A stretch of DNA of 64,000 bases. Origin: Patescibacteria group bacterium. GTDB lineage: Bacteria; Patescibacteriota; Patescibacteriia; SG8-24. The stretch covers positions 1,714 to 65,713 of the forward strand of contig JBAYFM010000008.1 in NCBI GenBank assembly GCA_041667185.1. Reading direction: 5' to 3'. Below, one piece after another: positions 1 to 64,000 of this stretch. The notes under the pieces were generated by a model, which was not told the origin of the DNA, ran no database searches, and was given only the letters and a program-made list of their open reading frames with translations. Within the stretch, counting starts at the first letter, position 1; every line of letters begins with the position of its first letter. The position numbers were made by a program, and so were the translations under genes.

Positions 1-3
1 TTC

Positions 4-543
4 ATGGCCGAGGATCCGGAGAAGCTGGCCGAGGTCGTGGAGCGGCGCGAACAGTCGATCTCCGAGCTGCGCCGCCAGCTGGCCGAGGGTCTGCCGGAAC
101 TCCGATCCATGTACGTGCATGGCGGCATGAAACCGGTGGCCAAGTATTACGAGGGGGCCAAGGGCGTGAACATCATCCTGCGTGACGTGCTGCAGACCAT
201 GTCCGAACAGTCGGACAAGCTGTATCGGGTCTACTCGTCGCTCTCGCTCCGCGAATTCCTTTACAAGGATTTTCCCCAGTTCACCAAGGAGCGCATCGCG
301 CGGCAGCTGCGCGTCCGCGTCATCGCCATCGGTCCAGGCGGCGAAGAGCAGCCGTTGGCCGAGCGGCGCTGGTTGTCCGTGAAAGAGGGCGCGCCGACGT
401 ATTCCATCATCTTCGGCGATAAGGTGGCTTTCTTTTCCCGCGGCCAGAACGACCTGCCGCACGGCGTGATCATCGAGGATGCGAACCTCGCGGTCACGGA
501 ACGTCTGATTTTCGATCATCTTTGGGATTCTCTTCCCGCCTGA
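4..543 (+). CDS. TrmB-like transcriptional regulator, C-terminal portion (5' end outside window)
   Basis: ORF runs off the window start. Its C-terminal region (KPVAKYYEGAKGVNIILRDVL ... IIFGDKVAFFS) parallels the C-terminal sugar-binding-like half of the complete TrmB-family ORF at 4747-5487. Protein-like composition. Confidence 0.45.
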   Translation: MAEDPEKLAEVVERREQSISELRRQLAEGLPELRSMYVHGGMKPVAKYYEGAKGVNIILRDVLQTMSEQSDKLYRVYSSLSLREFLYKDFPQFTKERIARQLRVRVIAIGPGGEEQPLAERRWLSVKEGAPTYSIIFGDKVAFFSRGQNDLPHGVIIEDANLAVTERLIFDHLWDSLPA

Positions 544-548
544 CCTAT

Positions 549-1532
549 ATGAAATCCATCGTGACCATCGGCGGCGGCACCGGACAATTCACCCTGCTCA
601 CCGGCCTCAAAAAATATCCCGTTCATCTCACGGCCATTGTTTCCATGGCGGACGACGGCGGGTCCACCGGCGCCTTGCGCGACGAACTCGGCGTTCTGCC
701 GCCCGGCGACATCCGGCAGTGCCTCGTGGCGCTCTCCGAATCCGGCGTCATCATGCGCGACTTGTTCAATTACCGTTTCGACCAGGGCGCGATCAAGGGG
801 CATAATTTCGGCAATCTGTTCCTGTCGGCGCTCGAAAAGATCACCGGCAGCTTCGAGGAGGCGGTCCGGGTGGCGGGCCTCGTGCTCGCGGTCCGCGGCG
901 AGGTCATCCCGGTGACGACTAGGAACGTCAACCTGGTCTGCGGCGGCGGGCCGAGCCGGGTCTGCGGCGAGGACGCGATCAATTCCATCGCCGTCGAAGA
1001 CAAACAGACGCTGCGTCTCGAACCCGAGGCTTATGCCAATCCCAAAGCCGCGAGCGCCATCGAATCGGCCGATTGTATCGTCATCGGTCCGGGCAATCTC
1101 TACTGCAGCATCGTGCCGAATCTGCTCGTCAAAGGCATCCCCGAGGCGATCCGCCGGTCGCCGGCGGTCGTGGTCTATAACTGTAATCTGATGAACAAGG
1201 CTGGACATACCGACGGCTACACGGTCGGCGATCACGTCGCCGAAGTGGAGCGGTTCATCGGCAAGGGGCGGGTCAACTTCGTGACTTTCAATAATCGGAT
1301 GCCGGAACCGCATCTCCTGGATCGTTATGGCGAGGAGGGCAAGTCGCTCGTGGCCGTCGCCAGTGATGATGAGGATTTTTCCGAGGTGGCCTTCCGACCC
1401 CTGCCGGCCGATCTCATCAGTTCGCGCATCTATGCCCAGAAACCCGGCGATCCGCTCCAGCGGACGCTCATCCGGCATGACCCGGATGTTCTGGCCGCGG
1501 TCATCATCCAGAATTGTCTGGGCGGGATCTAG
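549..1532 (+). CDS. YvcK/CofD-like gluconeogenesis factor family protein (UPF0052)
   Basis: N-terminus MKSIVTIGGGTGQF...LTAIVSMADDGGSTG matches the YvcK/2-phospho-L-lactate-transferase-like family signature. Start taken at the internal ATG at 549, in frame with ORF 522-1532. Confidence 0.8.
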   Translation: MKSIVTIGGGTGQFTLLTGLKKYPVHLTAIVSMADDGGSTGALRDELGVLPPGDIRQCLVALSESGVIMRDLFNYRFDQGAIKGHNFGNLFLSALEKITGSFEEAVRVAGLVLAVRGEVIPVTTRNVNLVCGGGPSRVCGEDAINSIAVEDKQTLRLEPEAYANPKAASAIESADCIVIGPGNLYCSIVPNLLVKGIPEAIRRSPAVVVYNCNLMNKAGHTDGYTVGDHVAEVERFIGKGRVNFVTFNNRMPEPHLLDRYGEEGKSLVAVASDDEDFSEVAFRPLPADLISSRIYAQKPGDPLQRTLIRHDPDVLAAVIIQNCLGGI

Positions 1533-1595
1533 CATTTAGCCGATAGCCGTTAGCTATTGGCCATTAGCTGTCGGCCGTTGTACACTTTTTGCGTT

Positions 1596-2339
1596 ATGAA
1601 AATAGTGTTTGATCTCGACTATACCCTGCTCGATACCGCGAAATTCAAGGAGGCCTTGGCCGAGGCTTATACCTCCCAGGGCGTGAGCCGCGAGCGGTAC
1701 GAGGAAACTTATCGAGCCGTCGTCAAACGCGAGGGCAAGGTTTACGATTACGATCCCGAGGTGCAATTAAAGATGCTCGGCGCTGATCTTGGCGGACCGG
1801 AGGCTGTCGCCGAGGTCCGACGCCGGATCGGCGACGTGCTGGCTTCGACGGAAAAATATCTGTATCCCGGATCGCGGGAACTGCTGGCCGAACTCCGGCG
1901 GCATGGCGGCAAGCTGGCGCTCATGACGCTCGGCAACGAGAAGTGGCAGCGCGCCAAGATCGAGCACTCCGGCCTCGCCGACCTGTTTGACGAGGTGGTG
2001 GCGACGGAAGACAAGAAAGTCGGCGTCGTGCGGTCGCTCGCCGAGGGCGGCGAACCGGTCATCGTCGTGAACGACAATGGCGCGGAGATGCGGGAGATGA
2101 TGGCGGTCGCTCCGGAATTCAAGTACGTCCTCAAATGCGGGCCGAAGTCCGTGCCGGAGGATCTGAAATTGCCGGAGGGCAAGGATATCGCCGGAGTAGC
2201 TTCCGCACTTGCCGCCGAGACCGGCTGGGAGATCGATCTGGAGCGCCGGGCCGAGAATACGCCGGAGAGCGCCGAAGAGTTCGGTGTCCCGGGCGACGGC
2301 GAGGTTTCGGCCGAGCGGCGGAGCGTGATCAAATTTTAG
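1596..2339 (+). CDS. HAD superfamily hydrolase
   Basis: Motif I FDLDYTLLDT (DxDxT) sits directly after the internal Met (MKIVFDLDYT). Acidic C-terminal tail. Confidence 0.7.
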   Translation: MKIVFDLDYTLLDTAKFKEALAEAYTSQGVSRERYEETYRAVVKREGKVYDYDPEVQLKMLGADLGGPEAVAEVRRRIGDVLASTEKYLYPGSRELLAELRRHGGKLALMTLGNEKWQRAKIEHSGLADLFDEVVATEDKKVGVVRSLAEGGEPVIVVNDNGAEMREMMAVAPEFKYVLKCGPKSVPEDLKLPEGKDIAGVASALAAETGWEIDLERRAENTPESAEEFGVPGDGEVSAERRSVIKF

Positions 2340-2349
2340 AATGCAGCAG

Positions 2350-2502
2350 GCGTTACATAGCTGATCTCCACCCCGCAAAGCGGCTGCGCCGCTCGCGGGA
2401 TGTCGATGTTTTATGAGATATATTGCGGATCTCCACCCCGCAAAGCGGCTGCGCCGCTCACGGGGTTCCGGTATCTTATGCGTTACATAGCGGATCTCCA
2501 CA
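2350..2502 (+). repeat. tandem triplicated ~65-bp unit covering the 5' end of the EndoQ-like gene
   Basis: 37-nt core GATCTCCACCCCGCAAAGCGGCTGCGCCGCTCGCGGG at 2363-2399 and 2428-2464 (36/37 identical; palindromic GCGGCTGCGCCGC). A third degenerate copy at 2493 is part of the CDS (codons for DLHIHS). GCGTTACATAGC[T/G]GATCTCCAC occurs at 2350 and 2480. Period 65 bp; the 28-nt intervening segments are about 64% identical to each other. Confidence 0.7.
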
Positions 2503-3785
2503 TTCATTCGAAATATTCCCGCGCTTGCTCGCGGAATTTGACGTTCTCGAATTTGGCTGCCTGGGGTTCGGCCAAAGGCATCGATATCCTGGCCACCGCC
2601 GATTTCACGCATCCGAAATGGCTCGCGGAGATCGAGGAAAAATTGGAACCGGCCGAGGAAGGCTTGTTCAGGATTAAGGCTAAATATGCGGCGGAAGACG
2701 GCGATTCGGCGTATGAGGCCGCTCCGCGCGCCTTGGCCGGCCGGCCGGTCAGGTTTTTCCTGTCGACCGAGGTCGCCTGCATCTATAAACAGGGCGGCCG
2801 GACGCGACGGCTGCACCTGGTTCTGTGTTGTCCGGATCTGGCCGCGGTCAAAAAACTGAACGCCAAGCTGGAAGCGCTGGAATGCAATCTCAGGTCCGAC
2901 GGCCGTCCGATCCTGGGACTCTCGGCCAAGGAACTTCTGAAAATTTTATTGGAAGCCGACCCGCGGAGCCTGATGATCCCGGCGCATGCCTGGACGCCAT
3001 GGTTCTCGGTCTTCGGTTCGCAGTCCGGGTTCGATTCGCTCGAGGAATGTTTCGAAGAACTGACGCCGGAGATCCACGCCGTCGAGACCGGCCTGTCGTC
3101 CGATCCGCCGATGAATTGGCGGCTCTCGAAATTGGATGGCGTCATGCTGGTCTCCAATTCCGACGCCCACGGTTTCAAGAATCTGGGTCGCGAGGCCAAT
3201 GTCTTTGACTTGTCCGCGCCGAGCTATCGGGCGATCGCCGATATTTTTCGCCAGCGCGACCGCAAGAAATTCCTCCACACCATCGAGTTCTTTCCAGAAG
3301 AGGGGAAATATCATGTCGACGGCCATCGGGCCTGCGATTTTTTCTGCGAGCCGGCGGAAACGCGGAAGCGCAAGGGTCTGTGTCCGAAGTGCGGTAAGGA
3401 ATTGACGCGCGGCGTTCTGGGCCGGGTCGAAGTCCTGGCCGACCGTCCGGACGGCGTCAGGCCGGCATCCGCCGTTGATTTTCGGCGCATCGTGCCGCTC
3501 GAAGAAGTCGTCGCCAGCGTGCTGGACAAAGGCAAGGGGACCAAAGCCGTGATCGCGCTGTGGCGCAAACTCGTCTCCGAGATCGGACCGGAATTCGACG
3601 TGTTGCTTGATGCTGATCTTAAGACCATCGAACGGGTCGGCGGCGCCAGAGTGGCCGAGGCCATGCAGCGAATGCGCCGGGGCGAGCTGGTCATCCGTCC
3701 GGGTTACGACGGCGTCTTCGGCGAGGTCAGAATCTTCGAGGATCAGAAGACCGGGTCGAACCAGCAGAGCAGGTTGTTGATCTGA
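2478..3785 (+). CDS. PHP-domain nuclease, endonuclease Q (EndoQ)-like, with C-terminal zinc ribbon
   Basis: N-terminal MRYIADLHIHSKYSRACS is a PHP-domain metal-binding motif, as in EndoQ. CPKCGKELTRG zinc ribbon near the C-terminus. Start chosen at M27 of ORF 2400-3785 (ATG 2478). Confidence 0.6.
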   Translation: MRYIADLHIHSKYSRACSRNLTFSNLAAWGSAKGIDILATADFTHPKWLAEIEEKLEPAEEGLFRIKAKYAAEDGDSAYEAAPRALAGRPVRFFLSTEVACIYKQGGRTRRLHLVLCCPDLAAVKKLNAKLEALECNLRSDGRPILGLSAKELLKILLEADPRSLMIPAHAWTPWFSVFGSQSGFDSLEECFEELTPEIHAVETGLSSDPPMNWRLSKLDGVMLVSNSDAHGFKNLGREANVFDLSAPSYRAIADIFRQRDRKKFLHTIEFFPEEGKYHVDGHRACDFFCEPAETRKRKGLCPKCGKELTRGVLGRVEVLADRPDGVRPASAVDFRRIVPLEEVVASVLDKGKGTKAVIALWRKLVSEIGPEFDVLLDADLKTIERVGGARVAEAMQRMRRGELVIRPGYDGVFGEVRIFEDQKTGSNQQSRLLI

Positions 3786-3804
3786 CGATCCGGACAAACG
3801 AAAA

Positions 3805-3842
3805 CGTCCGCATCTTTTTGTGCGGACGCCTTCGTATTTTTG
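3805..3842 (+). terminator. rho-independent terminator after EndoQ-like gene
   Basis: CGTCCGCATCTTTTTGTGCGGACG hairpin followed by CCTTCGTATTTTT. Confidence 0.6.
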
Positions 3843-4096
3843 AGAAAAGAGCAGCGTATTTTTGCTCTTGGCCGTCCTCCTCATTTAACCGCCCGATTTT
3901 GGCGGCTTCATGGCGGCCCGTCTATTCTCAATGATTTTGGAGCCCGAGGGGTCCTCCTCTCCGCCTTCGGGTTTATTCCAGCCTTGCGGCCAGGGCTCTA
4001 CTTTCAAGATAGCACGGGTTCTCATACCCGGCGCAAGTACCCTGTCAAGCCCCAGTTAAAATTTGTCGACCGGGTGTCGTAAAATCGGATGTCAAC

Positions 4097-4127
4097 AAAA
4101 AAAACCGCGCTCTCGGGCGCGGCGGTA
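4097..4127 (-). terminator. rho-independent terminator for minus-strand small gene
   Basis: On the minus strand: CCGCGCCCGAGAGCGCGG hairpin followed by TTTTTTTT (complement of A-run 4097-4106). Confidence 0.65.
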
Positions 4128-4161
4128 TCGTTGCTGCTGACGGATTTTTTTTGGGCGGTGA

Positions 4162-4347
4162 TCAAGGTCGGTATCCCTTGATGAATTTGACCGCTCTTTT
4201 TCCGAGCTCATCGCTGGCGTCGCCATAGAGGATCTCGATAACCTCGACATCGCCGCCGGTCTGCGGACCCTTGTTCGAGATGCGGATATGATAGGCGCCC
4301 TTCTTGTCGCGGACGATGGTCGCTGAGTATTGTTTGTTGTTGGCCAT
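4162..4347 (-). CDS. small hypothetical protein (61 aa)
   Basis: MANNKQYSATIVRDKKGAYHIRISNKGPQTGGDVEVIEILYGD... Start at internal Met, with GGGAG SD-like motif 7 nt upstream (CCCGGGAGTTGTTCC ATG). Flanked by a terminator. Confidence 0.5.
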   Translation of the reverse strand: MANNKQYSATIVRDKKGAYHIRISNKGPQTGGDVEVIEILYGDASDELGKRAVKFIKGYRP

Positions 4348-4746
4348 GGAACAACTCCCGGGTTGAAGGAACAATAGATTCATCTTCGGCTTCCTGACGG
4401 CAAAAGTCAAAATTTGCCAAGTTAAGGCGGATACGCCATGGACAGCACTGTAAAATAAACTGGCGGGTGGTGAAAAAACGTCCAGTGCCGGGTTGACAAA
4501 TCGGCCTCGTTGTGTTATATTTCTTCGTTACATCGCGCGTCATTCCAGCAGAGGAACTCAGACCAGATACGGACGGGAGGTGTTCTATGGGTGGAGGTTG
4601 AGAAATAAAAACGACAAGTTCTTTTCCCAGGCATCTTGTTTCCACTCACAGCGGGTGGCCGAAAACGAAAAGGGCGCGTCCTTTCCGTAAGGCCGCCTCT
4701 TTTTTTACCAAAAAACCGGCCAGTGGCCGGTCTTTTGATATCGAAG

Positions 4747-5487
4747 TCAGTGTTTGCCGCCGAGTCCCTGGAAAGCGTATTCGAACAGGATCCAGAGCGC
4801 CCGGGCGAGAGGTTTGCTGTCCACGATGACCGAGTACATCTTGCCTTCGAACGTCACGAGCACGATTCGGTTGCCGTAGATGCCGATGTTGGCTTTGAAG
4901 CCGCCTTTTTCCAAAGGTAGGTATTTCCGGTCGGACTGCACGATATTGCCCGTGGCTTTGCCGGCGTAAATGCCGCGCACCCGGCGGCCGCGGTGTTTGA
5001 GGTTCAGCCGCATCTCTTTCAGGTCTTCGGCGGTCAGGACTTTGTATAAAGCCTCCAGGTCGGAGATTTCGTAGGATTCTTTGGCCGCCGAACCCTGGAT
5101 ATCTTCGATGATCGACTTCAGCCCTTCTTTGCCCTCAAACACTTTCACGATCGGTTTTTCACCGCCGGCCTGGAGTTCGAGATCCGGCAGCAGGCGTTCC
5201 AGGTCCGCGATCTTGTCTTTGATTTCGGCTTCGTGTCGCTTGGCGTAAGACAGGAGTTTGCCCGGCTCTTCGGAAGCGTAGAACCGTTTTTTACCGCGCA
5301 GAAAACTGGACATCAGACCGCGCTCGGTGAGCGAGTCGATGGCCAGATAGATGGCCTGGCGGGAGAGTTTGGCGTGTTTGGCCAGGTCGAGAGCCGGACT
5401 TGGGCCGCGTTCCAGCGCCGCCAAGTAGGTCTTGATCTCGGAATCGAGAAGGCCGAGGGAGCGCAGAATTGGTGAGGCGTCTTTCAT
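4747..5487 (-). CDS. TrmB family transcriptional regulator
   Basis: N-terminal winged-helix region (LGLLDSEIKTYLAALERGPSPALDLAKHAKLSRQAIYLAIDSLTERGLM) and coiled linker typical of TrmB-type regulators. Complete ORF. Confidence 0.75.
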   Translation of the reverse strand: MKDASPILRSLGLLDSEIKTYLAALERGPSPALDLAKHAKLSRQAIYLAIDSLTERGLMSSFLRGKKRFYASEEPGKLLSYAKRHEAEIKDKIADLERLLPDLELQAGGEKPIVKVFEGKEGLKSIIEDIQGSAAKESYEISDLEALYKVLTAEDLKEMRLNLKHRGRRVRGIYAGKATGNIVQSDRKYLPLEKGGFKANIGIYGNRIVLVTFEGKMYSVIVDSKPLARALWILFEYAFQGLGGKH

Positions 5488-5501
5488 AGTCAGCGCGGCT
5501 G

Positions 5502-6887
5502 TTAGAGGCTCTTGGTGAAGTCGAGGAGCAGATTGCGCTCGGGCGGCGGCAAGGAGGAAGCTTTTTTCTCGATGAAATCTTTGATGTCCTGGGCGGTGAT
5601 GAGCTCCTTGTTTATGAGTTCGATGGCGACGGCCGCGAAGTTCTCGGCGCGGTTGCTCGTCAGGTTCGGGGTTGCGGCGTAAACCCGGTCAAGATCAACC
5701 GCGGATCCGGGTTGGAAGCGGTTGGTGAATTCCAGCCATTTAGCATTTTTGCTTTTTATGAGGCGGCCGTGGAATTCGCGGATATCTTTATTGACCTTGG
5801 CGTGTCGGGTCTCGAAAGCGTTCATTTTTTCGAGCGTACGGACGACCGCGTGGTCATCGGGGTAGCGCTTCGTTCCCTCGACCAGCAGGTCGTCGGAATA
5901 TTCCTGGTCGAATTCCACGGCGTTGCCGTAGTCGATGATGAAGACTTTGGGTCGTTCGGACGCGGAGCCGGCCGGCGGCTGTTCGATCCCGCCCCGGATT
6001 AGGAAATTGCGGTGGTGGGCGTCGCGGTAGGCGAGACCGTTCTGATGGAACAGGTCCATGGTGTTCTTGATCTGCGTGATGATCGCCGAGTCGACTCGGA
6101 AGCCGGATTCGCCCAGGAAACGGAAGATCTTCTCCGAGTTCTCGCTGAAGACCTTGGTCTCTTCGAAGTCGCGCGCGGCCGGATCTTTGGCCTTACCGCC
6201 GGGTGCGTTGAATTGTAGGATCTCGCTCACGGTCTGCATCAGGTCTTCGAAGCGCATGGAGTCGACATCGGCTGCGAGGTGGATGGTCTTCGGATGGCGC
6301 CTGATGATCTCTTTATACAGTCCGATCGCGAGATCGTCGCCTTTGATCAGGTCCATCATGAACAGTTCGACGCGATCCGTCGGCAGATCCTCCTTGGTCA
6401 GGTTGCGCAGGCGGTCCCGGACCGATTTTTTGGTGATCGGCAGGTCGCGGTATAAGTAAGCGCGCGGCACGCTGGCATAGTCTGGATCGTCAGCCTTCAG
6501 TTCGGCGATCTCACGGGCGCGGCACTGAAGGTCGTACTCGCGCTTGCCGACGCCGCCATGGTAGATCTTGATGATCTTGGTGGCCTGGTCCGGTCCCAGG
6601 ATGATGTCGCAAGCCTTGAGTTCTTCGAAGATCTCCGTAGGCAGCTCGTTTTCGTCGAATTTCAGGATGACGCCATTATTGCCCTCGCCAAGTTTGACCA
6701 GGTGCAGTTCGAGCAGGTCTTCGAGCGCCGCGTCGATCCGTCTTTCTTTTTCCGGCGTAGCTTCGGTCTCCAGACCGGTTTTATCGGCGGTTTCGGAGGC
6801 AGCTTCCGGCATGGCCGGACACTCGTTCTCGTGTCTGCCGACGCCGCCGCAATAACGGCATTTTTCCATATATTTTTTATTCAGCAC
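5502..6887 (-). CDS. protein-kinase-like fold protein with N-terminal zinc finger (hypothetical)
   Basis: CRYCGGVGRHENEC zinc knuckle at the N-terminus. C-terminal half has a catalytic-loop-like AYRDAHHRNFLIRG and a DFG-like VFIIDYGNA, consistent with a eukaryotic-like/RIO/Kdo-type kinase fold. Confidence 0.55.
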   Translation of the reverse strand: MLNKKYMEKCRYCGGVGRHENECPAMPEAASETADKTGLETEATPEKERRIDAALEDLLELHLVKLGEGNNGVILKFDENELPTEIFEELKACDIILGPDQATKIIKIYHGGVGKREYDLQCRAREIAELKADDPDYASVPRAYLYRDLPITKKSVRDRLRNLTKEDLPTDRVELFMMDLIKGDDLAIGLYKEIIRRHPKTIHLAADVDSMRFEDLMQTVSEILQFNAPGGKAKDPAARDFEETKVFSENSEKIFRFLGESGFRVDSAIITQIKNTMDLFHQNGLAYRDAHHRNFLIRGGIEQPPAGSASERPKVFIIDYGNAVEFDQEYSDDLLVEGTKRYPDDHAVVRTLEKMNAFETRHAKVNKDIREFHGRLIKSKNAKWLEFTNRFQPGSAVDLDRVYAATPNLTSNRAENFAAVAIELINKELITAQDIKDFIEKKASSLPPPERNLLLDFTKSL

Positions 6888-6988
6888 GGGTAATTCATGT
6901 TTGATACTTAAAATTTTACCATATTTTAGGTCAAAAATCCATATTGACCGGCCTTGGAGCTAAAGGTATCCTAAGCGTTGGATGATTC

Positions 6989-7416
6989 GGTTTGACGGGT
7001 ACATTCAGTACAAATAAAATGGACGAAATACTTGATCATTTTGGCGGACCCTTGGGCTCTTAGCTTAATGGGAAGCCGCGGTTGTGCGGCTTGCGCCGAG
7101 AGGTGGCGGCCTTAGCCGCGCATCTGTAGTGTTCAGTCGCTAGCGCGACTAAACTGCGTCATAGAGCACCCGGTTTGACGAGAACATTCAGAATAAATAA
7201 AACGAACGAGATCCTCGATAATTCTGGTGGACCTGGGCCTGTAGCTTAACGGGAAGCCGTGGTTGTGCGGCTTGCGCCGAGAGGTGGCGGCCTTAGCCGC
7301 GCATTCGTAGTGTTCAGTCGCTGGCGCGACTGAACCGCGTCGTAGAGCAGCCGTTTTGACGAGCACTTTCAGAAACTATAAAAGGACGAGATACTTGATC
7401 ATTTTGGCGGACCCTT
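6989..7416 (+). repeat. two tandem ~182-bp units, each carrying a 5' leader plus a tRNA-Ala 5' fragment interrupted by a 91-nt GC-rich hairpin insert (family-1 element)
   Basis: Units start at GGTTTGACG at 6989, 7172 and 7353. tRNA-Ala 5' fragment GGGCTCTTAGCTTAATGG at 7054-7071 (diverged copy 7235-7252). Inserts at 7072-7162 and 7253-7343 (GGAAGCCGCGGTTGTGCGGCTTGCGCCGAGAGGTGGCGGCCTTAGCCGCG...AGTCGCTAGCGCGACT...). The tRNA sequence then resumes with AGAGCACCCGGTTTG (7163-7177) and breaks in the anticodon loop. Confidence 0.85.
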
Positions 7417-7490
7417 GGGCTCTTAGCTTAATGGCAGAGCACCCGGTTTGCATCCGGGAGACGTGGGTTCGATTCCCACAGGGTCCACCA
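7417..7490 (+). tRNA. tRNA-Ala (anticodon UGC)
   Basis: Acceptor GGGCUCU/AGGGUCC with G3:U70. Anticodon loop UUUGCAU, T-loop UUCGAUU, encoded CCA. Cloverleaf folded by hand. Confidence 0.9.
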
Positions 7491-7492
7491 AA

Positions 7493-7987
7493 ATGATGAA
7501 GTGCATTATCAAGATCATGAATCCAAAGTCCAAAAAACTGACCTTCGATCTCCGCTCGACCTATCTCGCGGTCATCAGGAACAGCGTCGGAACCAAAATG
7601 TTCCGCAATTCCTGTGGACGCGCAGCCGGCCGAGCTGTTGATCTGACCCGGGGCGGGCGCTTGTCCTGCGCATTTTTCGTCACTTCGGTCCTGCGTATTT
7701 TCGGATTGATCAAAGAACAGCACACGACCGTTGGTGGCGCGGTCCGGGACCTGGAACAGAGCGGCTGGCGGCCAGTGAAGACGGCGCGGCCGGGCGACAT
7801 CCTGGTCTGGGAAGCGGTCGTCGGCCAGGACGGCAATCATGAACATATCGGATTTTTGATCGCGCCCGGCGTCGCGGTCAGCAACAGCACTCGCGCGCGC
7901 CTGCCGGCCGAACATCATTGGACCTACGGCGTCCGCGCCGGCAAGCCGGTCCGGCGCGTCATGACGATCTACCGCTGGAACTTCTAG
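7493..7987 (+). CDS. hypothetical protein (possible NlpC/P60- or CHAP-like Cys/His fold)
   Basis: Start MMKCIIKIMNPKSKK directly after the tRNA. Contains a ...NSCGRAAGRA... Cys and a later NHEHIGFL His arrangement. The antisense ORF 7376-8005 overlaps the tRNA and is rejected. Confidence 0.4.
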   Translation: MMKCIIKIMNPKSKKLTFDLRSTYLAVIRNSVGTKMFRNSCGRAAGRAVDLTRGGRLSCAFFVTSVLRIFGLIKEQHTTVGGAVRDLEQSGWRPVKTARPGDILVWEAVVGQDGNHEHIGFLIAPGVAVSNSTRARLPAEHHWTYGVRAGKPVRRVMTIYRWNF

Positions 7988-8002
7988 ACCGAGATCAAAA
8001 AA

Positions 8003-8036
8003 CACGCCCGATCAGGCGTGTTTTTGGGGACTGTCC
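8003..8036. terminator. bidirectional rho-independent terminator
   Basis: AAAAAACACGCCCGATCAGGCGTGTTTTT: hairpin flanked by an A-run and a T-run. Serves both the + gene ending at 7987 and the - gene ending at 8094. Confidence 0.65.
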
Positions 8037-8093
8037 CGGGGTGGAAATGGCGGCGCTAAAATAAGCCATTTTTTTGTTGATGTGCGTCCCCGC

Positions 8094-8846
8094 CTAGCCG
8101 AATTCCGTGCGGCGCGGCGACTGTTCGATGATTTTCAGAGCCTCTTCGGCCGTGTCCACCAGCCGATAGAGTTTTTTGTCGCTCGCCGATACGGCCTGAT
8201 AGCGCTCCTGCACCATCTCGTCGACCCACTTTAGGAACGGCGACCAGAATTCTTTGCCCACCAGGATGATCGGGATCTTGGCCGAGATCTTTTTGGTCTG
8301 GATCAGGGTGATAATCTCGGTCAGTTCGTCGAACGTGCCCCAGCCGCCGGGCATGTAGACGTAGGCCTGGGCGGAGTAGGCGAGCATGACTTTGCGGACG
8401 AAGAAATAGTGGAAGCTGACGCCTTTTTCGACGAACGGGTTGGCCCGCTGCTCGAACGGCAGCTTGATGTTGAGTCCGAAAGAGTCGCCCGGACCGCCGC
8501 CTTCGCTCGCGCCCATGTTGGCCGCTTCCATGATGCCCGGACCGCCGCCCGTGATGACGCTGTAGCCTTTGTCAGCCAGGAGCCGCCCGAGTTTGCGAGC
8601 CTCCTGATACCAGCGGTTCTTCTTCGGGAAGCGCGCTGAACCGAAAATCGTCACGCTTTTTTTGACGTCGGCGAGGAAATTCCAGCCGTCGACGAATTCG
8701 GCCATGATGCGCAACACGCGCCAGTGGAAGGAATTGCGGAAGTCAGCCTCGTGTTCGAAGACCGGCAGCTCGGAAGCCGGGACGTTGAGATCCTGGGCCC
8801 GAGTCAGCGTCTTGGGCAGTTTCTTTTTGGAGGCCTTTTTTTTCAT
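8094..8846 (-). CDS. LOG family protein (cytokinin riboside 5'-monophosphate phosphoribohydrolase-like, TIGR00730)
   Basis: GGGPGIMEAANMGA and PGGWGTFDELTE motifs. Confidence 0.85.
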   Translation of the reverse strand: MKKKASKKKLPKTLTRAQDLNVPASELPVFEHEADFRNSFHWRVLRIMAEFVDGWNFLADVKKSVTIFGSARFPKKNRWYQEARKLGRLLADKGYSVITGGGPGIMEAANMGASEGGGPGDSFGLNIKLPFEQRANPFVEKGVSFHYFFVRKVMLAYSAQAYVYMPGGWGTFDELTEIITLIQTKKISAKIPIILVGKEFWSPFLKWVDEMVQERYQAVSASDKKLYRLVDTAEEALKIIEQSPRRTEFG

Positions 8847-8855
8847 AGGTCGTAT

Positions 8856-9236
8856 TTAATCGTTATCAGATCCGGCCGTCGAGCTGCTTTTGAAGCCGAA
8901 GATCCGGCAGAGTCCGGCCGCGCCGTAACTTCGCGCGATCTTCGGGCCGCATGTTCCGGAGATGAGCAGGCTGAGGAAATATTCGTCCTGATCGCGGAAG
9001 GCGGCGTCGAGCCGCTTCAGTTCGCCGCGGTTATAGACCACGCCCCAGATGCCGCTGAATTCGCCGGATTCGCAAAGTTCGAAGATGATGGCGTCGCCCG
9101 GAGCCCGGTTGACGCAGTCCGGACAGTAGATCTTGGTGACCGTGTCGCCTTTGAATTCCGAAGTGAAGACGAGTTCGCGTTGGCCGCAGAGGCAGCGCTC
9201 GGTGTGTTCCATAATCCTGGGGCTAAGGTTGGTCAT
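8856..9236 (-). CDS. hypothetical Cys-rich protein (alternative start at 9212)
   Basis: CLCGQ...CPDC pairs suggest a zinc-ribbon. No family recognised. Confidence 0.4.
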   Translation of the reverse strand: MTNLSPRIMEHTERCLCGQRELVFTSEFKGDTVTKIYCPDCVNRAPGDAIIFELCESGEFSGIWGVVYNRGELKRLDAAFRDQDEYFLSLLISGTCGPKIARSYGAAGLCRIFGFKSSSTAGSDND

Positions 9237-9281
9237 TGTTCAGTGTCGACCGGCTTGTGTTGTTCTCGTGCTGGAGCGTGG

Positions 9282-10262
9282 TCACTTCCACAGATCGATA
9301 CTGATCCGTTTCAGTACGCCGGCCGAAGGATAATTGTTGATGATGCCGCGCTTGGCGCCCATCTGTTGGATGACGCTGGAAGCGTTCCAGATACCGACGG
9401 CCAGGCCGTAGCGCAGGTCGTCTTTTTTCATCAGTCCGGCGACGAAACCCGAACCGAAAGCATCGCCAGCTCCTGTGACATTGAGGTGTTTGACGTTCAT
9501 GGCCGCGACGTGCCAGCTGTCTTTGTGGTTAGCTACGTAAGCGCCATTCTTGCCATCGGTGATCATGAGCGCCTGGCGCGGTAGGCCGCGGAGCGCGTCC
9601 CGGAGCGCGGCGATATCGCGATCGCGTCGTCCGGTGAGCAGCATCGCCTCCTCGACGTTCAGGTTGAAAACGTCGGTTTTGCGGATGAGCGGGGTCAGCC
9701 GGTCGAGGCCGTGCCGGAGTTCTTTGGTGCCGGGATTCCAGGCGACCTTGATGCCGTTCTTTTTGGCGAAGTTCAGTGTTTTTTCCATGAGCGCCAATTT
9801 GCCGCCGAGGGAGGTTATATAGAACCATTTGGCGCCGATGTACTGCCAAGGGATGAGTTTGGCCGAGATCATTTCCGAAGCGCCGCGATAGACAAGTACG
9901 GTCCGTTCGCCGGTGCCGGTCAGAATGATCGCTGAAAAAGCCGTCTGGTCGTCGCGATCGGTCTGCATGAAGCCGGTCGAGATCCGTTCCGAACGGAGCG
10001 TCTCGAGCACCGCCCGGCCGCCATCATCGTTGCCGACGGAACTCACGATCGCGGTGCTGTAGCCGAGGCGGCTGAAGGTCGTGGCCGCGTTAGTCGCGCC
10101 GCCGCCGGTCTCGAGCACCAGGTTGTTGATCTCGATCTTGGCGCCGAGCGGAAAGCAGCCCTCCATGGTGTGGGTCGCGTCGTCGCTCTCGATGATCTCG
10201 AGGGCGGAGCTTCTGATGAAGACATCGCGAGTGGCAGAGCCGAAAGTGATGACATCGTACAT
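9282..10262 (-). CDS. PfkB family carbohydrate/ribokinase-like kinase
   Basis: GGGATNAA N-terminal motif and C-terminal VTGAGDAFGSGFVAG (DTxGAGD). Start at MYDVITFGSATRD; the longer ORF N-terminus runs through a GGGAG-rich repeat and is rejected. Confidence 0.8.
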   Translation of the reverse strand: MYDVITFGSATRDVFIRSSALEIIESDDATHTMEGCFPLGAKIEINNLVLETGGGATNAATTFSRLGYSTAIVSSVGNDDGGRAVLETLRSERISTGFMQTDRDDQTAFSAIILTGTGERTVLVYRGASEMISAKLIPWQYIGAKWFYITSLGGKLALMEKTLNFAKKNGIKVAWNPGTKELRHGLDRLTPLIRKTDVFNLNVEEAMLLTGRRDRDIAALRDALRGLPRQALMITDGKNGAYVANHKDSWHVAAMNVKHLNVTGAGDAFGSGFVAGLMKKDDLRYGLAVGIWNASSVIQQMGAKRGIINNYPSAGVLKRISIDLWK

Positions 10263-10263
10263 A

Positions 10264-10340
10264 TGGTTGGAGTGGGGGAGTTGGGGAGTGGGGGAGTTGG
10301 GGAGACCGACTCTCCCGCACTTCTCCACTTCCGCACTCTC
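10264..10340. repeat. GGGAG-rich intergenic element (family instance a)
   Basis: GAGTGGGGGAGTTGGGGAG x2, then GACCGACTCTCCCGCACTTCTCCACTTCCGCACTCTC. On the mRNA strand it gives a pyrimidine-rich CTCCCCAACTCCC leader immediately 5' of the kinase start. Confidence 0.6.
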
Positions 10341-11289
10341 ATTTTTTCATCTTGCCAGCCCGGCCTTGGGAGCCGAACAGTTCCATTTTATGGCGCGCGA
10401 CTTCTTTCATCAGTTTTTTCGACGGCGCCAGGAGCGCGCGCGGGTCGATGGTCTTGTGGTTCAGCAGAACAGCCTCGCGCAGACCGGCGGTGAAAGCGAT
10501 GCGCAGGTCGGAATCGATGTTGATCTTCCTGATGCCGTTCGCTACCGCCCGGCTGATCTCGGAGTCCGGGATGCCGACAGCTCCGTCAAGCCGGTCGCAA
10601 TCTCCGAGTTCCGCGCAATGTTCTTTGGTCTTGGCGACCAGTTCCGGCGAGACGCCCGAGGCGCCGTGCAGGACGAGCGGAATTTTGACCAGTGCGTCGA
10701 TCTTTTTCAGCCGTTCGATGTCGAGTTCGGGCGCGATCTTGGATTTGAAAGCGCCGTGGGCCGTGCCGATGGAGATGGCCAGCGAATCACAGCCGGTCGC
10801 TCGGGCGAAGTCCGCGGCCTGTTGCGGGTCGGTGAAAAAAGCCTGTTTTTCCTCGACGCTGACCAGGTCTTCCACGCCTTTAATGGCGCCGATCTCCGCC
10901 TCGACCGAAACTTTTTTCTTTTTCGCCCAGGCGACGACCTGTTTCGTCTTGGCGACGTTCTCTTTATACGGCAGCAGCGAGCCATCGAACATCACGGAGG
11001 TATAACCGGCGGCGATCGCTTTTTTGATGAGCTTCAGGTCCTTGCCGTGGTCGAGGTGAATGGCGACCGGAACCGGCGTGGCGGCGGCGACCCGCATCAG
11101 AGCCAGAAGATAATCCAGGCCGGCGTATTCGATCGCGCCCTCGCTCGTCTGGATGATGACCGGAGATTTTTCCTCGACAGCCGCTTCGATGACCGCCTGC
11201 AGGATCTCCAGATTGTTGACGTTGAAAGCGCCGACGGCGTAGCAACCTTTATCGGCGGCGACCAGGATCTTTTTCGCGCTGCAGAGCAT
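10339..11289 (-). CDS. fba: class II fructose-1,6-bisphosphate aldolase
   Basis: Ketose-bisphosphate aldolase class II features: ...VIIQTSEGAIEY..., PVAIHLDHG, VMFDGS. Confidence 0.9.
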   Translation of the reverse strand: MLCSAKKILVAADKGCYAVGAFNVNNLEILQAVIEAAVEEKSPVIIQTSEGAIEYAGLDYLLALMRVAAATPVPVAIHLDHGKDLKLIKKAIAAGYTSVMFDGSLLPYKENVAKTKQVVAWAKKKKVSVEAEIGAIKGVEDLVSVEEKQAFFTDPQQAADFARATGCDSLAISIGTAHGAFKSKIAPELDIERLKKIDALVKIPLVLHGASGVSPELVAKTKEHCAELGDCDRLDGAVGIPDSEISRAVANGIRKINIDSDLRIAFTAGLREAVLLNHKTIDPRALLAPSKKLMKEVARHKMELFGSQGRAGKMKK

Positions 11290-11292
11290 AGG

Positions 11293-12252
11293 TCACTTTC
11301 TCTTGAGGGCTTTTAAGACGGCTTTTTTGATGCCCGCGGCATCGAGTCCGAATTTGGACCAGAGTTCTTGACCCGATCCGGATTCGCCGTAGCGGTCCTG
11401 TACGCCGACGAATTCGATCGGCGTCGGGAGTTCGCGTGCCAGGGTTTCGGCGACGGCCGAGCCCAGGCCGCCGATGATCTGGTGATCCTCGACCGTGACG
11501 ACGGCGCCGCATTTGGCGGCCGCGGCCACGACGGCTTTTTCGTCGAGCGGTTTGATGGTGTGGCTGTTCAGGACCAGGCAGCCGATGCCTTTTCGGGCGA
11601 GCGCGTCAGCCGCTTCGAGGGCGGCGGCGACCTGCGGGCCGCAGGCGATGATGGCACAGTCGCGGCCGTCGCGGAGCTGCCGGGCTTGGCCGATCCGGAA
11701 TTTCGAAGCCGCGGACGTGAAGACCGGCGATTTTTCCCGGCTGAGCCGGAGGTAGACCGGTCCGACATGTGTGGCCGCCGCGAGCGTCGCTTGCCGGGCT
11801 TCAACGGCGTCGGCGGGGACGATGACGGTCATGTTGGCGAGTACGCGCATCGTGGCGATGTCTTCGAGAGACTGGTGCGTGGCGCCGTCCGGTCCGGTCG
11901 CGAGCCCGGCGTGCGAGCCGACGATCTTCACGTTGGCGTTGTTGATGCAGATGTTGGTGCGGATCTGTTCCCAGGCGCGGCCGGGGGAGAAGGCGGCGTA
12001 GGCGGCGACGAACGGGATTTTGCCGCCGAGCGCCAAGCCGGCTCCGAGCGCGGCGAGCAGTTGTTCGTGGACGCCGAGCTGGACGAAACGCTCGGGGAAT
12101 TCTTTCTTGAAAGCCGCCATGCGCACCGAATCAGTGACGTCGGCGCAGAGGCCTATGATCTTCCGATCCTGGCGCGCGGCCAGAACCAGACCTTCGCCGA
12201 ATCCGTCGCGCGTGGCTTTCAGGACTTGTTCTTTTTTGGCTTGGGGTCTCAC
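11293..12252 (-). CDS. transketolase, C-terminal (pyrimidine-binding) subunit
   Basis: Split transketolase B subunit: ...AAYAAFS..., SHAGLATGPDGATHQ, VGVQDRYGESG. Confidence 0.85.
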   Translation of the reverse strand: MRPQAKKEQVLKATRDGFGEGLVLAARQDRKIIGLCADVTDSVRMAAFKKEFPERFVQLGVHEQLLAALGAGLALGGKIPFVAAYAAFSPGRAWEQIRTNICINNANVKIVGSHAGLATGPDGATHQSLEDIATMRVLANMTVIVPADAVEARQATLAAATHVGPVYLRLSREKSPVFTSAASKFRIGQARQLRDGRDCAIIACGPQVAAALEAADALARKGIGCLVLNSHTIKPLDEKAVVAAAAKCGAVVTVEDHQIIGGLGSAVAETLARELPTPIEFVGVQDRYGESGSGQELWSKFGLDAAGIKKAVLKALKRK

Positions 12253-12270
12253 AAAATGACCGGGTCAGCG

Positions 12271-13152
12271 TTAAATGAGGTCGGAACCAGGCTTGGGTTT
12301 GGCCTGGTAAGGCTTGGCGGCGTCTTTTCGGAGTTCCGCGAGCGCCTGGTCAGCCTGCTCGCACGTCGGCGTTTCGCCATGCCAGTGGAAATCATCCTCC
12401 ATGAAACTGACGCCCTTGCCGAGAGTCGTTCGGGCGATGATCGCCGTCGGACGCTGGCGCGAAGTTTTCGCTGTTTCCAGCGCTTGGATGATCGAAGGCA
12501 GATCATGTCCGTCAACGTCGATCACGTTCCAATTGAAAGCGAGGTATTTCTCACGGAGCGGTTCGAGGCGCATGATCGTTTCAGTTTCGCCATCAAGTTG
12601 GATGCGGTTGCGGTCGACCACGCAGATCAGGTTATTCAGATTGTTGGCGCCGGCGAAAAGCACGGCTTCCCAGTGCAGGCCGGCGTCGTGTTCGCCATCC
12701 GAGGTTAGGCACCAAGTCGTCCAGGTTTTGCGGTCCATTTTGGCAGCCAGCGCCAGGCCGGCGGCTTGCGCCAGGCCGGCTCCGAGAGGACCGGAGGTGC
12801 TTTCGAGCCCTGGCAAGCGTTCGCGTTCCGGATGCCCCTGCAGCCGCGAACCCAGGCGCCGCAGGGTCAGGAGCTCGCGTTCGGGAAAATAACCGGCCAG
12901 CGCCATGGCCGCGTAGCGCGCCGGGCAGATGTGGCCGTTCGAAAGTATCAGGCGGTCGCGGTCCGGCCAGTCCGGTTTTTTCGGATCGTGTTTCAGGATG
13001 TGAAAATACAGGGCCGCGAAAATATCGGCCATGCCCAGGGATCCGCCGGGGTGGCCAGAGCCAGCCTCAGCCAGCATAGAGATCACCAACTGGCGGATGC
13101 GGCTGGCTTTTTGGCTTAATTCGACGATTTTTTTTTGGTTGGGAGAAGCCAT
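12271..13152 (-). CDS. transketolase, N-terminal (TPP-binding) subunit
   Basis: GSGHPGGSLGMADI, LSNGH and GPLGAGL motifs of the transketolase TPP-binding domain. Confidence 0.85.
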   Translation of the reverse strand: MASPNQKKIVELSQKASRIRQLVISMLAEAGSGHPGGSLGMADIFAALYFHILKHDPKKPDWPDRDRLILSNGHICPARYAAMALAGYFPERELLTLRRLGSRLQGHPERERLPGLESTSGPLGAGLAQAAGLALAAKMDRKTWTTWCLTSDGEHDAGLHWEAVLFAGANNLNNLICVVDRNRIQLDGETETIMRLEPLREKYLAFNWNVIDVDGHDLPSIIQALETAKTSRQRPTAIIARTTLGKGVSFMEDDFHWHGETPTCEQADQALAELRKDAAKPYQAKPKPGSDLI

Positions 13153-13258
13153 AACGGCCTTAATGCCGCTTAAATTATATCATTTTTCAGCGTTGCGGTA
13201 TAGCCGCCGCGCGGGTACAAAAAATCCCGCCGAGGCGGGCGTCGCGATATTTTCCGGA

Positions 13259-13471
13259 TCAGTCGAACTTTTTCTTATGGATATGTTTGGCGAGTTCGGC
13301 CCGCAGGAGTTCGGCCTGCTTCTCGTCTTCGCCGAGGATCTTTTCGAACAAGGCGATGCAATCCGGACAGTCCATCTCTTTGGCGTCCGCGCAGTAATGT
13401 TTTTCGATGCGCCAAGTGTCGTCGAGTTTCTGCAGCAGCATCTTCACCAGGTTGTAGTTGGCGTTTTTCAT
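13259..13471 (-). CDS. small hypothetical protein with C..C pair (70 aa)
   Basis: MKNANYNLVKMLLQKLDDTWRIEKHYCADAKEMDCPDC... Sits between tkt and rpe in the same orientation. Confidence 0.4.
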   Translation of the reverse strand: MKNANYNLVKMLLQKLDDTWRIEKHYCADAKEMDCPDCIALFEKILGEDEKQAELLRAELAKHIHKKKFD

Positions 13472-14118
13472 AGCTTTTGATTTTCCTGGACGATCCGTTT
13501 CAGTTCGGCGAGAGCGGCCGCGGGATCCGGGCTGTTGGTGAGCGCATTGGCCGCGACCAGGCAGTCGGCTCCGGCTCGGATGAGTTTGGGGGCTGTTTCG
13601 AGATTGACGCCGCCGTCAATGGAAATATTCAGGGCCGGACGGATGACTTTCAGAGCTTCGATCTTGTCGAGCGTGATCGGCAACATGGTTTGGCCGCTGG
13701 CTCCGGGGTTTACGCCCATGATCAGGACGTTCTTGATCTTGTCGAGCATCGGCGTGATCCGCGAGAGCGGCGTGTCGGGGTTGATGGCGATGCCGACCTT
13801 GCCGGATTCCTTGTCAGCTGAGCGCAGGATCAGCTCCTCGCGTTCGGTCGCTTCGATATGGAAAAAGACCCGCGCGGCGCCGGCTGCGAGCCAGACAATG
13901 GCCATGTGTTCCGGGTTGTCGACCATGAGGTGTGCTTCGAACGGGATTCCTTTGAGCAATCCAGGGATCTTTTCCGGGTCGGCCCAGGTGGTGTTCGGCA
14001 CGAAGCGGCCGTCCATGACGTCGATTTGGACCATGACTCCGAGCGGGCGGATCTTTTCGATCTTGGCGATGAATTCTTCCTCGGTCCGGGCGAGGATGGC
14101 GGGAATCACTTGCGGCAT
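13468..14118 (-). CDS. rpe: ribulose-phosphate 3-epimerase
   Basis: MPQVIPAILART...QIDVMDGRFVPN... Start at M50 of ORF 13468-14265; overlaps the rpiB stop by 13 nt. Confidence 0.85.
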   Translation of the reverse strand: MPQVIPAILARTEEEFIAKIEKIRPLGVMVQIDVMDGRFVPNTTWADPEKIPGLLKGIPFEAHLMVDNPEHMAIVWLAAGAARVFFHIEATEREELILRSADKESGKVGIAINPDTPLSRITPMLDKIKNVLIMGVNPGASGQTMLPITLDKIEALKVIRPALNISIDGGVNLETAPKLIRAGADCLVAANALTNSPDPAAALAELKRIVQENQKL

Positions 14119-14594
14119 AAGCAACGGCCGCGTTGTTCGTAGTCGTGGATCTGTTTCAGACGCCGGCGATGGCGCGCGGAATCGGAGAAAGACGTCGCCA
14201 GCCAGAGTCTGATCAGGCGCAGCGCTGTCGAGACGCGACCGCTCGGCGTGCGGGCGCCGAGGCACATCACGTTGGCGTCGTTGTGTTCGCGGGAGAATTT
14301 GGCCGAGTAGGCGTCATAGACCAGGGCGCCGCGGATGCCGGCCACCTTGCTCGCGGCCAGGCATTCGCCGATGCCGCTGCCGCCGAAGAAGATGCCGACG
14401 CTCTTGCCGCGGGACTTCGCCACGGCTTCGGCCGCTGGGATGATGAAGTCGGGATAATCGCTCGGTTCAGCGGAAAAAGCGCCTAAGTCGCGCACTTCGT
14501 GGCCCTGGCCGCGCAAAAAAACCACGACCGCTTCCTTGAGCTTGAAGCCGGCATGATCGCTGGCGAGATAGATCGTTCGTTTTTTGGCGGCCAT
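14106..14594 (-). CDS. rpiB: ribose-5-phosphate isomerase B
   Basis: RpiB/LacAB family: IYLASDHAGFKLKE..., CLGARTP. Confidence 0.85.
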   Translation of the reverse strand: MAAKKRTIYLASDHAGFKLKEAVVVFLRGQGHEVRDLGAFSAEPSDYPDFIIPAAEAVAKSRGKSVGIFFGGSGIGECLAASKVAGIRGALVYDAYSAKFSREHNDANVMCLGARTPSGRVSTALRLIRLWLATSFSDSARHRRRLKQIHDYEQRGRCLCRK

Positions 14595-14737
14595 GTCGAT
14601 GAGTCTTTAGCTGCTTCTATATTATAATTCTATCATAATCAGCCCGGGCGCGTCATTAAGCCGGTCTGACGGTAAAATTAGGCGCGCCCCGTCCGATGGT
14701 TTACTTTTATCCGATATCTGCTTATAATTGGCTTCAT

Positions 14738-17700
14738 ATGGCGAAATTTCATCTACCATCGATCGAAGAGGAGCAACTGAAAAAATGGGACGAAAAAGAC
14801 GTTTTCCGCCAGGTCCTGAACAAGCCGGACCAGGGAAAGTCGTTCGTTTTTTTCGAGGGGCCGCCAACGGCCAACGGCAAGCCGGGCATTCATCATGTGC
14901 TCGCGCGGTCGTTCAAGGACGTCATCCTGCGTTTCCGCACCATGCAGGGACACAAGATCGACCGCAAGGCCGGCTGGGACACGCATGGCCTGCCGGTCGA
15001 ACTCGAGGTCGAGAAACAGCTCGGATTCACGCAGAAGAAACAGATCGAGGAGTTCGGCATCGCCAACTTCAACGCCAAGTGCAAGGAGTCGGTCTGGAAG
15101 TATCTCGACATCTGGCAGCAGATGACGAAGCGCATCGCGTTCTGGGTCGATCTCGAACATCCCTACATCACTTACACCAACGATTACATCGAGTCGCTCT
15201 GGTCGATCATCAAGGAGATCGATCGCAAGGGTTTGTTGTACCAAGGTTATCGCGTGACGCCGCACTGCCCGCGCTGCGTGACTTCGCTGTCATCGCACGA
15301 GTTGGCGCAGGGCTACAAGGATGTCGACGATCAGTCGGTCTACGTGAAGTTTCCGATCGATGCTGCGGCCAAGCGCTACTTCCTCGTCTGGACCACGACG
15401 CCGTGGACGCTGCCGGGCAATGACGCTCTCGCTGTCGGCGCGGCCGTGACCTATGCCGAGGTGAAGATGAAAGCGACGGGCGAGACCTATATTTTGGCTA
15501 AAGACAGGCTTGTCAGTCTCGACGGCGAGTACGATATCTTGTCGGAAAAGACCGGGGAGCAGCTGGTCGGCATCGCGTACCAGCCGCTTTATGACACCGC
15601 CAAGGCGTTCACCGCGGCCGCTGAATCTTCACGTCTCGCGAACGCCTACAAAGTTTATGCGGCTGGTTTCGTTTCGACGACCGACGGCACCGGCATCGTC
15701 CACATCGCGCCGGCGTTCGGCGAGGATGACGCGCGTCTGGGCGAAGCGGCCAAGCTGCCGACTCTGCTCACGGTCGATTCGACCGGCATGATGCTGGCCG
15801 AGGCTCCGGGCAAAGGCAGGTTCATCAAGAAGGCCGACGAGGACGTCAAAGCTGATCTCACCGCGCGCGGCCTGCTTTACAAATCCGAGACCTATCGCCA
15901 CGCCTACCCGTTCTGCTGGCGCTGCGGCACGCCGCTCCTGTATTACGCCAAGAATTCCTGGTACATCCGGATGTCCGAGTTGCGCGAGAAACTGCAACAG
16001 CACAACCAGGCGATCAACTGGGTCCCGGATCACATCCGCGACGGCCGTTTCGGCGAGTGGCTGCGCGAGGTCAAGGATTGGGCGCTGTCCCGTGAGCGTT
16101 ATTGGGGGACGCCGCTGCCGATCTGGCGCTGCGAGTCGTGTCAGGAACGCCTGACCATCGGCGGCATGGAAGAGATGAAGAAGCTCGCGCGTCCGGGCAA
16201 TACTTATTATCTGCAGCGCCACGGCGAGGCCGAGAATAACGTTGCGAACGTGGTGAGCTCGTATCCGGAGCTTAAAGAATGGCATCTGACGGCTCAGGGA
16301 CGCGAACAGGTCCAGGTTGCCGCCAAGGAATTGAAGCAGCATGGCATCGATCTGATTTTCGCCTCCGACCTGCTGCGCACCAAAGAGACCGCCGAGATCA
16401 TCGCCGCGGAGCTTGGCTTGCCGGTCGTTTATGATCCGCGCCTGCGCGAGCTTGGCGTCGGCGAGGCCAACGGCAAAACCATCGCGGAATTCCACGCGCA
16501 ATTCGCGAGCAAACTGGAACGTTTCGACAAGCCGGCCGTCGGCGGCGAGAATCTGCGCGACTGCCGCCGTCGCTTGGTCGCGTTCGTCAAAGAACTGGAA
16601 GCGAAATATTCCGGCCAGCGAATCCTGATCGTGAGCCACGGCGATCCGATCTGGATGCTGGATTCCGGATTCGGCGGCGCGAGCGACGAAGAGACATTGA
16701 CGTGGCGGTATAACGCCGTCGGCGCGTTCAGCGAGTTCCGGCCGGATGGCCTGCCGCGCGACGATCAGGGCCGCATCGATCTGCACCGCCCCTATGTCGA
16801 TGAGGCGGCGCTCGCGTGTCCCAAATGTTCTGGCGCCATGAAACGGTCGACCGAGGTTCTCGATTGCTGGTTCGACTCGGGCGCCATGCCGTTCGCGCAA
16901 TGGCACTACCCCTTCGAGAACGCCGAACGCATCGACCAGGGCCGGAATTTCCCAGCCGACTACATCTCCGAAGCCATCGATCAGACCCGCGGCTGGTTCT
17001 ACACCCTCCTCGCGGTCTCGACCCTGCTCGACAAGCCGACGCCGCCCTACAAGAACGTCATCTGCCTCGGCCACGTGCTCGATGCCAAAGGCCAGAAGAT
17101 GTCCAAGTCCAAGGGCAATGTCGTCGATCCCTGGCTGATGATCTCCAAGTACGGCGCCGACGCCATCCGTTATCATTTCTTCACCGTGAACCAGCCGGGC
17201 GAACCGAAATGTTTCGACGAGAAGTCGCTCGACGAGGTGACGAAGAAAGTTTTCCTGATCCTCTGGAACGTCCTGACTTTCTGGCAGATGTATGCCGGGG
17301 AGAAAGCGCGTGCGACCGACGCATCGCCGGCTTCGCAGAACGAACTCGACCGCTGGATCCTGGCGGAACTGGCCGAACTCGGCTCGCAGCTCACCGGACG
17401 ACTGGAGAGTTACCAGGTCGTCGACGCCTGCCGCAGCCTGGGCGACTTCATCAACAGCCTGTCCACCTGGTACCTGCGCCGCAGCCGCGACCGTTTCAAG
17501 GGCGAGCCGACGGAGCGCCAGGCAGCCGTAGAAACGCTGGGTTACGTGCTTTTGACGCTGTCTCGGCTCATGGCGCCGTTCACGCCGTTCTTGGCCGAGG
17601 CACTGTACGCCGAGGTTGGCGGGCCGCTGGCTTCGGTCCACTTGGACGCGTGGCCGACGCTGAAGTCGCTTGAAGACGCGACCTTGCGCACCAAGATGGA

Positions 17701-18187
17701 GTTCGTGCGCCAGGCCGCTTCGCTCGGACTCGAGAAGCGCGCTGTCGCCGGCATTCCGGTGCGCCAGGCACTCGCCAAAGCGACGGTCCGTTCGGTCCAG
17801 GTTTTCGACCAGTGGATGAAAGAGATCGTGGCCGTGGAACTCAACGTCGAAGCGGTCGAGTCCGAGGTGATCAAGGAGGCGAAAGATGCCGCGGTCGAAC
17901 TCGACACCAACATCACGCCGGAACTCCGCCGCAAAGGCGCGGTCCGCGAACTCGTCCGCAACATCAACGACCTGCGCAAGACCGCTGGACTCACGGTGCA
18001 TGATCGCATCGTCTTGAATTGGAATGCCACCGGCGAATTCTGGCCGCAGGTCTTTGCCGAACATCGCGAGAGCTTGCTCAAAGACGTGCTGGCCGCGGAT
18101 ATCGCGGTCGGTTCCTCTGGCGAACTCGGCAACCGCGAGCTCGAGGTCGCCGGCGAGAAGGTCTGGCTCGGCATCAATAAAGTCTGA
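14738..18187 (+). CDS. ileS: isoleucyl-tRNA synthetase (type 2) with an inserted histidine-phosphatase (PGAM-like) domain
   Basis: EGPPTANGKPGIHH (HIGH class I), KMSKSKGN, editing/CP1 region, Zn knuckles CESC...CPKC. About 190 aa between the knuckles (nt ~16195-16775) carry RHGEAE, SDLLRTKETA and IVSHGD motifs of the histidine phosphatase superfamily. Start at MAKFHLPS (14738), with TATAAT 8 nt upstream. Confidence 0.9.
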   Translation: MAKFHLPSIEEEQLKKWDEKDVFRQVLNKPDQGKSFVFFEGPPTANGKPGIHHVLARSFKDVILRFRTMQGHKIDRKAGWDTHGLPVELEVEKQLGFTQKKQIEEFGIANFNAKCKESVWKYLDIWQQMTKRIAFWVDLEHPYITYTNDYIESLWSIIKEIDRKGLLYQGYRVTPHCPRCVTSLSSHELAQGYKDVDDQSVYVKFPIDAAAKRYFLVWTTTPWTLPGNDALAVGAAVTYAEVKMKATGETYILAKDRLVSLDGEYDILSEKTGEQLVGIAYQPLYDTAKAFTAAAESSRLANAYKVYAAGFVSTTDGTGIVHIAPAFGEDDARLGEAAKLPTLLTVDSTGMMLAEAPGKGRFIKKADEDVKADLTARGLLYKSETYRHAYPFCWRCGTPLLYYAKNSWYIRMSELREKLQQHNQAINWVPDHIRDGRFGEWLREVKDWALSRERYWGTPLPIWRCESCQERLTIGGMEEMKKLARPGNTYYLQRHGEAENNVANVVSSYPELKEWHLTAQGREQVQVAAKELKQHGIDLIFASDLLRTKETAEIIAAELGLPVVYDPRLRELGVGEANGKTIAEFHAQFASKLERFDKPAVGGENLRDCRRRLVAFVKELEAKYSGQRILIVSHGDPIWMLDSGFGGASDEETLTWRYNAVGAFSEFRPDGLPRDDQGRIDLHRPYVDEAALACPKCSGAMKRSTEVLDCWFDSGAMPFAQWHYPFENAERIDQGRNFPADYISEAIDQTRGWFYTLLAVSTLLDKPTPPYKNVICLGHVLDAKGQKMSKSKGNVVDPWLMISKYGADAIRYHFFTVNQPGEPKCFDEKSLDEVTKKVFLILWNVLTFWQMYAGEKARATDASPASQNELDRWILAELAELGSQLTGRLESYQVVDACRSLGDFINSLSTWYLRRSRDRFKGEPTERQAAVETLGYVLLTLSRLMAPFTPFLAEALYAEVGGPLASVHLDAWPTLKSLEDATLRTKMEFVRQAASLGLEKRAVAGIPVRQALAKATVRSVQVFDQWMKEIVAVELNVEAVESEVIKEAKDAAVELDTNITPELRRKGAVRELVRNINDLRKTAGLTVHDRIVLNWNATGEFWPQVFAEHRESLLKDVLAADIAVGSSGELGNRELEVAGEKVWLGINKV

Positions 18188-18300
18188 TAGGCTGAAGGAG
18201 TAGCGGAGTCAGGGAGAGACGGAGTCATGGAAGAACATCGATTCTCCCGCACTCTCACAAACTCCCTGACTCCGTCTCTCCCCAACTCCCATACTTCCGT
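18188..18300. repeat. GGGAG-rich inverted-repeat intergenic element (instance b)
   Basis: GGAGTCAGGGAGAGACGGAGTCA ... CTCCCTGACTCCGTCTCTCCCCAACTCCCA immediately 5' of the ruvA ATG. Confidence 0.65.
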
Positions 18301-18858
18301 ATGCTCATCACCATCACCGGCAAGATCACTCATAAGGGCGGCGATTTCGTCGTGGTCGAGGCTGGCGGTTTGGGTTATCAGGTCTATCTGGCCGCCGCCG
18401 CTTTGGAGAAAGCTAAAGTCGGAGCGAAAGCGGATTACTGGACGTACGAACATCTCCGCGAGGATGCCCACGACCTTTATGGTTTTCAGGATCGGCAGGA
18501 GTTGGCCATGTTCCATAAATTAGTCGCCGTTTCCGGCGTCGGTCCGAGAATGGCTTTGAATATCCTGGCGCTCGGCGCGATCACGGAAATCGAGCGGCTG
18601 ATCGAACGCGGCGACATCGACATGTTGTCGCGCGTGCCGCGCGTCGGCCGCAAGACCGCGCAGAAGATCGTGCTGGAACTCAAGGGCAAGCTCGTGGAAG
18701 CCGGCCGCGGCGACGTGGAAGACGAGGTGTTGACAGCGCTCGTGAATCTCGGTTATAGCCGGGAGCAAGCTCGCGAAGCGGTCAATCGCGTGTCCGCCGA
18801 TGAAGCGACGGTCGAGGGGCGGCTGCGCGCGGCGCTCCGCGGACTCGGCAAGAAGTGA
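18301..18858 (+). CDS. ruvA: Holliday junction DNA helicase RuvA
   Basis: MLITITGKI...VVVEAGGLGYQV... N-terminal OB domain, HhH motifs (GVGPRMALNIL), C-terminal domain. Confidence 0.9.
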   Translation: MLITITGKITHKGGDFVVVEAGGLGYQVYLAAAALEKAKVGAKADYWTYEHLREDAHDLYGFQDRQELAMFHKLVAVSGVGPRMALNILALGAITEIERLIERGDIDMLSRVPRVGRKTAQKIVLELKGKLVEAGRGDVEDEVLTALVNLGYSREQAREAVNRVSADEATVEGRLRAALRGLGKK

Positions 18859-18861
18859 GCG

Positions 18862-19938
18862 TTGATTGTGCCGATGCTCGCTGCGCGCAATGAGGGATCC
18901 TGGGACGCTTTCGTTCAGGCGAACGGCGGATGTTTTCTGCAATCCTGGGGCTGGTCCAGGTTCCAGGAAGCCGCCGGCCGGACCGCTTTCCGCTATCAGA
19001 TCGCCGAGCCTTCGGCGACCGGTTCTCCCGACGATGGCGAAACCTCGGTCCAGTTCTTGGTGCTCCGCCACGCGCTGCCGCTGGGCGCGGCTTATGCTTA
19101 TGTTCCGCGCGGCCCAGTGCTAGCGCGTGAAGGCGTTTTCGATCTCGGTCGTTTCGGTTCGTTCGTCGGCGCCTTGCGCGAAGCGGCTCAGCGCGAAGGT
19201 TGCATCTTCGCCCGCGTCGAGCTGCCGTATCCGCAGACCGGCGGTCCGGTCAGTATTCCCGAACTGGAGAGTCTGGGTTTCCGTTACGCCAAGTCGCTCC
19301 AGCCAGCGGATACTTCTATCGTCGATCTTGATCTGAGCGAGGAGGAATTGCTCGCGGCCATGCATCCGAAGACGCGTTATAATATCCGTCTCGCCGCGAA
19401 ACACGGGGTCGAGGTGCGCGAGGCTGTTCATGAGAACGCTCATGTCTTTCGCCAGGAGGTCGGAACATTCTGGCGTCTGCTCGCCGAAACTTCGGAGCGC
19501 GACAAGTTCCACACCCACTCGCAGGCTTATTACGAGACCATGCTCGACGTCCTGTCGCCGAAAAAAGACGGCGGCCTCAAGGTGCGGCTGGTCTTCGCAT
19601 TATATAAAGGAGAGCCGGCCGCCGCGGCGATCGTCGCTGAATACGGCGATACCGTGACTTATCTGCACGGCGCCTCTTCCAGCCGGCTGCGCCAGTACAT
19701 GGCGCCGTACCTGCTGCACTGGAAGCTGATCCAGGAAGCCAAGGCCCGCGGATTCGCCAAATACGACTTTTGGGGCGTGGCGCCGACGGACGATCCGGAG
19801 CATCCCTGGGCCGGCATCACCCGGTTCAAGCGCGGCTTCGGCGGCCGTCGTGAGTCGTATCTGGGAGCCTGGGAGTTGCCGATAAGCGGACTTTGGTATA
19901 ATCTCTATCGGTTCGCGAAGAGATTCAAGAACGTTTGA
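18862..19938 (+). CDS. FemAB-family peptidoglycan interpeptide-bridge aminoacyltransferase (FemX-like)
   Basis: Methicillin-resistance FemAB family features: FLQSWGW, YLHGASS..., KRGFGG at C-terminus. Confidence 0.75.
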   Translation: MIVPMLAARNEGSWDAFVQANGGCFLQSWGWSRFQEAAGRTAFRYQIAEPSATGSPDDGETSVQFLVLRHALPLGAAYAYVPRGPVLAREGVFDLGRFGSFVGALREAAQREGCIFARVELPYPQTGGPVSIPELESLGFRYAKSLQPADTSIVDLDLSEEELLAAMHPKTRYNIRLAAKHGVEVREAVHENAHVFRQEVGTFWRLLAETSERDKFHTHSQAYYETMLDVLSPKKDGGLKVRLVFALYKGEPAAAAIVAEYGDTVTYLHGASSSRLRQYMAPYLLHWKLIQEAKARGFAKYDFWGVAPTDDPEHPWAGITRFKRGFGGRRESYLGAWELPISGLWYNLYRFAKRFKNV

Positions 19939-19973
19939 CAAATAAGTGGCGGGGCATCCGTCATTTCAGATCC

Positions 19974-20260
19974 GTGCGCCCGTAGTACAACGGATAAGCC
20001 CGCTTGATATAATAAGGAAAAGATATGCGGGCTTGCGGCCAGAGGTGGCGGCCTTAGCCGCGTGTCTATAATGTCCGATTGCTGCGCAACCGGACTGAGC
20101 CTAAGCCCGCTTGATATAATAAGGAAAAGATATGCGGGCTTGCGGCCAGAGGTGGCGGCCTTAGCCGCGTGTCTATAATGTCCGATTGCTGCGCAACCGG
20201 ACTGAGCCGTAGAATGCGATCTTTAAAACCCCATCAGTAGACGGAAGTCGTCGATTTTTT
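19974..20260 (+). repeat. tRNA-Arg 5' fragment (acceptor to D-loop), two tandem family-1 hairpin elements (R1, R2), then a short tRNA fragment
   Basis: GTGCGCCCGTAGTACAACGGATA (19974-19996) matches the tRNA-Arg 5' end. R1 19997-20103 and R2 20104-20210 are near-identical (AGCCCGC-ATrich loop-GCGGGCT, TGCGGCCAGAGGTGGCGGCCTTAGCCGCG, GTCCGATTGCTGCGCAACCGGAC). AGAATGCGA (20211-20219) is the tRNA D-stem 3' / anticodon-stem 5' side. Confidence 0.85.
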
Positions 20261-20262
20261 GT

Positions 20263-20337
20263 GCGCCCGTAGTTCAACGGATAGAATGCGAGCCTCCGAA
20301 GCTTGAGATCTAAGTTCGATTCTTAGCGGGCGCACCA
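20263..20337 (+). tRNA. tRNA-Arg (anticodon CCG)
   Basis: Acceptor GCGCCCG/CGGGCGC, anticodon loop CUCCGAA, T-loop UUCGAUU, discriminator A, CCA encoded. Confidence 0.9.
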
Positions 20338-20344
20338 CTAAAGG

Positions 20345-20368
20345 ACAGCATCACGAATGCTGTTTTTT
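20345..20368 (+). terminator. rho-independent terminator after tRNA-Arg
   Basis: ACAGCATCACGAATGCTGT hairpin followed by TTTTTT. Confidence 0.7.
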
Positions 20369-20423
20369 AGTTTCCCGCCTTTGGCGGGACCCCGCCTTCC
20401 TCGAAGTAAATATAAGTGGCGGG

Positions 20424-20733
20424 GCAACGGATAAGCCCGCCCCGCACTTCGTGCGGGGACCAGGGCGGGCTTGCGGCCAGAGGTGGCGGCCTCCGCCGCG
20501 TGTTCTTTGTGTCCGGTCGCTGCGCAACCGGACTGGGCCTAAGCCCGCTTGATATAATAAGGAAAAGATATGCGGGCTTGCGGCCAAAAGTAGCGGCCTT
20601 AGCCGCGTGTCCATAATATCCGGTCGTTTAGCGACCGGACTGGGCCATAGAATGCGAGCCTCCGAAGCTTGAGATCCAAGTTCGATTCTTTGCCACCCGC
20701 AGCTTTGGCGGAGGGTGGTTAGCGGGCGCACCA
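20424..20733 (+). pseudogene. disrupted tRNA-Arg copy: D-loop fragment, two family-1 elements (R3, R4), tRNA 3' part with a 28-nt hairpin in the T-stem; no 5' acceptor strand
   Basis: CAACGGATA (20424-20432); R3 20433-20540 (variant with inner hairpin CCCCGCACTTCGTGCGGGG); R4 20541-20646; AGAATGCGAGCCTCCGAAGCTTGAGATCCAAGTTCGATTCTT (20647-20690); 28-nt hairpin TGCCACCCGCAGCTTTGGCGGAGGGTGG (20691-20718); TAGCGGGCGCACCA (20719-20733). Confidence 0.75.
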
Positions 20734-20861
20734 CCCCACGTCGCTCAAACTGCGGTTTGAGCTATGTGGGGTTGTAAGTATTGTTCTGACAGTCACGGAG
20801 ACTATAAAAGAAAAAACAGCGGCCACAAGGCTGCTGTTTTAGTTTGATTTGATCTCGTCGG

Positions 20862-21506
20862 TTACTTGATGAGTTTCAGGTTATTGTTCTTAGTGAGTTC
20901 TGATCTGATCAGATCACAGCCAGCAATATTTTGGGAGCGACGATCGTGCGCAGGACAATCTTCCATGTACATCAGCCAGTTCTCGGTCACTTCGTAGGGA
21001 TAACGTCCACCGGAGACGCAGACGTTGAAGTCTTTCTTGAAAGCCGTCAGGTTTCGGTATTGCGGCCGGTTCGGAATGACCACAATCGGCAAGAGACCGT
21101 TATCGCTGACGTCGCCGAGATAACGAAAAGCATAGACTTGGCCGTCTTCCTGGGCGAAGGTTTGGATCAATTTCCGGAAGTATTCTTCGGTCTGGGCCTT
21201 GCGGCACAGGCGGGAATTTTCGACCAAGTTTGCTATTGGGAATAGGGTTCGTATCGGCACGCGGTAGACGTCGACGGCTATAAGCGGATCGGTGATGGAA
21301 TACTCGATCAGTTTCGGCGGCCCCGAGATATTTTTTTTGATCGATTTTACGGTCGATGATCCTGAGGAGATGGCTAAGATATAGATCCACCAGCTGAAGA
21401 TCGCCGCCGCGGTTAGCCAGAACAGCCAGCTTGTCGACCTGGCGAACAAGATCGGAAAGGGATAGTTTTTGGATTTTTTCAGTCGTCCGAGCGAACTTGT
21501 GGGCAT
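20862..21506 (-). CDS. hypothetical membrane-anchored protein
   Basis: N-terminal TM (WLFWLTAAAIFSWWIYILAI). Last gene of the minus-strand envelope operon, 10 nt downstream of the preceding ORF. Confidence 0.5.
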   Translation of the reverse strand: MPTSSLGRLKKSKNYPFPILFARSTSWLFWLTAAAIFSWWIYILAISSGSSTVKSIKKNISGPPKLIEYSITDPLIAVDVYRVPIRTLFPIANLVENSRLCRKAQTEEYFRKLIQTFAQEDGQVYAFRYLGDVSDNGLLPIVVIPNRPQYRNLTAFKKDFNVCVSGGRYPYEVTENWLMYMEDCPAHDRRSQNIAGCDLIRSELTKNNNLKLIK

Positions 21507-21515
21507 ACCTTGCTC

Positions 21516-23459
21516 TTACTGGACTTTGCTCTTTCCTGCGGCCAACGGGTCTTGATCGAGCATCGTAGTGAGGGGCATCTGGGAAAGGATGATCGGTTGG
21601 CCCGTGGTCTTGTCCCGGGCCTCGAGGATGAGCGCGTCGATCAGGGTCGGAGTCCGTCCGGTCTGATCTTCGGTGGGCGTCAGCGCCACATCGAAAGACA
21701 GCCGCAGATTCTTGATGGTGGTCGGCAGCCAGTTGAGGGTCCAGATGATCTTCTCGGCGGCGGCGTCGAATTTCAGGTCGCCGGCGTCGATGTTCGAGCT
21801 GCCGGTCCAAACGACGTTCGCTGGCAGTCTGGCTGACAGCTTCAGGTCCACGAGATCGTGAAGGGTGTTGGCGATGGTCCAGTTGATCCGGTAGGTCGTC
21901 GCCTGGCCGACGGTCGGCGGCAGCGGACCCGTACCGATCGGCAGCCCGTCGGTGTTGAAGTAGCGTGCTTCGGCGGCCAATTTGACGTCGCTATTCAGCG
22001 TGGCGGCGAGAGGCGGAGTCTGGATCGTGCGGTCGGCTTCTTCCCCGTCAATGGTCTTGATATCGGCTTCGACCCGGGCCGTGACGCGATAATCCTTGTC
22101 CGGAGCAGTCTCAAGCGGGGCGGCGAGAAGCGGCAGGTCGAAGTTGATAGTGCCTTCGTCCTCGGGCGCGATCTTGCCCAGAGCGGTGATCTGTTTTTTG
22201 GTCCAGGTGATGCGATTCTTGTCCCGCAGGCCTTGCTGCTTGTCGCGCAGGTTGTTCCAGAGAACGACAGCCGGCAGGTCGGGAACGGTCTCCAGGATCG
22301 CAGTCAGGGTCACATCTTCCAGGATCACCCGGCCGGTGTTCTTGTAGGTGATGGAATAATGGAGTTGATCGCCGAAAGCCGCCGCCTGGTCGCCGGTCTT
22401 GCCGTTCAGGATCAGGGCCACCATCAGTTGTCCCTCGAGCACCTGAGTCGTGAAAGCGGCTTTTTTCTGCGGCTGGAAAGCGTCATTTGCGTCCAGATAG
22501 CCGATCTCGGCCGGGATCTCGATATCGCCTTTCGCTTCCGCGGCGAACGAGCCGGTTATCTTGACGTGTTGTTCGACAAGCGGCGCCAGCGTCTCGATCG
22601 GCCACTCGGTCAGCTTCTCGTCGAGCGCCGCCGGTTCGGCGGTCTCGGGGATGAAATTTTGCGGATAGCTGACTCGCAGCCGGAGTTTGTTCAGGTCCGC
22701 GTCCGCGGTGTTGACGAAGCCGAAATCGATGACGATCTTGTCGCCGGGCATGATCTTGGCCGGACCCGTGGCGCCGAGTTCGATCATCGAGTCGGTGACG
22801 ATCAGTGCGCGCGTGGCGACCTTCTGGAACTCGGAGTTGAAGTCGGCCGGCCGGTAGGTGAGGATCGCCTGGAGATCGAGCTGTTTCGCGAGCGGCGCGG
22901 TGATCACGCCTTCGACCGTTATCGAGCCGCCTTTGCCGGGGGCGATGGAACCGATCTTCCAGGTCGGTTCGGTCGAGGCCGGATCGAATCTGGTGGCGCT
23001 GAATTCTTTGGGCAGGCGCAGTTCGAGCGAGGCGGTGCCGAGAGCGATGTGCTCCTGGTTGCGGTAAGCGATGCGGAAAGAGATCGGCTGACCGCTCTTG
23101 ATTTCGCCCGGACCCTCGATCTCGACCGTCACGCCTTCGCCGCTGAATTTCTTGTCGCCAGGCGAGAAAAAGAAGAAGCCGGCCCAGGAGACCGCGGCCA
23201 GGAAAGCGAAAAAGATGACCAGGCCGAGCAGCAGTTTTTTAGCCATCGAAGGGTTGGCTTGTTCGAGTTTTGTCATGTCCCGCTGCTCTTGGTCGGTGGA
23301 GTCGTAGATCGAGTGCAATTCTTTCTCGAGTTCCGCCGGTGAGACCTGCGGCTGGTCTTTGCTCGGAACGGCGGCCGGCGTCTGGGCCGGCTCGGGCGGA
23401 AGTTTTTTCGGGGGTTGTCCGCCGGCGGATGAGGGCAAGGTTTTTTTGTGGAAAGGCAT
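21516..23459 (-). CDS. large membrane-anchored surface protein with repeated beta-sandwich-like segments (hypothetical)
   Basis: Cytoplasmic Pro-rich N-terminus, single TM (LLLGLVIFFAFLAAVSWAGFFFF), long T/V/D-rich extracellular region. Protein-like composition; the antisense + ORF is rejected. Confidence 0.6.
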   Translation of the reverse strand: MPFHKKTLPSSAGGQPPKKLPPEPAQTPAAVPSKDQPQVSPAELEKELHSIYDSTDQEQRDMTKLEQANPSMAKKLLLGLVIFFAFLAAVSWAGFFFFSPGDKKFSGEGVTVEIEGPGEIKSGQPISFRIAYRNQEHIALGTASLELRLPKEFSATRFDPASTEPTWKIGSIAPGKGGSITVEGVITAPLAKQLDLQAILTYRPADFNSEFQKVATRALIVTDSMIELGATGPAKIMPGDKIVIDFGFVNTADADLNKLRLRVSYPQNFIPETAEPAALDEKLTEWPIETLAPLVEQHVKITGSFAAEAKGDIEIPAEIGYLDANDAFQPQKKAAFTTQVLEGQLMVALILNGKTGDQAAAFGDQLHYSITYKNTGRVILEDVTLTAILETVPDLPAVVLWNNLRDKQQGLRDKNRITWTKKQITALGKIAPEDEGTINFDLPLLAAPLETAPDKDYRVTARVEADIKTIDGEEADRTIQTPPLAATLNSDVKLAAEARYFNTDGLPIGTGPLPPTVGQATTYRINWTIANTLHDLVDLKLSARLPANVVWTGSSNIDAGDLKFDAAAEKIIWTLNWLPTTIKNLRLSFDVALTPTEDQTGRTPTLIDALILEARDKTTGQPIILSQMPLTTMLDQDPLAAGKSKVQ

Positions 23460-23465
23460 AAAGGT

Positions 23466-26048
23466 TCAGTTGGACCGCGCTTCGGCTCCGAAGCTCAGGT
23501 CGCGATCAAGCGTGGCGGCGGCGTTCCAGCGCCCGCGGTCGTCTTCCCGGCGTTCCGGAACCTGCCAGGACAGATGGTAGCCGCGGGGCAGATCGATGCT
23601 GGTCGCGATCTCGGCCGGGTTGGCGCCGGGTTGTTTCTGGATCAGGAGCGAGTAGCGCAGCGACTGTCCGGGACGTTCGCCGGTCAGGAGATTGTAGAGG
23701 CCCGCGAGTCTGCCGGAGTTGACCTTGGCGGCGGTGATCGTTCCCGGCGGTAGTTTGTAGACCAGAGTGACGACACTGGTCTCGCCGGGATCGGTCATCA
23801 CCCAGTTGCCGAAGACAGTCTTGCCGGACTCGGTCATGATCTTGGTGCCGGTTTCCCGGTCGAGTTCGGCGTTCTTCTCGGTTTCAGCCACGGCCGGATC
23901 GGTCTTGCGGTCGGCTTCGGCAATCTTGAAAAGTTTCGGGTCCGGGGCGCTGAAACCGCCGGCTTCGACCAGCGTGCTGCCGAGCGGCGCGTAAACGCGC
24001 AGGTAGTCGACGTTCCGGACGCCGCTGAACAGCGCGCCCTTTTCTCCGTTATGCGTCCGTCTGATCGTGAGCGTCACGAGACCGGTGCCATCGTCGAGAA
24101 TCTTGACCGCGTGGTCGACAGTTTCCCGCATCACGAGATCGGTCTTCTGGCCGGCGATATTGGTGTGGACGATCTGCAGGTAATCGCCGCCGACGCTGCG
24201 GATCTCGCCGCCCCAACCGAGCGCCAAAGCGCGGGATTCGAGATCCTCGTCGCGGAACCAGAACAACGCCTGTTTTTCGGCCAGCGAGGAATAGAGCGTT
24301 TCGGTCAGTTTGAGCAGCATCGCCTGGTCGGCGCCGGCCAGCCGCTCCAGAATCTTCGGAGCCAGGTCGGCGATGAATTTCTTCGGCTGGTTGAGGTCCT
24401 TGTCGAAATCGAGTTCGACTTCTTTCTGGGTCTCGAAATAGAAATTATCGCTGTCGATGGTCTTGCCGTATTCGGCCATCTCCACCGGTCCGATGATCTT
24501 GAGCAGGTCCTCCATGAACGACATGGTGACCGCGATGACCCCGTCGGTGGTCGGGCCGCCGCTTTTCTCGTAGAACCAGGAGATCTTGCGGGCCGAGGAC
24601 GGGAAGTCGGCGTACCAGTTGGCGTCCTGGAACTCCCAGTTCGGGTTGATGAGGTGCAACGGCTGCGGCGAAGAGATCCTGGAGCGCAGGCTGCCCTGGA
24701 GATCATAGGAACCGCCGCCCGGAATCTCGACTTTCTTGATGTTGCCGCGGTTCATGTCCACGAGCGCGAAGCTGCCGATGAAGCCGCCGGTCGGCCGGAG
24801 TTCGGCGTTGTTCTGGAAGACGATGAGATAGCGTTTGGTGCCGTTCGGTCCGAGCACATCATGCAGCAGGCTGGCGGCCAGTTCGGCTTTGGCCAGCAGG
24901 GAGTTGAGTTTGGGGAGCTGGGCCTGGGCCGCGGCGAGCTGGCCGGCGTATTCTGGCGGCAGGTTCGCGGGCGAGATCTTGGTGAGCGATCTTTCCGCGG
25001 CCTGAAGATGCGGCAAAGCTTCGCCGAGCCGGCCGCGCAGTTCCGCGATCTTGGCCGTCGGTTCTTTTTGGGTGTCGAAAGCGGCGAAAGCGGCAGCGAG
25101 AGCGGCACCGCCGGCAGCGATCTCTTTTCCGGCGTTCAGGAGCGGCGCGGCAGCGGAGATCCGCGACCGGGCCGGGACGACTGCGGCGGCCGACATCATC
25201 AGATTGCCGAGAGTGCCGGTATTTTCTTTGGCGGAAGCGAAACTGCGCTCGGCTTCGGTGAACGCGGCGGCGGCCTCGTCGAATTTGCGGCTCGTCGCGG
25301 CCTGGCCGGCGCCTTGGAGCAGGGAAACTCCTTTGAGGCCGTCAGTCATGGCCAGTTGTTTGGTTTCGCGCAGCTGGGCGTAAGCGCTCCAGGCTCCGAA
25401 AGGCATGATGAGCAGCAGACAGATGCCGGCGAAACCGAGCAGACGCCGCGGCCAGCCCGATTCGCGCTGCAGCGAGAGTTGGAGATTCTGGGGTTGGAGT
25501 GATCGGGTCTGGATCTGGACCGCGGCGAGCGGCAGCAACGGGTTCAGCATCCGAGTTTCGCGGGGCGCTGGCGTCGGCGCGAACAGGCGTGTCGCGGCCG
25601 TCCAGGGCAGGGTCGCGATCTTCCAGACGAGGACCGCGAGCAGATGGACGACGGTCAGAATGGTCAGGTCGGCGAGCGGATGTTGGCTGAAGAAATTTTT
25701 CACGGTCAGCCAGACGGCGTGGCTGACGCTCGTGGCTTCGGGCGGCGGGAAGTCTTTCCAGCCGCGGGCCCGCGGCGCCAGGGACAGAGCGCGGACATCC
25801 TGCAGGTCTGAACCGGAACCGAATTTCGTCGCGATCCGCGACTCTGACGACTTGCTGCTCTCAACTGGTCGAGAGGCATTATTTGGCCTAAAATAGTCAT
25901 TTTTAAGGTCCAGCAGATGCGGTGAAACATGCTGGCGCGGCGCTGCGGTTTTGGTTGCGACAACCAGCCTGCTCGGGTGGATTTCCGGAGCGGTTTCGCG
26001 GCCAGTGAGAGATTGTGGGGCGCGGTCGGGCATCATCGTGGCAGTCAC
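23466..26048 (-). CDS. DUF4012 domain-containing membrane protein
   Basis: YLIVFQNNAELRPTGGFIGSFA hallmark of DUF4012. ATGA start/stop overlap with the upstream glycosyltransferase (26045-26048) indicates translational coupling. An internal start further downstream is possible. Confidence 0.7.
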   Translation of the reverse strand: MTATMMPDRAPQSLTGRETAPEIHPSRLVVATKTAAPRQHVSPHLLDLKNDYFRPNNASRPVESSKSSESRIATKFGSGSDLQDVRALSLAPRARGWKDFPPPEATSVSHAVWLTVKNFFSQHPLADLTILTVVHLLAVLVWKIATLPWTAATRLFAPTPAPRETRMLNPLLPLAAVQIQTRSLQPQNLQLSLQRESGWPRRLLGFAGICLLLIMPFGAWSAYAQLRETKQLAMTDGLKGVSLLQGAGQAATSRKFDEAAAAFTEAERSFASAKENTGTLGNLMMSAAAVVPARSRISAAAPLLNAGKEIAAGGAALAAAFAAFDTQKEPTAKIAELRGRLGEALPHLQAAERSLTKISPANLPPEYAGQLAAAQAQLPKLNSLLAKAELAASLLHDVLGPNGTKRYLIVFQNNAELRPTGGFIGSFALVDMNRGNIKKVEIPGGGSYDLQGSLRSRISSPQPLHLINPNWEFQDANWYADFPSSARKISWFYEKSGGPTTDGVIAVTMSFMEDLLKIIGPVEMAEYGKTIDSDNFYFETQKEVELDFDKDLNQPKKFIADLAPKILERLAGADQAMLLKLTETLYSSLAEKQALFWFRDEDLESRALALGWGGEIRSVGGDYLQIVHTNIAGQKTDLVMRETVDHAVKILDDGTGLVTLTIRRTHNGEKGALFSGVRNVDYLRVYAPLGSTLVEAGGFSAPDPKLFKIAEADRKTDPAVAETEKNAELDRETGTKIMTESGKTVFGNWVMTDPGETSVVTLVYKLPPGTITAAKVNSGRLAGLYNLLTGERPGQSLRYSLLIQKQPGANPAEIATSIDLPRGYHLSWQVPERREDDRGRWNAAATLDRDLSFGAEARSN

Positions 26049-27190
26049 TGTTTCTTTGCCAGAGCCTGCTGGTAATGGCGCAGCGTGGCGGCGGCGCAGG
26101 AATTCCAGTCGTACTTTTTGGTCTGAGTCCGGCCTTTGGCCGCGAGTTCGGTCCGGAGTCCGGGATCGTCGGCCAGACTGATCAGTTTCTGAGCCATATC
26201 CGTTTCGGATTCAGGGTCGAAGTATAACGCAGCGTCGCCCAGGATCTCGGGCAGGCAGGTCGCCTTCGATGAGGCCACAGCCAGGCCGCGGCACATCGCT
26301 TCGAGCGGTGGCAGTCCGAAGCCTTCGCAGAGCGACGGAAAGACGTAGAACTCGGCGGTGTCGTACAGGTCGGCCAGCTCGGCGTCCGAGGCCTTGCCGA
26401 AGAAGACGATGTTCTCCGCGATCTTCTGTTTGCGCGCCTCCAGCTGCAGGCGGTCGTAAAAATAATCTTGCGCTCCGACCAGGATCAGATGATGTGATCC
26501 GTGGCCGCGGCGGCGGAAGTCGGCGAACGCGCGCAGTAGACGTTCCAGGTTCTTGTGCGGATAGGCGTTGCCGACGTAGAGCAGGAACGGTCGCGTCAGC
26601 CCTGGCGGCGGTGCGGCGGGACGGGCCTCGGTCCTCACCGCGGCGCTGAAGGCACTGCCGCAGGCTTCGTAAGTGACGGCGATGGTCTTGTATTTGGCGA
26701 AAGGGAAGACCTGTTCGATCTGATCCTGGGTATAGCGCGAGACGGTGATGATGGTCACAGCGCGGGCGATAGCGCTCCGGATGATCAGCCGATAAAAGAA
26801 ATATTTTGCGCGGAAAAGCAGGGGGCCGAGCGTCGTGGCCCGGGGCGTCGGGTGGCTGAGCAATATCAGATCATGGATCGTGACCACGAACGGCCGGCGA
26901 TAGAGCCACGGGACGTTGAAGTGGGTGAAATGCATCAGGTCCAGCCGAAAACGCCGCAGCCAGAACGGATAGATCAGCTGCTCGGCCAGTCCGTACCAAG
27001 CGAATTCCGCCAGGACCTTGTGGAAGTTCGGATTGCGCGGCGTGTATTCGCCCCAGTTGGTCTCGCGCAGGAACACGAAATACTCGTTCTCGCGGTCGAC
27101 GAGTTCGAGCTGTCGGATGAGCTCGCTCACGTACCGACCGAGACCCTTGCCCACGGTCCCGTAAAAGCGTGCGTCGATGCCGATGCGCAT
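26045..27190 (-). CDS. glycosyltransferase family 4 (GT-B)
   Basis: C-terminal EGFGLPPLEAMCRGLAV motif (E-x7-E). Confidence 0.85.
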   Translation of the reverse strand: MRIGIDARFYGTVGKGLGRYVSELIRQLELVDRENEYFVFLRETNWGEYTPRNPNFHKVLAEFAWYGLAEQLIYPFWLRRFRLDLMHFTHFNVPWLYRRPFVVTIHDLILLSHPTPRATTLGPLLFRAKYFFYRLIIRSAIARAVTIITVSRYTQDQIEQVFPFAKYKTIAVTYEACGSAFSAAVRTEARPAAPPPGLTRPFLLYVGNAYPHKNLERLLRAFADFRRRGHGSHHLILVGAQDYFYDRLQLEARKQKIAENIVFFGKASDAELADLYDTAEFYVFPSLCEGFGLPPLEAMCRGLAVASSKATCLPEILGDAALYFDPESETDMAQKLISLADDPGLRTELAAKGRTQTKKYDWNSCAAATLRHYQQALAKKQ

Positions 27191-27445
27191 GGCAGTACAG
27201 CGCGGCCTGATCGCCGAAAACAGGCCGGTTCAGTAGATATATTAATGTAAAGCCATTATAGCAGGGGTATTTAGCCTTGACCACCGGGGCTGTCCCCAGG
27301 TTGCCAGTGGTCATTCAGCAAAGGCTTTCTTGCTTAAATTTAGCTTAATTTAGCCAAAATAAGCTCGAAGTTTACCTTCCGCCCCGGCTGTGTTCTAATG
27401 AAAGCGAAGTTTCCTCGGTAAATTGTCACTGTTCAATCCTCCTTT

Positions 27446-29284
27446 ATGTGCGGCATCGTCGGTTATATCGGCCAGCGCCGGGCGGAAAATGTCTTGCTTG
27501 ATGGTCTGAAACGTTTGGAATATCGCGGTTATGATTCGGCCGGAGCCGCGACCATCCACGATGGCGACTTATGTGCCGTGAAAACCGCCGGTAAGGTCGC
27601 TTTGCTTGAGGATAAATTGTCTCGCGAGCCGCTCGAGGGTTCGGTCGGCATCGCGCATACGCGTTGGGCGACCCATGGCCAGCCGACGGACGCCAACGCG
27701 CATCCGCACCTCGATTGCCAGGGCCGCATCGCCGTGGCCCACAACGGCATCATCGAAAATTATGCGGAATTGAAGAAGGAACTGGAGTCGCGCGGGCATC
27801 AGTTCCGGTCCGAGACCGACACCGAGGTGCTGGCGCATCTGATCGAGGATTATGCCGCCAAGCTGCCGTTCGGCGAAGCGGTCGCGGCGGCTTTGAAGCA
27901 CGTGGTCGGCACGTTCGGGTTGGCGGTGATCTCGGCTTCGGAGCCGCGCCGGGTCTACGGCGCGCGCCGCGGGAGTCCGCTGGTCATCGGCATCGGCCGC
28001 AACAGCGAGGAATTTTTTCTGGCCTCGGATCCGGCCGCGGTCCTGGCCTACACCCGCGACGTCATTTATCTGGATGACGACGAGGTCGTGGAACTCGCCG
28101 ACGGCGGCGTGGAGACGTTCTCGCTCGACCAGGTCCGTAAACAGAAGAAGGTCGAATCCATCGAGTGGAGCATCGACGAGATCGAGCGCGGTCGTTTTCC
28201 GCATTTCATGATGAAAGAGATCTTCGAGCAGCCGGCGGTCGTGACGAACGCTTTGCGCGGCCGGCTCGATGCGAGGAACGGGCTTGCGATACTCGGCGGC
28301 CTCAAGGATGTCGAGGAGCGGCTGCGCGACGCGGAGCGGCTGACGATTACGGCTTGCGGCTCGGCGTATCTCGCCGGCGCGGTCGGCGCTTACATGATCG
28401 AGGAGATTGCGGAGCTGCCGGCGCGCGCCGAACTTGCGTCCGAGCTGCGTTATCGCAAACCGATCTTCGACCGTTCGAAGGAGGCGGTCATCGCGGTCTC
28501 TCAGAGCGGCGAGACCGCCGATACTTTGGGTGCGCTGCGCGAGGCGAAGAACAAGGGCGTGCTCACGCTCGGTGTCGTGAACGCCGTCGGTTCGACCATC
28601 GCGCGCGAGACCGACGCCGGGATTTTCGTTCACGCCGGACCGGAGATCGCTGTCGCTTCGACCAAGGCTTTTGTGGCTCAGTTGACGGTATTTGCCGTTC
28701 TGGCGTTGTATCTTGGTCGCCAGCGCCGGATGTCGCAAGCGGCTGGCGAGAGGATCGTGGAAGAACTTTTGGCGCTGCCGGCGAAGATCGAGCGGATCCT
28801 CGCGCAGAACGAACATATCAAATTGCTCGCCAAGAAATACGCGCGCTACCCGAGTCTGCTTTACATGGGCCGCAAGTATAATGCGCCGCTCGCCAGCGAA
28901 GGCGCTTTGAAACTGAAAGAGATCGCTTACATCCACGCCGAGGGTTACGCGGCCGGCGAGATGAAGCATGGTCCGATTGCGCTCTTGGACCTGGAGTTCC
29001 CGACTTTCGCCATCGCCACGAAAGACAGCGTCTACGAAAAGATGCGTTCGAATATCGAGGAAGCCCGCGCGCGCCGCGCGCCGGTCGTGGCGATCGCTTC
29101 CGAAGGCGACGAGGGGCTCATGCATCTCACTGACGACATCATTTACGTGCCACGGACCATAGAAATGCTTTCGCCGATCCTGAATGTCATTCCGCTGCAA
29201 CTGTTCGCCTACCACGCGGCCATCGCCCGCGGCCTCGATCCGGACAAGCCACGGAACTTGGCGAAGTCTGTTACCGTTGAATGA
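27446..29284 (+). CDS. glmS: glutamine--fructose-6-phosphate aminotransferase
   Basis: MCGIVGYIG N-terminal nucleophile, two SIS domains, C-terminal ...SVTVE. Full length 612 aa. Confidence 0.95.
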   Translation: MCGIVGYIGQRRAENVLLDGLKRLEYRGYDSAGAATIHDGDLCAVKTAGKVALLEDKLSREPLEGSVGIAHTRWATHGQPTDANAHPHLDCQGRIAVAHNGIIENYAELKKELESRGHQFRSETDTEVLAHLIEDYAAKLPFGEAVAAALKHVVGTFGLAVISASEPRRVYGARRGSPLVIGIGRNSEEFFLASDPAAVLAYTRDVIYLDDDEVVELADGGVETFSLDQVRKQKKVESIEWSIDEIERGRFPHFMMKEIFEQPAVVTNALRGRLDARNGLAILGGLKDVEERLRDAERLTITACGSAYLAGAVGAYMIEEIAELPARAELASELRYRKPIFDRSKEAVIAVSQSGETADTLGALREAKNKGVLTLGVVNAVGSTIARETDAGIFVHAGPEIAVASTKAFVAQLTVFAVLALYLGRQRRMSQAAGERIVEELLALPAKIERILAQNEHIKLLAKKYARYPSLLYMGRKYNAPLASEGALKLKEIAYIHAEGYAAGEMKHGPIALLDLEFPTFAIATKDSVYEKMRSNIEEARARRAPVVAIASEGDEGLMHLTDDIIYVPRTIEMLSPILNVIPLQLFAYHAAIARGLDPDKPRNLAKSVTVE

Positions 29285-29329
29285 TTTCAGCACTCCAGCA
29301 CTTCCTCACTCTCCCAAACTTCCACCCTT
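29281..29329. repeat. pyrimidine-rich CTCCC/CACTCC leader element (GGGAG family, instance c)
   Basis: GCACTCCAGCACTTCCTCACTCTCCCAAACTTCCACCCTT immediately 5' of the rnhB ATG. Shares CACTCCA/TCCAGCAC/CTCTCCC motifs with instances at 45240 and 63135. Confidence 0.5.
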
Positions 29330-29956
29330 ATGAGCAAAGCCGTGATCCCGACGTTCGAGGAAGAACAAGCGCTCGCAGCGCAGGGTTTTTCGTGCGTCGC
29401 GGGGACTGATGAAGTCGGCTGCGGGTGCTGGGCCGGACCGGTCATGGCGGCGGCGGTGATCTTGCCTGTCGGCGTCGAGTTGATGCTGGTGCGCGATTCC
29501 AAAGCCCTGTCGCCGGCGCAGCGGGAGCGTTCGGCCGAGGAAATCAAGGCCAAAGCCGCGGCCTGGGCGGTCGGTTCGGCTTCGGTCGAGGAAGTCGATC
29601 AGTTGAATATCCGCCGCGCGGCCGCACTCGCCATGACGCGGGCGATCGCGTCCTTGCCGATCCGGCCTGACTACGTCCTGAGCGACGCTTTCCGCATCCC
29701 GGGCCTCGACATTCCGCTCAAGAACATCATCCGCGGCGACGCCAAGGTGGTATCGATCGCGGCCGCTTCGATCATCGCCAAGGTCGCGCGCGACCGGCTC
29801 ATGGACGAGCTGGCCGCGGAACACCCCGGTTACGGTTTCGAGCGGCACAAAGGTTACGGCACCAAAGAGCATCAACAGGCACTGGAGCGCCAGGGTATCT
29901 GCCCAATCCATCGGCGGACCTACGCGCCGATCAAGAAATTTTTGGCCAAAACCTGA
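29330..29956 (+). CDS. rnhB: ribonuclease HII
   Basis: DEVGCGCWAGPV catalytic motif. Confidence 0.9.
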   Translation: MSKAVIPTFEEEQALAAQGFSCVAGTDEVGCGCWAGPVMAAAVILPVGVELMLVRDSKALSPAQRERSAEEIKAKAAAWAVGSASVEEVDQLNIRRAAALAMTRAIASLPIRPDYVLSDAFRIPGLDIPLKNIIRGDAKVVSIAAASIIAKVARDRLMDELAAEHPGYGFERHKGYGTKEHQQALERQGICPIHRRTYAPIKKFLAKT

Positions 29957-29960
29957 TCTT

Positions 29961-30335
29961 ATGAAGAAACAAGACGATTTGACGACCGTCGCGGAACTTA
30001 AGAAATGGGTGCGGCGTTTCCGCGATGACCGCGACTGGCTCCAGTTCCACGATCCGAAGAATCTGGCCGAAGCGATCTCGATCGAAGCGGCGGAACTTCT
30101 GGAACTTTTTCTCTGGAAAGAGAAAGCCGAGATCGGACAGTTGATGGACAAGGACGCCGCTTACCGGCTGGCCGTGGAGGAGGAATTGTCGGATATCGTC
30201 ATGACTTGTCTGAGTTTCGCCAACGCCTCCGGGATCGACGTGGCCGGCGCGCTCGCGGCCAAACTGAAGAAGGCGGAGCAGAAATATCCGGTCGCCAAAG
30301 CGCGCGGCAAAGCGACGAAATACGACCGGCTTTGA
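29961..30335 (+). CDS. MazG-like nucleotide pyrophosphohydrolase
   Basis: EAAELLELFLWK...EEELSDIV: EExxE motifs of the all-alpha NTP-PPase fold. Confidence 0.7.
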   Translation: MKKQDDLTTVAELKKWVRRFRDDRDWLQFHDPKNLAEAISIEAAELLELFLWKEKAEIGQLMDKDAAYRLAVEEELSDIVMTCLSFANASGIDVAGALAAKLKKAEQKYPVAKARGKATKYDRL

Positions 30336-30474
30336 GCGCTAGCGATCGATCCGACACGAACGGCAGAGCCGGGGTCAGACCCCCGGTTTTTTGTCGCAAC
30401 CAAGCCCTTGCCCGTACGTCGGCGATGTGTTAAGAAAATCGTGTTCTTTCACAAAACTTCCAAGGAGTGCCGTG

Positions 30475-31992
30475 ATGGCCAAACAGAATATCGGCTCGCT
30501 CTACCGTAAATTCGTGGCCCAGCTTCGGGAGATCGCCCTGCTCGCCTCCGCGAACAATATCGCGGAATACGACATGGAGGTCTTCATGCCTCCGGCCGGT
30601 GCAGATCACCGGTCCGACGTCATGGCGCTGATCGCCGGGATCGTCCATACGAAGCGGACCTCGGCGGCGTTGTGGCGACGGGGCGAAAAATTGCTCGCGG
30701 CCGTCGAGAACGGCCTGCTCAGCGAGACGGAAGCGATCATCGTCCGCCGCACCATGAAGGATCTTGAGCGCGAACGCAAACTTCCGAAGCGCCTGGTCGA
30801 GGAGCTGGTCAAGACCACCGGAGCCGCGCACCATGTCTGGATCGAGGCGCGCGAGAAGTCGGATTTCTCGCTGTTCCTGCCGTCGCTTCAGAGGATCGTC
30901 GAACTGAAGATCGAGGAAGCCGAAGCGGTCGGCTGCGGCGGATCGCCTTACGACGCCCTGCTCGGCCAGTACGAGCCGGGTATGACCGCCGAAATGGTCG
31001 AGGCCGTCCTCAGTCCGCTCTGCGACTTCCTCAAAGTGTTCGTGCGGCGGCTCGGAACCGGCAACGCCCCCAAGGAGCTGAAGATCCGTCTGACGGCCAA
31101 ACATCAGGCTCGGATCTCCAAGGATCTGGCGAAGCTCATCGGCTTCGATTTTCGCGCCGGCCGCTTGGACGCGAGCGCTCACCCGTTCACTTCCAAAATG
31201 CATCCGGGCGATGTCCGCATCACCACGCGCTACGATGAAAGCGACCTGCTTTCGTCGATTTACAGCACGATCCACGAGACCGGCCATGCGCTTTATGATC
31301 ACGCTTTGCCGTCCGATCAGTTCGGCAATTGCGCCGGCGAAGCGGCCTCGTACGGCATCCACGAGTCGCAATCGCGGCTGTGGGAGAATCTGATCGGTCG
31401 CAGCCGCGAGTTCTCGAGATTGCTGGCGGCGTTCATGACCGGGTCCGGCGAGGATTACGAGCTCTGTCTTCCGGATGAGGACAGTTTCTATCGCGCGCTC
31501 AACGTCGTGAAGCCGTCGCTCATCCGCACCGAGTCCGACGAGGTCACTTACAACCTCCATGTCGCCCTGCGGTTCGAGATCGAACGCGGTCTCATCGAAG
31601 GCCGGATCGCGGCCAAGGATCTGCCGGAGATCTGGAACGCCAAGATTCGCGAGTATCTCGGCGTCGAAGTGCCGAGCGACAGCGTCGGCGTCCTGCAGGA
31701 CGTTCATTGGTCGGCGGGACTCTTCGGTTATTTCCCGAGTTACGCGCTCGGCAATCTCTACTCCGCTCAGCTGCTCGAGGCTGCGGTGCGCGAGTTGCCG
31801 GATCTGTGGTTGCGCGCCAACGGCGAACAATTCACCTGGTTGCGCCTCTGGTTGTACGACAAAGTTTGGCGTCATGGCGGACTGCTGATGCCGGTCGAGA
31901 TCGTGACCCAAGCCACGGGCGCTCCGCCATCGGCTGACGCTTTCCAGCGCTATCTGGAGCGCAAATTCATTGAGATCTATCAGCTGAAGTAA
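30475..31992 (+). CDS. carboxypeptidase Taq-like (M32) metallocarboxypeptidase
   Basis: HETGHALY (HExxH), ...DVRITTRY..., IRTESDEVTY motifs of the M32 family. AAGGAG SD 7 nt upstream of ATG 30475. Confidence 0.85.
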   Translation: MAKQNIGSLYRKFVAQLREIALLASANNIAEYDMEVFMPPAGADHRSDVMALIAGIVHTKRTSAALWRRGEKLLAAVENGLLSETEAIIVRRTMKDLERERKLPKRLVEELVKTTGAAHHVWIEAREKSDFSLFLPSLQRIVELKIEEAEAVGCGGSPYDALLGQYEPGMTAEMVEAVLSPLCDFLKVFVRRLGTGNAPKELKIRLTAKHQARISKDLAKLIGFDFRAGRLDASAHPFTSKMHPGDVRITTRYDESDLLSSIYSTIHETGHALYDHALPSDQFGNCAGEAASYGIHESQSRLWENLIGRSREFSRLLAAFMTGSGEDYELCLPDEDSFYRALNVVKPSLIRTESDEVTYNLHVALRFEIERGLIEGRIAAKDLPEIWNAKIREYLGVEVPSDSVGVLQDVHWSAGLFGYFPSYALGNLYSAQLLEAAVRELPDLWLRANGEQFTWLRLWLYDKVWRHGGLLMPVEIVTQATGAPPSADAFQRYLERKFIEIYQLK

Positions 31993-32000
31993 AACTTGAC

Positions 32001-32030
32001 CCCCTCTTTCGGGAGGGGGTTTTTCTTTGC
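32001..32030 (+). terminator. rho-independent terminator
   Basis: CCCCCTCTTTCGGGAGGGGG followed by TTTTTCTTT. Confidence 0.75.
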
Positions 32031-32099
32031 GCCGCCGCGGCATTTCAGAAATCGCGGACCACAAAGTTATTCGTTTCAATGAACGGCGGGGTCCCGCCC

Positions 32100-32230
32100 G
32101 GAGGCGGGAGAACCGGAGTATATTCCGCGGCCTATGATGCAGTCTGACCGCGAAGCGGGCGGACAGTTACAAATTCGCGGCTAAGGCCGCCACTTCTCGG
32201 CGCAACCCGCATGACCGCGGGTTACAAAAA
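32100..32230 (-). repeat. orphan copy of the family-1 GC-rich hairpin element (minus-strand orientation)
   Basis: Reverse complement reads TAACCCGCGGTCATGCGGGTTGCGCCGAGAAGTGGCGGCCTTAGCCGCGAATTTGTAACTGTCCGCCCGCTTCGCGGTCAGACTGCATCAT. This is collinear with the tRNA-Ala inserts (core TGCGCCGAGA[G/A]GTGGCGGCCTTAGCCGCG identical). The neighbouring TCTCCCGCCTCCGGGCGGGACCCCGCC is also shared with 20371-20400. Confidence 0.8.
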
Positions 32231-32260
32231 AGCCGCCCGTGTTCGGGCGGCAAGCGATCG

Positions 32261-32701
32261 TCAGTTGGGACTGCGGATGCTGGCGGCGATGATGTTCGCT
32301 TCATCATCCAGCGGGTCCTGGTCCGAAGGCCAGATCGCATTGATCAGGAGGATCATGGATGGAGCGTTCGGATCTAAATGAATGAACGTCTTGCCGGAAT
32401 TGAGTCCGTCGCCAGAGGTCCAAACGAACTCGAACTCATCTTTGCCGGTCGTGTCGATCAGACCAAGCAATAGACCTTTTTTAGCCCTCATGCTGGCCGC
32501 GATTCTTTCAGCCAGATAGTGCAGTTGGGCGTTGCCGATCCAGGGAGCGGTCATGACCGAAATCATGGCCATAGCGGTAGGTTTCACGAGCATGAGCGAC
32601 CCCTCGGGCGGCCGCTGATAGTCGTCGCCGAAGTCGTCGTCGTCCAGATCGTTGATTTCGAACCAGCCGGGCAGCCGCAGCCAGTGCCAATTCTTGTTCA
32701 T
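32261..32701 (-). CDS. hypothetical protein
   Basis: 146-aa ORF with protein-like composition (acidic DDDDFGDD segment). Followed by a hairpin terminator GCCGCCCGAACACGGGCGGCTTTTTT on the minus strand. Confidence 0.45.
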   Translation of the reverse strand: MNKNWHWLRLPGWFEINDLDDDDFGDDYQRPPEGSLMLVKPTAMAMISVMTAPWIGNAQLHYLAERIAASMRAKKGLLLGLIDTTGKDEFEFVWTSGDGLNSGKTFIHLDPNAPSMILLINAIWPSDQDPLDDEANIIAASIRSPN

Positions 32702-32776
32702 TTGTCACCTCCGATTTTCCTTAAAGAGCGCCTTGGATCTTCATCCCAGGTGCGGGCACGTTAACATCTTTAACGA

Positions 32777-33913
32777 TCATTTGCCAAGCGCGGCTGTCCG
32801 GAGCAGTTGTTCCAGCGCGGCGGCGCTTTTTTCCCAGGAATAGTTTTTTGCGCGGGCGAGGCCGGCGGCTGACAGGGAACGGCGCAGCGCTTCTTCGCGG
32901 CGGATGCAATCCATGGCTTCGGCCAGTTCGCTGGCGTTGTAGGGATCGACGAGCAGTCCGGCTGCGCCCACGACTTCGCCGAGCGACGAAGCGAAACTCG
33001 CGATGACCGGCGTGCCGCAGGTCATGGCTTCCAGGGGCGGCATGCCGAAACCTTCGTAGAACGACGGATAGACGAGCGCCAGCGCGGCGGCGTAAAGCGC
33101 CGGCCGGTCGCGGTCCGGAACGTAGCCGAGGAAGCGGATCCGGTCTTTGGCCGGCGAGGCGGCCGCGCGCCGCAGGATGCCGTCGTAGAGCCAGCCTTTG
33201 CCGCCGGCGATGACGAGCTCAGTGTCGCCGCCGAGTTTTTCGAACGCGGCGATGGCGCCGGTGATATTTTTGCGCGGTTCGAGCGTGCTGAAGACTAGAA
33301 AGAATTCCCGGTCCAGACCGTAGGTCCGTCTGACCGACTTCACGGCTTCTGCGCCGGCCGGGCGGAATTCCTCGCCGGCCGCGGGACTCACGACGGCGAT
33401 GCGGTCAGCTGACAGCCCTAGCCAGTCGATGATGTCGGTCTTGGTGTGTTCGGAGACGGCCGCGATGGCCGCGGAGCGGCGGAGCAGTTCGGCCGGTCGG
33501 ACCAGGTCGTGCCACAGCCGTTGTTTGGCGGAGAAGAATTCCGGATAGCGCACGAACGAGAGATCATGGACCGTGGCCACGAGCGGCAGACGCGTCGCGA
33601 CGAAATTCAGATTCGGCAGATAAACGATGTCGGCTGGTCCGGCCAGTTCTTCGATGAGCGGTCGGCCGGCGGCGGCGACGCTCAGGTTCAGCAGGCGGTT
33701 CGGCCAGGCGTGGAACGAGTGGCGGATGGTCGGTCCGGCAGCCGGGACGTCGGCGGGATAGCGCCGCCCGGACGCGTTGCAGAAGAGGGTGTAGGCCGCG
33801 GTCGCGGGGTCGGCGGCGCGATCGAGCAACGCCGAAACCAGCCTGGCCGCGTAGTTGGCCACGCCGCTGCGCTGACCCTCGAGCATGGGGCGGGTATCGA
33901 TGATCGTTCGCAT
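32777..33913 (-). CDS. glycosyltransferase family 4 / GT-B
   Basis: EGFGMPPLEAMTCGTPVIAS motif. Confidence 0.8.
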   Translation of the reverse strand: MRTIIDTRPMLEGQRSGVANYAARLVSALLDRAADPATAAYTLFCNASGRRYPADVPAAGPTIRHSFHAWPNRLLNLSVAAAGRPLIEELAGPADIVYLPNLNFVATRLPLVATVHDLSFVRYPEFFSAKQRLWHDLVRPAELLRRSAAIAAVSEHTKTDIIDWLGLSADRIAVVSPAAGEEFRPAGAEAVKSVRRTYGLDREFFLVFSTLEPRKNITGAIAAFEKLGGDTELVIAGGKGWLYDGILRRAAASPAKDRIRFLGYVPDRDRPALYAAALALVYPSFYEGFGMPPLEAMTCGTPVIASFASSLGEVVGAAGLLVDPYNASELAEAMDCIRREEALRRSLSAAGLARAKNYSWEKSAAALEQLLRTAALGK

Positions 33914-33988
33914 GGGGTCAGTTTAACACGGACGGCCGCTATCTAGAATAAAAAAAACGGCCCGAAGGGGCCGTTTCTCTGCCATTGG

Positions 33989-35098
33989 TTAACGGCCATC
34001 AGCTGAATGCCACTTGTCGATCTCGGCCTGGATGTAGGCGGAGAGTTTCGATTTGAACAGCTCGGTGTCGAATTTTTGCGCGTGCGCCCGCACCTGGAGC
34101 GGGTCGAATTTCTCCGGCGCGAAGCGGATGATCTCGTTGGCCAGTTCTTCCCAGTTCTGTTCTTCGATGAAGCTGCCGCTCACGCCTTCGACGACCGTCT
34201 CTTCCGCGCCGCCTTTGCGGTAGGCGATCACCGGGCGTCCCGAGGCCATGGCTTCGACCGCGGTGATGCCGAAATCCTCCTCCTGCGGGTGGAGATAGGC
34301 GATGGCCTTGCGGTAGAGGTCGGCTTTCTCTTCTTCGGAAACCTTGCCGACGAATTCGATATTCTTATGCGCCAGGGAGCGCAGCTTGCCGAGTTCCGGT
34401 CCGGAACCGAAGATCTTGAGTCTGATACCGAGCTTGTTGAACGCCTGGACGACGATGTCGAAACGCTTGTAGGCGACGAGGCGGCCGCCGGCGACGTAAT
34501 AATCCTCGGTCCGCGGCGCGATGGAGAATCGCGAAGTCTCGACCGGCGGATGGATGACCACGCTGTCGCGCTGGTAGTACTTGCGGATGCGGCGGCGCAC
34601 GGTCTCGGAGTTGGCGATGAACCGGTCGACGCGTTCGGCGGCGTGGCGGTCCCAGATGCGCAGCTGCGACAGCAGGTAAGGGACGAAGGCTTTGATGGGT
34701 CCCGGCAGGCCGAGTTCTTTGACGTAGGAATGGGTGTCCGACCAGAGATAGCGCGTCGGCGTGTGGCAGTAGCAGAAATGCAGCGCGTCCGGCCGCGTGA
34801 TCACGCCCTTGGCGAAAGCCGAGGTACTTGAGAGCACGACGTCGTAGCCATTCAGGTCGTAATGTTCGGTCGCGGCCGGCATGAGCGGCATGGACCATTT
34901 GTAGTGGCGGAGCGCGAATGGCAGCTTCTGCAGGAAGGAGGTGCGGATGTCCTTGTTGTCGAAAGCGCTGCCGACGCGTTTGGGATCATGGAACAGGGCG
35001 TAGGTCGGAGCCTCCGGCCACATCTGCTGGAAAATCTGAAGCACGCGCTCAGCGCCTCCATCTTGGATCAGGTAGTCGTGAACCAGGGCGAACTTCAT
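33989..35098 (-). CDS. glycosyltransferase family 4
   Basis: EDFGITAVEAMASGRPVIAY motif. N-terminal MKFALVHDYL. Confidence 0.85.
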   Translation of the reverse strand: MKFALVHDYLIQDGGAERVLQIFQQMWPEAPTYALFHDPKRVGSAFDNKDIRTSFLQKLPFALRHYKWSMPLMPAATEHYDLNGYDVVLSSTSAFAKGVITRPDALHFCYCHTPTRYLWSDTHSYVKELGLPGPIKAFVPYLLSQLRIWDRHAAERVDRFIANSETVRRRIRKYYQRDSVVIHPPVETSRFSIAPRTEDYYVAGGRLVAYKRFDIVVQAFNKLGIRLKIFGSGPELGKLRSLAHKNIEFVGKVSEEEKADLYRKAIAYLHPQEEDFGITAVEAMASGRPVIAYRKGGAEETVVEGVSGSFIEEQNWEELANEIIRFAPEKFDPLQVRAHAQKFDTELFKSKLSAYIQAEIDKWHSADGR

Positions 35099-35105
35099 GG
35101 TTGTT

Positions 35106-36521
35106 TTAATAAGCTCCTTTTCGGCTCAGTACCGCGAGCGGCGTCTTGATCAGGATCGCCAGATCGAGCCAGGGCGACCAGTTCTCGATGTAGTAGGTGT
35201 CGAGCCGGACCTCCTCGTCGAAATTCAGGTCCGCGCGGCCCGAGATCTGCGCGAGGCCGGTGATGCCGGGCTTCACGGTGAAGACGCGGCGATGATGATC
35301 CTTGTATTTCGCGACCTCTTCGGGCAGGTGCGGGCGCGGGCCGACGAGGCTCATCTTGCCGGTGAAGACGAGGAAGAGTTCCGGCAGTTCGTCGATGGAA
35401 TATTTCCTGATGAACGTGCCGACGCGGGTGACGCGCGGATCGTCTTTGATCTTCACGAGCGGCCCTTCCTTGCGCGTGTCGCGATCGGCCAGTTCGGTGT
35501 AGCGCAGGTTATGGGTGTTGGGCCGCATGGAGCGGAATTTGAAATAGCGGAACGGCCGGCCGTGTTCGCCGACGCGCGTCACGGGCGATCCGTCGTCGAG
35601 CCGGCTGAAGAAGACCGGGCCGCGCGAATCGATCGCTACGGCGAGTGCGGCGAGCAGCATGATCGGCGAGGTCAGGATGATGAGGAGGAGCGAACCGATG
35701 ACGTCGAAGATCCGTTTCAGGACGCGGCCCCAGCCGTCGAGGCGCGTGCCTTTGATCTCGACGATCGGCAGGCCGGCCACGGTCGAGAGTTCCATATTGT
35801 GGCTGTGGGTCGCGAGCAGGTCGGCCGAATACTTGAAGGCCAGTTGGCGCGATTCGCAGAAGCCGAGGATGCGGGACAGGTCCTCGCGGCTGAGATCGGG
35901 GTTCGTGACGATGACCTCGTCGAGCGCTCCGGTCGCGGCCAGGCCGGCGAGTTCTTTTTCGGCCTCGTCATCGAAGCCGGCGATGGTCTTGATCATCTGG
36001 AAACCGAAGGCGGGATTTTTGGCGAAAGCCGCGGTCAGGGTCTTGGTGACGCGCTCGTCGCCGCCGATGACGATCACGCGGCGCACGCCGACGCCGAAGC
36101 GGACGAGCAGGCGTTGGAGCAGCCGGATCAGGACGCGGCCCAGGCTCAGGTAGATGAAAGCGACGATCCAGGCCGCGAGGATGATGAAGCGGGAGGAGAA
36201 GAGTTCGCGGCGGAAGAAGACGATCACGATGAAGGTCAGGATCGATGCCGAGCTGGCGAAAAAGATGCGCGAAATCTCCATTGTGAGGCGGCGCGGGCCG
36301 CGGACGGCGTAGAGTCCGGAGAGTGCCATGAACATCACGAACAGGAGGCCGGCGCCGGCGGCGAGGAGCAGGAAACGGTTCCAGGGCAGGTCGAAAGCGA
36401 CCGGACGAAGAGCGGCCAGCCAGCCGAAGCGGACGGAGTAGGCGGTGATGGCCGCGAGGAAGACCAATAGGAAATCCAGGGGGACGAGGACGACCGTGAA
36501 AGCGAGTTCGCTCTTTTTCAT
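35106..36521 (-). CDS. polyprenyl-phosphate sugar phosphotransferase (bacterial sugar transferase, WbaP/CpsE-like)
   Basis: Multi-TM N-terminus. C-terminal PF02397-type motifs: [54 protein letters not shown]. Confidence 0.85.
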
Positions 36522-36678
36522 AGGCGTGGGAGTGTTTACCTATATTAGAGCGAATGGCGATTTGAGGCAATATGGCGGAAATAAGCCCGAAACGGCTGCC
36601 CAAAAAGACGCAAACGCCGCGTCCTCGTCTGGGGACTTCGCGGTCCGGCAGCCCCGTATTTTTAGGCGTTAAAGATCA

Positions 36679-36707
36679 TTGACAAAATAGCGTTTTTGCG
36701 CTAGGTT
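36679..36707 (+). promoter_or_regulatory. putative sigma70-type promoter of paralog A (duplicated at 37931-37959)
   Basis: TTGACA (36679-36684), 17-nt spacer, TAGGTT (36702-36707). The same TTGACAAAAT context is duplicated upstream of paralog B. Confidence 0.4.
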
Positions 36708-36795
36708 TTCAGCACAAGTGTTCTTTTTATGGCAGGCCTCAAGTATGCCTAATGACAGGCGTACAGGGGGTAAGCCAAAAACAAGGAGTCAGGTC

Positions 36796-37809
36796 ATGGT
36801 CCAGAAGAAGAGTGAGTTCGTCAGTGCCGCCGGCACCACCTTTGAGATCATCCAGAAGCTCTCCGGAGCCGTCCGCGACCTCGGCGGGTCGGATGATCAC
36901 CTCCGTCGGATCCTCTCCGACGAGGAGCTTCGTCGCGAGATCGCCAAGCTGCTCGTTGCGGGTACTTGTCGCAAAACCCTTGGTGACATGCTCAAGGCCT
37001 GCGGCAATGACTGGGCGAACTCCGCCATTACCGAGGAACATTTCCCGGTGAAGCCCGAACTCTTCACTGTGGCCGGCACCAAGGTCTTTCACTTCAACCG
37101 AATCATGACCACGAAGGAGGTCGAGGCGGCCATCAGGGCCAAGGGGTACGAGCCAGCCTCGATCGAGACTCTCCTCGCCTACGGCGTGGAGAATCCCAGA
37201 GAGCAGCGGAAGCACCCCATCGTCGCCCTCGGCTCCTCCTGGGTGCATCCCGGCGGCAGCCGTGAGGTCCCTTGTCTGTGCGAGTACGACCGCAAGCGGC
37301 AACTTCGCCTGTGGTATGCCAACCCCAAGAACTATTGGTGCGAGGACTACTGTTTCCTCGCCTCCCGCAAGTCCAGCATGTTGTTCGTCGCGGACCCCCA
37401 GCTCAATGTCTTCGATCAGATGATCGAAGACTGCAAGTTTGTTGATGTCGACCACGACATCAACGAGCAGAACTTTCCACTCGCCGGCCCGGTCGTAGAC
37501 GTGTCAGACATGCTGCTGGTCAGCCAGAAAGATTTTGGCAGCCAGGGCAAAACCTTCGCTCAGATTAAGACCTTTATCGACAGCGAGGGTTATCGTTGCG
37601 CGACTCTAGCCGAGCTGATTGACTACGCTAAGGCGAAGTGGGACGACAAGGATGCAGTCATCGCTCTCGGCTCCTTCTGGGTGGATCAGCATGGTCATCG
37701 TGTCGTACCGCGGCTGTATAGGGGTGTTCATGGTCCCGGGCTAGATCTGCTGGATCGTCTTGATGACTTGTCGGGTATTTCATACTCGTTCCTCGTCGTC
37801 CGCAAGTAA
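36796..37809 (+). CDS. hypothetical protein, paralog A (337 aa; two copies of an unknown ~90-aa domain)
   Basis: MVQKKSEFVSAAGTTFEIIQKLSGAVRDLGGSDDHLRRILSDEELRREIA N-terminus, about 85% identical to paralog B. Internal repeats (...GYEPASIETLLAYG...VALGSSWVHPGGSREVP / ...GYRCATLAELIDYAKAKW...IALGSFWVDQHGHRVVP). Ends FLVVRK. SD AAGGAG 8 nt upstream. Confidence 0.6.
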   Translation: MVQKKSEFVSAAGTTFEIIQKLSGAVRDLGGSDDHLRRILSDEELRREIAKLLVAGTCRKTLGDMLKACGNDWANSAITEEHFPVKPELFTVAGTKVFHFNRIMTTKEVEAAIRAKGYEPASIETLLAYGVENPREQRKHPIVALGSSWVHPGGSREVPCLCEYDRKRQLRLWYANPKNYWCEDYCFLASRKSSMLFVADPQLNVFDQMIEDCKFVDVDHDINEQNFPLAGPVVDVSDMLLVSQKDFGSQGKTFAQIKTFIDSEGYRCATLAELIDYAKAKWDDKDAVIALGSFWVDQHGHRVVPRLYRGVHGPGLDLLDRLDDLSGISYSFLVVRK

Positions 37810-38047
37810 CTCTCGAATCCTTTCGGCCCATACCACGTCGTGGTGCGGGCCGATTTTTTTATACTGATGTTTGCGGCTAAGACGACAACCGGCGGCTACG
37901 GCTGCGGACAGTAGAGTCTGGAAAAGATCATTGACAAAATCGCCTATTTATGCGATTGTTTCGGCACAAGTGTTCTTTTCATGACAGTCCCTAGGTTCGT
38001 CTGATGTCAGACGTATAAGGGGTAAACCATAAACAAGGAGTCAGGTC

Positions 38048-38611
38048 ATGGTCCAGAAGAAGAGCGAGTCCGTCTTTGCCGTCGGCACCACCTTTGAGAT
38101 CATCGTGAAGCTCTCCGGAGCCGTCCGCGACCTCGGCGGGTCGGATGATCACCTCCGCCGGATCCTCTCCGATGAGAAGCTCCGTCGCGAGATCGCTGGG
38201 CTGCTGGTCGGTAAGTCCCTCGCCGAGATGATCGCCAAGTGCAAGTTCAGCTACGTTAACCCCGTCATCGACGAGCAGAACCTTCTGCTCGCCGGACCGG
38301 TCGCGGATATATCGGACATGCTGGTTGTCAGCCAGAAGGATCTTGGCGGTCAGGATATGACCACTGCCGCAGTCGAGGCTGCCATTGACTGTATGGGTTA
38401 CCGTCCTGCGTCCCTCGTCGAACAGCTCGTCTATGCCAAGGCGAAGTGGAACGGTAAGGACCACGTGAACGCTTGGGTGGAATCGCATAACCAACGCTAC
38501 ATCTCGAGTCTGTCCGGGGATGGCGCCGGCGACCGCGAGTTGACCTTGTTCCGAATCGTATCTGGGTTCTGCTGGTTCGGTGACATTCGTTTTCTCGTCG
38601 TTCGCAAGTAA
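38048..38611 (+). CDS. hypothetical protein, paralog B (187 aa; one copy of the unknown domain)
   Basis: Same N-terminal 55 aa and C-terminal FLVVRK as paralog A. Conserved leader AAACAAGGAGTCAGGTCATG. Hairpin terminator follows. Confidence 0.6.
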   Translation: MVQKKSESVFAVGTTFEIIVKLSGAVRDLGGSDDHLRRILSDEKLRREIAGLLVGKSLAEMIAKCKFSYVNPVIDEQNLLLAGPVADISDMLVVSQKDLGGQDMTTAAVEAAIDCMGYRPASLVEQLVYAKAKWNGKDHVNAWVESHNQRYISSLSGDGAGDRELTLFRIVSGFCWFGDIRFLVVRK

Positions 38612-38783
38612 TCCAGAGCCTCTCGGCCCGCGTCATGTCATGGCGCGGGCTTTTTTGTTGCGATGTTGTTATGGCCGCATCTTTAGTTGGTCGGACTAGG
38701 ATGCGATCGGTATTTCAGAACAGGATTCGTCGCCAGCATATTTTTAAAGCCGAGAAATTGATTAAGCTTACGGGCCTGGGAGG

Positions 38784-38812
38784 TTGACAAAAAGGCTAAT
38801 TTGAGCTATTAT
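38784..38812 (+). promoter_or_regulatory. sigma70-type promoter of rnpB
   Basis: TTGACA (38784-38789), 17-nt spacer, TATTAT (38807-38812). TSS predicted about 7 nt downstream. Confidence 0.6.
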
Positions 38813-38818
38813 CCAGCG

Positions 38819-39371
38819 GTCAGGTCGACCGGATGATCGCCCCGCAGTACTGCGGGGAGGAAAGTCTGAACACCTCCCGCATTCATGCGGGAAAAGGGAC
38901 AATCGCTAACGGCGACCGGGAGCAAGCGTCGGAATTTCTTTTCAATAGCCAATTGGCGAAAGAAGTTTCGCGTCCAAGCCCAGGGAGAGTGCAACAGAAA
39001 ATACACCGCCTGCGCCCCGTGATGACGAGCGAAAGCGAGTCATTTTACGGGGCTAGAAGCGTCACCGGCGCAAGCTAGTGCCGACAAGGCAAGGTTGAAA
39101 TCGTGAGGTAAGAGCTCACGCGGGACTGCGGGGCGTGAGCCGTGAAAGCGGCTTTTACGCCCCCACGGACAAGAACCTTCGGGTTCCAATATCTGGCCGC
39201 GCGAGCGGCGCCGTGGAAAACCCTGTCCGGTGCAAGAGCAAGTTTGGTAGCTCGCAGGCCGCAGTCGCAAGGTTGCGGCCAAGGCCGCTGGCAACAGCGG
39301 TCGCAGAGAGATGATCATCGCCTCGCGGTCAAACGCGGGGTACAAAATTCGGCTTACAGGCCGGCCTGACA
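38819..39371 (+). ncRNA. rnpB: RNase P RNA (bacterial type A)
   Basis: GGAGGAAAGTC (P4 5' strand), GTTGAAATCGTGAGGTAAGAGCTCACGC (GGUAAGAGCGCACC-like P10-12 region), and ACAAAATTCGGCTTACAGG (P4 3' strand ACAGAAnnCGGCUUA). 5'/3' ends can pair as P1 (GTCAGG...CCTGAC). Confidence 0.8.
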
Positions 39372-39377
39372 AGAAAA

Positions 39378-39412
39378 ACCCTCAAGCAGAGATGCTTGAG
39401 GGTTTTTTATCA
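39378..39412 (+). terminator. rho-independent terminator after rnpB
   Basis: CCCTCAAGCAGAGATGCTTGAGGG followed by TTTTTT. Confidence 0.8.
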
Positions 39413-39432
39413 GATCAGAGATGAACAGCGGT

Positions 39433-41055
39433 TCAGCCGCGGAGTCCGGCAAAGCGCCGAAGGAGCGGATCGGGATCCCAGGCCTGACGGTTCAGGGCGG
39501 TCTCGATCATCTCCTCGCACTCCCAGCTTTCGCCTTTGGACCACAGGTCGCGCAGGAACCGGCTGGCGTCCGAAGACCTGAACCAGGTCTGGCCGTAGCG
39601 CAGTTCGAGATGCTCCCGGAGCTGGGCGGCCGCGAGTCGGGCCCGGAGGCGGTCAGCCGAGCCGAAGCCGCGGTCCAGATCCAGGAGATAGAGCTCTCCG
39701 TCATGGTTGAGGCCGGTCTGGGAGGACAACAGGTGATGATAGTTGAACTGATTGCGCCAGTTGTCGAGCGGACTCTTCTGCAGCTCCATCGCATAGGCGA
39801 ATTGGCCGATGTGACGGCGCAGCTGATAGAGGTCCGCCAGTTTCCGACGGCCCGCCACTTCGGCCGCCGCGGCCGCGTCCAGTCCCAGCACCGCCGCGAG
39901 CCACTCTTCATTCTGGAGCAGAGACTCCAGCAGGAAGGCGCAGGTCTCGGCGAGAGCGCGGGAGCGTCCGAGGTTGCGGAATTCGAAGGGCAGCCGCGGA
40001 TCCATGGAAGCGCTGAACCAGGCCTGTCCCGCCTCGTGGAGGAGGGCGGCATAGTCTGCCGCTCCGCCGCGAGGTTTCAGGAACAGGCGGATCTCGGCTG
40101 GCGCGTTGCACGCCACGCAGAGGATGCCGTCATCGCTGGCCGGACCAGTCTCGAGTTCCAGCTTGATGTCGGATCCGTCGAGATCCAGGCCGAGGCCGCG
40201 GAAGGTCTCCCGCGCGGCCGCGAGCAGCCGTCGCGCCGGGAAGATCCTGTCGAACTCCCGGTTCGCGAGCAGATAGGACTCGTGAGCCCGCGACAGTCCC
40301 GGGAATTTCCGTCCCGAGCGCTGCCGCCGGACGAGCCGGCTCATGCCTTCGTCGTAGACGTCCTGGGTCTTTTCGGACACGGTTTTCGCGATCGCGAGCA
40401 GATCGTCGTAGCTGACGCGCTTGCGTCCGCTATAGAACTGCAGCTCGGTCGCGAAACCATGGCGGGCGAGCGTCCGGTGGAAACGGTTGTTCCGGTCGAC
40501 GAGCAGCGGGTTAAGCTTTTCTTCGACGCAACGGACGTAAGCCGACCAGAGCTGTTCGCGCTTGTCGGCGCTGCGTTCCTGGCTCAGCCGGCGCTGGAGA
40601 TCGGGGAGCGGCGTTTTCGCGCCGTTCACGTTGATCATCGCGCCGCGGATGGCCGTGGCGGCCGCGTCGTCGCAGGGAGCCAGATGTCGGCCGATGAGTC
40701 CCTCGAGCAGGAACCAGGCCAGCCGGTCGAAGCGCTCCGGAAATTTCTTGGCCGGCATGCGGCTGAACGACTCGGAAGCTTCCCGCGTCTGTCTGATGTT
40801 GCGCGGGGCGAACAGGTTCGCGTACGCCTGAAAGATGGCAACGGTCTGCTGTTCAGTTTTCCGTCCGGAGCCGATGGCCAGGTTCTCGAGACCGAGGTCA
40901 TAGAGATAGTTGGCGCAGTCTTCCAGGGTCTTCTCGTGTTGCGACGGTTCGTGCGGCTGGAAAGCCAGGCTGCCGCGTTTGGCGGGTTTGCTCTTGGAAT
41001 TGCGTCCGGCGGCGTTTTGCCGGCGGCTCGCGTAGTACTTGCCGAAACTGATCAT
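39433..41055 (-). CDS. M3 (oligoendopeptidase F)-like protein with degenerate zinc motif (hypothetical)
   Basis: Overall length and composition resemble PepF-type M3B peptidases, but the expected HExxH reads LHEAGQAWF (second His replaced by Gln). The antisense + ORF 39421-41079 is rejected on composition. Confidence 0.4.
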   Translation of the reverse strand: MISFGKYYASRRQNAAGRNSKSKPAKRGSLAFQPHEPSQHEKTLEDCANYLYDLGLENLAIGSGRKTEQQTVAIFQAYANLFAPRNIRQTREASESFSRMPAKKFPERFDRLAWFLLEGLIGRHLAPCDDAAATAIRGAMINVNGAKTPLPDLQRRLSQERSADKREQLWSAYVRCVEEKLNPLLVDRNNRFHRTLARHGFATELQFYSGRKRVSYDDLLAIAKTVSEKTQDVYDEGMSRLVRRQRSGRKFPGLSRAHESYLLANREFDRIFPARRLLAAARETFRGLGLDLDGSDIKLELETGPASDDGILCVACNAPAEIRLFLKPRGGAADYAALLHEAGQAWFSASMDPRLPFEFRNLGRSRALAETCAFLLESLLQNEEWLAAVLGLDAAAAAEVAGRRKLADLYQLRRHIGQFAYAMELQKSPLDNWRNQFNYHHLLSSQTGLNHDGELYLLDLDRGFGSADRLRARLAAAQLREHLELRYGQTWFRSSDASRFLRDLWSKGESWECEEMIETALNRQAWDPDPLLRRFAGLRG

Positions 41056-41179
41056 GAAACCCTCCCGGGTTGGTGGTGATCGCGCTGTTCATTGGATTGT
41101 AAAGATCAACCGGCCATTATAGACCGGTTGATCCCAAATGTCAATCCGCTGTCGGGCGCGATCGGCGCTGTCGCAACCC

Positions 41180-42253
41180 TTACCGGATCCCGATCCGCTC
41201 CCTCACTTCGGTCATGGTTTTTTTGGCCACGCTGCGCGCTTCTTTGGCTCCCGCCTCCAAGATCTCCCAGACCTTTTTGGGTTTGGTCACCAGCTTTTTG
41301 CGCCGTTCCCGGAAGTCGGCGAAATGTTCGGCGATGCGCGTCGCGACCAGGCGTTTCAGTTCCGCGTATTTGATCGGCTGGGCGGCCAGGATGCGGTCGG
41401 CTTCCTCGGCGGAACCGAAGGTCCGGAGCAAGGTGAGCAGGTTCCAGACGCCGGCCACGCCGCGGAGCGCCGGGTCGTCCTCGTGCGCTTCGGCGTGCAG
41501 CGTCATCTTGTGTTCGAGTTCCTCTTCGGAGAGCGAGAGGATGCCGGTGGATTCGGTCACCGCGGATTTGATCTTGTCGTAGATGACGTCCGGTTCGTCG
41601 GTGAGCGCGATGAGCGAGCGGTCGCCGAGGCTCTTCGACATCTTCTTGAGCGGGTTGGTGAGGCTCCGCAGTTTCGGCGTTTCGGTGTAGAGCGGCTTGG
41701 CCTCGGGGAAGACGTTGCCGAATTTGTTGTTGAAGAAATGGGCGATGTCGCGGGTCAGTTCGACATGCTGGGTCTGGTCGCGGCCGACCGGCACGAACCC
41801 GCCTTTGTAGATGAGGATGTCCGCGCTCATCAGCACCGGATAATCGAACAGTCCCATGTTGATGTTCTCCTGCTGGCGGCCGGACTTGTCCTTGAATTGG
41901 GTCATGCGCTCCAGGAACGAGACCGGCGTCACGGTGTTGAATATCCAGCCGAGCTCGGTGTGTTCCGGCACGTCGGATTGCACGAATAGGGTGCATTTTT
42001 CCGGGTCGAGTCCCAGGGCCAGCAGGTCGGCGGCCAGGTCGAAGACCTGCTGCCGTTTGGCGGCGGGATTATAGTCCTCGGTGATGGAGTGGTAATCGGC
42101 GATGAAGAAGAAGCAGCGGTAGGCCGGGTCGTCCTGCAGCTTGAGCCAGTTGCGGTAGGAGCCGGCGTAATTGCCGATGTGCGATCGGCCGCTCGGCTGG
42201 ACGCCGGAGACGACGATCTTGGGTTGTTTTTTGGGTTCAGCGGTCTTGGTCAT
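41180..42253 (-). CDS. trpS: tryptophanyl-tRNA synthetase
   Basis: GVQPSGRSHIGNYAG (HIGH-like) and KMSKSLGD (KMSKS), class Ic fold. Length 357 aa. Confidence 0.85.
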   Translation of the reverse strand: MTKTAEPKKQPKIVVSGVQPSGRSHIGNYAGSYRNWLKLQDDPAYRCFFFIADYHSITEDYNPAAKRQQVFDLAADLLALGLDPEKCTLFVQSDVPEHTELGWIFNTVTPVSFLERMTQFKDKSGRQQENINMGLFDYPVLMSADILIYKGGFVPVGRDQTQHVELTRDIAHFFNNKFGNVFPEAKPLYTETPKLRSLTNPLKKMSKSLGDRSLIALTDEPDVIYDKIKSAVTESTGILSLSEEELEHKMTLHAEAHEDDPALRGVAGVWNLLTLLRTFGSAEEADRILAAQPIKYAELKRLVATRIAEHFADFRERRKKLVTKPKKVWEILEAGAKEARSVAKKTMTEVRERIGIR

Positions 42254-42284
42254 ATGATATCCAGTATAGATTATGAGACGGTAA

Positions 42285-42430
42285 AAGTGTAGGAGAGTGC
42301 AGGAGTGGGGGAGTGAGGGAGAGACGGAGTCAGGAAGTGGTGGAGAGACGGAGTGGCGGAGTCAGAGAATTACGAAAAAGCGGGGATTGATGTCCCCGCT
42401 TTTTACTTCTTGATGACTCCGTCTCTTCGT
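42285..42430. repeat. GGGAG-rich inverted-repeat element flanking a bidirectional terminator (instance d)
   Basis: Left arm GGAGAGTGCAGGAGTGGGGGAGTGAGGGAGAGACGGAGTCAGGAAGTGGTGGAGAGACGGAGTGGCGGAGTCAG. Centre AAAAAGCGGGGATTGATGTCCCCGCTTTTT (terminator for rnj). Right arm TGACTCCGTCTCTTCGTCTCTCCCTGACTTC. Confidence 0.7.
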
Positions 42431-42443
42431 CTCTCCCTGACTT

Positions 42444-44306
42444 CTACACTTCGATGATGACCGGCAAAACCATCGGCCGGCGCTTGATGGCGTTGAAGAG
42501 GAATTGGCCGATGTCGTTGCGGATCTTGTTCTTGAGGTGTTCCTCGAAGGCCGGCGATTTCTTGTCGGTGTCGGTGAGGATCTTCTTGACGCGGCTGCGG
42601 GCCTTCTCGATCATCTCCTTGTTTTCGCGCATGTAGACGAAGCCGCGCGAGAGGATGTCGGGCGAACCGACGAGTGCGCCGGTCTTCTTATCGATGGTGG
42701 CGATGATGACGAAGATGCCGTCCTCGGCGAGCATGACGCGGTCGCGCAGCACCACCTGGGAGACGTCGCCGACGCCGAGGCCGTCGACCATGACGTAGTC
42801 GGTCATGACACGCTCCTCGGTCAGGCGTCCGCCGCGGGCGTCGAATTCCATGACCTGGCCGTTCTCGGCGACCATGATGCGGTCGCGCGTGATGCCGACC
42901 TCTTCGCCGACGCGGGCGTGTGCTTCGAGCATGAAGCGGTTGCCGTGGATCGGAACGAGATATTGCGGTTTGACCAGCCGCAGCATGAGCTTAAGATCTT
43001 CCTGTTTGGCGTGGCCGCCGGCGTGGACGTCGAGATTCTGGTAGTGGTAGACGGTCGCGCCGTGTTTGACGAGCGTATCCTTGAGCGTCTGGACGGTCCG
43101 CTCGTTGCCCGGCACGACCGAGGACGAGAAGACGAAGCCGTCGCCTGGTTTCACATAGAGGTAGCGGTGTTCGTTGTTGGCCATGCGCATGAGCACGGCG
43201 TTCTTTTCGCCCTGGGCGCCGGTGCAGAGGATGACGATCTTTTCGTCAGGGAGCTTGCCCGCCGCGCCCTCCTCGATGATGGTGCCGGGCTTGATCTGCA
43301 TGTAGCCGAGCTGGTGGGCGATCTCGATGTTGTTGTTCATGCTCCGCCCCTCGATCAGCAGCTTGCGGCCGTATTTTTCGGCGAGCGTGATGATCTGCTG
43401 GGCGCGCGTCAGGAGCGACGAGAAAGTGCCGATGATGATGCGGCCTTTGGCGCTCTGGAAGATGCGTTCGAGCTCGACTGAAACCTGGCGCTCGGAGATC
43501 TGGTGGCCGGGGCTGTCGGCGTTCGTGGAATCGGACATGATGGCAAGCACGCCCTTCGCGCCGAAGGAAGCGATGTGCGCCAGATCAGCCGGCTCATCGT
43601 TCACCGGGGTGAAATCGAATTTGAAATCGCCGGTGTAGAGGATGGTGCCGTACGGCGTGTGGATCGCCGCGCCGAAAGCGTCGGAGATGTTGTGATTGAC
43701 ATGGAACGGCTCGAAGACGAAGTGCCGGCCGAGCGCGATCTTCATATTGTCCTTCACGAGCTGGATCTTGAGCGACTTGGCGTTGCCGAATTCTTCCTGG
43801 CGCTTGCGGATGATGCCGGCCGTGAGCGGAGCGGTGTAGATGACCGGATTGCCGAGGCGGCTGATCGTGAGCGGGATGCCGCCGATGTGGTCCATGTGTC
43901 CGTGGGTCACGATGACGCCGCGGATATTCTGTTCGCGCCCCTTGAGCGAAGAGATGTTGGGGATGATGTAGTCGATGCCTGGCATGCCCTCTTCGGGGAA
44001 CATCATGCCGATATCAATGATGATGATGTCGGCGCCGCATTCGAGCACAGTGCAGTTGCGGCCGATCTCTTCGAGACCGCCCAAAGCGTAGACCTTGAGC
44101 TTGGGAGCCAGGATCTTGGGTTGCGGCTGTCCGGGTTTGCCGTTCATGACGGGCCGGAACTGGGCCTGGACCGGATTGAGCGGCAGCGGTGGAGCCGGAA
44201 GTTTGATCTGCGGCCGACGGATGGAACCCTGCGCGAGCGGGGACGGTCCGTGGCGATGCCCCGGGCGCTGATGTTGCGGCCGGCGCGGCCTGTTATCTGT
44301 TACCAT
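42444..44306 (-). CDS. rnj: ribonuclease J (metallo-beta-lactamase / beta-CASP RNase)
   Basis: VTHGHMDHIGG motif and beta-CASP region. About 70-aa Pro/Arg/Gln-rich N-terminal extension; an internal start (MNGKPGQ) is possible. Confidence 0.85.
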   Translation of the reverse strand: MVTDNRPRRPQHQRPGHRHGPSPLAQGSIRRPQIKLPAPPLPLNPVQAQFRPVMNGKPGQPQPKILAPKLKVYALGGLEEIGRNCTVLECGADIIIIDIGMMFPEEGMPGIDYIIPNISSLKGREQNIRGVIVTHGHMDHIGGIPLTISRLGNPVIYTAPLTAGIIRKRQEEFGNAKSLKIQLVKDNMKIALGRHFVFEPFHVNHNISDAFGAAIHTPYGTILYTGDFKFDFTPVNDEPADLAHIASFGAKGVLAIMSDSTNADSPGHQISERQVSVELERIFQSAKGRIIIGTFSSLLTRAQQIITLAEKYGRKLLIEGRSMNNNIEIAHQLGYMQIKPGTIIEEGAAGKLPDEKIVILCTGAQGEKNAVLMRMANNEHRYLYVKPGDGFVFSSSVVPGNERTVQTLKDTLVKHGATVYHYQNLDVHAGGHAKQEDLKLMLRLVKPQYLVPIHGNRFMLEAHARVGEEVGITRDRIMVAENGQVMEFDARGGRLTEERVMTDYVMVDGLGVGDVSQVVLRDRVMLAEDGIFVIIATIDKKTGALVGSPDILSRGFVYMRENKEMIEKARSRVKKILTDTDKKSPAFEEHLKNKIRNDIGQFLFNAIKRRPMVLPVIIEV

Positions 44307-44764
44307 AATTAAAATGTGTTCGCCGCGGAGAGCCGCAGCCGGAGCGAGAGCACTCCTGATCTATAAGAGTCCCGTTTGCACGGGTGAATATTGGGTTAAT
44401 GTGTTCCTCAACCATCTCTAACGGATACGACCGTTACCGCAGAGGAAAGTGGGAGATGCGGAGGGGATAGTTCGCTATCCGCTTTGCGCCGCTCATTTTC
44501 TTCTGTCCTTATCAGGCAACTGCCTCTATCATTATTATACCATAATGACAGATCCGGTTGTTTGCTGTCGTCCGATACCATCCCACCTAGCTCGAGCCGC
44601 GCTCGAGCGATGTGGGATGGTGCTGCGGGAGGGAGTCCCGCTCGCTTCGACTCGCGGTCCGGGGCGCTGCGCACTGGCGCTTCGCCGGCTCGCGCCTCTC
44701 GCGCCCTTCGACTCCTTATTTATACCAGATGACTGTCGCCGCCCTGTGGGCGGCACCAATCATC

Positions 44765-44850
44765 TGGTGCTGCGGGAGGGAGTCGAACCCTCATGACCTT
44801 GCGATCGCTAGCTCCTGAAGCTAGTGCGTCTGCCATTTCGCCACCGCAGC
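44765..44850 (-). tRNA. tRNA-Leu (anticodon CAG), type II with long variable arm
   Basis: Reverse complement GCUGCGG...CUAGC-UUCAGGA-GCUAG...GAGGG-UUCGACU-CCCUC-CCGCAGC-A-CCA. G37; 86 nt. Confidence 0.85.
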
Positions 44851-45117
44851 GTATATTTTTATTGCGGGAGGGAGTCGGCCTCCCTCGTAAAAGATCTGAA
44901 ATTACTCGGTCGGCCCGGGGCGCCCCTTGGCGCCCGTGCGCCGCTGCGTTGACTTGCGGCGCACCCCTCATGACCTTGCGATCGCTAGCTCCTGAAGCTA
45001 GTGCGTCTGCCATTTGTTTCGCTCGCGTAGAAATTGTAATCGCTCGCGAAACCCCGGGCACGTCTTCGCGCCCGTGCGGCGCTCGCCGGTTCGCGCCGCA
45101 CCCACCGCAGCGAGAAC
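44851..45117 (-). pseudogene. disrupted tRNA-Leu copy carrying two related ~80-nt GC-rich hairpin inserts (family-2) in the D-stem and T-stem
   Basis: In tRNA orientation: GCTGCGGTGG, insert A (plus-strand 45016-45100; GTGCGGCGC-loop-GCGCCGCAC GGGCGCGAAG...), AAATGGCAGACGCACTAGCTTCAGGAGCTAGCGATCGCAAGGTCATGAGGG, insert B (44885-44963; GTGCGCCGC-loop-GCGGCGCAC GGGCGCCAAGGGGCGCCC...), then a degenerate T-stem/acceptor GGGAGGCCGACTCCCTCCCGCA. Confidence 0.75.
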
Positions 45118-45159
45118 TTTTGTCCGTATAATATGCCTGATTTTGGCTGATTTGTCAAG

Positions 45160-45300
45160 TTGGTGGGGGAGGCGGAGAGACGGAGTTGGGGAGAGACGGA
45201 GTCAGGGAGAATATAATAGTTCTGACTCCGTATCTCCGTCACTCCATGACTCTATGACCTCGTATCTTCCTCACTTCCAAACTCTCCTCGTATTGATATA
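45160..45300. repeat. GGGAG-rich element (instance e)
   Basis: GGTGGGGGAGGCGGAGAGACGGAGTTGGGGAGAGACGGAGTCAGGGAGAATATAATAGTTCTGACTCCGTATCTCCGTCACTCCATGACTC... Hairpin GGAGTCAG...CTGACTCC. Confidence 0.65.
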
Positions 45301-47109
45301 CCAATTGATGACGTTCGAGAAGCGGTCGGCCGGGATGAAGATCGTGCCGTTATCGATGCCCTTGATCTTGCTGCTCACGGCGTAGGTATAGGTGGGGCTG
45401 TAGAGGAAGATCGCCGGCACCTCTTCGGCCAGGATGTCCTGGAATTCCTTATAATAGGTCGCGCGTTCCTCTTCCTTGGTGGTCAGGCGCGATTTTTCCA
45501 GCAGCTCGTCGGCGCGGCGGTTGCTGAAGACCGCCAGGTTCAAGCCTGGCGCGGCGTTCTGCGATGAATGCCAGAACGGGTACGGGTCCGGATCCGGCCC
45601 GATGATCTCGCCGTAAAGCAGAGCTTCGTATTCGCGCGTCTTGATCTTGTCGCGGGCGATCTTGGAGGCGGGAGTGATCTCGAGTTCGGCTTTGACACCG
45701 ACGCTTGCCCAGTTCTGCTGGATGATCTGGGCGACGGCGATGCTGTCCTTGGAGTCGACGGTCGTGAGCGTGATGGCGAGTTCGGTCTTGGTCACCGCCT
45801 TGGTTTTCGCGTCCTTGGATTCTTTCTGCCGCAGGCCGCCTTCGCCGATCTTCCAGCCCTCCTGGTCGAGCAGCGCCGCGGCTTTGGTCGCGTCGAGCGA
45901 GTAGCGTTTGACTTCGGGATGGAAGCCGACGAAGCCGGGCGGGATGGGTCCGTAGATGGGAGCCCCGGAATCGCCCAGGACCTCCTTCACGATCCGGTCG
46001 CGGTCGATGGCGAGCGCCAGCGCCTGGCGGACGGCTTTCGAACCGAGCTGCGCATTCTTGGCCTGGTTGAAGAAGACCGCCGTGTATTGCGGCAGGCGCA
46101 GATCGTAGATCCGGACCGGGCGGAATTTTTTGACCTCGGCAAGCGCGTCGTGCGGCAGGAAACTGATGCCGTCAACGTGTTTGCCAGTCAGGGCTTCGAC
46201 CGCGGAAGCGAAGTCCGGATAGTACTTGAAGATCAGCGTGTCGAGCAGCGCCTTTTCGCCGTAGTAGTCGTCGTTGCGCGACAGCGTGTAGGAGCGGATG
46301 GCACCTTTCTTGTCTTTGATGAAAATATTGAACTTGAACGGACCGGTGCCGACCGGTTTGATGTTCAGGTCCGCGCGCGAGGCATTGGCCGGCTTGATCT
46401 CCTGCCACAGGTGGTCGGGCAGGATGCCGAGCGTCAGGATCCCCAGGAACGGCGCGAACGGTTCGGACAGTTTGAAGACGACGGTCTGGTCGTCCGGAGC
46501 CTCGACGGCGACGTTCTTGAACTGGCCCTGGTAGGGGCTGTCCCAGCCCGGGTCTTTGACGTGCTCGTAAGTGGCGACGATGTCGCGGGCGGAGAAGTCG
46601 GCTCCGTCATGCCAGCGGATGCCGGCGCGCAATTTGAAAGTGTAGGTCTTGCCGTCCTCGGAGATGGCGTAGCTTTCGGCTAGATCCGGCACGAGCTCGC
46701 CCTTGGTGTTCGTCCGCATGAGCCCCGAGAAGATCAGCTTGATCAGGTCGCCGTCGGCGTCATTGGTGCCGGCCAGGATCGGATTCACGAAACGCGGTCC
46801 GCCGACAGCGGCTTCGGTATATTCGCCGCCCTGGGCCGGGGCGCGCGTCACGTGGTCGGAGTAGTATTTGGTTCCGGCAGCGACGAGCGCGATCACGATG
46901 GCCGCTCCGAAGATCTTGAGCAAGCGGCGTTCGACTGGATCAAGATAGCGCCCGAGGTGCTTGAGCTGTCCGAGCGACGGGATGCGCCGGTCCGACAGTC
47001 CTAAAACCAGCCGCTTGTCGAGGCTGGAGTCTTTGATGGCTTGGCGCCGCTGCTCGCGACGTCTCAGTGATTCCCAGGCGGAACGGACGGCGCTGAATAC
47101 GGACATCAC
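45271..47109 (-). CDS. ABC transporter substrate-binding protein, family 5 (oligopeptide/dipeptide-binding-like)
   Basis: N-terminal TM anchor, then SBP_bac_5-like sequence (YTFKLRAGIRWHDG, TYEHVKDPGW...). 612 aa. Confidence 0.8.
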   Translation of the reverse strand: MMSVFSAVRSAWESLRRREQRRQAIKDSSLDKRLVLGLSDRRIPSLGQLKHLGRYLDPVERRLLKIFGAAIVIALVAAGTKYYSDHVTRAPAQGGEYTEAAVGGPRFVNPILAGTNDADGDLIKLIFSGLMRTNTKGELVPDLAESYAISEDGKTYTFKLRAGIRWHDGADFSARDIVATYEHVKDPGWDSPYQGQFKNVAVEAPDDQTVVFKLSEPFAPFLGILTLGILPDHLWQEIKPANASRADLNIKPVGTGPFKFNIFIKDKKGAIRSYTLSRNDDYYGEKALLDTLIFKYYPDFASAVEALTGKHVDGISFLPHDALAEVKKFRPVRIYDLRLPQYTAVFFNQAKNAQLGSKAVRQALALAIDRDRIVKEVLGDSGAPIYGPIPPGFVGFHPEVKRYSLDATKAAALLDQEGWKIGEGGLRQKESKDAKTKAVTKTELAITLTTVDSKDSIAVAQIIQQNWASVGVKAELEITPASKIARDKIKTREYEALLYGEIIGPDPDPYPFWHSSQNAAPGLNLAVFSNRRADELLEKSRLTTKEEERATYYKEFQDILAEEVPAIFLYSPTYTYAVSSKIKGIDNGTIFIPADRFSNVINWYINTRRVWK

Positions 47110-47138
47110 AGGTGTGGTTAGTTGGCGGCCGGCAGCGA

Positions 47139-47363
47139 TCAGGCGGCCGGCAGGATGACGGCGGCGATAGAGAGCGCGAAGAAGACGACGGTAAAGACGA
47201 TAGTGCTGCGGAAAAGGGTCTTTTCCAGGCCGCGTTTGGTCCGGTAGATGTTGCCCTCGCCACCGAAAGTGGCTCCCAGGCCGGTGCCGCGCGATTGGAG
47301 CAGGATCGTGGCGATGAGCAGGACTGAAACGGCGATCTGGGCGATGATGAGATATTTCTGCAT
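47139..47363 (-). CDS. secG: preprotein translocase subunit SecG
   Basis: MQKYLIIAQIAVSVLLIATILLQSRGTGLGATFGG pattern (LLQxGKG...FGG) and second TM. 74 aa. Confidence 0.8.
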   Translation of the reverse strand: MQKYLIIAQIAVSVLLIATILLQSRGTGLGATFGGEGNIYRTKRGLEKTLFRSTIVFTVVFFALSIAAVILPAA

Positions 47364-47504
47364 AATTTTGGCTAAGGCCGCCTTAAGGCTGGCACGGTGT
47401 CGATATTCTCACATGGCGACCGGGCTTTGTCAACGCGAAGCTGGCGCGGGACCGCCAGAGTCGTCTTTTGTGTCGGCCCCAGTATTAGGTTATAATATTA
47501 AGGT

Positions 47505-48254
47505 ATGTACGAATCAGAATCAGCTGGAAAAAAGCGGAAGGGCCGCAGCGTCGGGGCAGTGATCGGTTGGACCGTTTTGTCGCTGATTTTCGTGTTTCTG
47601 GCGTATATCGGCTATCGCACCTGGTATTACTACGACAAGATCAGGCATGGCGAGCTCATCGACCTGTCGCAATTCGCCGGCGAGATGACCACGTCCGACT
47701 CAGTTTCGCCGTTTGCCGCCGTTTACGCCGATCGTTCGGTCGTGGAGGATCAGAATGCTCCGGCTTTCGGGGTGGCTGGGGAGGCGGCCAGGCTGACCGT
47801 CGTCGAGTTCGGTGATTATCACTGTCCGTTTTCGCAGCAGGTCGCGAGCGTGGTCCGGGAGATGATGACCATCTACGGCGACCGCGTCCGTTTCATCCAT
47901 CGCGATTTTCCCACCAAGACGGATCTCGCCGATCCGCTGGCCGCGGCCGTCGCGGCGCGCTGCGCCAACGAGCAGGGGAAATTCTGGCAGTATTACGACC
48001 GGCTTTACGTGAATCCGGAACGTCTGGAGGTCGCCGATCTGACCGCTTATGCCACGCAGGTGAATCTGGATCAGACGCGCTTCGAACAGTGTCTGTTGGA
48101 ACGACGCCACGAGGCGGCTGTAGCCTCGGATATGCGCGAAGGCCGCGCCCTCGGCATCCGCGGCACGCCGACCTTCTTTTTCAACGGGATCAAGGTTGAG
48201 GGGGCTCTGAACAGGCAAGCTTTCCAGATGATCATCGATAAGCTGCTGCAATAA
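47505..48254 (+). CDS. DsbA-like thioredoxin-fold oxidoreductase with CPFS (CxxS) active-site motif, membrane-anchored
   Basis: N-terminal TM. VVEFGDYHCPFSQQ active-site region (second Cys replaced by Ser). DsbA-family C-terminal helical region. Confidence 0.65.
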   Translation: MYESESAGKKRKGRSVGAVIGWTVLSLIFVFLAYIGYRTWYYYDKIRHGELIDLSQFAGEMTTSDSVSPFAAVYADRSVVEDQNAPAFGVAGEAARLTVVEFGDYHCPFSQQVASVVREMMTIYGDRVRFIHRDFPTKTDLADPLAAAVAARCANEQGKFWQYYDRLYVNPERLEVADLTAYATQVNLDQTRFEQCLLERRHEAAVASDMREGRALGIRGTPTFFFNGIKVEGALNRQAFQMIIDKLLQ

Positions 48255-48264
48255 TAGAGCGCGT

Positions 48265-50067
48265 ATGGGTTTTTTCTTCGGCCAAGGTATCAAGTTGCGT
48301 CCCCGCCAGGCGATCCTGGGATTGGCGTCCGGCGTTCAGCTGGGCGTCATGGCGGTCATTTTCCTGCTGCCGCTGCTCCTGCCGGTCGCCGCTCTCGGCC
48401 AGGGCGCCGCTCCCGATCCGGGGATTTTGGATCAGGCCATGAAAGAGAGCCGCTGCTTCCAGCTCATCGAGTGCAACAAGGACATGCTCGACCAGACGCT
48501 GTGCACGAACAGCCCGCAGAATTGCTGTCTCGGCGATCGCTGCTTCGAACGCAACACCGCGTGCGGCTCGGGTTCGGGCAAGACCGCATCCGGATTCTGC
48601 TTCGCCAAATCTCCGCCCTTCCAGCTCGCAGTGAGTTTCGGCGGCACCAACACCGTGGTCGACCTGAGCGACTACATCGTCAGGGTCTATAAGTTCGCCA
48701 TCGGCATCGCCGCCATCCTCGCCGCCGTGATGATGATGGTCGGCGGTTTCCTGTATCTGACCGCGGCCGATTCCGGACGCGTCTCCCGCGGCAAGGAATA
48801 CATCGTCGATGCTTTGACCGGTCTGGTCGTGGCTTTCAGCGCTTTCCTGCTCCTGAACACCGTCAATCCTGATACGGTTTCGCTGGCGCTGCCGAAGATC
48901 CCGGTCGTCAAAAAGCAGGCGTACGTCGGCTGCACTCTGACTGATTATTGCGCCGGCTGCGGCTTGGAATACGGCATTACCCAAGCGTTCATTGATGATC
49001 TGAGCGCTGGCCTGACCGGCCAGGGGGCTTTCAAAGGGGAAGGGTCCAATAAGGTCTTTTGTTCGCCGGACTACATCCTGACGAATATCTCGAGCGGCAG
49101 CGGTTACGTGGCCAAGTGCGTCGGCAAAGTTTGCGACCCTAGCTTGTATCGGTCGGGCAGCGCGCCGCCGGCGACCTGCAACATGAATCTGCACAGCTGC
49201 CAGAAACCCGCGGCGCCGACCGATGTACCGGCTTGCGGCACTGAAGTCGCTCAGGCCATCAAATTGGCTTCGTTGCCGGCCGGTTCGCCGCCGCCAGCCC
49301 CGGATCAGCAGTATCCGGCCTGGTTCTGCCGCTCATGCAATCCTCTCGGTTCGGCTTGTTCGCCGACAGGCCAGAATCCCCGGTGTTGCGGCGGTTATTG
49401 CGGCCAGGGCGGCTGCACCACCGGCCAACCCGGCGACGCGTGCAACGACAACAAGGATTGCGCCTCGAATATCTGCCAGACCAACTGGGGGAATTCCTGT
49501 TCCGAGGGATTGGTCGGCGCGCCCTGCACCAACGATAAGGAGTGTCGCGCGGGTTTCAAATGCAACACCGCGAATAAGAATGTCTGTACTCCGGGCAATA
49601 AATTTTCCAAGTGCTCCAGCGATAGCGAGTGTAATACGGGATTCTGTAACACCGGGCTTGGTATTTGTGTGAACAGTCCGAGCGAGGCGCTTGTTCGGCC
49701 CAGTTCGACATGTTCGAACGCCGAATGTTCGCGTCTGACTGGCGGGGTATTGAACTATTGCAGCAGTCAAATATCCAGGTGCACCGACGGCTCCGATGGA
49801 TCGCCTTGCGGTCGCGAGTCTGATTGCGCCTCGGGTCGGTGCGTGGCTTTAGCCGGCATCAGGATCTGCACTTCCGGCGAGTCTGGTTCGGCCTGTGATA
49901 ATGACTCGGATTGTATCAGCGGCCATTGTTTCACCGAGGGTGATTTCAACGTGTGTACGACCGGCGGTCCTGGCAGCCGCTGTAATAATGCCGAAGGATG
50001 CAACCAGGACAGCAGACTGCGGATGGATTGCCTTGGAAATCGCTGCGTTTTCCGGACCGGCACCTGA
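48265..50067 (+). CDS. cysteine-rich repeat membrane/secreted protein (about 60 Cys), hypothetical
   Basis: N-terminal TM or signal. Central hydrophobic hairpin (YKFAIGIAAILAAVMMMVGGFLYL...LVVAFSAFLLLN), reminiscent of TrbC/VirB2-like pilins. C-terminal ~20-aa repeats of the form C-x2-D-x-[DE]-C-x-SG-x-C (e.g. GSPCGRESDCASGRCV, GSACDNDSDCISGHCF). Confidence 0.6.
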   Translation: MGFFFGQGIKLRPRQAILGLASGVQLGVMAVIFLLPLLLPVAALGQGAAPDPGILDQAMKESRCFQLIECNKDMLDQTLCTNSPQNCCLGDRCFERNTACGSGSGKTASGFCFAKSPPFQLAVSFGGTNTVVDLSDYIVRVYKFAIGIAAILAAVMMMVGGFLYLTAADSGRVSRGKEYIVDALTGLVVAFSAFLLLNTVNPDTVSLALPKIPVVKKQAYVGCTLTDYCAGCGLEYGITQAFIDDLSAGLTGQGAFKGEGSNKVFCSPDYILTNISSGSGYVAKCVGKVCDPSLYRSGSAPPATCNMNLHSCQKPAAPTDVPACGTEVAQAIKLASLPAGSPPPAPDQQYPAWFCRSCNPLGSACSPTGQNPRCCGGYCGQGGCTTGQPGDACNDNKDCASNICQTNWGNSCSEGLVGAPCTNDKECRAGFKCNTANKNVCTPGNKFSKCSSDSECNTGFCNTGLGICVNSPSEALVRPSSTCSNAECSRLTGGVLNYCSSQISRCTDGSDGSPCGRESDCASGRCVALAGIRICTSGESGSACDNDSDCISGHCFTEGDFNVCTTGGPGSRCNNAEGCNQDSRLRMDCLGNRCVFRTGT

Positions 50068-50307
50068 TCGCGCTCCGGTTGCGGGCGCACCCCCGACATC
50101 TTTAATGAACGACTCGGCTCCGCGGCGCAAACCGCGGAGTTTTGAGCTTAAAAATGCCGGTTTGCCGCGCTCCGGAGATATTCTGGAACGCCGGTCTGAG
50201 CGCCACCCTTGCCAAGACCCGGACCAAGCGATATACTGGGAACTAACTTTTGTCTTTCCGGCCGCCGGACCGCAAGAAGGACCGGCTGACGGCTAACCGC
50301 GACCGCC

Positions 50308-53184
50308 ATGAGCCAGCAGGGTTCGAGTATCATCATCAAGGGCGCCCGCGTCCACAATCTCAAGAATATTGACGTGGAGATCCCGAAGAATAAATTCGTG
50401 GTCATCACGGGACTTTCAGGTTCGGGAAAATCGTCGTTGGCTTTCGACACCATCTATGCCGAGGGGCAGCGGCGGTACGTCGAGAGTCTGTCGTCGTACG
50501 CGCGGCAATTTTTGGAACTGCAGGACAAGCCGGACGCGGACGAGATCCGTGGCTTGTCGCCGACCATCGCCATCGAGCAGCGCACCATTTCCGCGAATCC
50601 GCGCTCGACCGTCGGCACCGTGACTGAGGTCTACGATTACCTGCGGTTGCTGTTCGCGCGCGCCGGCCGGCCGAATTGCCCGAAGTGCAAAAAGCCCGTG
50701 ACGCACGAGAGCCCGCACGAGATCGCCAAACGCGTTCGCTTGCTCATCGACGAGACGCCGCTCGCGATCCTGGCTCCGGTCGTCCGCGACGAGAAGGGTC
50801 TGCACAAGCATCTTTTGGATTGGGCCGCCAAGAACGGCTTCAAGGAGGTCCGCTACGACGGTGTCTTCGCGCCGATCGACGAGATGCGCACCATCCGCCG
50901 CGACCGCGAAAAACGCTCCACCATCGAGATCGTCATCGCTCGCTACGAGCAGCACGACGAATCGCCGCACCTCGAGGAGCAGATAGCCAAGGCCTTCGAT
51001 CTGGCCGACGGCTTCCTGCGCATCTGGCGCACTGATTCCGGCGAGGACATCGGTTTCAGCCAGCGGCTGACCTGTCCGACCTGCGGCCTCAACCTGCCCG
51101 AACTCGAGCCACGGCTCTTTTCTTTCAATAGTCCGCACGGCGCCTGCGCCGACTGCACCGGCCTCGGCACCAAGCTGAAGGTCGAGCCGGATCTCGTGAT
51201 CCCGAATCCGCGCCTGACGCTCGCTCAGGGCGCCATCAAACCGTGGACCCGCATCGCCGGCAACCAGAACTGGTACATGAAACTGCTGGCCGCGGTCGCC
51301 GAGACGCACGGGTTCTCGCTCGACCTGCCGGCCGACAAACTCGAACAGCGCGCGCTCGACCTCGTGATGTACGGGACGGGGGAGGAGACGTATCTGGTCG
51401 ACGGCCAGAAAGCCGCTTTCGAGGGCGTCATCCCGAACCTGGAGAAGCGCTACAAGGAGACTGACTCGGATTACGTGCGCCACGAGATCGAGTCCTACAT
51501 GAACGTGGTCATCTGTCCGACCTGCGTCGGCAAGCGTTTGCGCCCCGAAGCCCTGGCCGTGACTTTCGGCGGCCGGACCATCGCCGAGGTCGTCGGCCTG
51601 CCGATCGACGAGGCCGCGGTTTTCTTCGAGGGCCTGGCGAATGCCGCCAAAGCCATCATCGGTAAGCCGGAAAAACGCGTCAAGGAAGCCAAAAAAGAGA
51701 GTGTCCTGAACGACCGTGAGGCCAGGATCTCCGCTCAGGCTTTGCGCGAAGCGGTCGTCCGCCTCAAGAATCTCGTTGATGTCGGCCTCGGCTACCTCAC
51801 TCTCGACCGCTCGGCCGTGTCGCTCTCCGGCGGCGAGCTGCAGCGCGTGCGTCTGGCCACTCAGCTCGGCACCGGCCTCTCCGGCGTCATTTATATTTTG
51901 GACGAGCCATCGATCGGCCTGCATTCGCGCGACAACGACCGGCTCATCACCGCGCTCAAGAAACTCCGCGATCTCGGCAACACGGTCATCGTCGTCGAAC
52001 ATGACGCCGCGACCATGGAGGCGGCCGACTACCTGATCGACATGGGTCCGGGTGCCGGCGTGTTCGGCGGCGAGATCATCGCCGAGGGCACTCCGGCCGA
52101 GGTCCGGCGCAACAAGGATTCGCTGACCGGGCGCTACCTCACCGGCAAGGATGAGATCCCGATCCCTAAGAAATACCGCCGCGGCTCCGGCAAGGCGCTC
52201 TTCATCAAAGGCGCGACGGAATTCAACCTGAAGAACGTTGACGCGCGCATCCCGCTCGGCCAGCTCGTCTGTGTCACGGGTGTTTCCGGCTCCGGCAAAT
52301 CCACGCTCATCGTCGACATCCTGAGCCGCTCCCTGATGCGCAAACTTTATCGCGCCAAGGAACCGCCGGGCGCGCACAAGGACATCAAGGGCTTGAACGA
52401 ACTCGACAAGGTCATCAGCATCGACCAGTCGCCGATCGGCCGCACGCCGCGCTCGAATCCGGCCACCTACACCGGCGTTTTCACGGTCATCCGCGATCTC
52501 TTCACCGAGATGCCGGAAGCGAAGATGAAGGGTTATGACGCCGGCAAGTTCAGCTTCAACGTCAAAGGCGGCGGCCGCTGCGAAGCCTGCGGCGGCGAAG
52601 GCATGGTGCGGATCGAGATGCAGTTCCTGCCCGACGTCTACATCGATTGCGCCGAGTGCCACGGCCAGCGCTACAATGCCGAGGCGCTGGAGGTCCATTA
52701 TAAGGATAAGACCATCGCCGACGTGCTCGCCATGTCGGTCGAACAGGCGGCCAAGTTCTTCGCCGACCAGCCGCTCATCAGCGAGAAGCTGTCCGTGCTG
52801 CAGGAGGTCGGCCTCGGTTATCTCAAACTCGGCCAGTCGGCCACGACGCTTTCGGGCGGCGAGGCCCAGCGCGTGAAACTCGCGACCGAACTCTCGCGCC
52901 GCGCCACCGGCCGCACGCTCTACATCCTGGACGAGCCGACCACCGGCCTGCATTTCGATGACATCAAGCGCCTGCTCGGCGTCCTGAATCAGCTCGTGGA
53001 CAAGGGTAATTCGGTGCTCATCATCGAACACAATCTCGACGTCATCAAATCCGCGGATTGGGTCCTGGACCTCGGTCCAGAGGGCGGTATCGGTGGCGGC
53101 CGGATCGTGGCCGAAGGCACGCCGAAGGACATCGCCAAGGTCAAAGGCTCCTGGACCGGCCAATATCTGAAGAAGGTGCTTTAA
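50308..53184 (+). CDS. uvrA: excinuclease ABC subunit A
   Basis: [48 protein letters not shown], two ABC ATPase modules, zinc fingers. 958 aa. Confidence 0.95.
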
Positions 53185-53207
53185 ACGCCGGGAACCTGAT
53201 TATTCTT

Positions 53208-54266
53208 ATGCCAAACTCGCCAATCGATCGGCCTCCGGGTAGCGGCGCGACGGGTGAATTCGAACACATTGACCGCCTGGTCGGAGCTTCCGATCGGGAG
53301 ATCGAGGTTGAAGCGCAATGTTTGGCGGCGAGCGGGAGCGAGGCGCCGGAAGTGAAAATAGGCGACCGGCGGCTTGAATTCCGCGAGACCGAAAAGACCG
53401 AACGCGACCGGCAGATCATCGGACTGGCCTCGGCCGCGGTCGATGCGCTCATGCGCGAATACGGCCGCGAGCGTACCGTCGAGATCCCGGACGAAAATCT
53501 GCATTTGGTCGAAGCTCAAGCCGATATCTCCGGTTTTTACGACCCGCGCCGGCGGCAGTTGGCGGTCGCCAGGAAACCTGGGCACGACGCCAAACTGGCC
53601 GCGGATCTGTTTCATGAACTGGTACACGCCAAATCTTATAACGCGCTTCGGGTCAAGGACGTTGACGACCGCGAGGTCGAGTACTATCGGACCGGTTTGT
53701 TGACCGTGAGCCGCGAGGGGCGCACGCATTTCCGCGATCTGAACGAGGCTGTGGTCCAGACCCTGACCCTGGATTTTTTCGATCAGGTCGTCGAGAAGAA
53801 CGAATTGTTTCGTGATGAAATGTTCATGCCCGGTCGTAGCGGCGGGGCCCGGGGGCACGAGGAAGGGATTTATTGGGCCGAGCGATACCATTTTCAGGCC
53901 CTGACCCGGGCCTTATGGGAGCGTGATCGTGAGCAGGCGGCCGCGGGCGGCGAGCCGCGTTTCGGCAACGAGGAAGAGGTCAAACAGATGTTCTTCCGGG
54001 CTTCAGTGACCGGCAATCTGCTCGAGGTCGGCCGGGTGGTCGAGGCGGCCTGGGGCCCCGGCAGTTTGCGCAAATTAGGACTTTCTTTGGAGGAATTCTG
54101 CCGGGAGAATATCTATACCAAGCGCGGCCCCGGCCTGATCGACAGCCTGATCCAGCGGCTTAAGAAACCGGTCAAGGAGGTCGGCCGCAAGTGTTCTGAG
54201 CTTATCAGCGATAATGCCGACCTGGCCAAGAGCTTATTCGATAAGTTGCGGCCGCCGCAGGATTGA
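53208..54266 (+). CDS. hypothetical protein with HExxH motif (putative metallopeptidase-like)
   Basis: LFHELVHAKSY is the only recognisable motif. Start at MPNSP (53208), just downstream of the uvrA stop. Confidence 0.45.
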   Translation: MPNSPIDRPPGSGATGEFEHIDRLVGASDREIEVEAQCLAASGSEAPEVKIGDRRLEFRETEKTERDRQIIGLASAAVDALMREYGRERTVEIPDENLHLVEAQADISGFYDPRRRQLAVARKPGHDAKLAADLFHELVHAKSYNALRVKDVDDREVEYYRTGLLTVSREGRTHFRDLNEAVVQTLTLDFFDQVVEKNELFRDEMFMPGRSGGARGHEEGIYWAERYHFQALTRALWERDREQAAAGGEPRFGNEEEVKQMFFRASVTGNLLEVGRVVEAAWGPGSLRKLGLSLEEFCRENIYTKRGPGLIDSLIQRLKKPVKEVGRKCSELISDNADLAKSLFDKLRPPQD

Positions 54267-54324
54267 CAAAATCTTCAGTTTGTGCTATAAATAATGGTTC
54301 TAATGACCATTTTTTATTGTAATT

Positions 54325-56058
54325 ATGCGTAATTTCAAGCAGATCTACGCCCTTATTTCGACCGCTGGCCTGCTTCTCGGCTCGCTGCTCCTGCCGCTTC
54401 AGGCGCAGGCTGCTGAAGCCGTGCCTGTTTCGGGCGGTGTCGGCCCCTGGGTCGTCACCAATCTCGCGGCTGATAACGGCGACTGGAGCGTCGAATTTTT
54501 CAAGATCGACCGCAACCTGATCGCCTGGACCGAACTCAACCAGCGCGAGAGTCTGCGCCGGCTTTACGCTTTCGACGGCGTGAAGACGAAGCTTCTGGCT
54601 TCGCTCACGGTCGCCGAGTGGGAGAATCCGACTGACGCGGGTTTCTATGATCCCCAGTCCGGCAATTTCGACGTGGCCGACGGCCTGGTCGTCTGGGTCC
54701 AGAACGACGGCATGGATCGCGAGATCATGAGCTACAACGGCTATCAGATCGCCGCGGTCTCGAACAACACTTACGACGACAAACACCCGATCACGTCCCG
54801 CAGCCGCGTGGCCTGGACGAGCGTTCCCGGCGCTTCCTACAACCTGATGGTCAAGGACGCCGCCGGCACCCGCCGGGTCGACAGCTACCAGGTGATGAAC
54901 TACGCCTTCTCGGGCCAGAACCTGTTCTGGCTCAACAAGCGCGGCAACGAGAACTGGTTCCGCGTCTTCCGCGATGACGGCAAGACCGTCCTGCCGGTCG
55001 GCGAAGGCGATGATCGTCCGCTTTGGAAATATTTCTTCACTGACGGCAAAGGCACCGCCGCCTGGGAGTACTCGACCAAGAACTGGAGCTACGACAAACG
55101 CGTCGTCTATCTCTCGTATCTGGGCACGGCCGCCCGTCGCATCATCCAGCGCGACGTGCCGCCGAACGTCACCCGCATCGAGGACGTCGACGGCGACAAG
55201 GTGCTCCTGAATTCGCACGACCTCCTGACCTCGCTCCTGGCCGACACCATGCTCATCGAATCGAACGGCTTCCAGGACAAGTACCTGTTGCGCAAGGTCT
55301 CTTTCATCAAGGCGCGCTTCCTCGACGGCGGCATCGTTCATCATCTCGTGCCAGAGACCGCGAGCGCCATGGTCTTCATGAAGAACGGCGCGGGCGAAGA
55401 TTACGTCAGTTTCGATCATGTGATTCTGGATAGGTTCGAGGCCGACGGCAATGTCGCGGCCGGCGCCCTGCTCAAGGGCGGCGTCGTGACCTACGTGAAC
55501 GGCGAACGTGTCGATATTCCGACTAGCTCGCAGGTGCGCGAGATCAGCGTCCGGAACGGCGACATCGGCTTCATTGAGGGCCAGTCTGGCCAGAGCATCC
55601 TGAAATTCGCTTCGCAGTCAGTGCTGGTCAAGGCCGCGTCCGGAGCCAAGCAGCTCTCTGGCCACCTGGTCCGGATCTCGGGTTCGGCCAACGTCTATCT
55701 GGCCGCCTCGGACGGCAAGCGTTATCTCTTCCCGTCGCAGGGCCAGTTCTTCGGCTGGTACGCGGATTTCGCCTCGGTGCGGGTCGTGTCGTCCCAGTCG
55801 CTCTCCGGGATCCAGATCGGCGGCAAGGCGCTCTATCGGCCGGGTTACCGGCTGGTGCGCGCCGTCAATTCGCCGCGGGTCTACGCGGTCGGCGACAACG
55901 GCGTGCTGCATTGGGTGCAGAGCGAGGACGTCCTGATCGCGCTGTTCGGCCGGGAGTGGTATCACCAGATGGATCTCATGTCCGACGTCGACCTGGCTGA
56001 TTACATCCAGGGTTCGGCGATCAGCGACCTCAGCAAATATTATCTGGCTCTCAATTGA
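54325..56058 (+). CDS. secreted hypothetical protein (signal peptide, 577 aa)
   Basis: N-terminal signal LLLGSLLLPLQAQAAEA. W/Y/N/G-rich, beta-rich composition. No family recognised. Confidence 0.55.
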   Translation: MRNFKQIYALISTAGLLLGSLLLPLQAQAAEAVPVSGGVGPWVVTNLAADNGDWSVEFFKIDRNLIAWTELNQRESLRRLYAFDGVKTKLLASLTVAEWENPTDAGFYDPQSGNFDVADGLVVWVQNDGMDREIMSYNGYQIAAVSNNTYDDKHPITSRSRVAWTSVPGASYNLMVKDAAGTRRVDSYQVMNYAFSGQNLFWLNKRGNENWFRVFRDDGKTVLPVGEGDDRPLWKYFFTDGKGTAAWEYSTKNWSYDKRVVYLSYLGTAARRIIQRDVPPNVTRIEDVDGDKVLLNSHDLLTSLLADTMLIESNGFQDKYLLRKVSFIKARFLDGGIVHHLVPETASAMVFMKNGAGEDYVSFDHVILDRFEADGNVAAGALLKGGVVTYVNGERVDIPTSSQVREISVRNGDIGFIEGQSGQSILKFASQSVLVKAASGAKQLSGHLVRISGSANVYLAASDGKRYLFPSQGQFFGWYADFASVRVVSSQSLSGIQIGGKALYRPGYRLVRAVNSPRVYAVGDNGVLHWVQSEDVLIALFGREWYHQMDLMSDVDLADYIQGSAISDLSKYYLALN

Positions 56059-56127
56059 CCGACAGACCGTGAAAAACAAAACGCCCGTCATCATCGCGAT
56101 GGCGGGCGTTTGATTTTCAGTGCGGCC

Positions 56128-56529
56128 TTACTTCACCTCTTTCAAAGCTCTCTTGGACGTGCGGGTGTAGTAGAGTTTGGCTTTGCGGACGCGGAGGCTT
56201 TTCACTTCCTCGAATTTGGCGATGACCGGCGAGCGCAGCGGGAAGATCCTTTCCACGCCGACGCCGCTCGCGATCTTGCGGACGGTGATGGTCGCGCTCT
56301 GGGCGTCCTTGCCTTTCTTGGCGATGACCGTGCCTTCAAAGACCTGGATGCGCTCGCGCTCCTCGCCTTTGGTGTTCAATTCTTTGACCTTCAGATGTAC
56401 GCGGACGACGGCGCCGGGTTTGATCTTGGAAGGATCCTTGATCTCCTGGCCTTTGACGGCCGAAACTTCCGGAGTGGCTTCCGGCTGGGCGTCGTTAGTG
56501 ACTTTCAGATCGTTCTTTTCGTCGGCCAT
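56128..56529 (-). CDS. rplS: 50S ribosomal protein L19
   Basis: ...[13 protein letters not shown]..., [33 protein letters not shown] motifs of bL19. Start at MADEKN. Confidence 0.85.
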
Positions 56530-56726
56530 ATAGGTCCAATTTACGTGTCTATAATGCAGAAACAACCTAGATTCGAGGTTGTCAGTAGAGCGACGATATC
56601 ATAGACGGGTTGATTATTCAAGTCAATGGGGTGCCAGGGTAATGGTGGTCTGGCGACGGGGCGCATCTTTGCTTCGCTCAGCTCCACTGGGCACGTAAAA
56701 ACACCAGCTCGTCTGGTGTTTTTACG

Positions 56727-56801
56727 TGGTCGGCCCGGATGGATTCGAACCATCGACCAACGCCTTATAAGAGCGCTGCTCTACCGCTGAGCTACGGGCC
56801 G
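56727..56801 (-). tRNA. tRNA-Ile (anticodon UAU)
   Basis: Reverse complement CGGCCCG-UA-GCUC-AGCGGUA-GAGC-A-GCGCU-CUUAUAA-GGCGU-UGGUC-GAUGG-UUCGAAU-CCAUC-CGGGCCG-A-CCA. Anticodon loop C-U-UAU-A-A. 75 nt. Confidence 0.75.
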
Positions 56802-57075
56802 AGATGAGTTGTGATCGAAGCGAGACTGTGCTGGTCTGACCGCCAAACGATCAGCCGAGCCTTGTCCCCCGCAGCTTCACCCTTCTTCGCTAAAGCTACG
56901 AAGGGTCTGAGGACTGCCCAGTTTTTTGTCGACGTGCCGAAACAGTTTTTGGGCAGGCCCATCGCAGCTTCAGCGAAGGTGGGGCGGATGGGGAAGCTAC
57001 GGGCCGGTAGGCCGCCAAAATATATCAATCAAGCGGCCTGTTGGCAACGGAGCGCAACGCCAGTATACTGACCCC

Positions 57076-58023
57076 ATGAATATTTCCCATACGGTCCAAC
57101 CCGAAGAGAACGGCTCCCGCTTCGATGTCCTGCTGGCGAAGCTTTTTACCGAACGCTCGCGCTCGCAGCTGCAGAAACTCATCAAGCAGGGCGTCATCAG
57201 ATTGAACGGCAAAAAGGTCACGCCGCATTTCGCCGTCGAGACCGGCGACGTGATCGAGAGCTCCGTTGATCTGGAGAGCGTCATCGAACGCCCGACCAGT
57301 CTCAAGCCGCGTCCGGATATCGCCATCAACGTCATCCACGACGAGGAATCTTTCGCGGTCGTCGAAAAACCGGCCGGCCTGCTCATGCACCCGACCGTGC
57401 GCGCCGAGACCGAGACTTTGGCTGCGGCCGTCCTCGCCCGCTGGCCGGAGATCGCCGCGGTCGGCGAATCTTTCGAGCGCCCCGGCATCATGCAGCGCCT
57501 CGACAAGGAGGCATCGGGCCTCGTCGTCATCGCCAAGACTCCCGCAGCCTACGACTCGCTGAAGAAACAATTCCAGGAACACACGATCGAAAAAGAATAT
57601 TCCGTGCTGGCCCACGGCCATACGCCCAAGGATTCGGGAACGATCGATCTGGCCATTGGCCGCGCGGCGAGTGGCGACAAGATGGCGGCGCGGTCCGAAC
57701 CCATGGAAGGCGACCGGCCGGCCGTGACCCATTACCGCGTCGAGCAATATTATACGAATTCGGCGCTGCTCGCGGTCCGGACCGAGACCGGGCGCACGCA
57801 TCAGATCCGCGCCCATCTCAAGGCGCTGGGTAATCCGATCGTCGGCGACACGTTGTATCACCCCAAGCTGGGGATGGGCTTCAAGACCGCTTCACCGCGC
57901 CTGTTCCTGCACGCCCGCCTGCTCGCATTCACGAATCCGGCCACGGGCGTTCGCGTCGAATTCCACTCGCCTTTGCCGGCGGACCTACAGGAAGTGCTTC
58001 AACCACTCAAGAAATCCAAATAG
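57076..58023 (+). CDS. rluD: RluA-family 23S rRNA pseudouridine synthase (RluD-like, S4 domain + catalytic domain)
   Basis: S4-like N-terminus (RFDVLLAKLF...SRSQLQKLIKQGVIRLNGK) and catalytic HRLDKEASGLVV... TGRTHQIRAHL. Confidence 0.85.
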   Translation: MNISHTVQPEENGSRFDVLLAKLFTERSRSQLQKLIKQGVIRLNGKKVTPHFAVETGDVIESSVDLESVIERPTSLKPRPDIAINVIHDEESFAVVEKPAGLLMHPTVRAETETLAAAVLARWPEIAAVGESFERPGIMQRLDKEASGLVVIAKTPAAYDSLKKQFQEHTIEKEYSVLAHGHTPKDSGTIDLAIGRAASGDKMAARSEPMEGDRPAVTHYRVEQYYTNSALLAVRTETGRTHQIRAHLKALGNPIVGDTLYHPKLGMGFKTASPRLFLHARLLAFTNPATGVRVEFHSPLPADLQEVLQPLKKSK

Positions 58024-58183
58024 CAGCGTAAATCTAGCTGAAAATACGGAAAAACAGCCGCGTTCCAGCGGTTGTTTTTTGATCTCTAATACGGCGAAAT
58101 ACGATGTGGGCGTTCTTATTGACATTAGCCGGCAAACGGGCTAAGTTTCTCTGTCGTACCTTCAAAATGAAAGGGGTTAGGAC

Positions 58184-58444
58184 ATGGCCAGATTTTGCCG
58201 TTGGCTCGACCGTTTGAGCCAGACCAAAAGGTTCCTGATCTTTCTGTCCGTCGTGTCGGTTTTCATCCTGATCGCCAATGACGGGATTTCTGTTTCCCGG
58301 TCCCGCATCAGCATTGATCTGGAGGTTGTCGGTCTGAGCGCGATGCTGTTCGTACTCGCGGCCGTGATCCACCATCTCTATTTCCACAAACCGCCACCCA
58401 GTTTGCGCGTGATCAAAGGAGGCAAGCATGAGAAACGAACGTAA
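58184..58444 (+). CDS. small two-TM membrane protein (hypothetical)
   Basis: Two hydrophobic helices. Overlaps the downstream HAD gene start by 17 nt. Low confidence. Confidence 0.3.
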   Translation: MARFCRWLDRLSQTKRFLIFLSVVSVFILIANDGISVSRSRISIDLEVVGLSAMLFVLAAVIHHLYFHKPPPSLRVIKGGKHEKRT

Positions 58445-59084
58445 GTTCGAGATCGGACTCATTGATTGGAACGGAACGTTGCAGAATGATCTAGGCCACA
58501 TCTACGAATGCGGCGTGCAGCGGATCTTCCGCCATTTCAAACTGCCATGTCCCAGTCTCGATGATTACCGCAACGAGGTGACCGCGGATTTCATGACCAG
58601 TTTCTACTGGCCGCGCGGCATCCCGGCCGAGATCTCGGCCGCCGATCTCAACGCCATCATGAGCGAGGGATTCAAGGCCAAGGGCGTGCCGGCCGGCGTC
58701 TTCGCCGACGCGCTTGGGACGATGCGCAAGCTCCGGCGTCGCGGCTATCCACTGGTCCTTGTGAGCGGTTATGACAGCCGCAAGCTGGCCGAAGCGGTCG
58801 CTCGCCACGGCTTTACGGACCTGTTTGAGGAAGTGATCGGCGATGCGCGCGACAAGCCGGCGGTTTTTGCCGATCTTCTCAGGAAACGCGGTTTGTCCGG
58901 CAGCGCCGCCGCCGTCGTCGGCGATACGATCGAGGATGCCGCCGCCGCCGCTGCGATTGGCGCCGTGCCGTTCATCTGTCCGCGCGGTTTTCATGCCATC
59001 GAGCGGATCCTGCCGCTTCTCATCGTCGTACCGAATCTGGTCATCGTTGATGATCTGCGCCATCTCCTGCCGTTCTTTCCGTGA
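58428..59084 (+). CDS. HAD-like hydrolase
   Basis: IGLIDWNGTL motif I-like (DxNGT). ...VVGDTIEDAAAA (motif IV-like GDxxxD). Confidence 0.55.
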   Translation: MRNERKFEIGLIDWNGTLQNDLGHIYECGVQRIFRHFKLPCPSLDDYRNEVTADFMTSFYWPRGIPAEISAADLNAIMSEGFKAKGVPAGVFADALGTMRKLRRRGYPLVLVSGYDSRKLAEAVARHGFTDLFEEVIGDARDKPAVFADLLRKRGLSGSAAAVVGDTIEDAAAAAAIGAVPFICPRGFHAIERILPLLIVVPNLVIVDDLRHLLPFFP

Positions 59085-59153
59085 TCGTCTTCAAGCGGCC
59101 TTTCGAGGCCGCTTTTTTGTTTGTAAAATATCTCAATTTTCGCTACAATAATC

Positions 59154-60593
59154 ATGTATATGAGTCATCATAAAAATCATGTTAGGGCGGTCGTTGCGGC
59201 GATCGTCTTTTTGGCGTCCGGTTTTTTCGGTTGGTCGGTATCTGCGGCTGAAGTTTCGACCCATGCTCGTCTTGAGACCAGTTCTTGGCGGTTCGCTAAC
59301 AGCACCGAACCGGTTCGTTCGACCGGTTATTTGGAGGGTCTGGACGGAGCGCCAGCTTCGGCTGTTTTGTATGACCTTGGACAGGACGGCGTCGCTGAAA
59401 TCTTGGTTGGCAGCGGCTTTGGCCAGGCGCCGGTGGTCAGTCTGTATCAAGCCGATGGCACGCTCATCTCCAGGTTCGCCGTCTATGATCCGGGCATGAA
59501 ACAAGGAGTCAATGTCGCCGCCGGCGACGTCGACGGCGACGGCCGCGCGGAGATCGTCACTGGCACTGGGCCGGGAGCCGCGGCTCATGTTTTGGTTTTC
59601 GATGGTTACGGAAAAATGAAAGCTCCGGCTGGCGGATTTTTTCCGTTCGGCCGTGAGTCGCGCGGCGGCGTCGCGGTTGCCGTCAGCGACGTTAACGGCG
59701 ATGGAGTTAACGAGATCATTGCCGCGTCCGGTCCGGGTGAAAGTCCGCGGGTCGCGGTTTGGAAGCGCCCGTTCTTTGCCGCCGCCGCGGAGTTCGCTCC
59801 TTTTGCCGAGACCATGGTCGCGGGCGTGAACGTCGCCGCCGGCGACGTTGATGGCGACGGCGTCGCTGAGATTCTGGCGGTTCCCGCGGGCAAGAGCGAT
59901 CCGGTCGCGCGGATCATCAAGGTTGGCGAGCCCGCGTCAGCGCCTGGAGGCTTCTCCGTCAGCGCCGACATGTCGAATGGTCTGACCGTGGCCGCGGCGG
60001 ATATTGATGACGACGGACGCGCGGAGATCATCGTTGCTCCGAACAGCAGTGGTTCGGCGCGGGTCGCGATCTTTGATCATGATGGCCGGTTGCAGAAAGA
60101 ATTATCGGCCAGCGATTCCGGTTCCATTGACGGCCTGATCATTGCTGCCGGACACATGGGTTCCGGCCAGACCGTACTGGCGATTTCGGCTGGCAGGACG
60201 GCATCCGGGCGGATATTCGAGTCGAAGTATATCGTCGTAAGCGTCGCTGAACAGCGTTTGCACGCCTACGAATATGGCCGTGAGGTCCGTTCTTTCCTGG
60301 TTTCGACCGGCACGAAAAAATACGCCACACCTACGGGCGATTTTTCCGTATTAGCCAAGATTCCCACAGTGCTTTATCGCTGGTCCTATGGTCCGAACGA
60401 CCCGAACAATTACGATCTCGGACGCGTGCCTTGGAATCTGCGCATCATGCCGCATATTTATATTCATTACGCGCCATGGCATAATAATTTCGGCCGTCGC
60501 ATGAGCCATGGCTGCGTCAACGTCAATAAGGCCAACGCCGAATGGATCTATGATTGGGCCGAGGTCGGCGTGCCGGTCAGCATCAATGAATAA
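59154..60593 (+). CDS. L,D-transpeptidase (YkuD domain) with N-terminal FG-GAP/VCBS-like repeats
   Basis: Repeated GDVDGDGRAEIV / DVNGDGVNEII / DIDDDGRAEIIV integrin-alpha-like repeats. C-terminal L,D-TPase catalytic motif HGCVNV with preceding conserved His/Tyr region. Confidence 0.8.
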   Translation: MYMSHHKNHVRAVVAAIVFLASGFFGWSVSAAEVSTHARLETSSWRFANSTEPVRSTGYLEGLDGAPASAVLYDLGQDGVAEILVGSGFGQAPVVSLYQADGTLISRFAVYDPGMKQGVNVAAGDVDGDGRAEIVTGTGPGAAAHVLVFDGYGKMKAPAGGFFPFGRESRGGVAVAVSDVNGDGVNEIIAASGPGESPRVAVWKRPFFAAAAEFAPFAETMVAGVNVAAGDVDGDGVAEILAVPAGKSDPVARIIKVGEPASAPGGFSVSADMSNGLTVAAADIDDDGRAEIIVAPNSSGSARVAIFDHDGRLQKELSASDSGSIDGLIIAAGHMGSGQTVLAISAGRTASGRIFESKYIVVSVAEQRLHAYEYGREVRSFLVSTGTKKYATPTGDFSVLAKIPTVLYRWSYGPNDPNNYDLGRVPWNLRIMPHIYIHYAPWHNNFGRRMSHGCVNVNKANAEWIYDWAEVGVPVSINE

Positions 60594-60594
60594 T

Positions 60595-60948
60595 ATGCGC
60601 GAAGGAGAAGGACAACTGGATCCGGAGCAGAGAAATCCGGAGATTGGAAAAATTCCAGAACAAGATCGGGCTCGGGCAGGGGTCGGAAAGATTCCTGAGT
60701 TTTGGGGGAAAGACGGCGAGGCTCCGGCCGAGATCGGCCGCGAGTTGATCGCGACAAATGAAGCCGTGGCGGAAATCTTTTGGGGCCGAGCGGCGGATTT
60801 TGCCGAGTCCGCGGCGGCACAGGGACTGAGCCGGGAACTCGGACCGTTCTTGAAAAAGTTTTCTGAATTGAACGATCGGACGTTTGCTTCCGGACGCTTG
60901 CGCGCGGCGCGGATACGCGTGGCGGAAAAATTGCCGCCAGCGTCTTAA
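60595..60948 (+). CDS. hypothetical protein
   Basis: 117-aa ORF starting directly after the Ldt stop. E/G/R-rich. No family recognised. Confidence 0.35.
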   Translation: MREGEGQLDPEQRNPEIGKIPEQDRARAGVGKIPEFWGKDGEAPAEIGRELIATNEAVAEIFWGRAADFAESAAAQGLSRELGPFLKKFSELNDRTFASGRLRAARIRVAEKLPPAS

Positions 60949-60951
60949 AGT

Positions 60952-61377
60952 ATGTCCAGTCCGTTTGAGATCAAAAATTTCATCGAGTCCGTCGAACGAT
61001 CTTTTTTATCGGCTGCTGACAAACAGATGCTCGCGTCCGAAGCTCGGCACGGCGTTGACCAGGCACTGTGGAGCCGTTTCAATGATCTACTCGTTGCCTG
61101 GCTGGTGGAGAATCAGGCCAAACAGGATCGAACCAGTGTGCGGCTGGACGTGGAGATCGACCGTTACACCAGAGAATACGAACATGAGAAGACCAAAATC
61201 GACCAGGAATATCGGCCGGCGCTAGAGGATGCGATCCGGCGCGGAGAATCGGCTGACAGCGGCACCTGGGCCGAATATCGTGAGAAGATCAGGCTCCTCC
61301 AGACCCAGCTGATCGCTGAAGTAAAAGCGACTTCTGCGACCGTGCTGCGCGAAGTGGTGCTGGCGACCGTCGGGTAG
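60952..61377 (+). CDS. hypothetical protein
   Basis: 141-aa ORF with coiled-coil-like charged composition. Followed by terminator AAAAACACCCCAGGGCAAGCCTGGGGTATTTTT (61402-61436). Confidence 0.45.
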   Translation: MSSPFEIKNFIESVERSFLSAADKQMLASEARHGVDQALWSRFNDLLVAWLVENQAKQDRTSVRLDVEIDRYTREYEHEKTKIDQEYRPALEDAIRRGESADSGTWAEYREKIRLLQTQLIAEVKATSATVLREVVLATVG

Positions 61378-61436
61378 GGGGAGTATAAACTGCGAGAATC
61401 AAAAACACCCCAGGGCAAGCCTGGGGTATTTTTGAT

Positions 61437-61610
61437 GGTGGGCGGCAGAGGAGTCGAACCTCTGACCTTCACAATGTCAATGTGACGCTCTAACGCCCAG
61501 TCCGGTCGTCTTGCGACCGGACACAAGAAATGCGCGGCGGCGGCCGCCACATCTGGCGTCAAGCCCGCCCTGGTCCCCGCGTTCGCGCGGGGCGGGCTTA
61601 ACCAACTGAG
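61437..61610 (-). pseudogene. partial tRNA-Val copy (D-loop to CCA) carrying a 105-nt family-1 element in the D-loop; no 5' acceptor strand
   Basis: In tRNA orientation: CTCAGTTGGTTA, family-1 element (plus-strand 61494-61598; AGCCCGCCCCGCGCGAACGCGGGGACCAGGGCGGGCT TGACGCCAGATGTGGCGGCCGCCGCCGCG...GTCCGGTCGCAAGACGACCGGAC), then TTAGAGCGTCACATTGACATTGTGAAGGTCAGAGGTTCGACTCCTCTGCCGCCCACCA, identical to the intact gene. Confidence 0.8.
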
Positions 61611-61646
61611 TAAAACAAAAAAGCCAGGTTTGACCTGACTTTCTTG

Positions 61647-61723
61647 TGGTGGGCGGCAGAGGAGTCGAACCTCTGACCTTCACAATGTCAATGTGACGCT
61701 CTAACCAACTGAGCTAGCCGCCC
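61647..61723 (-). tRNA. tRNA-Val (anticodon GAC)
   Basis: Reverse complement GGGCGGC-UA-GCUC-AGUUGGUUA-GAGC-G-UCACA-UUGACAU-UGUGA-AGGUC-AGAGG-UUCGACU-CCUCU-GCCGCCC-A-CCA. Confidence 0.9.
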
Positions 61724-61789
61724 TCTAATGACTTTGGGGTGTTCCTATAATAAGACCTCGCGGAAAATAAATCAAGATTCTGGGCTTGG

Positions 61790-63028
61790 TCAGGCGACTG
61801 ATGGTCCGATTGCCTGGGCTTGTTGGGTCGCAGGCTGTCCCGCCGGAACCGTAATCGCATCAGCCGGCAGGCTCTTCCCCAGCGATTTATAGATCGATCC
61901 CAGGACGGCTTTTTCAGCGTCGATCAGGTTCGCGGCCGGGAAACACAACCGGGCCAGGCGGCGCGTGCCTTCGGGTTTGAGACTCGAAACCAGGCCGAGA
62001 GCATTCGAATATTTTTCTGAAGAGACCAGGGCGCAGATGCCGGCCGGGCGCGACTTGTCAGCCGGCGCGTCCTGTTCGTAGAGCACGCCGAAGATCTCGG
62101 CTTCGGGCGAGTTCATCATCAGTTCTTCGATGACGTCCGGCAGGAATTCCTCGCCTGCTCCGGCGTGGACGAAATCCGGACGCACGAGCAGGGTCCAGGC
62201 GAATCTGGCCGCGCCGTCGTATTTGAGACGAGCGAGCGCTCGACCCCAGAGCTTCAGTGTCGCGAGCGATCGTGTGCGGTAGAGGTTCTGGACGATCTCG
62301 TCGCGGCGCGCGCCGGCGGCGACGAGTTCCGCGGCGATCTCGAGCGTGCGCGGCGTGACGGTCGGCGTCTTGAAACTGCGCGTCTTCGAAATCATCCCGG
62401 CGAGGAGGCAGGTGGCGGTGTCCGGGTCGAGGAAATGTTCGCCGGCGCTCTTGAGGAGCGAGTAGATGACCTCCGAGGTCGAAGTCGCCGCAATATCCAC
62501 GGCGTTCAGGTTGCCGTAGTGTTCGTTGGCCGGATCGTGGTCAATGTTGACGGTCGGCCGATGGTAGAAGAAATCAGTATTCAGGTCGAACAGCGCGCCG
62601 AGCGAGTGATAGTCCGGCGTGTCGACCGCGATGATCAGGTCGTATTTGAAATCCGAGGTCGCGGTCGTGAGATCGGCCGCGGCGAACTGGCCGGCTTTCG
62701 GATTGATATAGATCCGCAGCTTGTCATCCTTGAGATCGTAAGACAGTTCTTCGATCTTGGTCTTGGAGACGTCCAGGTTGATGATGAATTTCTGCAGGCG
62801 TTCGAAAGACGGTTTGACCTCGTTTGCGCCGGGCAAAAATTTGGCCGACTTCGCCGGCGTGAAATCGTCGGCGACGATCTCGGCGCGTTTGCCTTTGCTC
62901 GCGAGATAACGCTGGATGGCCAACGCCGAAGCCAGCGCATCAACGCTCCAATCACGGCGGAAGGTGATGAGAGCGTGCTCGGCGCGCTTCAGGGTCTCGA
63001 CGAATTGTTTTTCCATTGCCAGGGCCAT
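61790..63028 (-). CDS. DHH/DHHA1-family phosphoesterase-like protein (NrnA-like; motifs partly degenerate)
   Basis: Overall NrnA/MgpA-like architecture and length (412 aa). IDHDPANEHYG region. The N-terminal DHH motif I is not canonical. Confidence 0.5.
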   Translation of the reverse strand: MALAMEKQFVETLKRAEHALITFRRDWSVDALASALAIQRYLASKGKRAEIVADDFTPAKSAKFLPGANEVKPSFERLQKFIINLDVSKTKIEELSYDLKDDKLRIYINPKAGQFAAADLTTATSDFKYDLIIAVDTPDYHSLGALFDLNTDFFYHRPTVNIDHDPANEHYGNLNAVDIAATSTSEVIYSLLKSAGEHFLDPDTATCLLAGMISKTRSFKTPTVTPRTLEIAAELVAAGARRDEIVQNLYRTRSLATLKLWGRALARLKYDGAARFAWTLLVRPDFVHAGAGEEFLPDVIEELMMNSPEAEIFGVLYEQDAPADKSRPAGICALVSSEKYSNALGLVSSLKPEGTRRLARLCFPAANLIDAEKAVLGSIYKSLGKSLPADAITVPAGQPATQQAQAIGPSVA

Positions 63029-63099
63029 GTGCGGCTGTGCTTATTCAAGTAATGGCCTACCTTATCCGGGGCGCGAAATGGTGTCAAGCCACGTCGCTT

Positions 63100-63175
63100 G
63101 CGAGCGACGTGGTGGAGTGCTGGAGACCAACTAGCTCCCTGACTCCGTCTCTCCATGACTCCAGCACTTCACAAA
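63100..63175. repeat. GGGAG/CTCCC element (instance f)
   Basis: GTGGAGTGCTGGAGACCAACTAGCTCCCTGACTCCGTCTCTCCATGACTCCAGCACTTCAC with IR GTGCTGGAG/CTCCAGCAC. Followed by a minus-strand terminator AACACCCTCCCGCTTGGGGGTGTT+T-run (63170-63200). Confidence 0.6.
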
Positions 63176-63200
63176 AAAACACCCCCAAGCGGGAGGGTGT

Positions 63201-63662
63201 TCAGCCGAAGAATAGGAGTGCTAGATGCGGGATCAGTTGCAACTGGATCCGTTCGATCAGGAATCCGAAGATGAACCACAACGGCACATAGAACGGATTG
63301 ATGTAACGGAAGATCCGCAGGCTGGATCTGAAGTATTCCCAGGGACATTGGCCGGTCAGGTTCTCGATGAACAGGCCCCAGCTGAGCTCCCAGGCATAGA
63401 TGACGATCACATAGATCGATCCGCGGATCGGCCAGGCCAGATCGAAAAATCCCGGCGTGAATTCGTTGATGATCCAGAAGCCCACGACTGTTGAGAGACC
63501 ATAGACCGGCAGGCCCCAGATCGAGGTCTTGCTGGGCAGATTCCAGTCGATTTTTTGTCGCCGGCAGGCGGCCAGGACCTGGAAGCCGATGCTTGTGAAA
63601 GCCGCTTCAATAGCCAGGGCGATCGTCGTGTAGACCAAGAGGCTCAGAAAGAAATACCTCAT
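63201..63662 (-). CDS. hypothetical multi-pass membrane protein
   Basis: Four or five hydrophobic helices. W/F/Y-rich. GGGGG SD-like motif 8 nt upstream of the start. Confidence 0.5.
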   Translation of the reverse strand: MRYFFLSLLVYTTIALAIEAAFTSIGFQVLAACRRQKIDWNLPSKTSIWGLPVYGLSTVVGFWIINEFTPGFFDLAWPIRGSIYVIVIYAWELSWGLFIENLTGQCPWEYFRSSLRIFRYINPFYVPLWFIFGFLIERIQLQLIPHLALLFFG

Positions 63663-63699
63663 CGTCTTACCCCCTATTTTGAAGATGATGTTGGCCGGT

Positions 63700-63950
63700 G
63701 AAAAGAACCCCAGCTGAATTTAGCGCAGGGGCGGGGGAGAGTCAACTCGGGGAGTTTGGGAGAGACGGAGTCGGGGAGTGCTGGAGTTCTGAAGTGCGGG
63801 AGACAGAAGGTGCTGGATTCCCGCTTTCGCGGGAATGACAATTAAAGAGAGTGCGGGAGTTAAGTCCGCTTCTTCGCTCCTTCACTTCCCCGCTCCCATA
63901 CTCCTGCGCCTGTGCCCGTTGATTTTCCGCTCAACAAGCCTTATCATGGC
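63700..63950. repeat. GGGAG-rich element cluster (instance g)
   Basis: GGGGCGGGGGAGAGTCAACTCGGGGAGTTTGGGAGAGACGGAGTCGGGGAGTGCTGGAG...GTGCGGGAGACAG...GAGAGTGCGGGAG..., then the pyrimidine complement CTCCTTCACTTCCCCGCTCCCATACTCC. Confidence 0.6.
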
Positions 63951-64000
63951 TGGGTCCAATAATCTGATGATCTATGGCTAAAAAAGCGGGAATCAAGGAT

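Follow-up and report, generated by a model that had tools for sequence, protein, structure and literature searches.

The tRNA-Leu(CAG) gene described here lies on the minus strand of a 64-kb stretch from the genome of an uncultured Patescibacteria bacterium (the window, by which we mean all 64,000 nt that were analyzed), within the gene order SBP_bac_5 – tRNA-Leu – RNase J – TrpRS, which is kept among relatives. The RNase J homologs of the host point to kinship with Candidatus Uhrbacteria. Genomes of CPR/Patescibacteria are small and compact, and their tRNA genes are single-copy. Upstream of the intact gene (which runs from 44850 to 44765) the window holds a second, near full-length copy of tRNA-Leu(CAG), from 45111 to 44862, that is disrupted by two inserts, A and B (Table 1). 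A JGI record and an ENA record (L191 and L001) are 100% identical to the window, and this arrangement is therefore not an assembly artifact.

Table 1. Elements of the tRNA-Leu(CAG) locus, in the order in which they are read on the minus strand
Feature	Position	Strand	Basis or remark
Sigma-70-like promoter: TTGACA, 17 nt, CATATT/TATTAT	45130..45158	(-)	Directly upstream of the disrupted copy
Pseudo-tRNA 5' piece GCTGCGGTGG, tRNA positions 1-10	45102..45111	(-)	Matches nt 1-10 of the intact gene exactly
Insert A, 86 nt, family-2 three-hairpin module	45016..45101	(-)	
tRNA core, 51 nt	44965..45015	(-)	100% identical to 44788-44838 of the intact gene
Insert B, 88 nt, family-2 three-hairpin module	44877..44964	(-)	
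Pseudo-tRNA 3' piece GACTCCCTCCCGCAA: T-loop remainder, 3' T-stem strand, degenerate 3' acceptor strand	44862..44876	(-)	80% repeat
AT-rich spacer, 11 nt, TAAAAATATAC, from pseudo-tRNA to intact tRNA	44851..44861	(-)	Sequence
Intact tRNA-Leu(CAG) with encoded CCA	44765..44850	(-)	ARAGORN; Rfam tRNA model, 55.9 bits
Trailer hairpin; ACCA of the intact tRNA forms part of its 5' arm; no U-tract	44724..44768	(-)	Inverted repeat and fold; conserved in L002
C-type GC-rich module	44638..44715	(-)	Alignment A3; weak R1 and RtT matches
Exact 20-nt copy of the tRNA-Leu 3' end, GACTCCCTCCCGCAGCACCA	44618..44637	(-)	100% repeat, 147 nt downstream of the original
Family-3 nested hairpin, CCCAC..CGCTCGAGC..GCTCGAGCTA..GTGGG	44577..44621	(-)	Inverted repeat; starts at the ACCA of the terminal 3' fragment

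An earlier note on this DNA had described a disrupted tRNA-Leu copy beside the intact gene. The locus is real and every element described there is present, although the span assigned to it, 44851-45117, also takes in 6 nt of leader and the 11-nt spacer. The 5' piece of the copy covers the 5' acceptor strand, U8, G9 and G10. The core, whose identity to the intact gene had been put at about 50 nt, is a perfect match over 51 nt that spans the D-loop, the 3' strand of the D-stem, the anticodon arm with its CAG, the variable arm and the 5' T-stem strand GAGGG. Insert A sits in the D-stem, as had been proposed, where it replaces C11-G12. Insert B had been assigned to the T-stem; however, it follows the complete 5' T-stem strand GAGGG and replaces T54-T55, and is therefore an insert in the T-loop.

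The disrupted copy is a pseudogene, which is not a tRNA and is not restorable to one by removal of the inserts. Neither ARAGORN nor the Rfam tRNA model, in a local scan to E ≤ 10, calls a tRNA in 44851-45117. When A and B are deleted in silico, with several choices of junction, there is still no tRNA call, because the copy has lost the two D-stem bases C11-G12, T54-T55, the last acceptor pairs, the discriminator base and the CCA. Its 3' end reads CCGCAATAAAA where the intact gene has CCGCAGCACCA, and it terminates in ..CCCGCAA without CCA. The whole 267 nt nevertheless folds into a cloverleaf-like shape whose D and T arms are enlarged by the inserts (-129 kcal/mol, z = -5.2).

These results bear directly on the idea that the copy is a working tRNA-Leu gene with two introns, removed either by self-splicing or by an archaeal-type endonuclease. 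Patescibacteria are known for tRNA introns; these are group I introns, larger than the inserts found here, which lie in the anticodon loop (e.g., at 35/36), self-splice and restore the tRNA (PMC13011429). The present locus is similar in that tRNA genes of the same phylum are interrupted by structured, RNA-like sequence, and it would suit such an explanation that the inserts lie in or beside tRNA loops and that the anticodon arm is intact. [quoted passage not shown] The failure of in-silico excision to restore a tRNA effectively refutes the two-intron gene, which we regard as exceedingly improbable.

Inserts A and B are related to each other, in agreement with the earlier note, and together with three copies from other genomes they form one family, referred to here as family 2. 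Both inserts fold into the same set of three hairpins, with compensatory differences between them (insert A, -46.3 kcal/mol, z = -3.2; insert B, -49.9 kcal/mol, z = -5.5). Hairpin 1 has 9 bp and a conserved loop, GARCCRGYGA; hairpin 2 has 7 bp and a tetraloop, and is joined by a conserved GGGG linker to hairpin 3, in which an invariant tandem G.A motif (CGAG/CGAG) lies beneath an AU-rich loop. The motif formula previously written for the two inserts captures this architecture, but helix 2 of insert A contains a G.T wobble (CGTGCCC) where the formula would imply CGCGCCC. A search with the motif GTGCGSCGC..GCGSCGCACGGGCGC finds exactly two occurrences in the window, compared with 0.00 expected from shuffles. 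No Rfam family matches A or B, whether the whole window is scanned at gathering and E-value thresholds or in a lax local scan.

Five family-2 copies (A, B, the T-loop copy of the relative L004 and two copies in the contig L103) were aligned to give alignment A1, the basis of the covariance model R1, which scores insert A at 104 bits, its best match, and insert B at 90 bits. Column identity in A1 is 74%, and 96.7% of its cells are paired, compared with 82.8 ± 2.2 in shuffles. Compensatory (double) changes are present at 13 of the 24 pairs; none of 500 shuffles reaches these values, and pairing falls to 26-50% when the 3' partners are slid. The pattern of substitution in these copies shows family-2 helices that are, at the level of sequence, maintained through compensatory changes. 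On the tRNA-sense strand, G.U pairs in the helices exceed A.C mismatches 5 to 1.

The earlier note would have been refuted by inserts that are unique to this locus and unrelated to any other genomic sequence; this is not the case, as related copies occur in L004, L089/L090 and L103. In L004 (RNase J 82%) an equivalent pseudo-tRNA-Leu lies upstream of the gene and carries a family-2 module at the same T-loop position as insert B, with a fold that matches that of the window copies; its D-loop contains a 20-nt perfect palindrome, cleanly inserted. L089/L090, from the Uhrbacteria genome RIFCSPHIGHO2_02_FULL_60_10, has one copy (R1, 40 bits), which runs in the direction opposite to the tRNA and directly adjoins a 3' fragment of tRNA-Leu. 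L103, a 4-kb contig, has two copies 240 nt apart that are intergenic and accompanied by no tRNA. The L103 copies have no similarity to each other past the module edges, so that family 2 is a bounded unit of ~88-90 nt.

The family is sparsely distributed, with two copies in the window (both inside the pseudo-tRNA), two in L103, one in L004 and one in L089. BLAST of the inserts against the window revealed no further copies, the sole additional family-2-like sequence there being a distantly similar module downstream of the intact gene, and ~120 kb of related genomes held no family-2 copy outside tRNA-Leu loci. Scanning 241 million metagenome records with a strict pattern gave 99 stretches, and among them L103 alone is genuine; since this collection evidently includes neither the window's own contig nor that of L004, the scan underestimates the true copy frequency. 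The other 98 stretches are chance matches in GC-rich coding DNA, and were rejected when they failed a check of hairpin complementarity. Viral contigs scanned with four patterns (family 2, family 1, C-type and family 3, the last three of which are described below) yielded zero matches. The literature searched holds no description of these modules, and offered only the paper on Patescibacteria group I introns and passing mentions of rttR.

The ends of family 2 (GGGTGCG.. and ..CGAGCCGGAG or ..GCGAAAC) are not inverted repeats, and the module flanks show no target-site duplication; small deletions (CG, TT) are found instead. The left flanks of the module copies (GGTGG, GAGGG, GAGGG, AGCGG, TGCGG and GAGGGG) are G-rich and alike, and are inseparable from the module's first bases. 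No transposase, integrase or reverse transcriptase, and no HUH/Y1 transposase (TnpA or RAYT), is encoded among the ~45 ORFs of the window (a Pfam scan of ~30 and precomputed Pfam lists for the rest), nor is there an integrase in the flanking genes of the relatives.

The tRNA-Leu locus is one of several in this genome that have gathered such sequence. All five tRNA species in the window (Ala, Arg, Leu, Ile and Val) adjoin partial tRNA copies, the majority of which bear structured hairpin modules. The claim that Leu is the third species with insert-bearing partial copies does not hold, as Ala, Arg and Val all have them, and the Ile locus has a short, 11-nt 5' tRNA fragment upstream. It was correctly recognized that the element family at Leu is a distinct one: the Ala, Arg and Val copies carry family 1, another three-hairpin element of ~100 nt, which is present in the window in eight copies with NTA triplets on both flanks; seven lie within the D-loops of partial tRNAs, and one is free-standing.

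Both families invite comparison with small, non-autonomous structured repeats of bacteria such as MITEs, REP/BIME elements and palindrome-associated elements derived from IS200/IS605. Family 2 is like these in being a non-coding hairpin unit of ~90 nt that occurs within and between related genomes, in both orientations and in intergenic positions, and in conserving its structure while its sequence drifts. It differs from them in the window by the lack of terminal inverted repeats, target-site duplication and a cognate transposase, and its observed copy number is very low. The co-resident family 1, with its eight copies in 64 kb and NTA on both flanks, is closer to a MITE than family 2 is.

Further downstream of the intact gene, at 44618-44715, there is an insert-bearing tRNA-Leu 3' fragment that is absent from the earlier note. 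The region downstream of the intact tRNA is extremely structured (z = -7.3). The C-type module that it contains is built of an outer helix, GGGCGC/GCGCCC, around a hairpin with the loop GAGCCGGCGAA, followed by a second hairpin. Together with the 3' fragment, this module is kept in L002 (RNase J 91%) and in the far more distant L008 (70%), and the alignment of these modules, A3, contains compensatory changes (GGGCGC/GCGCCC versus GGGTGC/GCACCC, and an inner hairpin that is fully exchanged). Its similarity to family 2 is distant, with weak R1 matches of 12.7-15.2 bits (12.7 for the window copy). In L008 the 3' fragment matches the 3' end of that genome's own tRNA (CCCGCGGCACCA versus CCCGCAGCACCA in the window), and in L002 it is one base off its own tRNA. 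The family-3 hairpin recurs after the ACCA of the window's terminal tRNA-Arg fragment (around 20735-20770) and after the ACCA of a tRNA-Leu fragment in L089/L090.

Repeats of a tRNA 3' end raise the question of integration. The copies could be attachment-site duplications left by site-specific integration of elements, now miniature, that target tRNA-Leu and would bring a replacement for the displaced part of the tRNA, with the modules as interior remnants, as in a CIME. The exact 20-nt direct repeat, 147 bp apart and flanking a short segment downstream of the intact gene, has exactly the look of an element integrated at the tRNA 3' end. A similar boundary is seen upstream, where the 267-bp indel relative to L002 is bounded by a 10-bp tRNA-derived repeat, and in L089 the tRNA is followed by a series of 3' fragments; the presence of the family-3 hairpin after the terminal ACCA at both the Leu and the Arg loci points the same way. 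However, no integrase or other recombinase was found in the window or among the neighboring genes of relatives, and the patterns have no match in viral contigs. The units are just 127-267 bp, the downstream segment being the one of 127 bp, and the disrupted copy differs from an attachment-site duplication in lying upstream, in being near-complete and in having internal inserts. Integration also leaves unexplained both the presence of D-stem and T-loop inserts within one copy and the L103 copies, which are without any tRNA repeat. We therefore consider an origin through attachment sites quite unlikely.

We compared the tRNA-Leu locus across relatives, ranked by the identity of their RNase J to that of the window; a search of genome contigs with RNase J, in which identity among the matches listed is ≤ 74%, supplied L008, L009 and L016. 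The tRNA-Leu is bare in L006 (77%) and L091 (84%), and the tRNA-Leu region of L193 (77%), 351 nt long, has no copies and no modules. L003 and L088 (82-83%) have a different GC-rich structured leader. L002, the closest relative, has the downstream unit only and no upstream copy, L004 has the upstream copy only, L009 (74%) has both, and in L089 (81%) the locus extends over 1.6 kb with several tRNA fragments. This comparison of loci shows a patchy distribution of the accretions among close relatives, and since the loci range from bare to heavily loaded, the additions are dispensable and turn over. With respect to L002, the window has exactly one extra unit of 267 bp, bounded by the 10-bp repeat GCTGCGGTGG, and the orthologous promoter adjoins the pseudo-copy in the window and the intact tRNA-Leu in L002. 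Insert B and the T-loop module of L004 occupy the same site, yet they are the least similar pair of copies (56% identity, compared with 65% for A and B), so that separate insertions fit better than one inherited insert, and the two are probably not simple orthologs.

Upstream of the unit, 45158-45130 is the one site in tRNA orientation that resembles a promoter, except for a second minus-strand match further upstream (45242-45213). The stretch from the copy to the intact gene has no promoter-like site in this orientation, nor was a terminator-like site found ahead of the intact tRNA. Because the promoter-like site lies directly upstream of the copy and matches the promoter of the L002 tRNA, and because a terminator-like site is lacking, the functional tRNA is probably transcribed with the copy as its leader.

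On balance we lean, with some reserve, towards the reading that the locus holds a tandem pseudo-tRNA colonized by a low-copy, structure-dependent repeat, i.e., an RtT-like tRNA-linked repeat. We propose that a promoter-proximal tandem duplicate of the single-copy tRNA-Leu(CAG) became inactivated and has been retained as a passenger only, and that recombination or slippage at short direct repeats of tRNA origin would produce, and could again remove, such a duplicate. The modules may then have been inserted at the DNA level into exposed loop regions of tRNA-like hairpins, by structure-dependent insertion or recombination, and they would be tolerated because the intact downstream gene supplies the function. 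Placement at the DNA level is suggested because the contexts of the modules vary, from D-stem and T-loop to an inverted position beside the tRNA in L089/L090 and a non-tRNA intergenic position in L103. Transcription from the tRNA promoter would make the pseudo-tRNA part of a highly structured leader of ~280 nt, and this leader would be freed when RNase P trims the 5' end of the intact tRNA, an outcome similar to that seen with RtT RNA from the tyrT operon of E. coli; we assume no function for the released RNA. It is in keeping with colonization by repeats that several other hairpin repeat families surround the tRNAs of this genome. It should be noted, however, that the copy number of family 2 is very low for a mobile repeat, that terminal inverted repeats, target-site duplications and a mobility enzyme are absent in the window, that RNA-level selection would also account for the G.U excess and for the cloverleaf folds seen in the window and L004, and that selection, instead of a recent duplication or gene conversion, could lie behind the identity of the core at 51 of 51 positions.

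Selection at the RNA level is the basis of another explanation, namely that the locus encodes a functional, tRNA-scaffolded non-coding RNA. The tRNA frame would serve as a scaffold for folding and processing, and the family-2 modules in the D and T arms would be its active parts, forming a protein-binding or regulatory domain released from pre-tRNA-Leu by tRNA processing enzymes, as proposed for the E. coli RtT RNA. Much of the structural evidence would suit this proposal: the helices are kept by compensatory changes, G.U is in 5 to 1 excess over A.C on the sense strand, the folds are compatible with a cloverleaf in two genomes with the inserts limited to the D and T arms, and conservation extends to the GARCCRGYGA loop and the tandem G.A motif. 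The location of the copy immediately behind the tRNA promoter, and a core identical to that of the live tRNA, would likewise be expected. Nevertheless, L193, L006 and L091 have a bare locus, and the closest relative, L002, does without the upstream copy; the module is antisense to the tRNA in L089 and tRNA-free in L103, A and B are only 65% identical to each other, and no Rfam family matches. A functional RNA of this kind is, in our estimation, rather unlikely. A more specific version, in which family 2 would be an undescribed functional RNA domain of Uhrbacteria-like Patescibacteria, grafted into the D and T arms of a tRNA-Leu scaffold, with the tRNA promoter driving its transcription and RNase P setting it free, and with the conserved loop and the tandem G.A as recognition elements, we hold to be unlikely.

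The closest known architecture is that of the RtT repeats beside the tyrosine tRNA genes of E. coli. The tyrT/RtT arrangement has long been known and is poorly understood; the repeats of the tyrT-tyrV operon are 178 bp. Read directly from the tyrT-tyrV sequence of E. coli K-12, the RtT repeat is the 3' third of tRNA-Tyr with its T-loop interrupted, each unit consisting of ..CTTCGACCAAGGTTCGA (also given as ..AAGGTTCGA), a GC-rich hairpin insert of ~66 nt and ATCCTTCCCCCACCACCA. These units share a transcript with the tRNA, from which processing frees them; the literature on rttR is summarized in 10.1101/2024.07.17.603846. A partial copy of the neighboring tRNA in tandem, with a GC-rich insert in its T-loop, is likewise what insert B and the downstream unit present, and the RtT model (RF00391), the one lead that Rfam gave, matches the downstream Leu unit (44621-44731) over its full length, although this match is below threshold, at 19.2 bits versus a gathering score of 45. 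The model has no match to inserts A and B or to the upstream copy, and none to the L008 ortholog of the downstream unit at E ≤ 10; conversely, the RtT repeats of E. coli contain no match to R1. Membership in the RtT family is not supported, because of the sub-threshold score, the unmatched L008 ortholog and the blank result of R1.

The differences from RtT are also architectural. In contrast to an RtT unit, the copy in the window precedes the intact tRNA; it is nearly full-length and has two inserts, one in the D-stem and one in the T-loop. An RtT unit ends in the 3' acceptor strand and CCA of the tRNA, an ending that the upstream copy lacks and that is seen in the separate downstream fragment at 44618-44637. 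Moreover, the modules belong to an unrelated family, and the host is a CPR bacterium and not an enterobacterium.

Overall, these data demonstrate that the tyrT/RtT type of arrangement, in which T-loop-interrupted tRNA fragments stand in tandem with a live gene, has counterparts in a very distant phylum, which provides a comparative route to the origin and possible role of tRNA-linked repeats. The tRNA-Leu case gives a structural family, of RNA or DNA, that is supported by covariation and lies outside the coverage of Rfam, and candidate elements that target tRNA loops are thereby identified. Annotation pipelines will miss or misread such loci. Should the modules turn out to be functional RNAs, they would constitute a new class of tRNA-scaffolded non-coding RNA, and if the reading as a functional domain is true, the locus would parallel, in nature, the engineered 'tRNA scaffolds' and would give CPR bacteria an analogue of RtT RNA that has a genuine regulatory or protein-binding role.

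Some 190 nt upstream of its intact gene, tRNA-Ile has an 11-nt duplicate of its 5' end, after which comes GC-rich structured sequence, and therefore all five of the tRNA species in the window have partial copies nearby. The TAT anticodon called for this tRNA-Ile is unusual in bacteria. At the Ala, Arg and Val loci the partial copies are associated with family 1, a three-hairpin element of about 100 nt that occurs eight times in the 64-kb window and is built from a P1 with a variable tip, an invariant GCGGC-CTTA-GCCGC hairpin and a covarying P3. Seven of the eight copies occupy an identical D-loop site in partial tRNA-Ala, -Arg and -Val copies, while the remaining one is free-standing, 3' of a terminator. 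Family-1 copies are bordered by NTA triplets (ATA, TTA, GTA) that resemble a target-site duplication of 3 bp. The tRNA-Ala copies form two tandem units of about 181 nt each, with the unit ending at anticodon-loop position 35/36.

Coordinates of the features described here (L003, L004 and L088, tRNA-Leu/RNase J loci of relatives; L089, Uhrbacteria genome RIFCSPHIGHO2_02_FULL_60_10)
Feature	Location	Strand	Remarks
Family-1 copies	window 7057-7362, 19975-20215, 20420-20740		
Family-1 copies	window 61495-61612, 32125-32240	-	
tRNA-Ile 5'-end copy, 11 nt	window 56995-57005	-	GGCCCGTAGCT
Intact tRNA-Ile(TAT)	window 56727-56801		
Family-3 hairpin	window ~20735-20770	+	Arg locus
Family-3 hairpin	window 44577-44621	-	Leu locus
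Family-3 hairpin	L089 ~1845-1885		at tRNA-Leu fragment
28-nt hairpin	window 20694-20721	+	downstream tRNA-Arg copy, between TTCGATTCTT and TTAGCGG
Perfect 20-nt palindrome CCTGCCTGCCGGCAGGCAGG	L004 3249-3268		D-loop of pseudo-tRNA-Leu
Long imperfect-hairpin repeats	window 18193-18291, 42298-42444, 45166-45260, 63749-63810		
GC-rich structured leader	L003 3470-3585; L004 3090-3228; L088 2440-2570		
RNase J 5' motif GCATCYCCCACTTTCCTC and extended -10 element TGGTATAAT	window 44440-44459 and 44534-44542	-	
RNase P RNA, bacterial type A	window 38821-39372	+	148 bits
Repeats 5' of RNase P RNA gene	window 36671-36956 vs 37923-38208; 37418-37652 vs 38226-38460		
Class I aminoacyl-tRNA synthetase ORF, 1163 aa	window 14696-18187	+	tRNA-synt_1 + Anticodon_1

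The nested hairpin of family 3 (CCCAC..CGCTCRARC..GYTYGAGCTA..GTGGG) starts directly 3' of the ACCA that closes the last 3' tRNA fragment at the Arg locus and at the Leu locus, and it follows the ACCA of a tRNA-Leu fragment in L089 in the same way; its inner stem carries compensatory changes. The hairpin may represent the tRNA trailer in its ancestral form, or else it may mark where an element ends. Two further sequences, the 28-nt hairpin of the tRNA-Arg copy and the L004 palindrome, are both clean insertions in pseudo-tRNA loops. The long imperfect hairpins are made up of GGAGAGACGGAGTC-type units and constitute a separate repeat family, one copy of which lies immediately upstream of the tRNA-Leu promoter; these hairpins give weak, spurious microRNA matches in Rfam.

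In three relatives, a GC-rich structured leader of another kind stands immediately 5' of tRNA-Leu (L003, L088) or of pseudo-tRNA-Leu (L004), with the order GTGAAGGCGAGCG..stem..ARAGTGAGGGYGAG..CCCGAACG..stem..GGAAGCG and stems that covary across these genomes. The motif in the RNase J 5' region is kept in L002 (a further such locus), L003, L004 and L088 and mimics the anti-Shine-Dalgarno through its resemblance to the 16S rRNA 3' end. Upstream of it, the extended -10 element lies within a hairpin, and together the two suggest a possible autoregulatory leader.

The RNase P RNA is 552 nt long vs 367 model positions and has three large expansions (55 nt for 3, about 60 additional nt in P12, and 86 nt for 16), none of which is matched by the family-2 model. 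The two repeats upstream of its gene are 86% and 70% identical, and the 337-aa and 187-aa ORFs that they overlap have no Pfam match. Within the synthetase ORF, residues 505-671 are an inserted complete histidine-phosphatase (His_Phos_1) domain.

The closest known architecture is RtT (Rfam RF00391). Direct reading of E. coli K-12 1286000-1288200, the tyrT-tyrV region, showed that every RtT/178-bp repeat holds the 3' third of tRNA-Tyr, interrupted in the T-loop by a GC-rich insert of about 66 nt, and the tyrT-tyrV spacer likewise holds a tRNA-Tyr 3' third split in the T-loop by a GC-rich insert of about 66 nt. Reading RtT as a T-loop-split tRNA 3' third may aid the cross-phylum comparison of tRNA-linked repeats.

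Follow-up and report, generated by a model that had tools for sequence, protein, structure and literature searches.

Partial tRNA genes can arise from integrative elements or from CRISPR activity (PMC9897764), and attL/attR partial tRNA copies are attributed to integrase-mediated insertion of islands or prophages (Williams 2002, as cited in PMC9897764). The locus described here is that of tRNA-Val in a 64-kb stretch of DNA (64,000 nt, hereafter the window) from a Patescibacteria group bacterium. It resembles integrase att copies in the pairing of a complete tRNA with a partial 3' copy in direct orientation, and in that the inserted DNA appears to supply the 3' part of the working gene, with the native 3' end displaced downstream. 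It differs from them in that the block at tRNA-Val is ~150–210 nt and geneless, the repeat starts from the D-arm, the displaced copy bears a structured element (termed E below), and the pattern recurs at every tRNA locus of the window.

Structured RNA-like insertions interrupt other tRNA genes in the same phylum, in the form of group I introns at anticodon-loop position 35/36 (PMC13011429). These introns are self-splicing and lie in the anticodon loop of complete functional genes, whereas E has no group I core, lies in the D-loop, and is found in incomplete copies only. Archaeal non-canonical introns and split or permuted tRNAs (PMC4090602, PMC3978253) likewise break the tRNA at non-anticodon positions, and yield fragments with complementary flanks, comparable to the pairing of leader and trailer at tRNA-Ala in the window. 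The archaeal systems need a splicing endonuclease and a bulge-helix-bulge motif, in which two 3-nt bulges stand on either side of a 4-bp helix at the exon–intron borders, and their pieces are required for the tRNA, whereas here an intact gene is always present.

Two groups of small mobile elements offer a further comparison. TA-duplicating MITEs, such as the Neisseria Correia elements and IS630/Tc1-type derivatives, are ~100 nt long, non-coding, multi-copy and foldable. Palindrome-associated elements derived from IS200/IS605, and the REP/RAYT systems, use single-strand HUH transposition. E resembles the MITEs in length (~100 nt), lack of coding capacity, copy number, foldability, and the presence of TA at both edges, but is without terminal inverted repeats, occupies a single tRNA position, and has a fixed orientation. 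With the IS200/IS605 and REP/RAYT elements it shares the absence of inverted repeats, hairpins near the ends, a short fixed neighbouring sequence, and possibly the absence of a true target duplication. In contrast to these elements, its orientation is independent of the replication strand, its left hairpin begins at the very border, and no Y1/HUH gene was found in the window. E thus shows the defining features of the MITE, IS200/IS605 and REP elements only in part. In the literature searched we found no description in bacteria of D-loop elements like E, or of layered tRNA loci and tRNA fragment arrays, and the family to which E belongs is previously undescribed.

Results

Layout of the tRNA-Val locus

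The tRNA-Val locus was read on the minus strand, and consists of the following features, in the direction of transcription:

61747–61775, minus strand: promoter-like site TTGATT-17-TATTAT upstream of the intact tRNA-Val, in a region kept in the relatives L127 and L128
61647–61723, minus strand: intact tRNA-Val(GAC) with encoded CCA (ARAGORN; Rfam tRNA model, 70.9 bits)
61611–61646, minus strand: T1, a terminator-like hairpin and T-run after the intact gene, with no homology to the ancestral terminator
61599–61610, minus strand: stub CTCAGTTGGTTA, 12 nt, corresponding to tRNA nt 11–21
61494–61598, minus strand: element E (family-1, variant with the nested GC hairpin), AGCCCGCC...CTGGGCG, 105 nt
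61436–61493, minus strand: 3' part of tRNA-Val, nt 20–76, TTAGAGCG...CCACCA, read as the displaced ancestral 3' end
61397 (approximate)–61435, no strand assigned: T2, a bidirectional terminator that also serves the convergent ORF 60952–61377, homologous to the terminator of tRNA-Val in L128

A first-pass annotation of the window had described, downstream of the intact tRNA-Val gene and a terminator hairpin, a partial copy that matches the 3' part of that gene exactly and has an element of a repeated family at the 3' end of its D-loop. The minus-strand reading and the family alignment bear this out. The 3' fragment is identical to the intact tRNA-Val at 59/59 positions (BLAST), and the 59-nt direct repeats are separated by 153 nt without an ORF. 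The stub begins 36 nt downstream of the intact gene and contains 3 nt of the D-stem 5' strand followed by the D-loop; its final TA borders E, and TTA (at minimum TA) is repeated at both edges of the element. The annotated span, 61437–61610, needs a small correction, as the CCA end lies at 61436 and not at 61437. The 5' acceptor strand is absent from the copy as described, whereas the 5' side of the D-stem, also listed as missing, is largely present: only nt 1–10 are lost, and 3 of the 4 nt of the D-stem 5' strand are kept. The fragment was scored by Rfam as a tRNA without D-arm (30.7 bits), and ARAGORN called a pseudo-tRNA at 61436–61511.

An assembly artefact had been named as the explanation that would overturn this description. 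This objection does not hold, as two further, independent assemblies (ENA ERZ27249449 and JGI 3300037810) match 421 nt of the locus at 100% identity. A Logan contig breaks within the repeated tRNA part, as a repeat would cause.

Ancestral state of the locus

The DHH protein encoded next to the locus is 100% identical to one from a MAG labelled as a Patescibacteria group bacterium and has relatives from Uhrbacteria and Parcubacteria; that of L128 is 72% identical to it. The tRNA-Val genes of L128 (complete) and L127 (cut by the contig end) gave the same reading by inspection over the available parts. L127 is a contig of the sister species that ends within tRNA-Val, and the comparison of the Val site rests on L128. 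Further homologues of the DHH gene and its neighbours came mostly from genomes in which tRNA-Val is located elsewhere.

L128 shares the promoter region, and its tRNA-Val is identical and has a homologue of T2 immediately behind it. The L128 terminator aligns to T2 with compensatory changes in the stem, while T1 fails to align to it and had no second occurrence among all sequences compared. Because the T2 homologue stands right after tRNA-Val in L128, it is the fragment that keeps the old 3' end, and what is new is the 3' part of the intact gene together with T1. Judged from this alignment, the ancestral order was promoter, tRNA-Val and T2, and the new material amounts to ~210 nt at the TA of the D-loop, comprising the 3' part of the working gene and T1, and the stub and E. 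A simple tandem duplication was considered for this site and ruled out, because T1 and T2 are unrelated.

The tRNA-Val locus of L128 has modifications of its own. Its leader contains a GC-rich insertion of ~120 nt (4262–4384), and a T-arm/acceptor (T-loop) fragment with a different element of ~125 nt lies behind the native terminator (4510–4660). These are independent events at the same locus.

Copies of the element and their sites

A profile search found eight copies of the family in the 64-kb window. Apart from the copy at tRNA-Val, these are:

7074–7161, plus strand: Ala1, in the D-loop of a tRNA-Ala 5' half
7255–7342, plus strand: Ala2, in the D-loop of a second tRNA-Ala 5' half
19997–20209, plus strand: Arg E1 and E2, in tandem with TA between them, in a tRNA-Arg 5' fragment
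20434–20647, plus strand: Arg E3 (the nearest to the Val copy) and E4, in a tRNA-Arg 3' fragment
32135–32222, minus strand: intergenic copy with TA..TA flanks, directly after a terminator hairpin, with no recognisable tRNA

The Val element had been assigned to the same variant as the third copy at the Arg locus, and we reached the same assignment: Arg E3 and Val E are 88% identical over 68 nt (81% over the full length), and both contain the nested GC hairpin in stem 1. Comparison of the loci confirmed that the insertion point at Val is also that at Ala and Arg.

Outside the window, the family occurs in at least three related Patescibacteria genomes. Three tandem copies are present in a tRNA-Lys 5' fragment of L106 (Patescibacteria MAG STA_55), and further copies lie in tRNA-Ala 5' halves of the metagenome contigs L124 and L125 and at the tRNA-Arg locus of the sister species (L145). 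L126 contains a copy as an intergenic unit, and is grouped with L145 under tRNA-Arg in the family tally. A pattern scan of genome contigs with a loose pattern gave mostly chance matches in GC-rich genomes, L106 being the sole true one among the matches listed, while a scan of metagenomes with a tighter pattern gave three contigs, all of them true. The intergenic E sits in a unit of 146 nt that two genomes have in common at 94% identity, with unrelated flanking genes.

Every tRNA-borne copy separates nt 20 of the D-loop from A21 and points in the same direction as the tRNA, and the host tRNA is in each case incomplete and stands beside an intact gene without E. No intact tRNA gene among those examined contained E. 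Conversely, all fragments that retain a TA-containing D-loop carry E in the sequences examined, where no empty dead D-loop was seen; an order of fragment first and E later is for that reason an inferred one.

TA is present at both edges in the Arg, Val, Lys, Ala (L124) and intergenic contexts, and the spacer between tandem copies is exactly TA or NTA; the left edge of three Ala copies is GA or AA. These edges fit a target duplication, and also an A...T element located between N20 and A21 without duplication. Decay is evident in the host fragments: those at Arg contain mismatches in both D-stem and T-stem. Degenerate or shortened copies of E are represented by Arg E4 and the downstream copy of L145.

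Predicted fold of the element

When folded one sequence at a time, the Val, Arg and Lys copies gave one shared architecture, in which a 5' hairpin (P1) is followed by a three-way junction of P0, P2 and P3. The first pair of P1 takes the A of the left TA. P0 is formed by the segment after P1 with the 3' tail and closes the junction with P2 and P3, and P2 is GCGGC-N4-GCCGC. In an alignment of 13 distinct copies, the sequences of the junction (A.A.GT) and of P2 are invariant. P1 and P3 are almost fully paired over these copies, with several pair types per position, and P0 has compensatory changes at three positions, being weaker in the Ala/intergenic subfamily; covariation is thus present in P1, P3 and P0. 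P1 abuts the left border and P3 stops 8 nt short of the right one, in agreement with the subterminal hairpins of IS200/IS605-type elements.

Val E folded better than 200/200 shuffled sequences, with z = −3.2 as RNA, and z = −4.2 and −4.7 for the two strands as DNA. Counts of G-U (G-T) against A-C mismatches were ambiguous both on the strand and on RNA versus DNA. Since P1 is predicted to stack on P0, the borders of E would lie side by side; in the predicted folds both borders are at the nick of the P1/P0 stack, outside any bulge.

Searches for known families, enzymes and signals

E contains no ORF, and no promoter was found within it. No credible match to an Rfam family, intron or ribozyme was obtained at an E-value of 10 or below, and neither scans of viral collections nor BLAST searches of phage and plasmid collections gave a real match. 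Terminal inverted repeats are absent from the alignment, in which the ends have only GCCC/GGGC in common. Pfam analysis of the window ORFs of at least 80 aa that were judged likely genes revealed no transposase, integrase, reverse transcriptase or HUH enzyme, including TnpA Y1. Inspection by eye for guide-like complementarity of the variable parts of E to the host tRNA gave nothing convincing.

Divergence and orientation

The FemAB protein of L145 is 90% identical to that of the window, and the four-fold sites of its gene are 61% identical between the two species. The spacers of the Arg locus (leaders and terminators) are 63–76% identical, while the identity between orthologous copies of E reaches 84% at Arg and 90% at Ala. 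By these figures E evolves more slowly than neutral sites, unlike neutrally decaying junk, so that it may have a function.

The junctions of the Arg locus are common to the window and L145, so the Arg architecture is older than the split of the two species. L145 carries a single E at a place occupied by two identical copies in the window. Its copy downstream consists of a terminator, followed directly by a stub starting from tRNA nt 11 and a shortened Val-type E, and this layout is that of the Val locus. Stubs that start at tRNA nt 11 right after the T-run of a terminator are therefore found in two tRNA species (Val, 61599–61610; Arg of L145, ~3960–3973), and hint at a defined process rather than random recombination. 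E copies group by host tRNA species, from which jumps between tRNA species would be rare or old.

GC skew is positive throughout the window, and copies of E occur on either strand, in every case in the same direction as the tRNA. The orientation of E therefore tracks the tRNA and not replication. Such an orientation fits a role at the RNA level and an asymmetric DNA target equally.

Other tRNA loci and associated modules

Partial tRNA copies are present at 5/5 tRNA loci of the window. The tRNA-Leu(CAG) locus (44618–45130, minus strand) has a near-complete copy (nt 1–80) upstream, whose D-loop and T-loop both contain GC-rich elements of another family, ~85–90 nt long. Downstream, a T-loop fragment starts with an inverted copy of T-loop sequence. 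At tRNA-Ile(TAT), a 12-nt copy of the 5' end (56995–57006, minus strand) follows directly after a promoter-like region, ~195 nt upstream of the intact gene (56727–56801, minus strand). Because the 12-nt repeat stands at both ends, the intervening DNA looks like an insertion.

At tRNA-Ala (6944–7490, plus strand), leader and trailer are complementary, and the acceptor stem would reach ~21 bp. The 5' halves end at G35 and are repeated upstream, each with its own promoter-like site. The Ala units start at a promoter whose −35 region (GGTTTGACG) has GGTTTG in common with the anticodon loop, a microhomology for unequal recombination that would make the Ala arrays explicable without E. L125 has an array of divergent tRNA-Ala 3' halves from G35, whose trailers match the leaders of other genomes.

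Several smaller modules were also observed. The tRNA-Arg 3' fragment has a 29-nt hairpin (TGCCACCCGCAGCTTTGGCGGAGGGTGGT) inserted in the 3' strand of its T-stem, at 20691–20719 (plus strand). A third small repeat, CCCGCC..GGCGGGACCCCGCC, is present near the Arg locus (20374–20396, plus strand) and just downstream of the intergenic E (32085–32108, minus strand). The RNase P RNA (38821–39372, plus strand) is 552 nt long, compared with 367 nt for the model, and contains a 38-nt hairpin, CCCCGTGATGA...TCATTTTACGGGG, at 39015–39052. This hairpin is found twice more downstream of tRNA-Lys in L106 (6124–6160 and 6401–6437), and is a small module common to the RNase P RNA expansion and tRNA trailers. 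An isoleucyl-tRNA synthetase-like protein of 1163 aa (14696–18187, plus strand) has a histidine-phosphatase domain (His_Phos_1) inserted at residues 505–671.

Discussion

We tentatively propose that the fragment is quite possibly a dead remnant of tRNA-Val carrying a TA-flanked, non-coding mobile element that is tolerated solely in dead copies. Starting from the observed anatomy of the locus and the ancestral T2, a recombination event, the type of which is conjectural, would have added a second tRNA part (nt 11/23–76) and T1 downstream of the native promoter and 5' end. The tRNA-Val in use would stay intact, and the old 3' part (nt 11–76) would turn into a dead copy that keeps T2. E belongs to an ORF-less, strongly folded family that appears restricted to Patescibacteria; its membership, TA borders and structural conservation are directly observed. 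It would be a non-autonomous mobile element that inserts between D-loop nt 20 and A21 with TA at each edge, having a very narrow target, ..G(N)TA|GR.., in tRNA D-loops. Insertion into a sole live gene would destroy it, and copies would for this reason be seen only in dead tRNA copies or outside tRNAs, where they may stack in tandem. The adjoining ends of the predicted fold would suit recognition and cutting by a trans-acting enzyme encoded outside the window.

We infer mobility of E at the DNA level, and with it the order of events and the enzyme, from the TA borders, the tandem copies, the unrelated contexts, the degenerate and shortened copies, and the decay of the host fragments. Against mobility count the lack of terminal inverted repeats, the lack of a mobility enzyme among the window ORFs scanned, and the grouping of copies by host tRNA. 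The slower-than-neutral change of orthologues, the fixed sense orientation and the recurrent stub starts at nt 11 count against E being mobile junk. These last observations bear on a rather unlikely alternative, in which selection maintains E within tRNA transcription units, either as a structured RNA with a function or as a hairpin module of the DNA to which a protein binds. It would stand in the leaders of Ala, Arg and Lys and in the trailers of Val and Arg, the D-arm pieces would belong to the module, with D-stem nt 11–13/22–24 closing it, and TA borders and arrays would record past spread rather than a present role. Such a module would account for orthologous E exceeding both the four-fold sites and the Arg spacers in identity, for the invariant junction and P2 and the covariation in P1, P3 and P0, and for one compensatory change between the Arg orthologues of the two species (aligned by eye). 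It would also explain an orientation that is always sense to the tRNA or the upstream gene, whatever the direction of replication, an Arg architecture that is common to two species down to the junctions, and nt-11 stubs that preserve closure of the D-stem in two tRNA species. It sits less well with the position of the Val copy and of the L145 downstream copy directly behind terminators, the latter copy being shortened as well, or with the loss of invariant positions in Arg E4 and a copy number of one against two between sister species. The mismatch counts do not favour the sense strand, no Rfam family was matched, and nothing found points to a partner or ligand.

The fragment and the element may instead have arrived together. 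A block of ~210 nt (replacement tRNA nt 23–76, T1, stub and E) would then have moved as a single unit, either by inserting at the TA of the D-loop in a self-healing manner, or in the form of a small circle of stub, E, tRNA 3' part and T1 integrated by a single crossover in the 59-nt homology, so that the essential gene was never disrupted. Crossover of [nt 11–21, E, nt 20–76, T1] with the native gene gives the exact order observed, with T2 behind the fragment; the Arg locus can be read likewise, and the intergenic E travels with its flanks in the 146-nt unit. Joint arrival would further account for the element in every D-loop-bearing fragment, and for locus-foreign leaders and terminators near fragments (T1; the Ala leader types). 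We nevertheless regard it as unlikely: no circular or free form is known, and unequal recombination at GGTTTG could account for the Ala 5'-half arrays with no need of E. Three routes in fact give the same product at Val, namely entry of E into the displaced fragment, integration of a circle, and rescue of an E-disrupted gene by an E-less fragment. A remnant of the attR type, left by an integrase-bearing island or prophage in tRNA-Val that was later almost wholly deleted, with E unrelated, is very unlikely. A partial tRNA beside a complete one is the standard footprint of integrative elements (PMC9897764), and the direct repeat of the tRNA 3' part is present. Only 153 nt separate the repeats, though, with neither ORF nor integrase; the repeat starts in the D-arm/D-loop and not in the anticodon loop, T-loop or 3' end; and the recurrence of this small-scale pattern at 5/5 window loci and in relatives would need repeated, near-complete internal deletions. 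It is hardly credible, finally, that a functional tRNA is interrupted by E as an intron or other intervening sequence, with the fragment as one half of a split or trans-spliced tRNA-Val, or that E is cleaved out. The D-loop is a structurally tolerant position, the fold joins both ends of E, and Patescibacteria are rich in tRNA introns; those published are group I introns of the anticodon loop (PMC13011429). E is just 105 nt long and matched no group I or II intron or ribozyme. The fragment lacks nt 1–10, for which the sole matching 5' piece in the window is the intact gene; it also adjoins that gene. Three points count against intron-like cleavage of transcripts at the element borders, which the first-pass annotation had implied: the fragment is itself no complete gene, it is located behind a terminator, and no known ribozyme or intron was matched. 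Integrase remnants and spliceable introns are thus both poorly supported.

The tRNA genes of the streamlined, single-copy Patescibacteria genomes would be expected to be among the targets least tolerant of insertion, yet partial copies with structured elements at specific positions have piled up at all five tRNA loci of the window and at loci in several relatives. In practice, such remnants are scored as tRNAs by ARAGORN and Rfam, and they break short-read assemblies. If E is mobile, as we favour, it would be a small element without recognisable ends or enzyme and with an unusually exact target, for which dead copies serve as safe havens; if it is selected, it would represent a structured nucleic acid of a new class, linked to tRNA genes. 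It is conceivable, if somewhat unlikely, that E, the other GC-rich elements and the host tRNA pieces together form a new Patescibacteria-specific system of structured non-coding modules at fixed positions of tRNA genes (D-loop 20/21 and T-loop). The modules may travel with replacement parts of the tRNA and thereby always spare the essential gene, or may have been recruited, as RNA or DNA, into tRNA transcription units and kept there by selection. Under such a system, the tRNA-Val locus would be a minimal and well-preserved example of one event.
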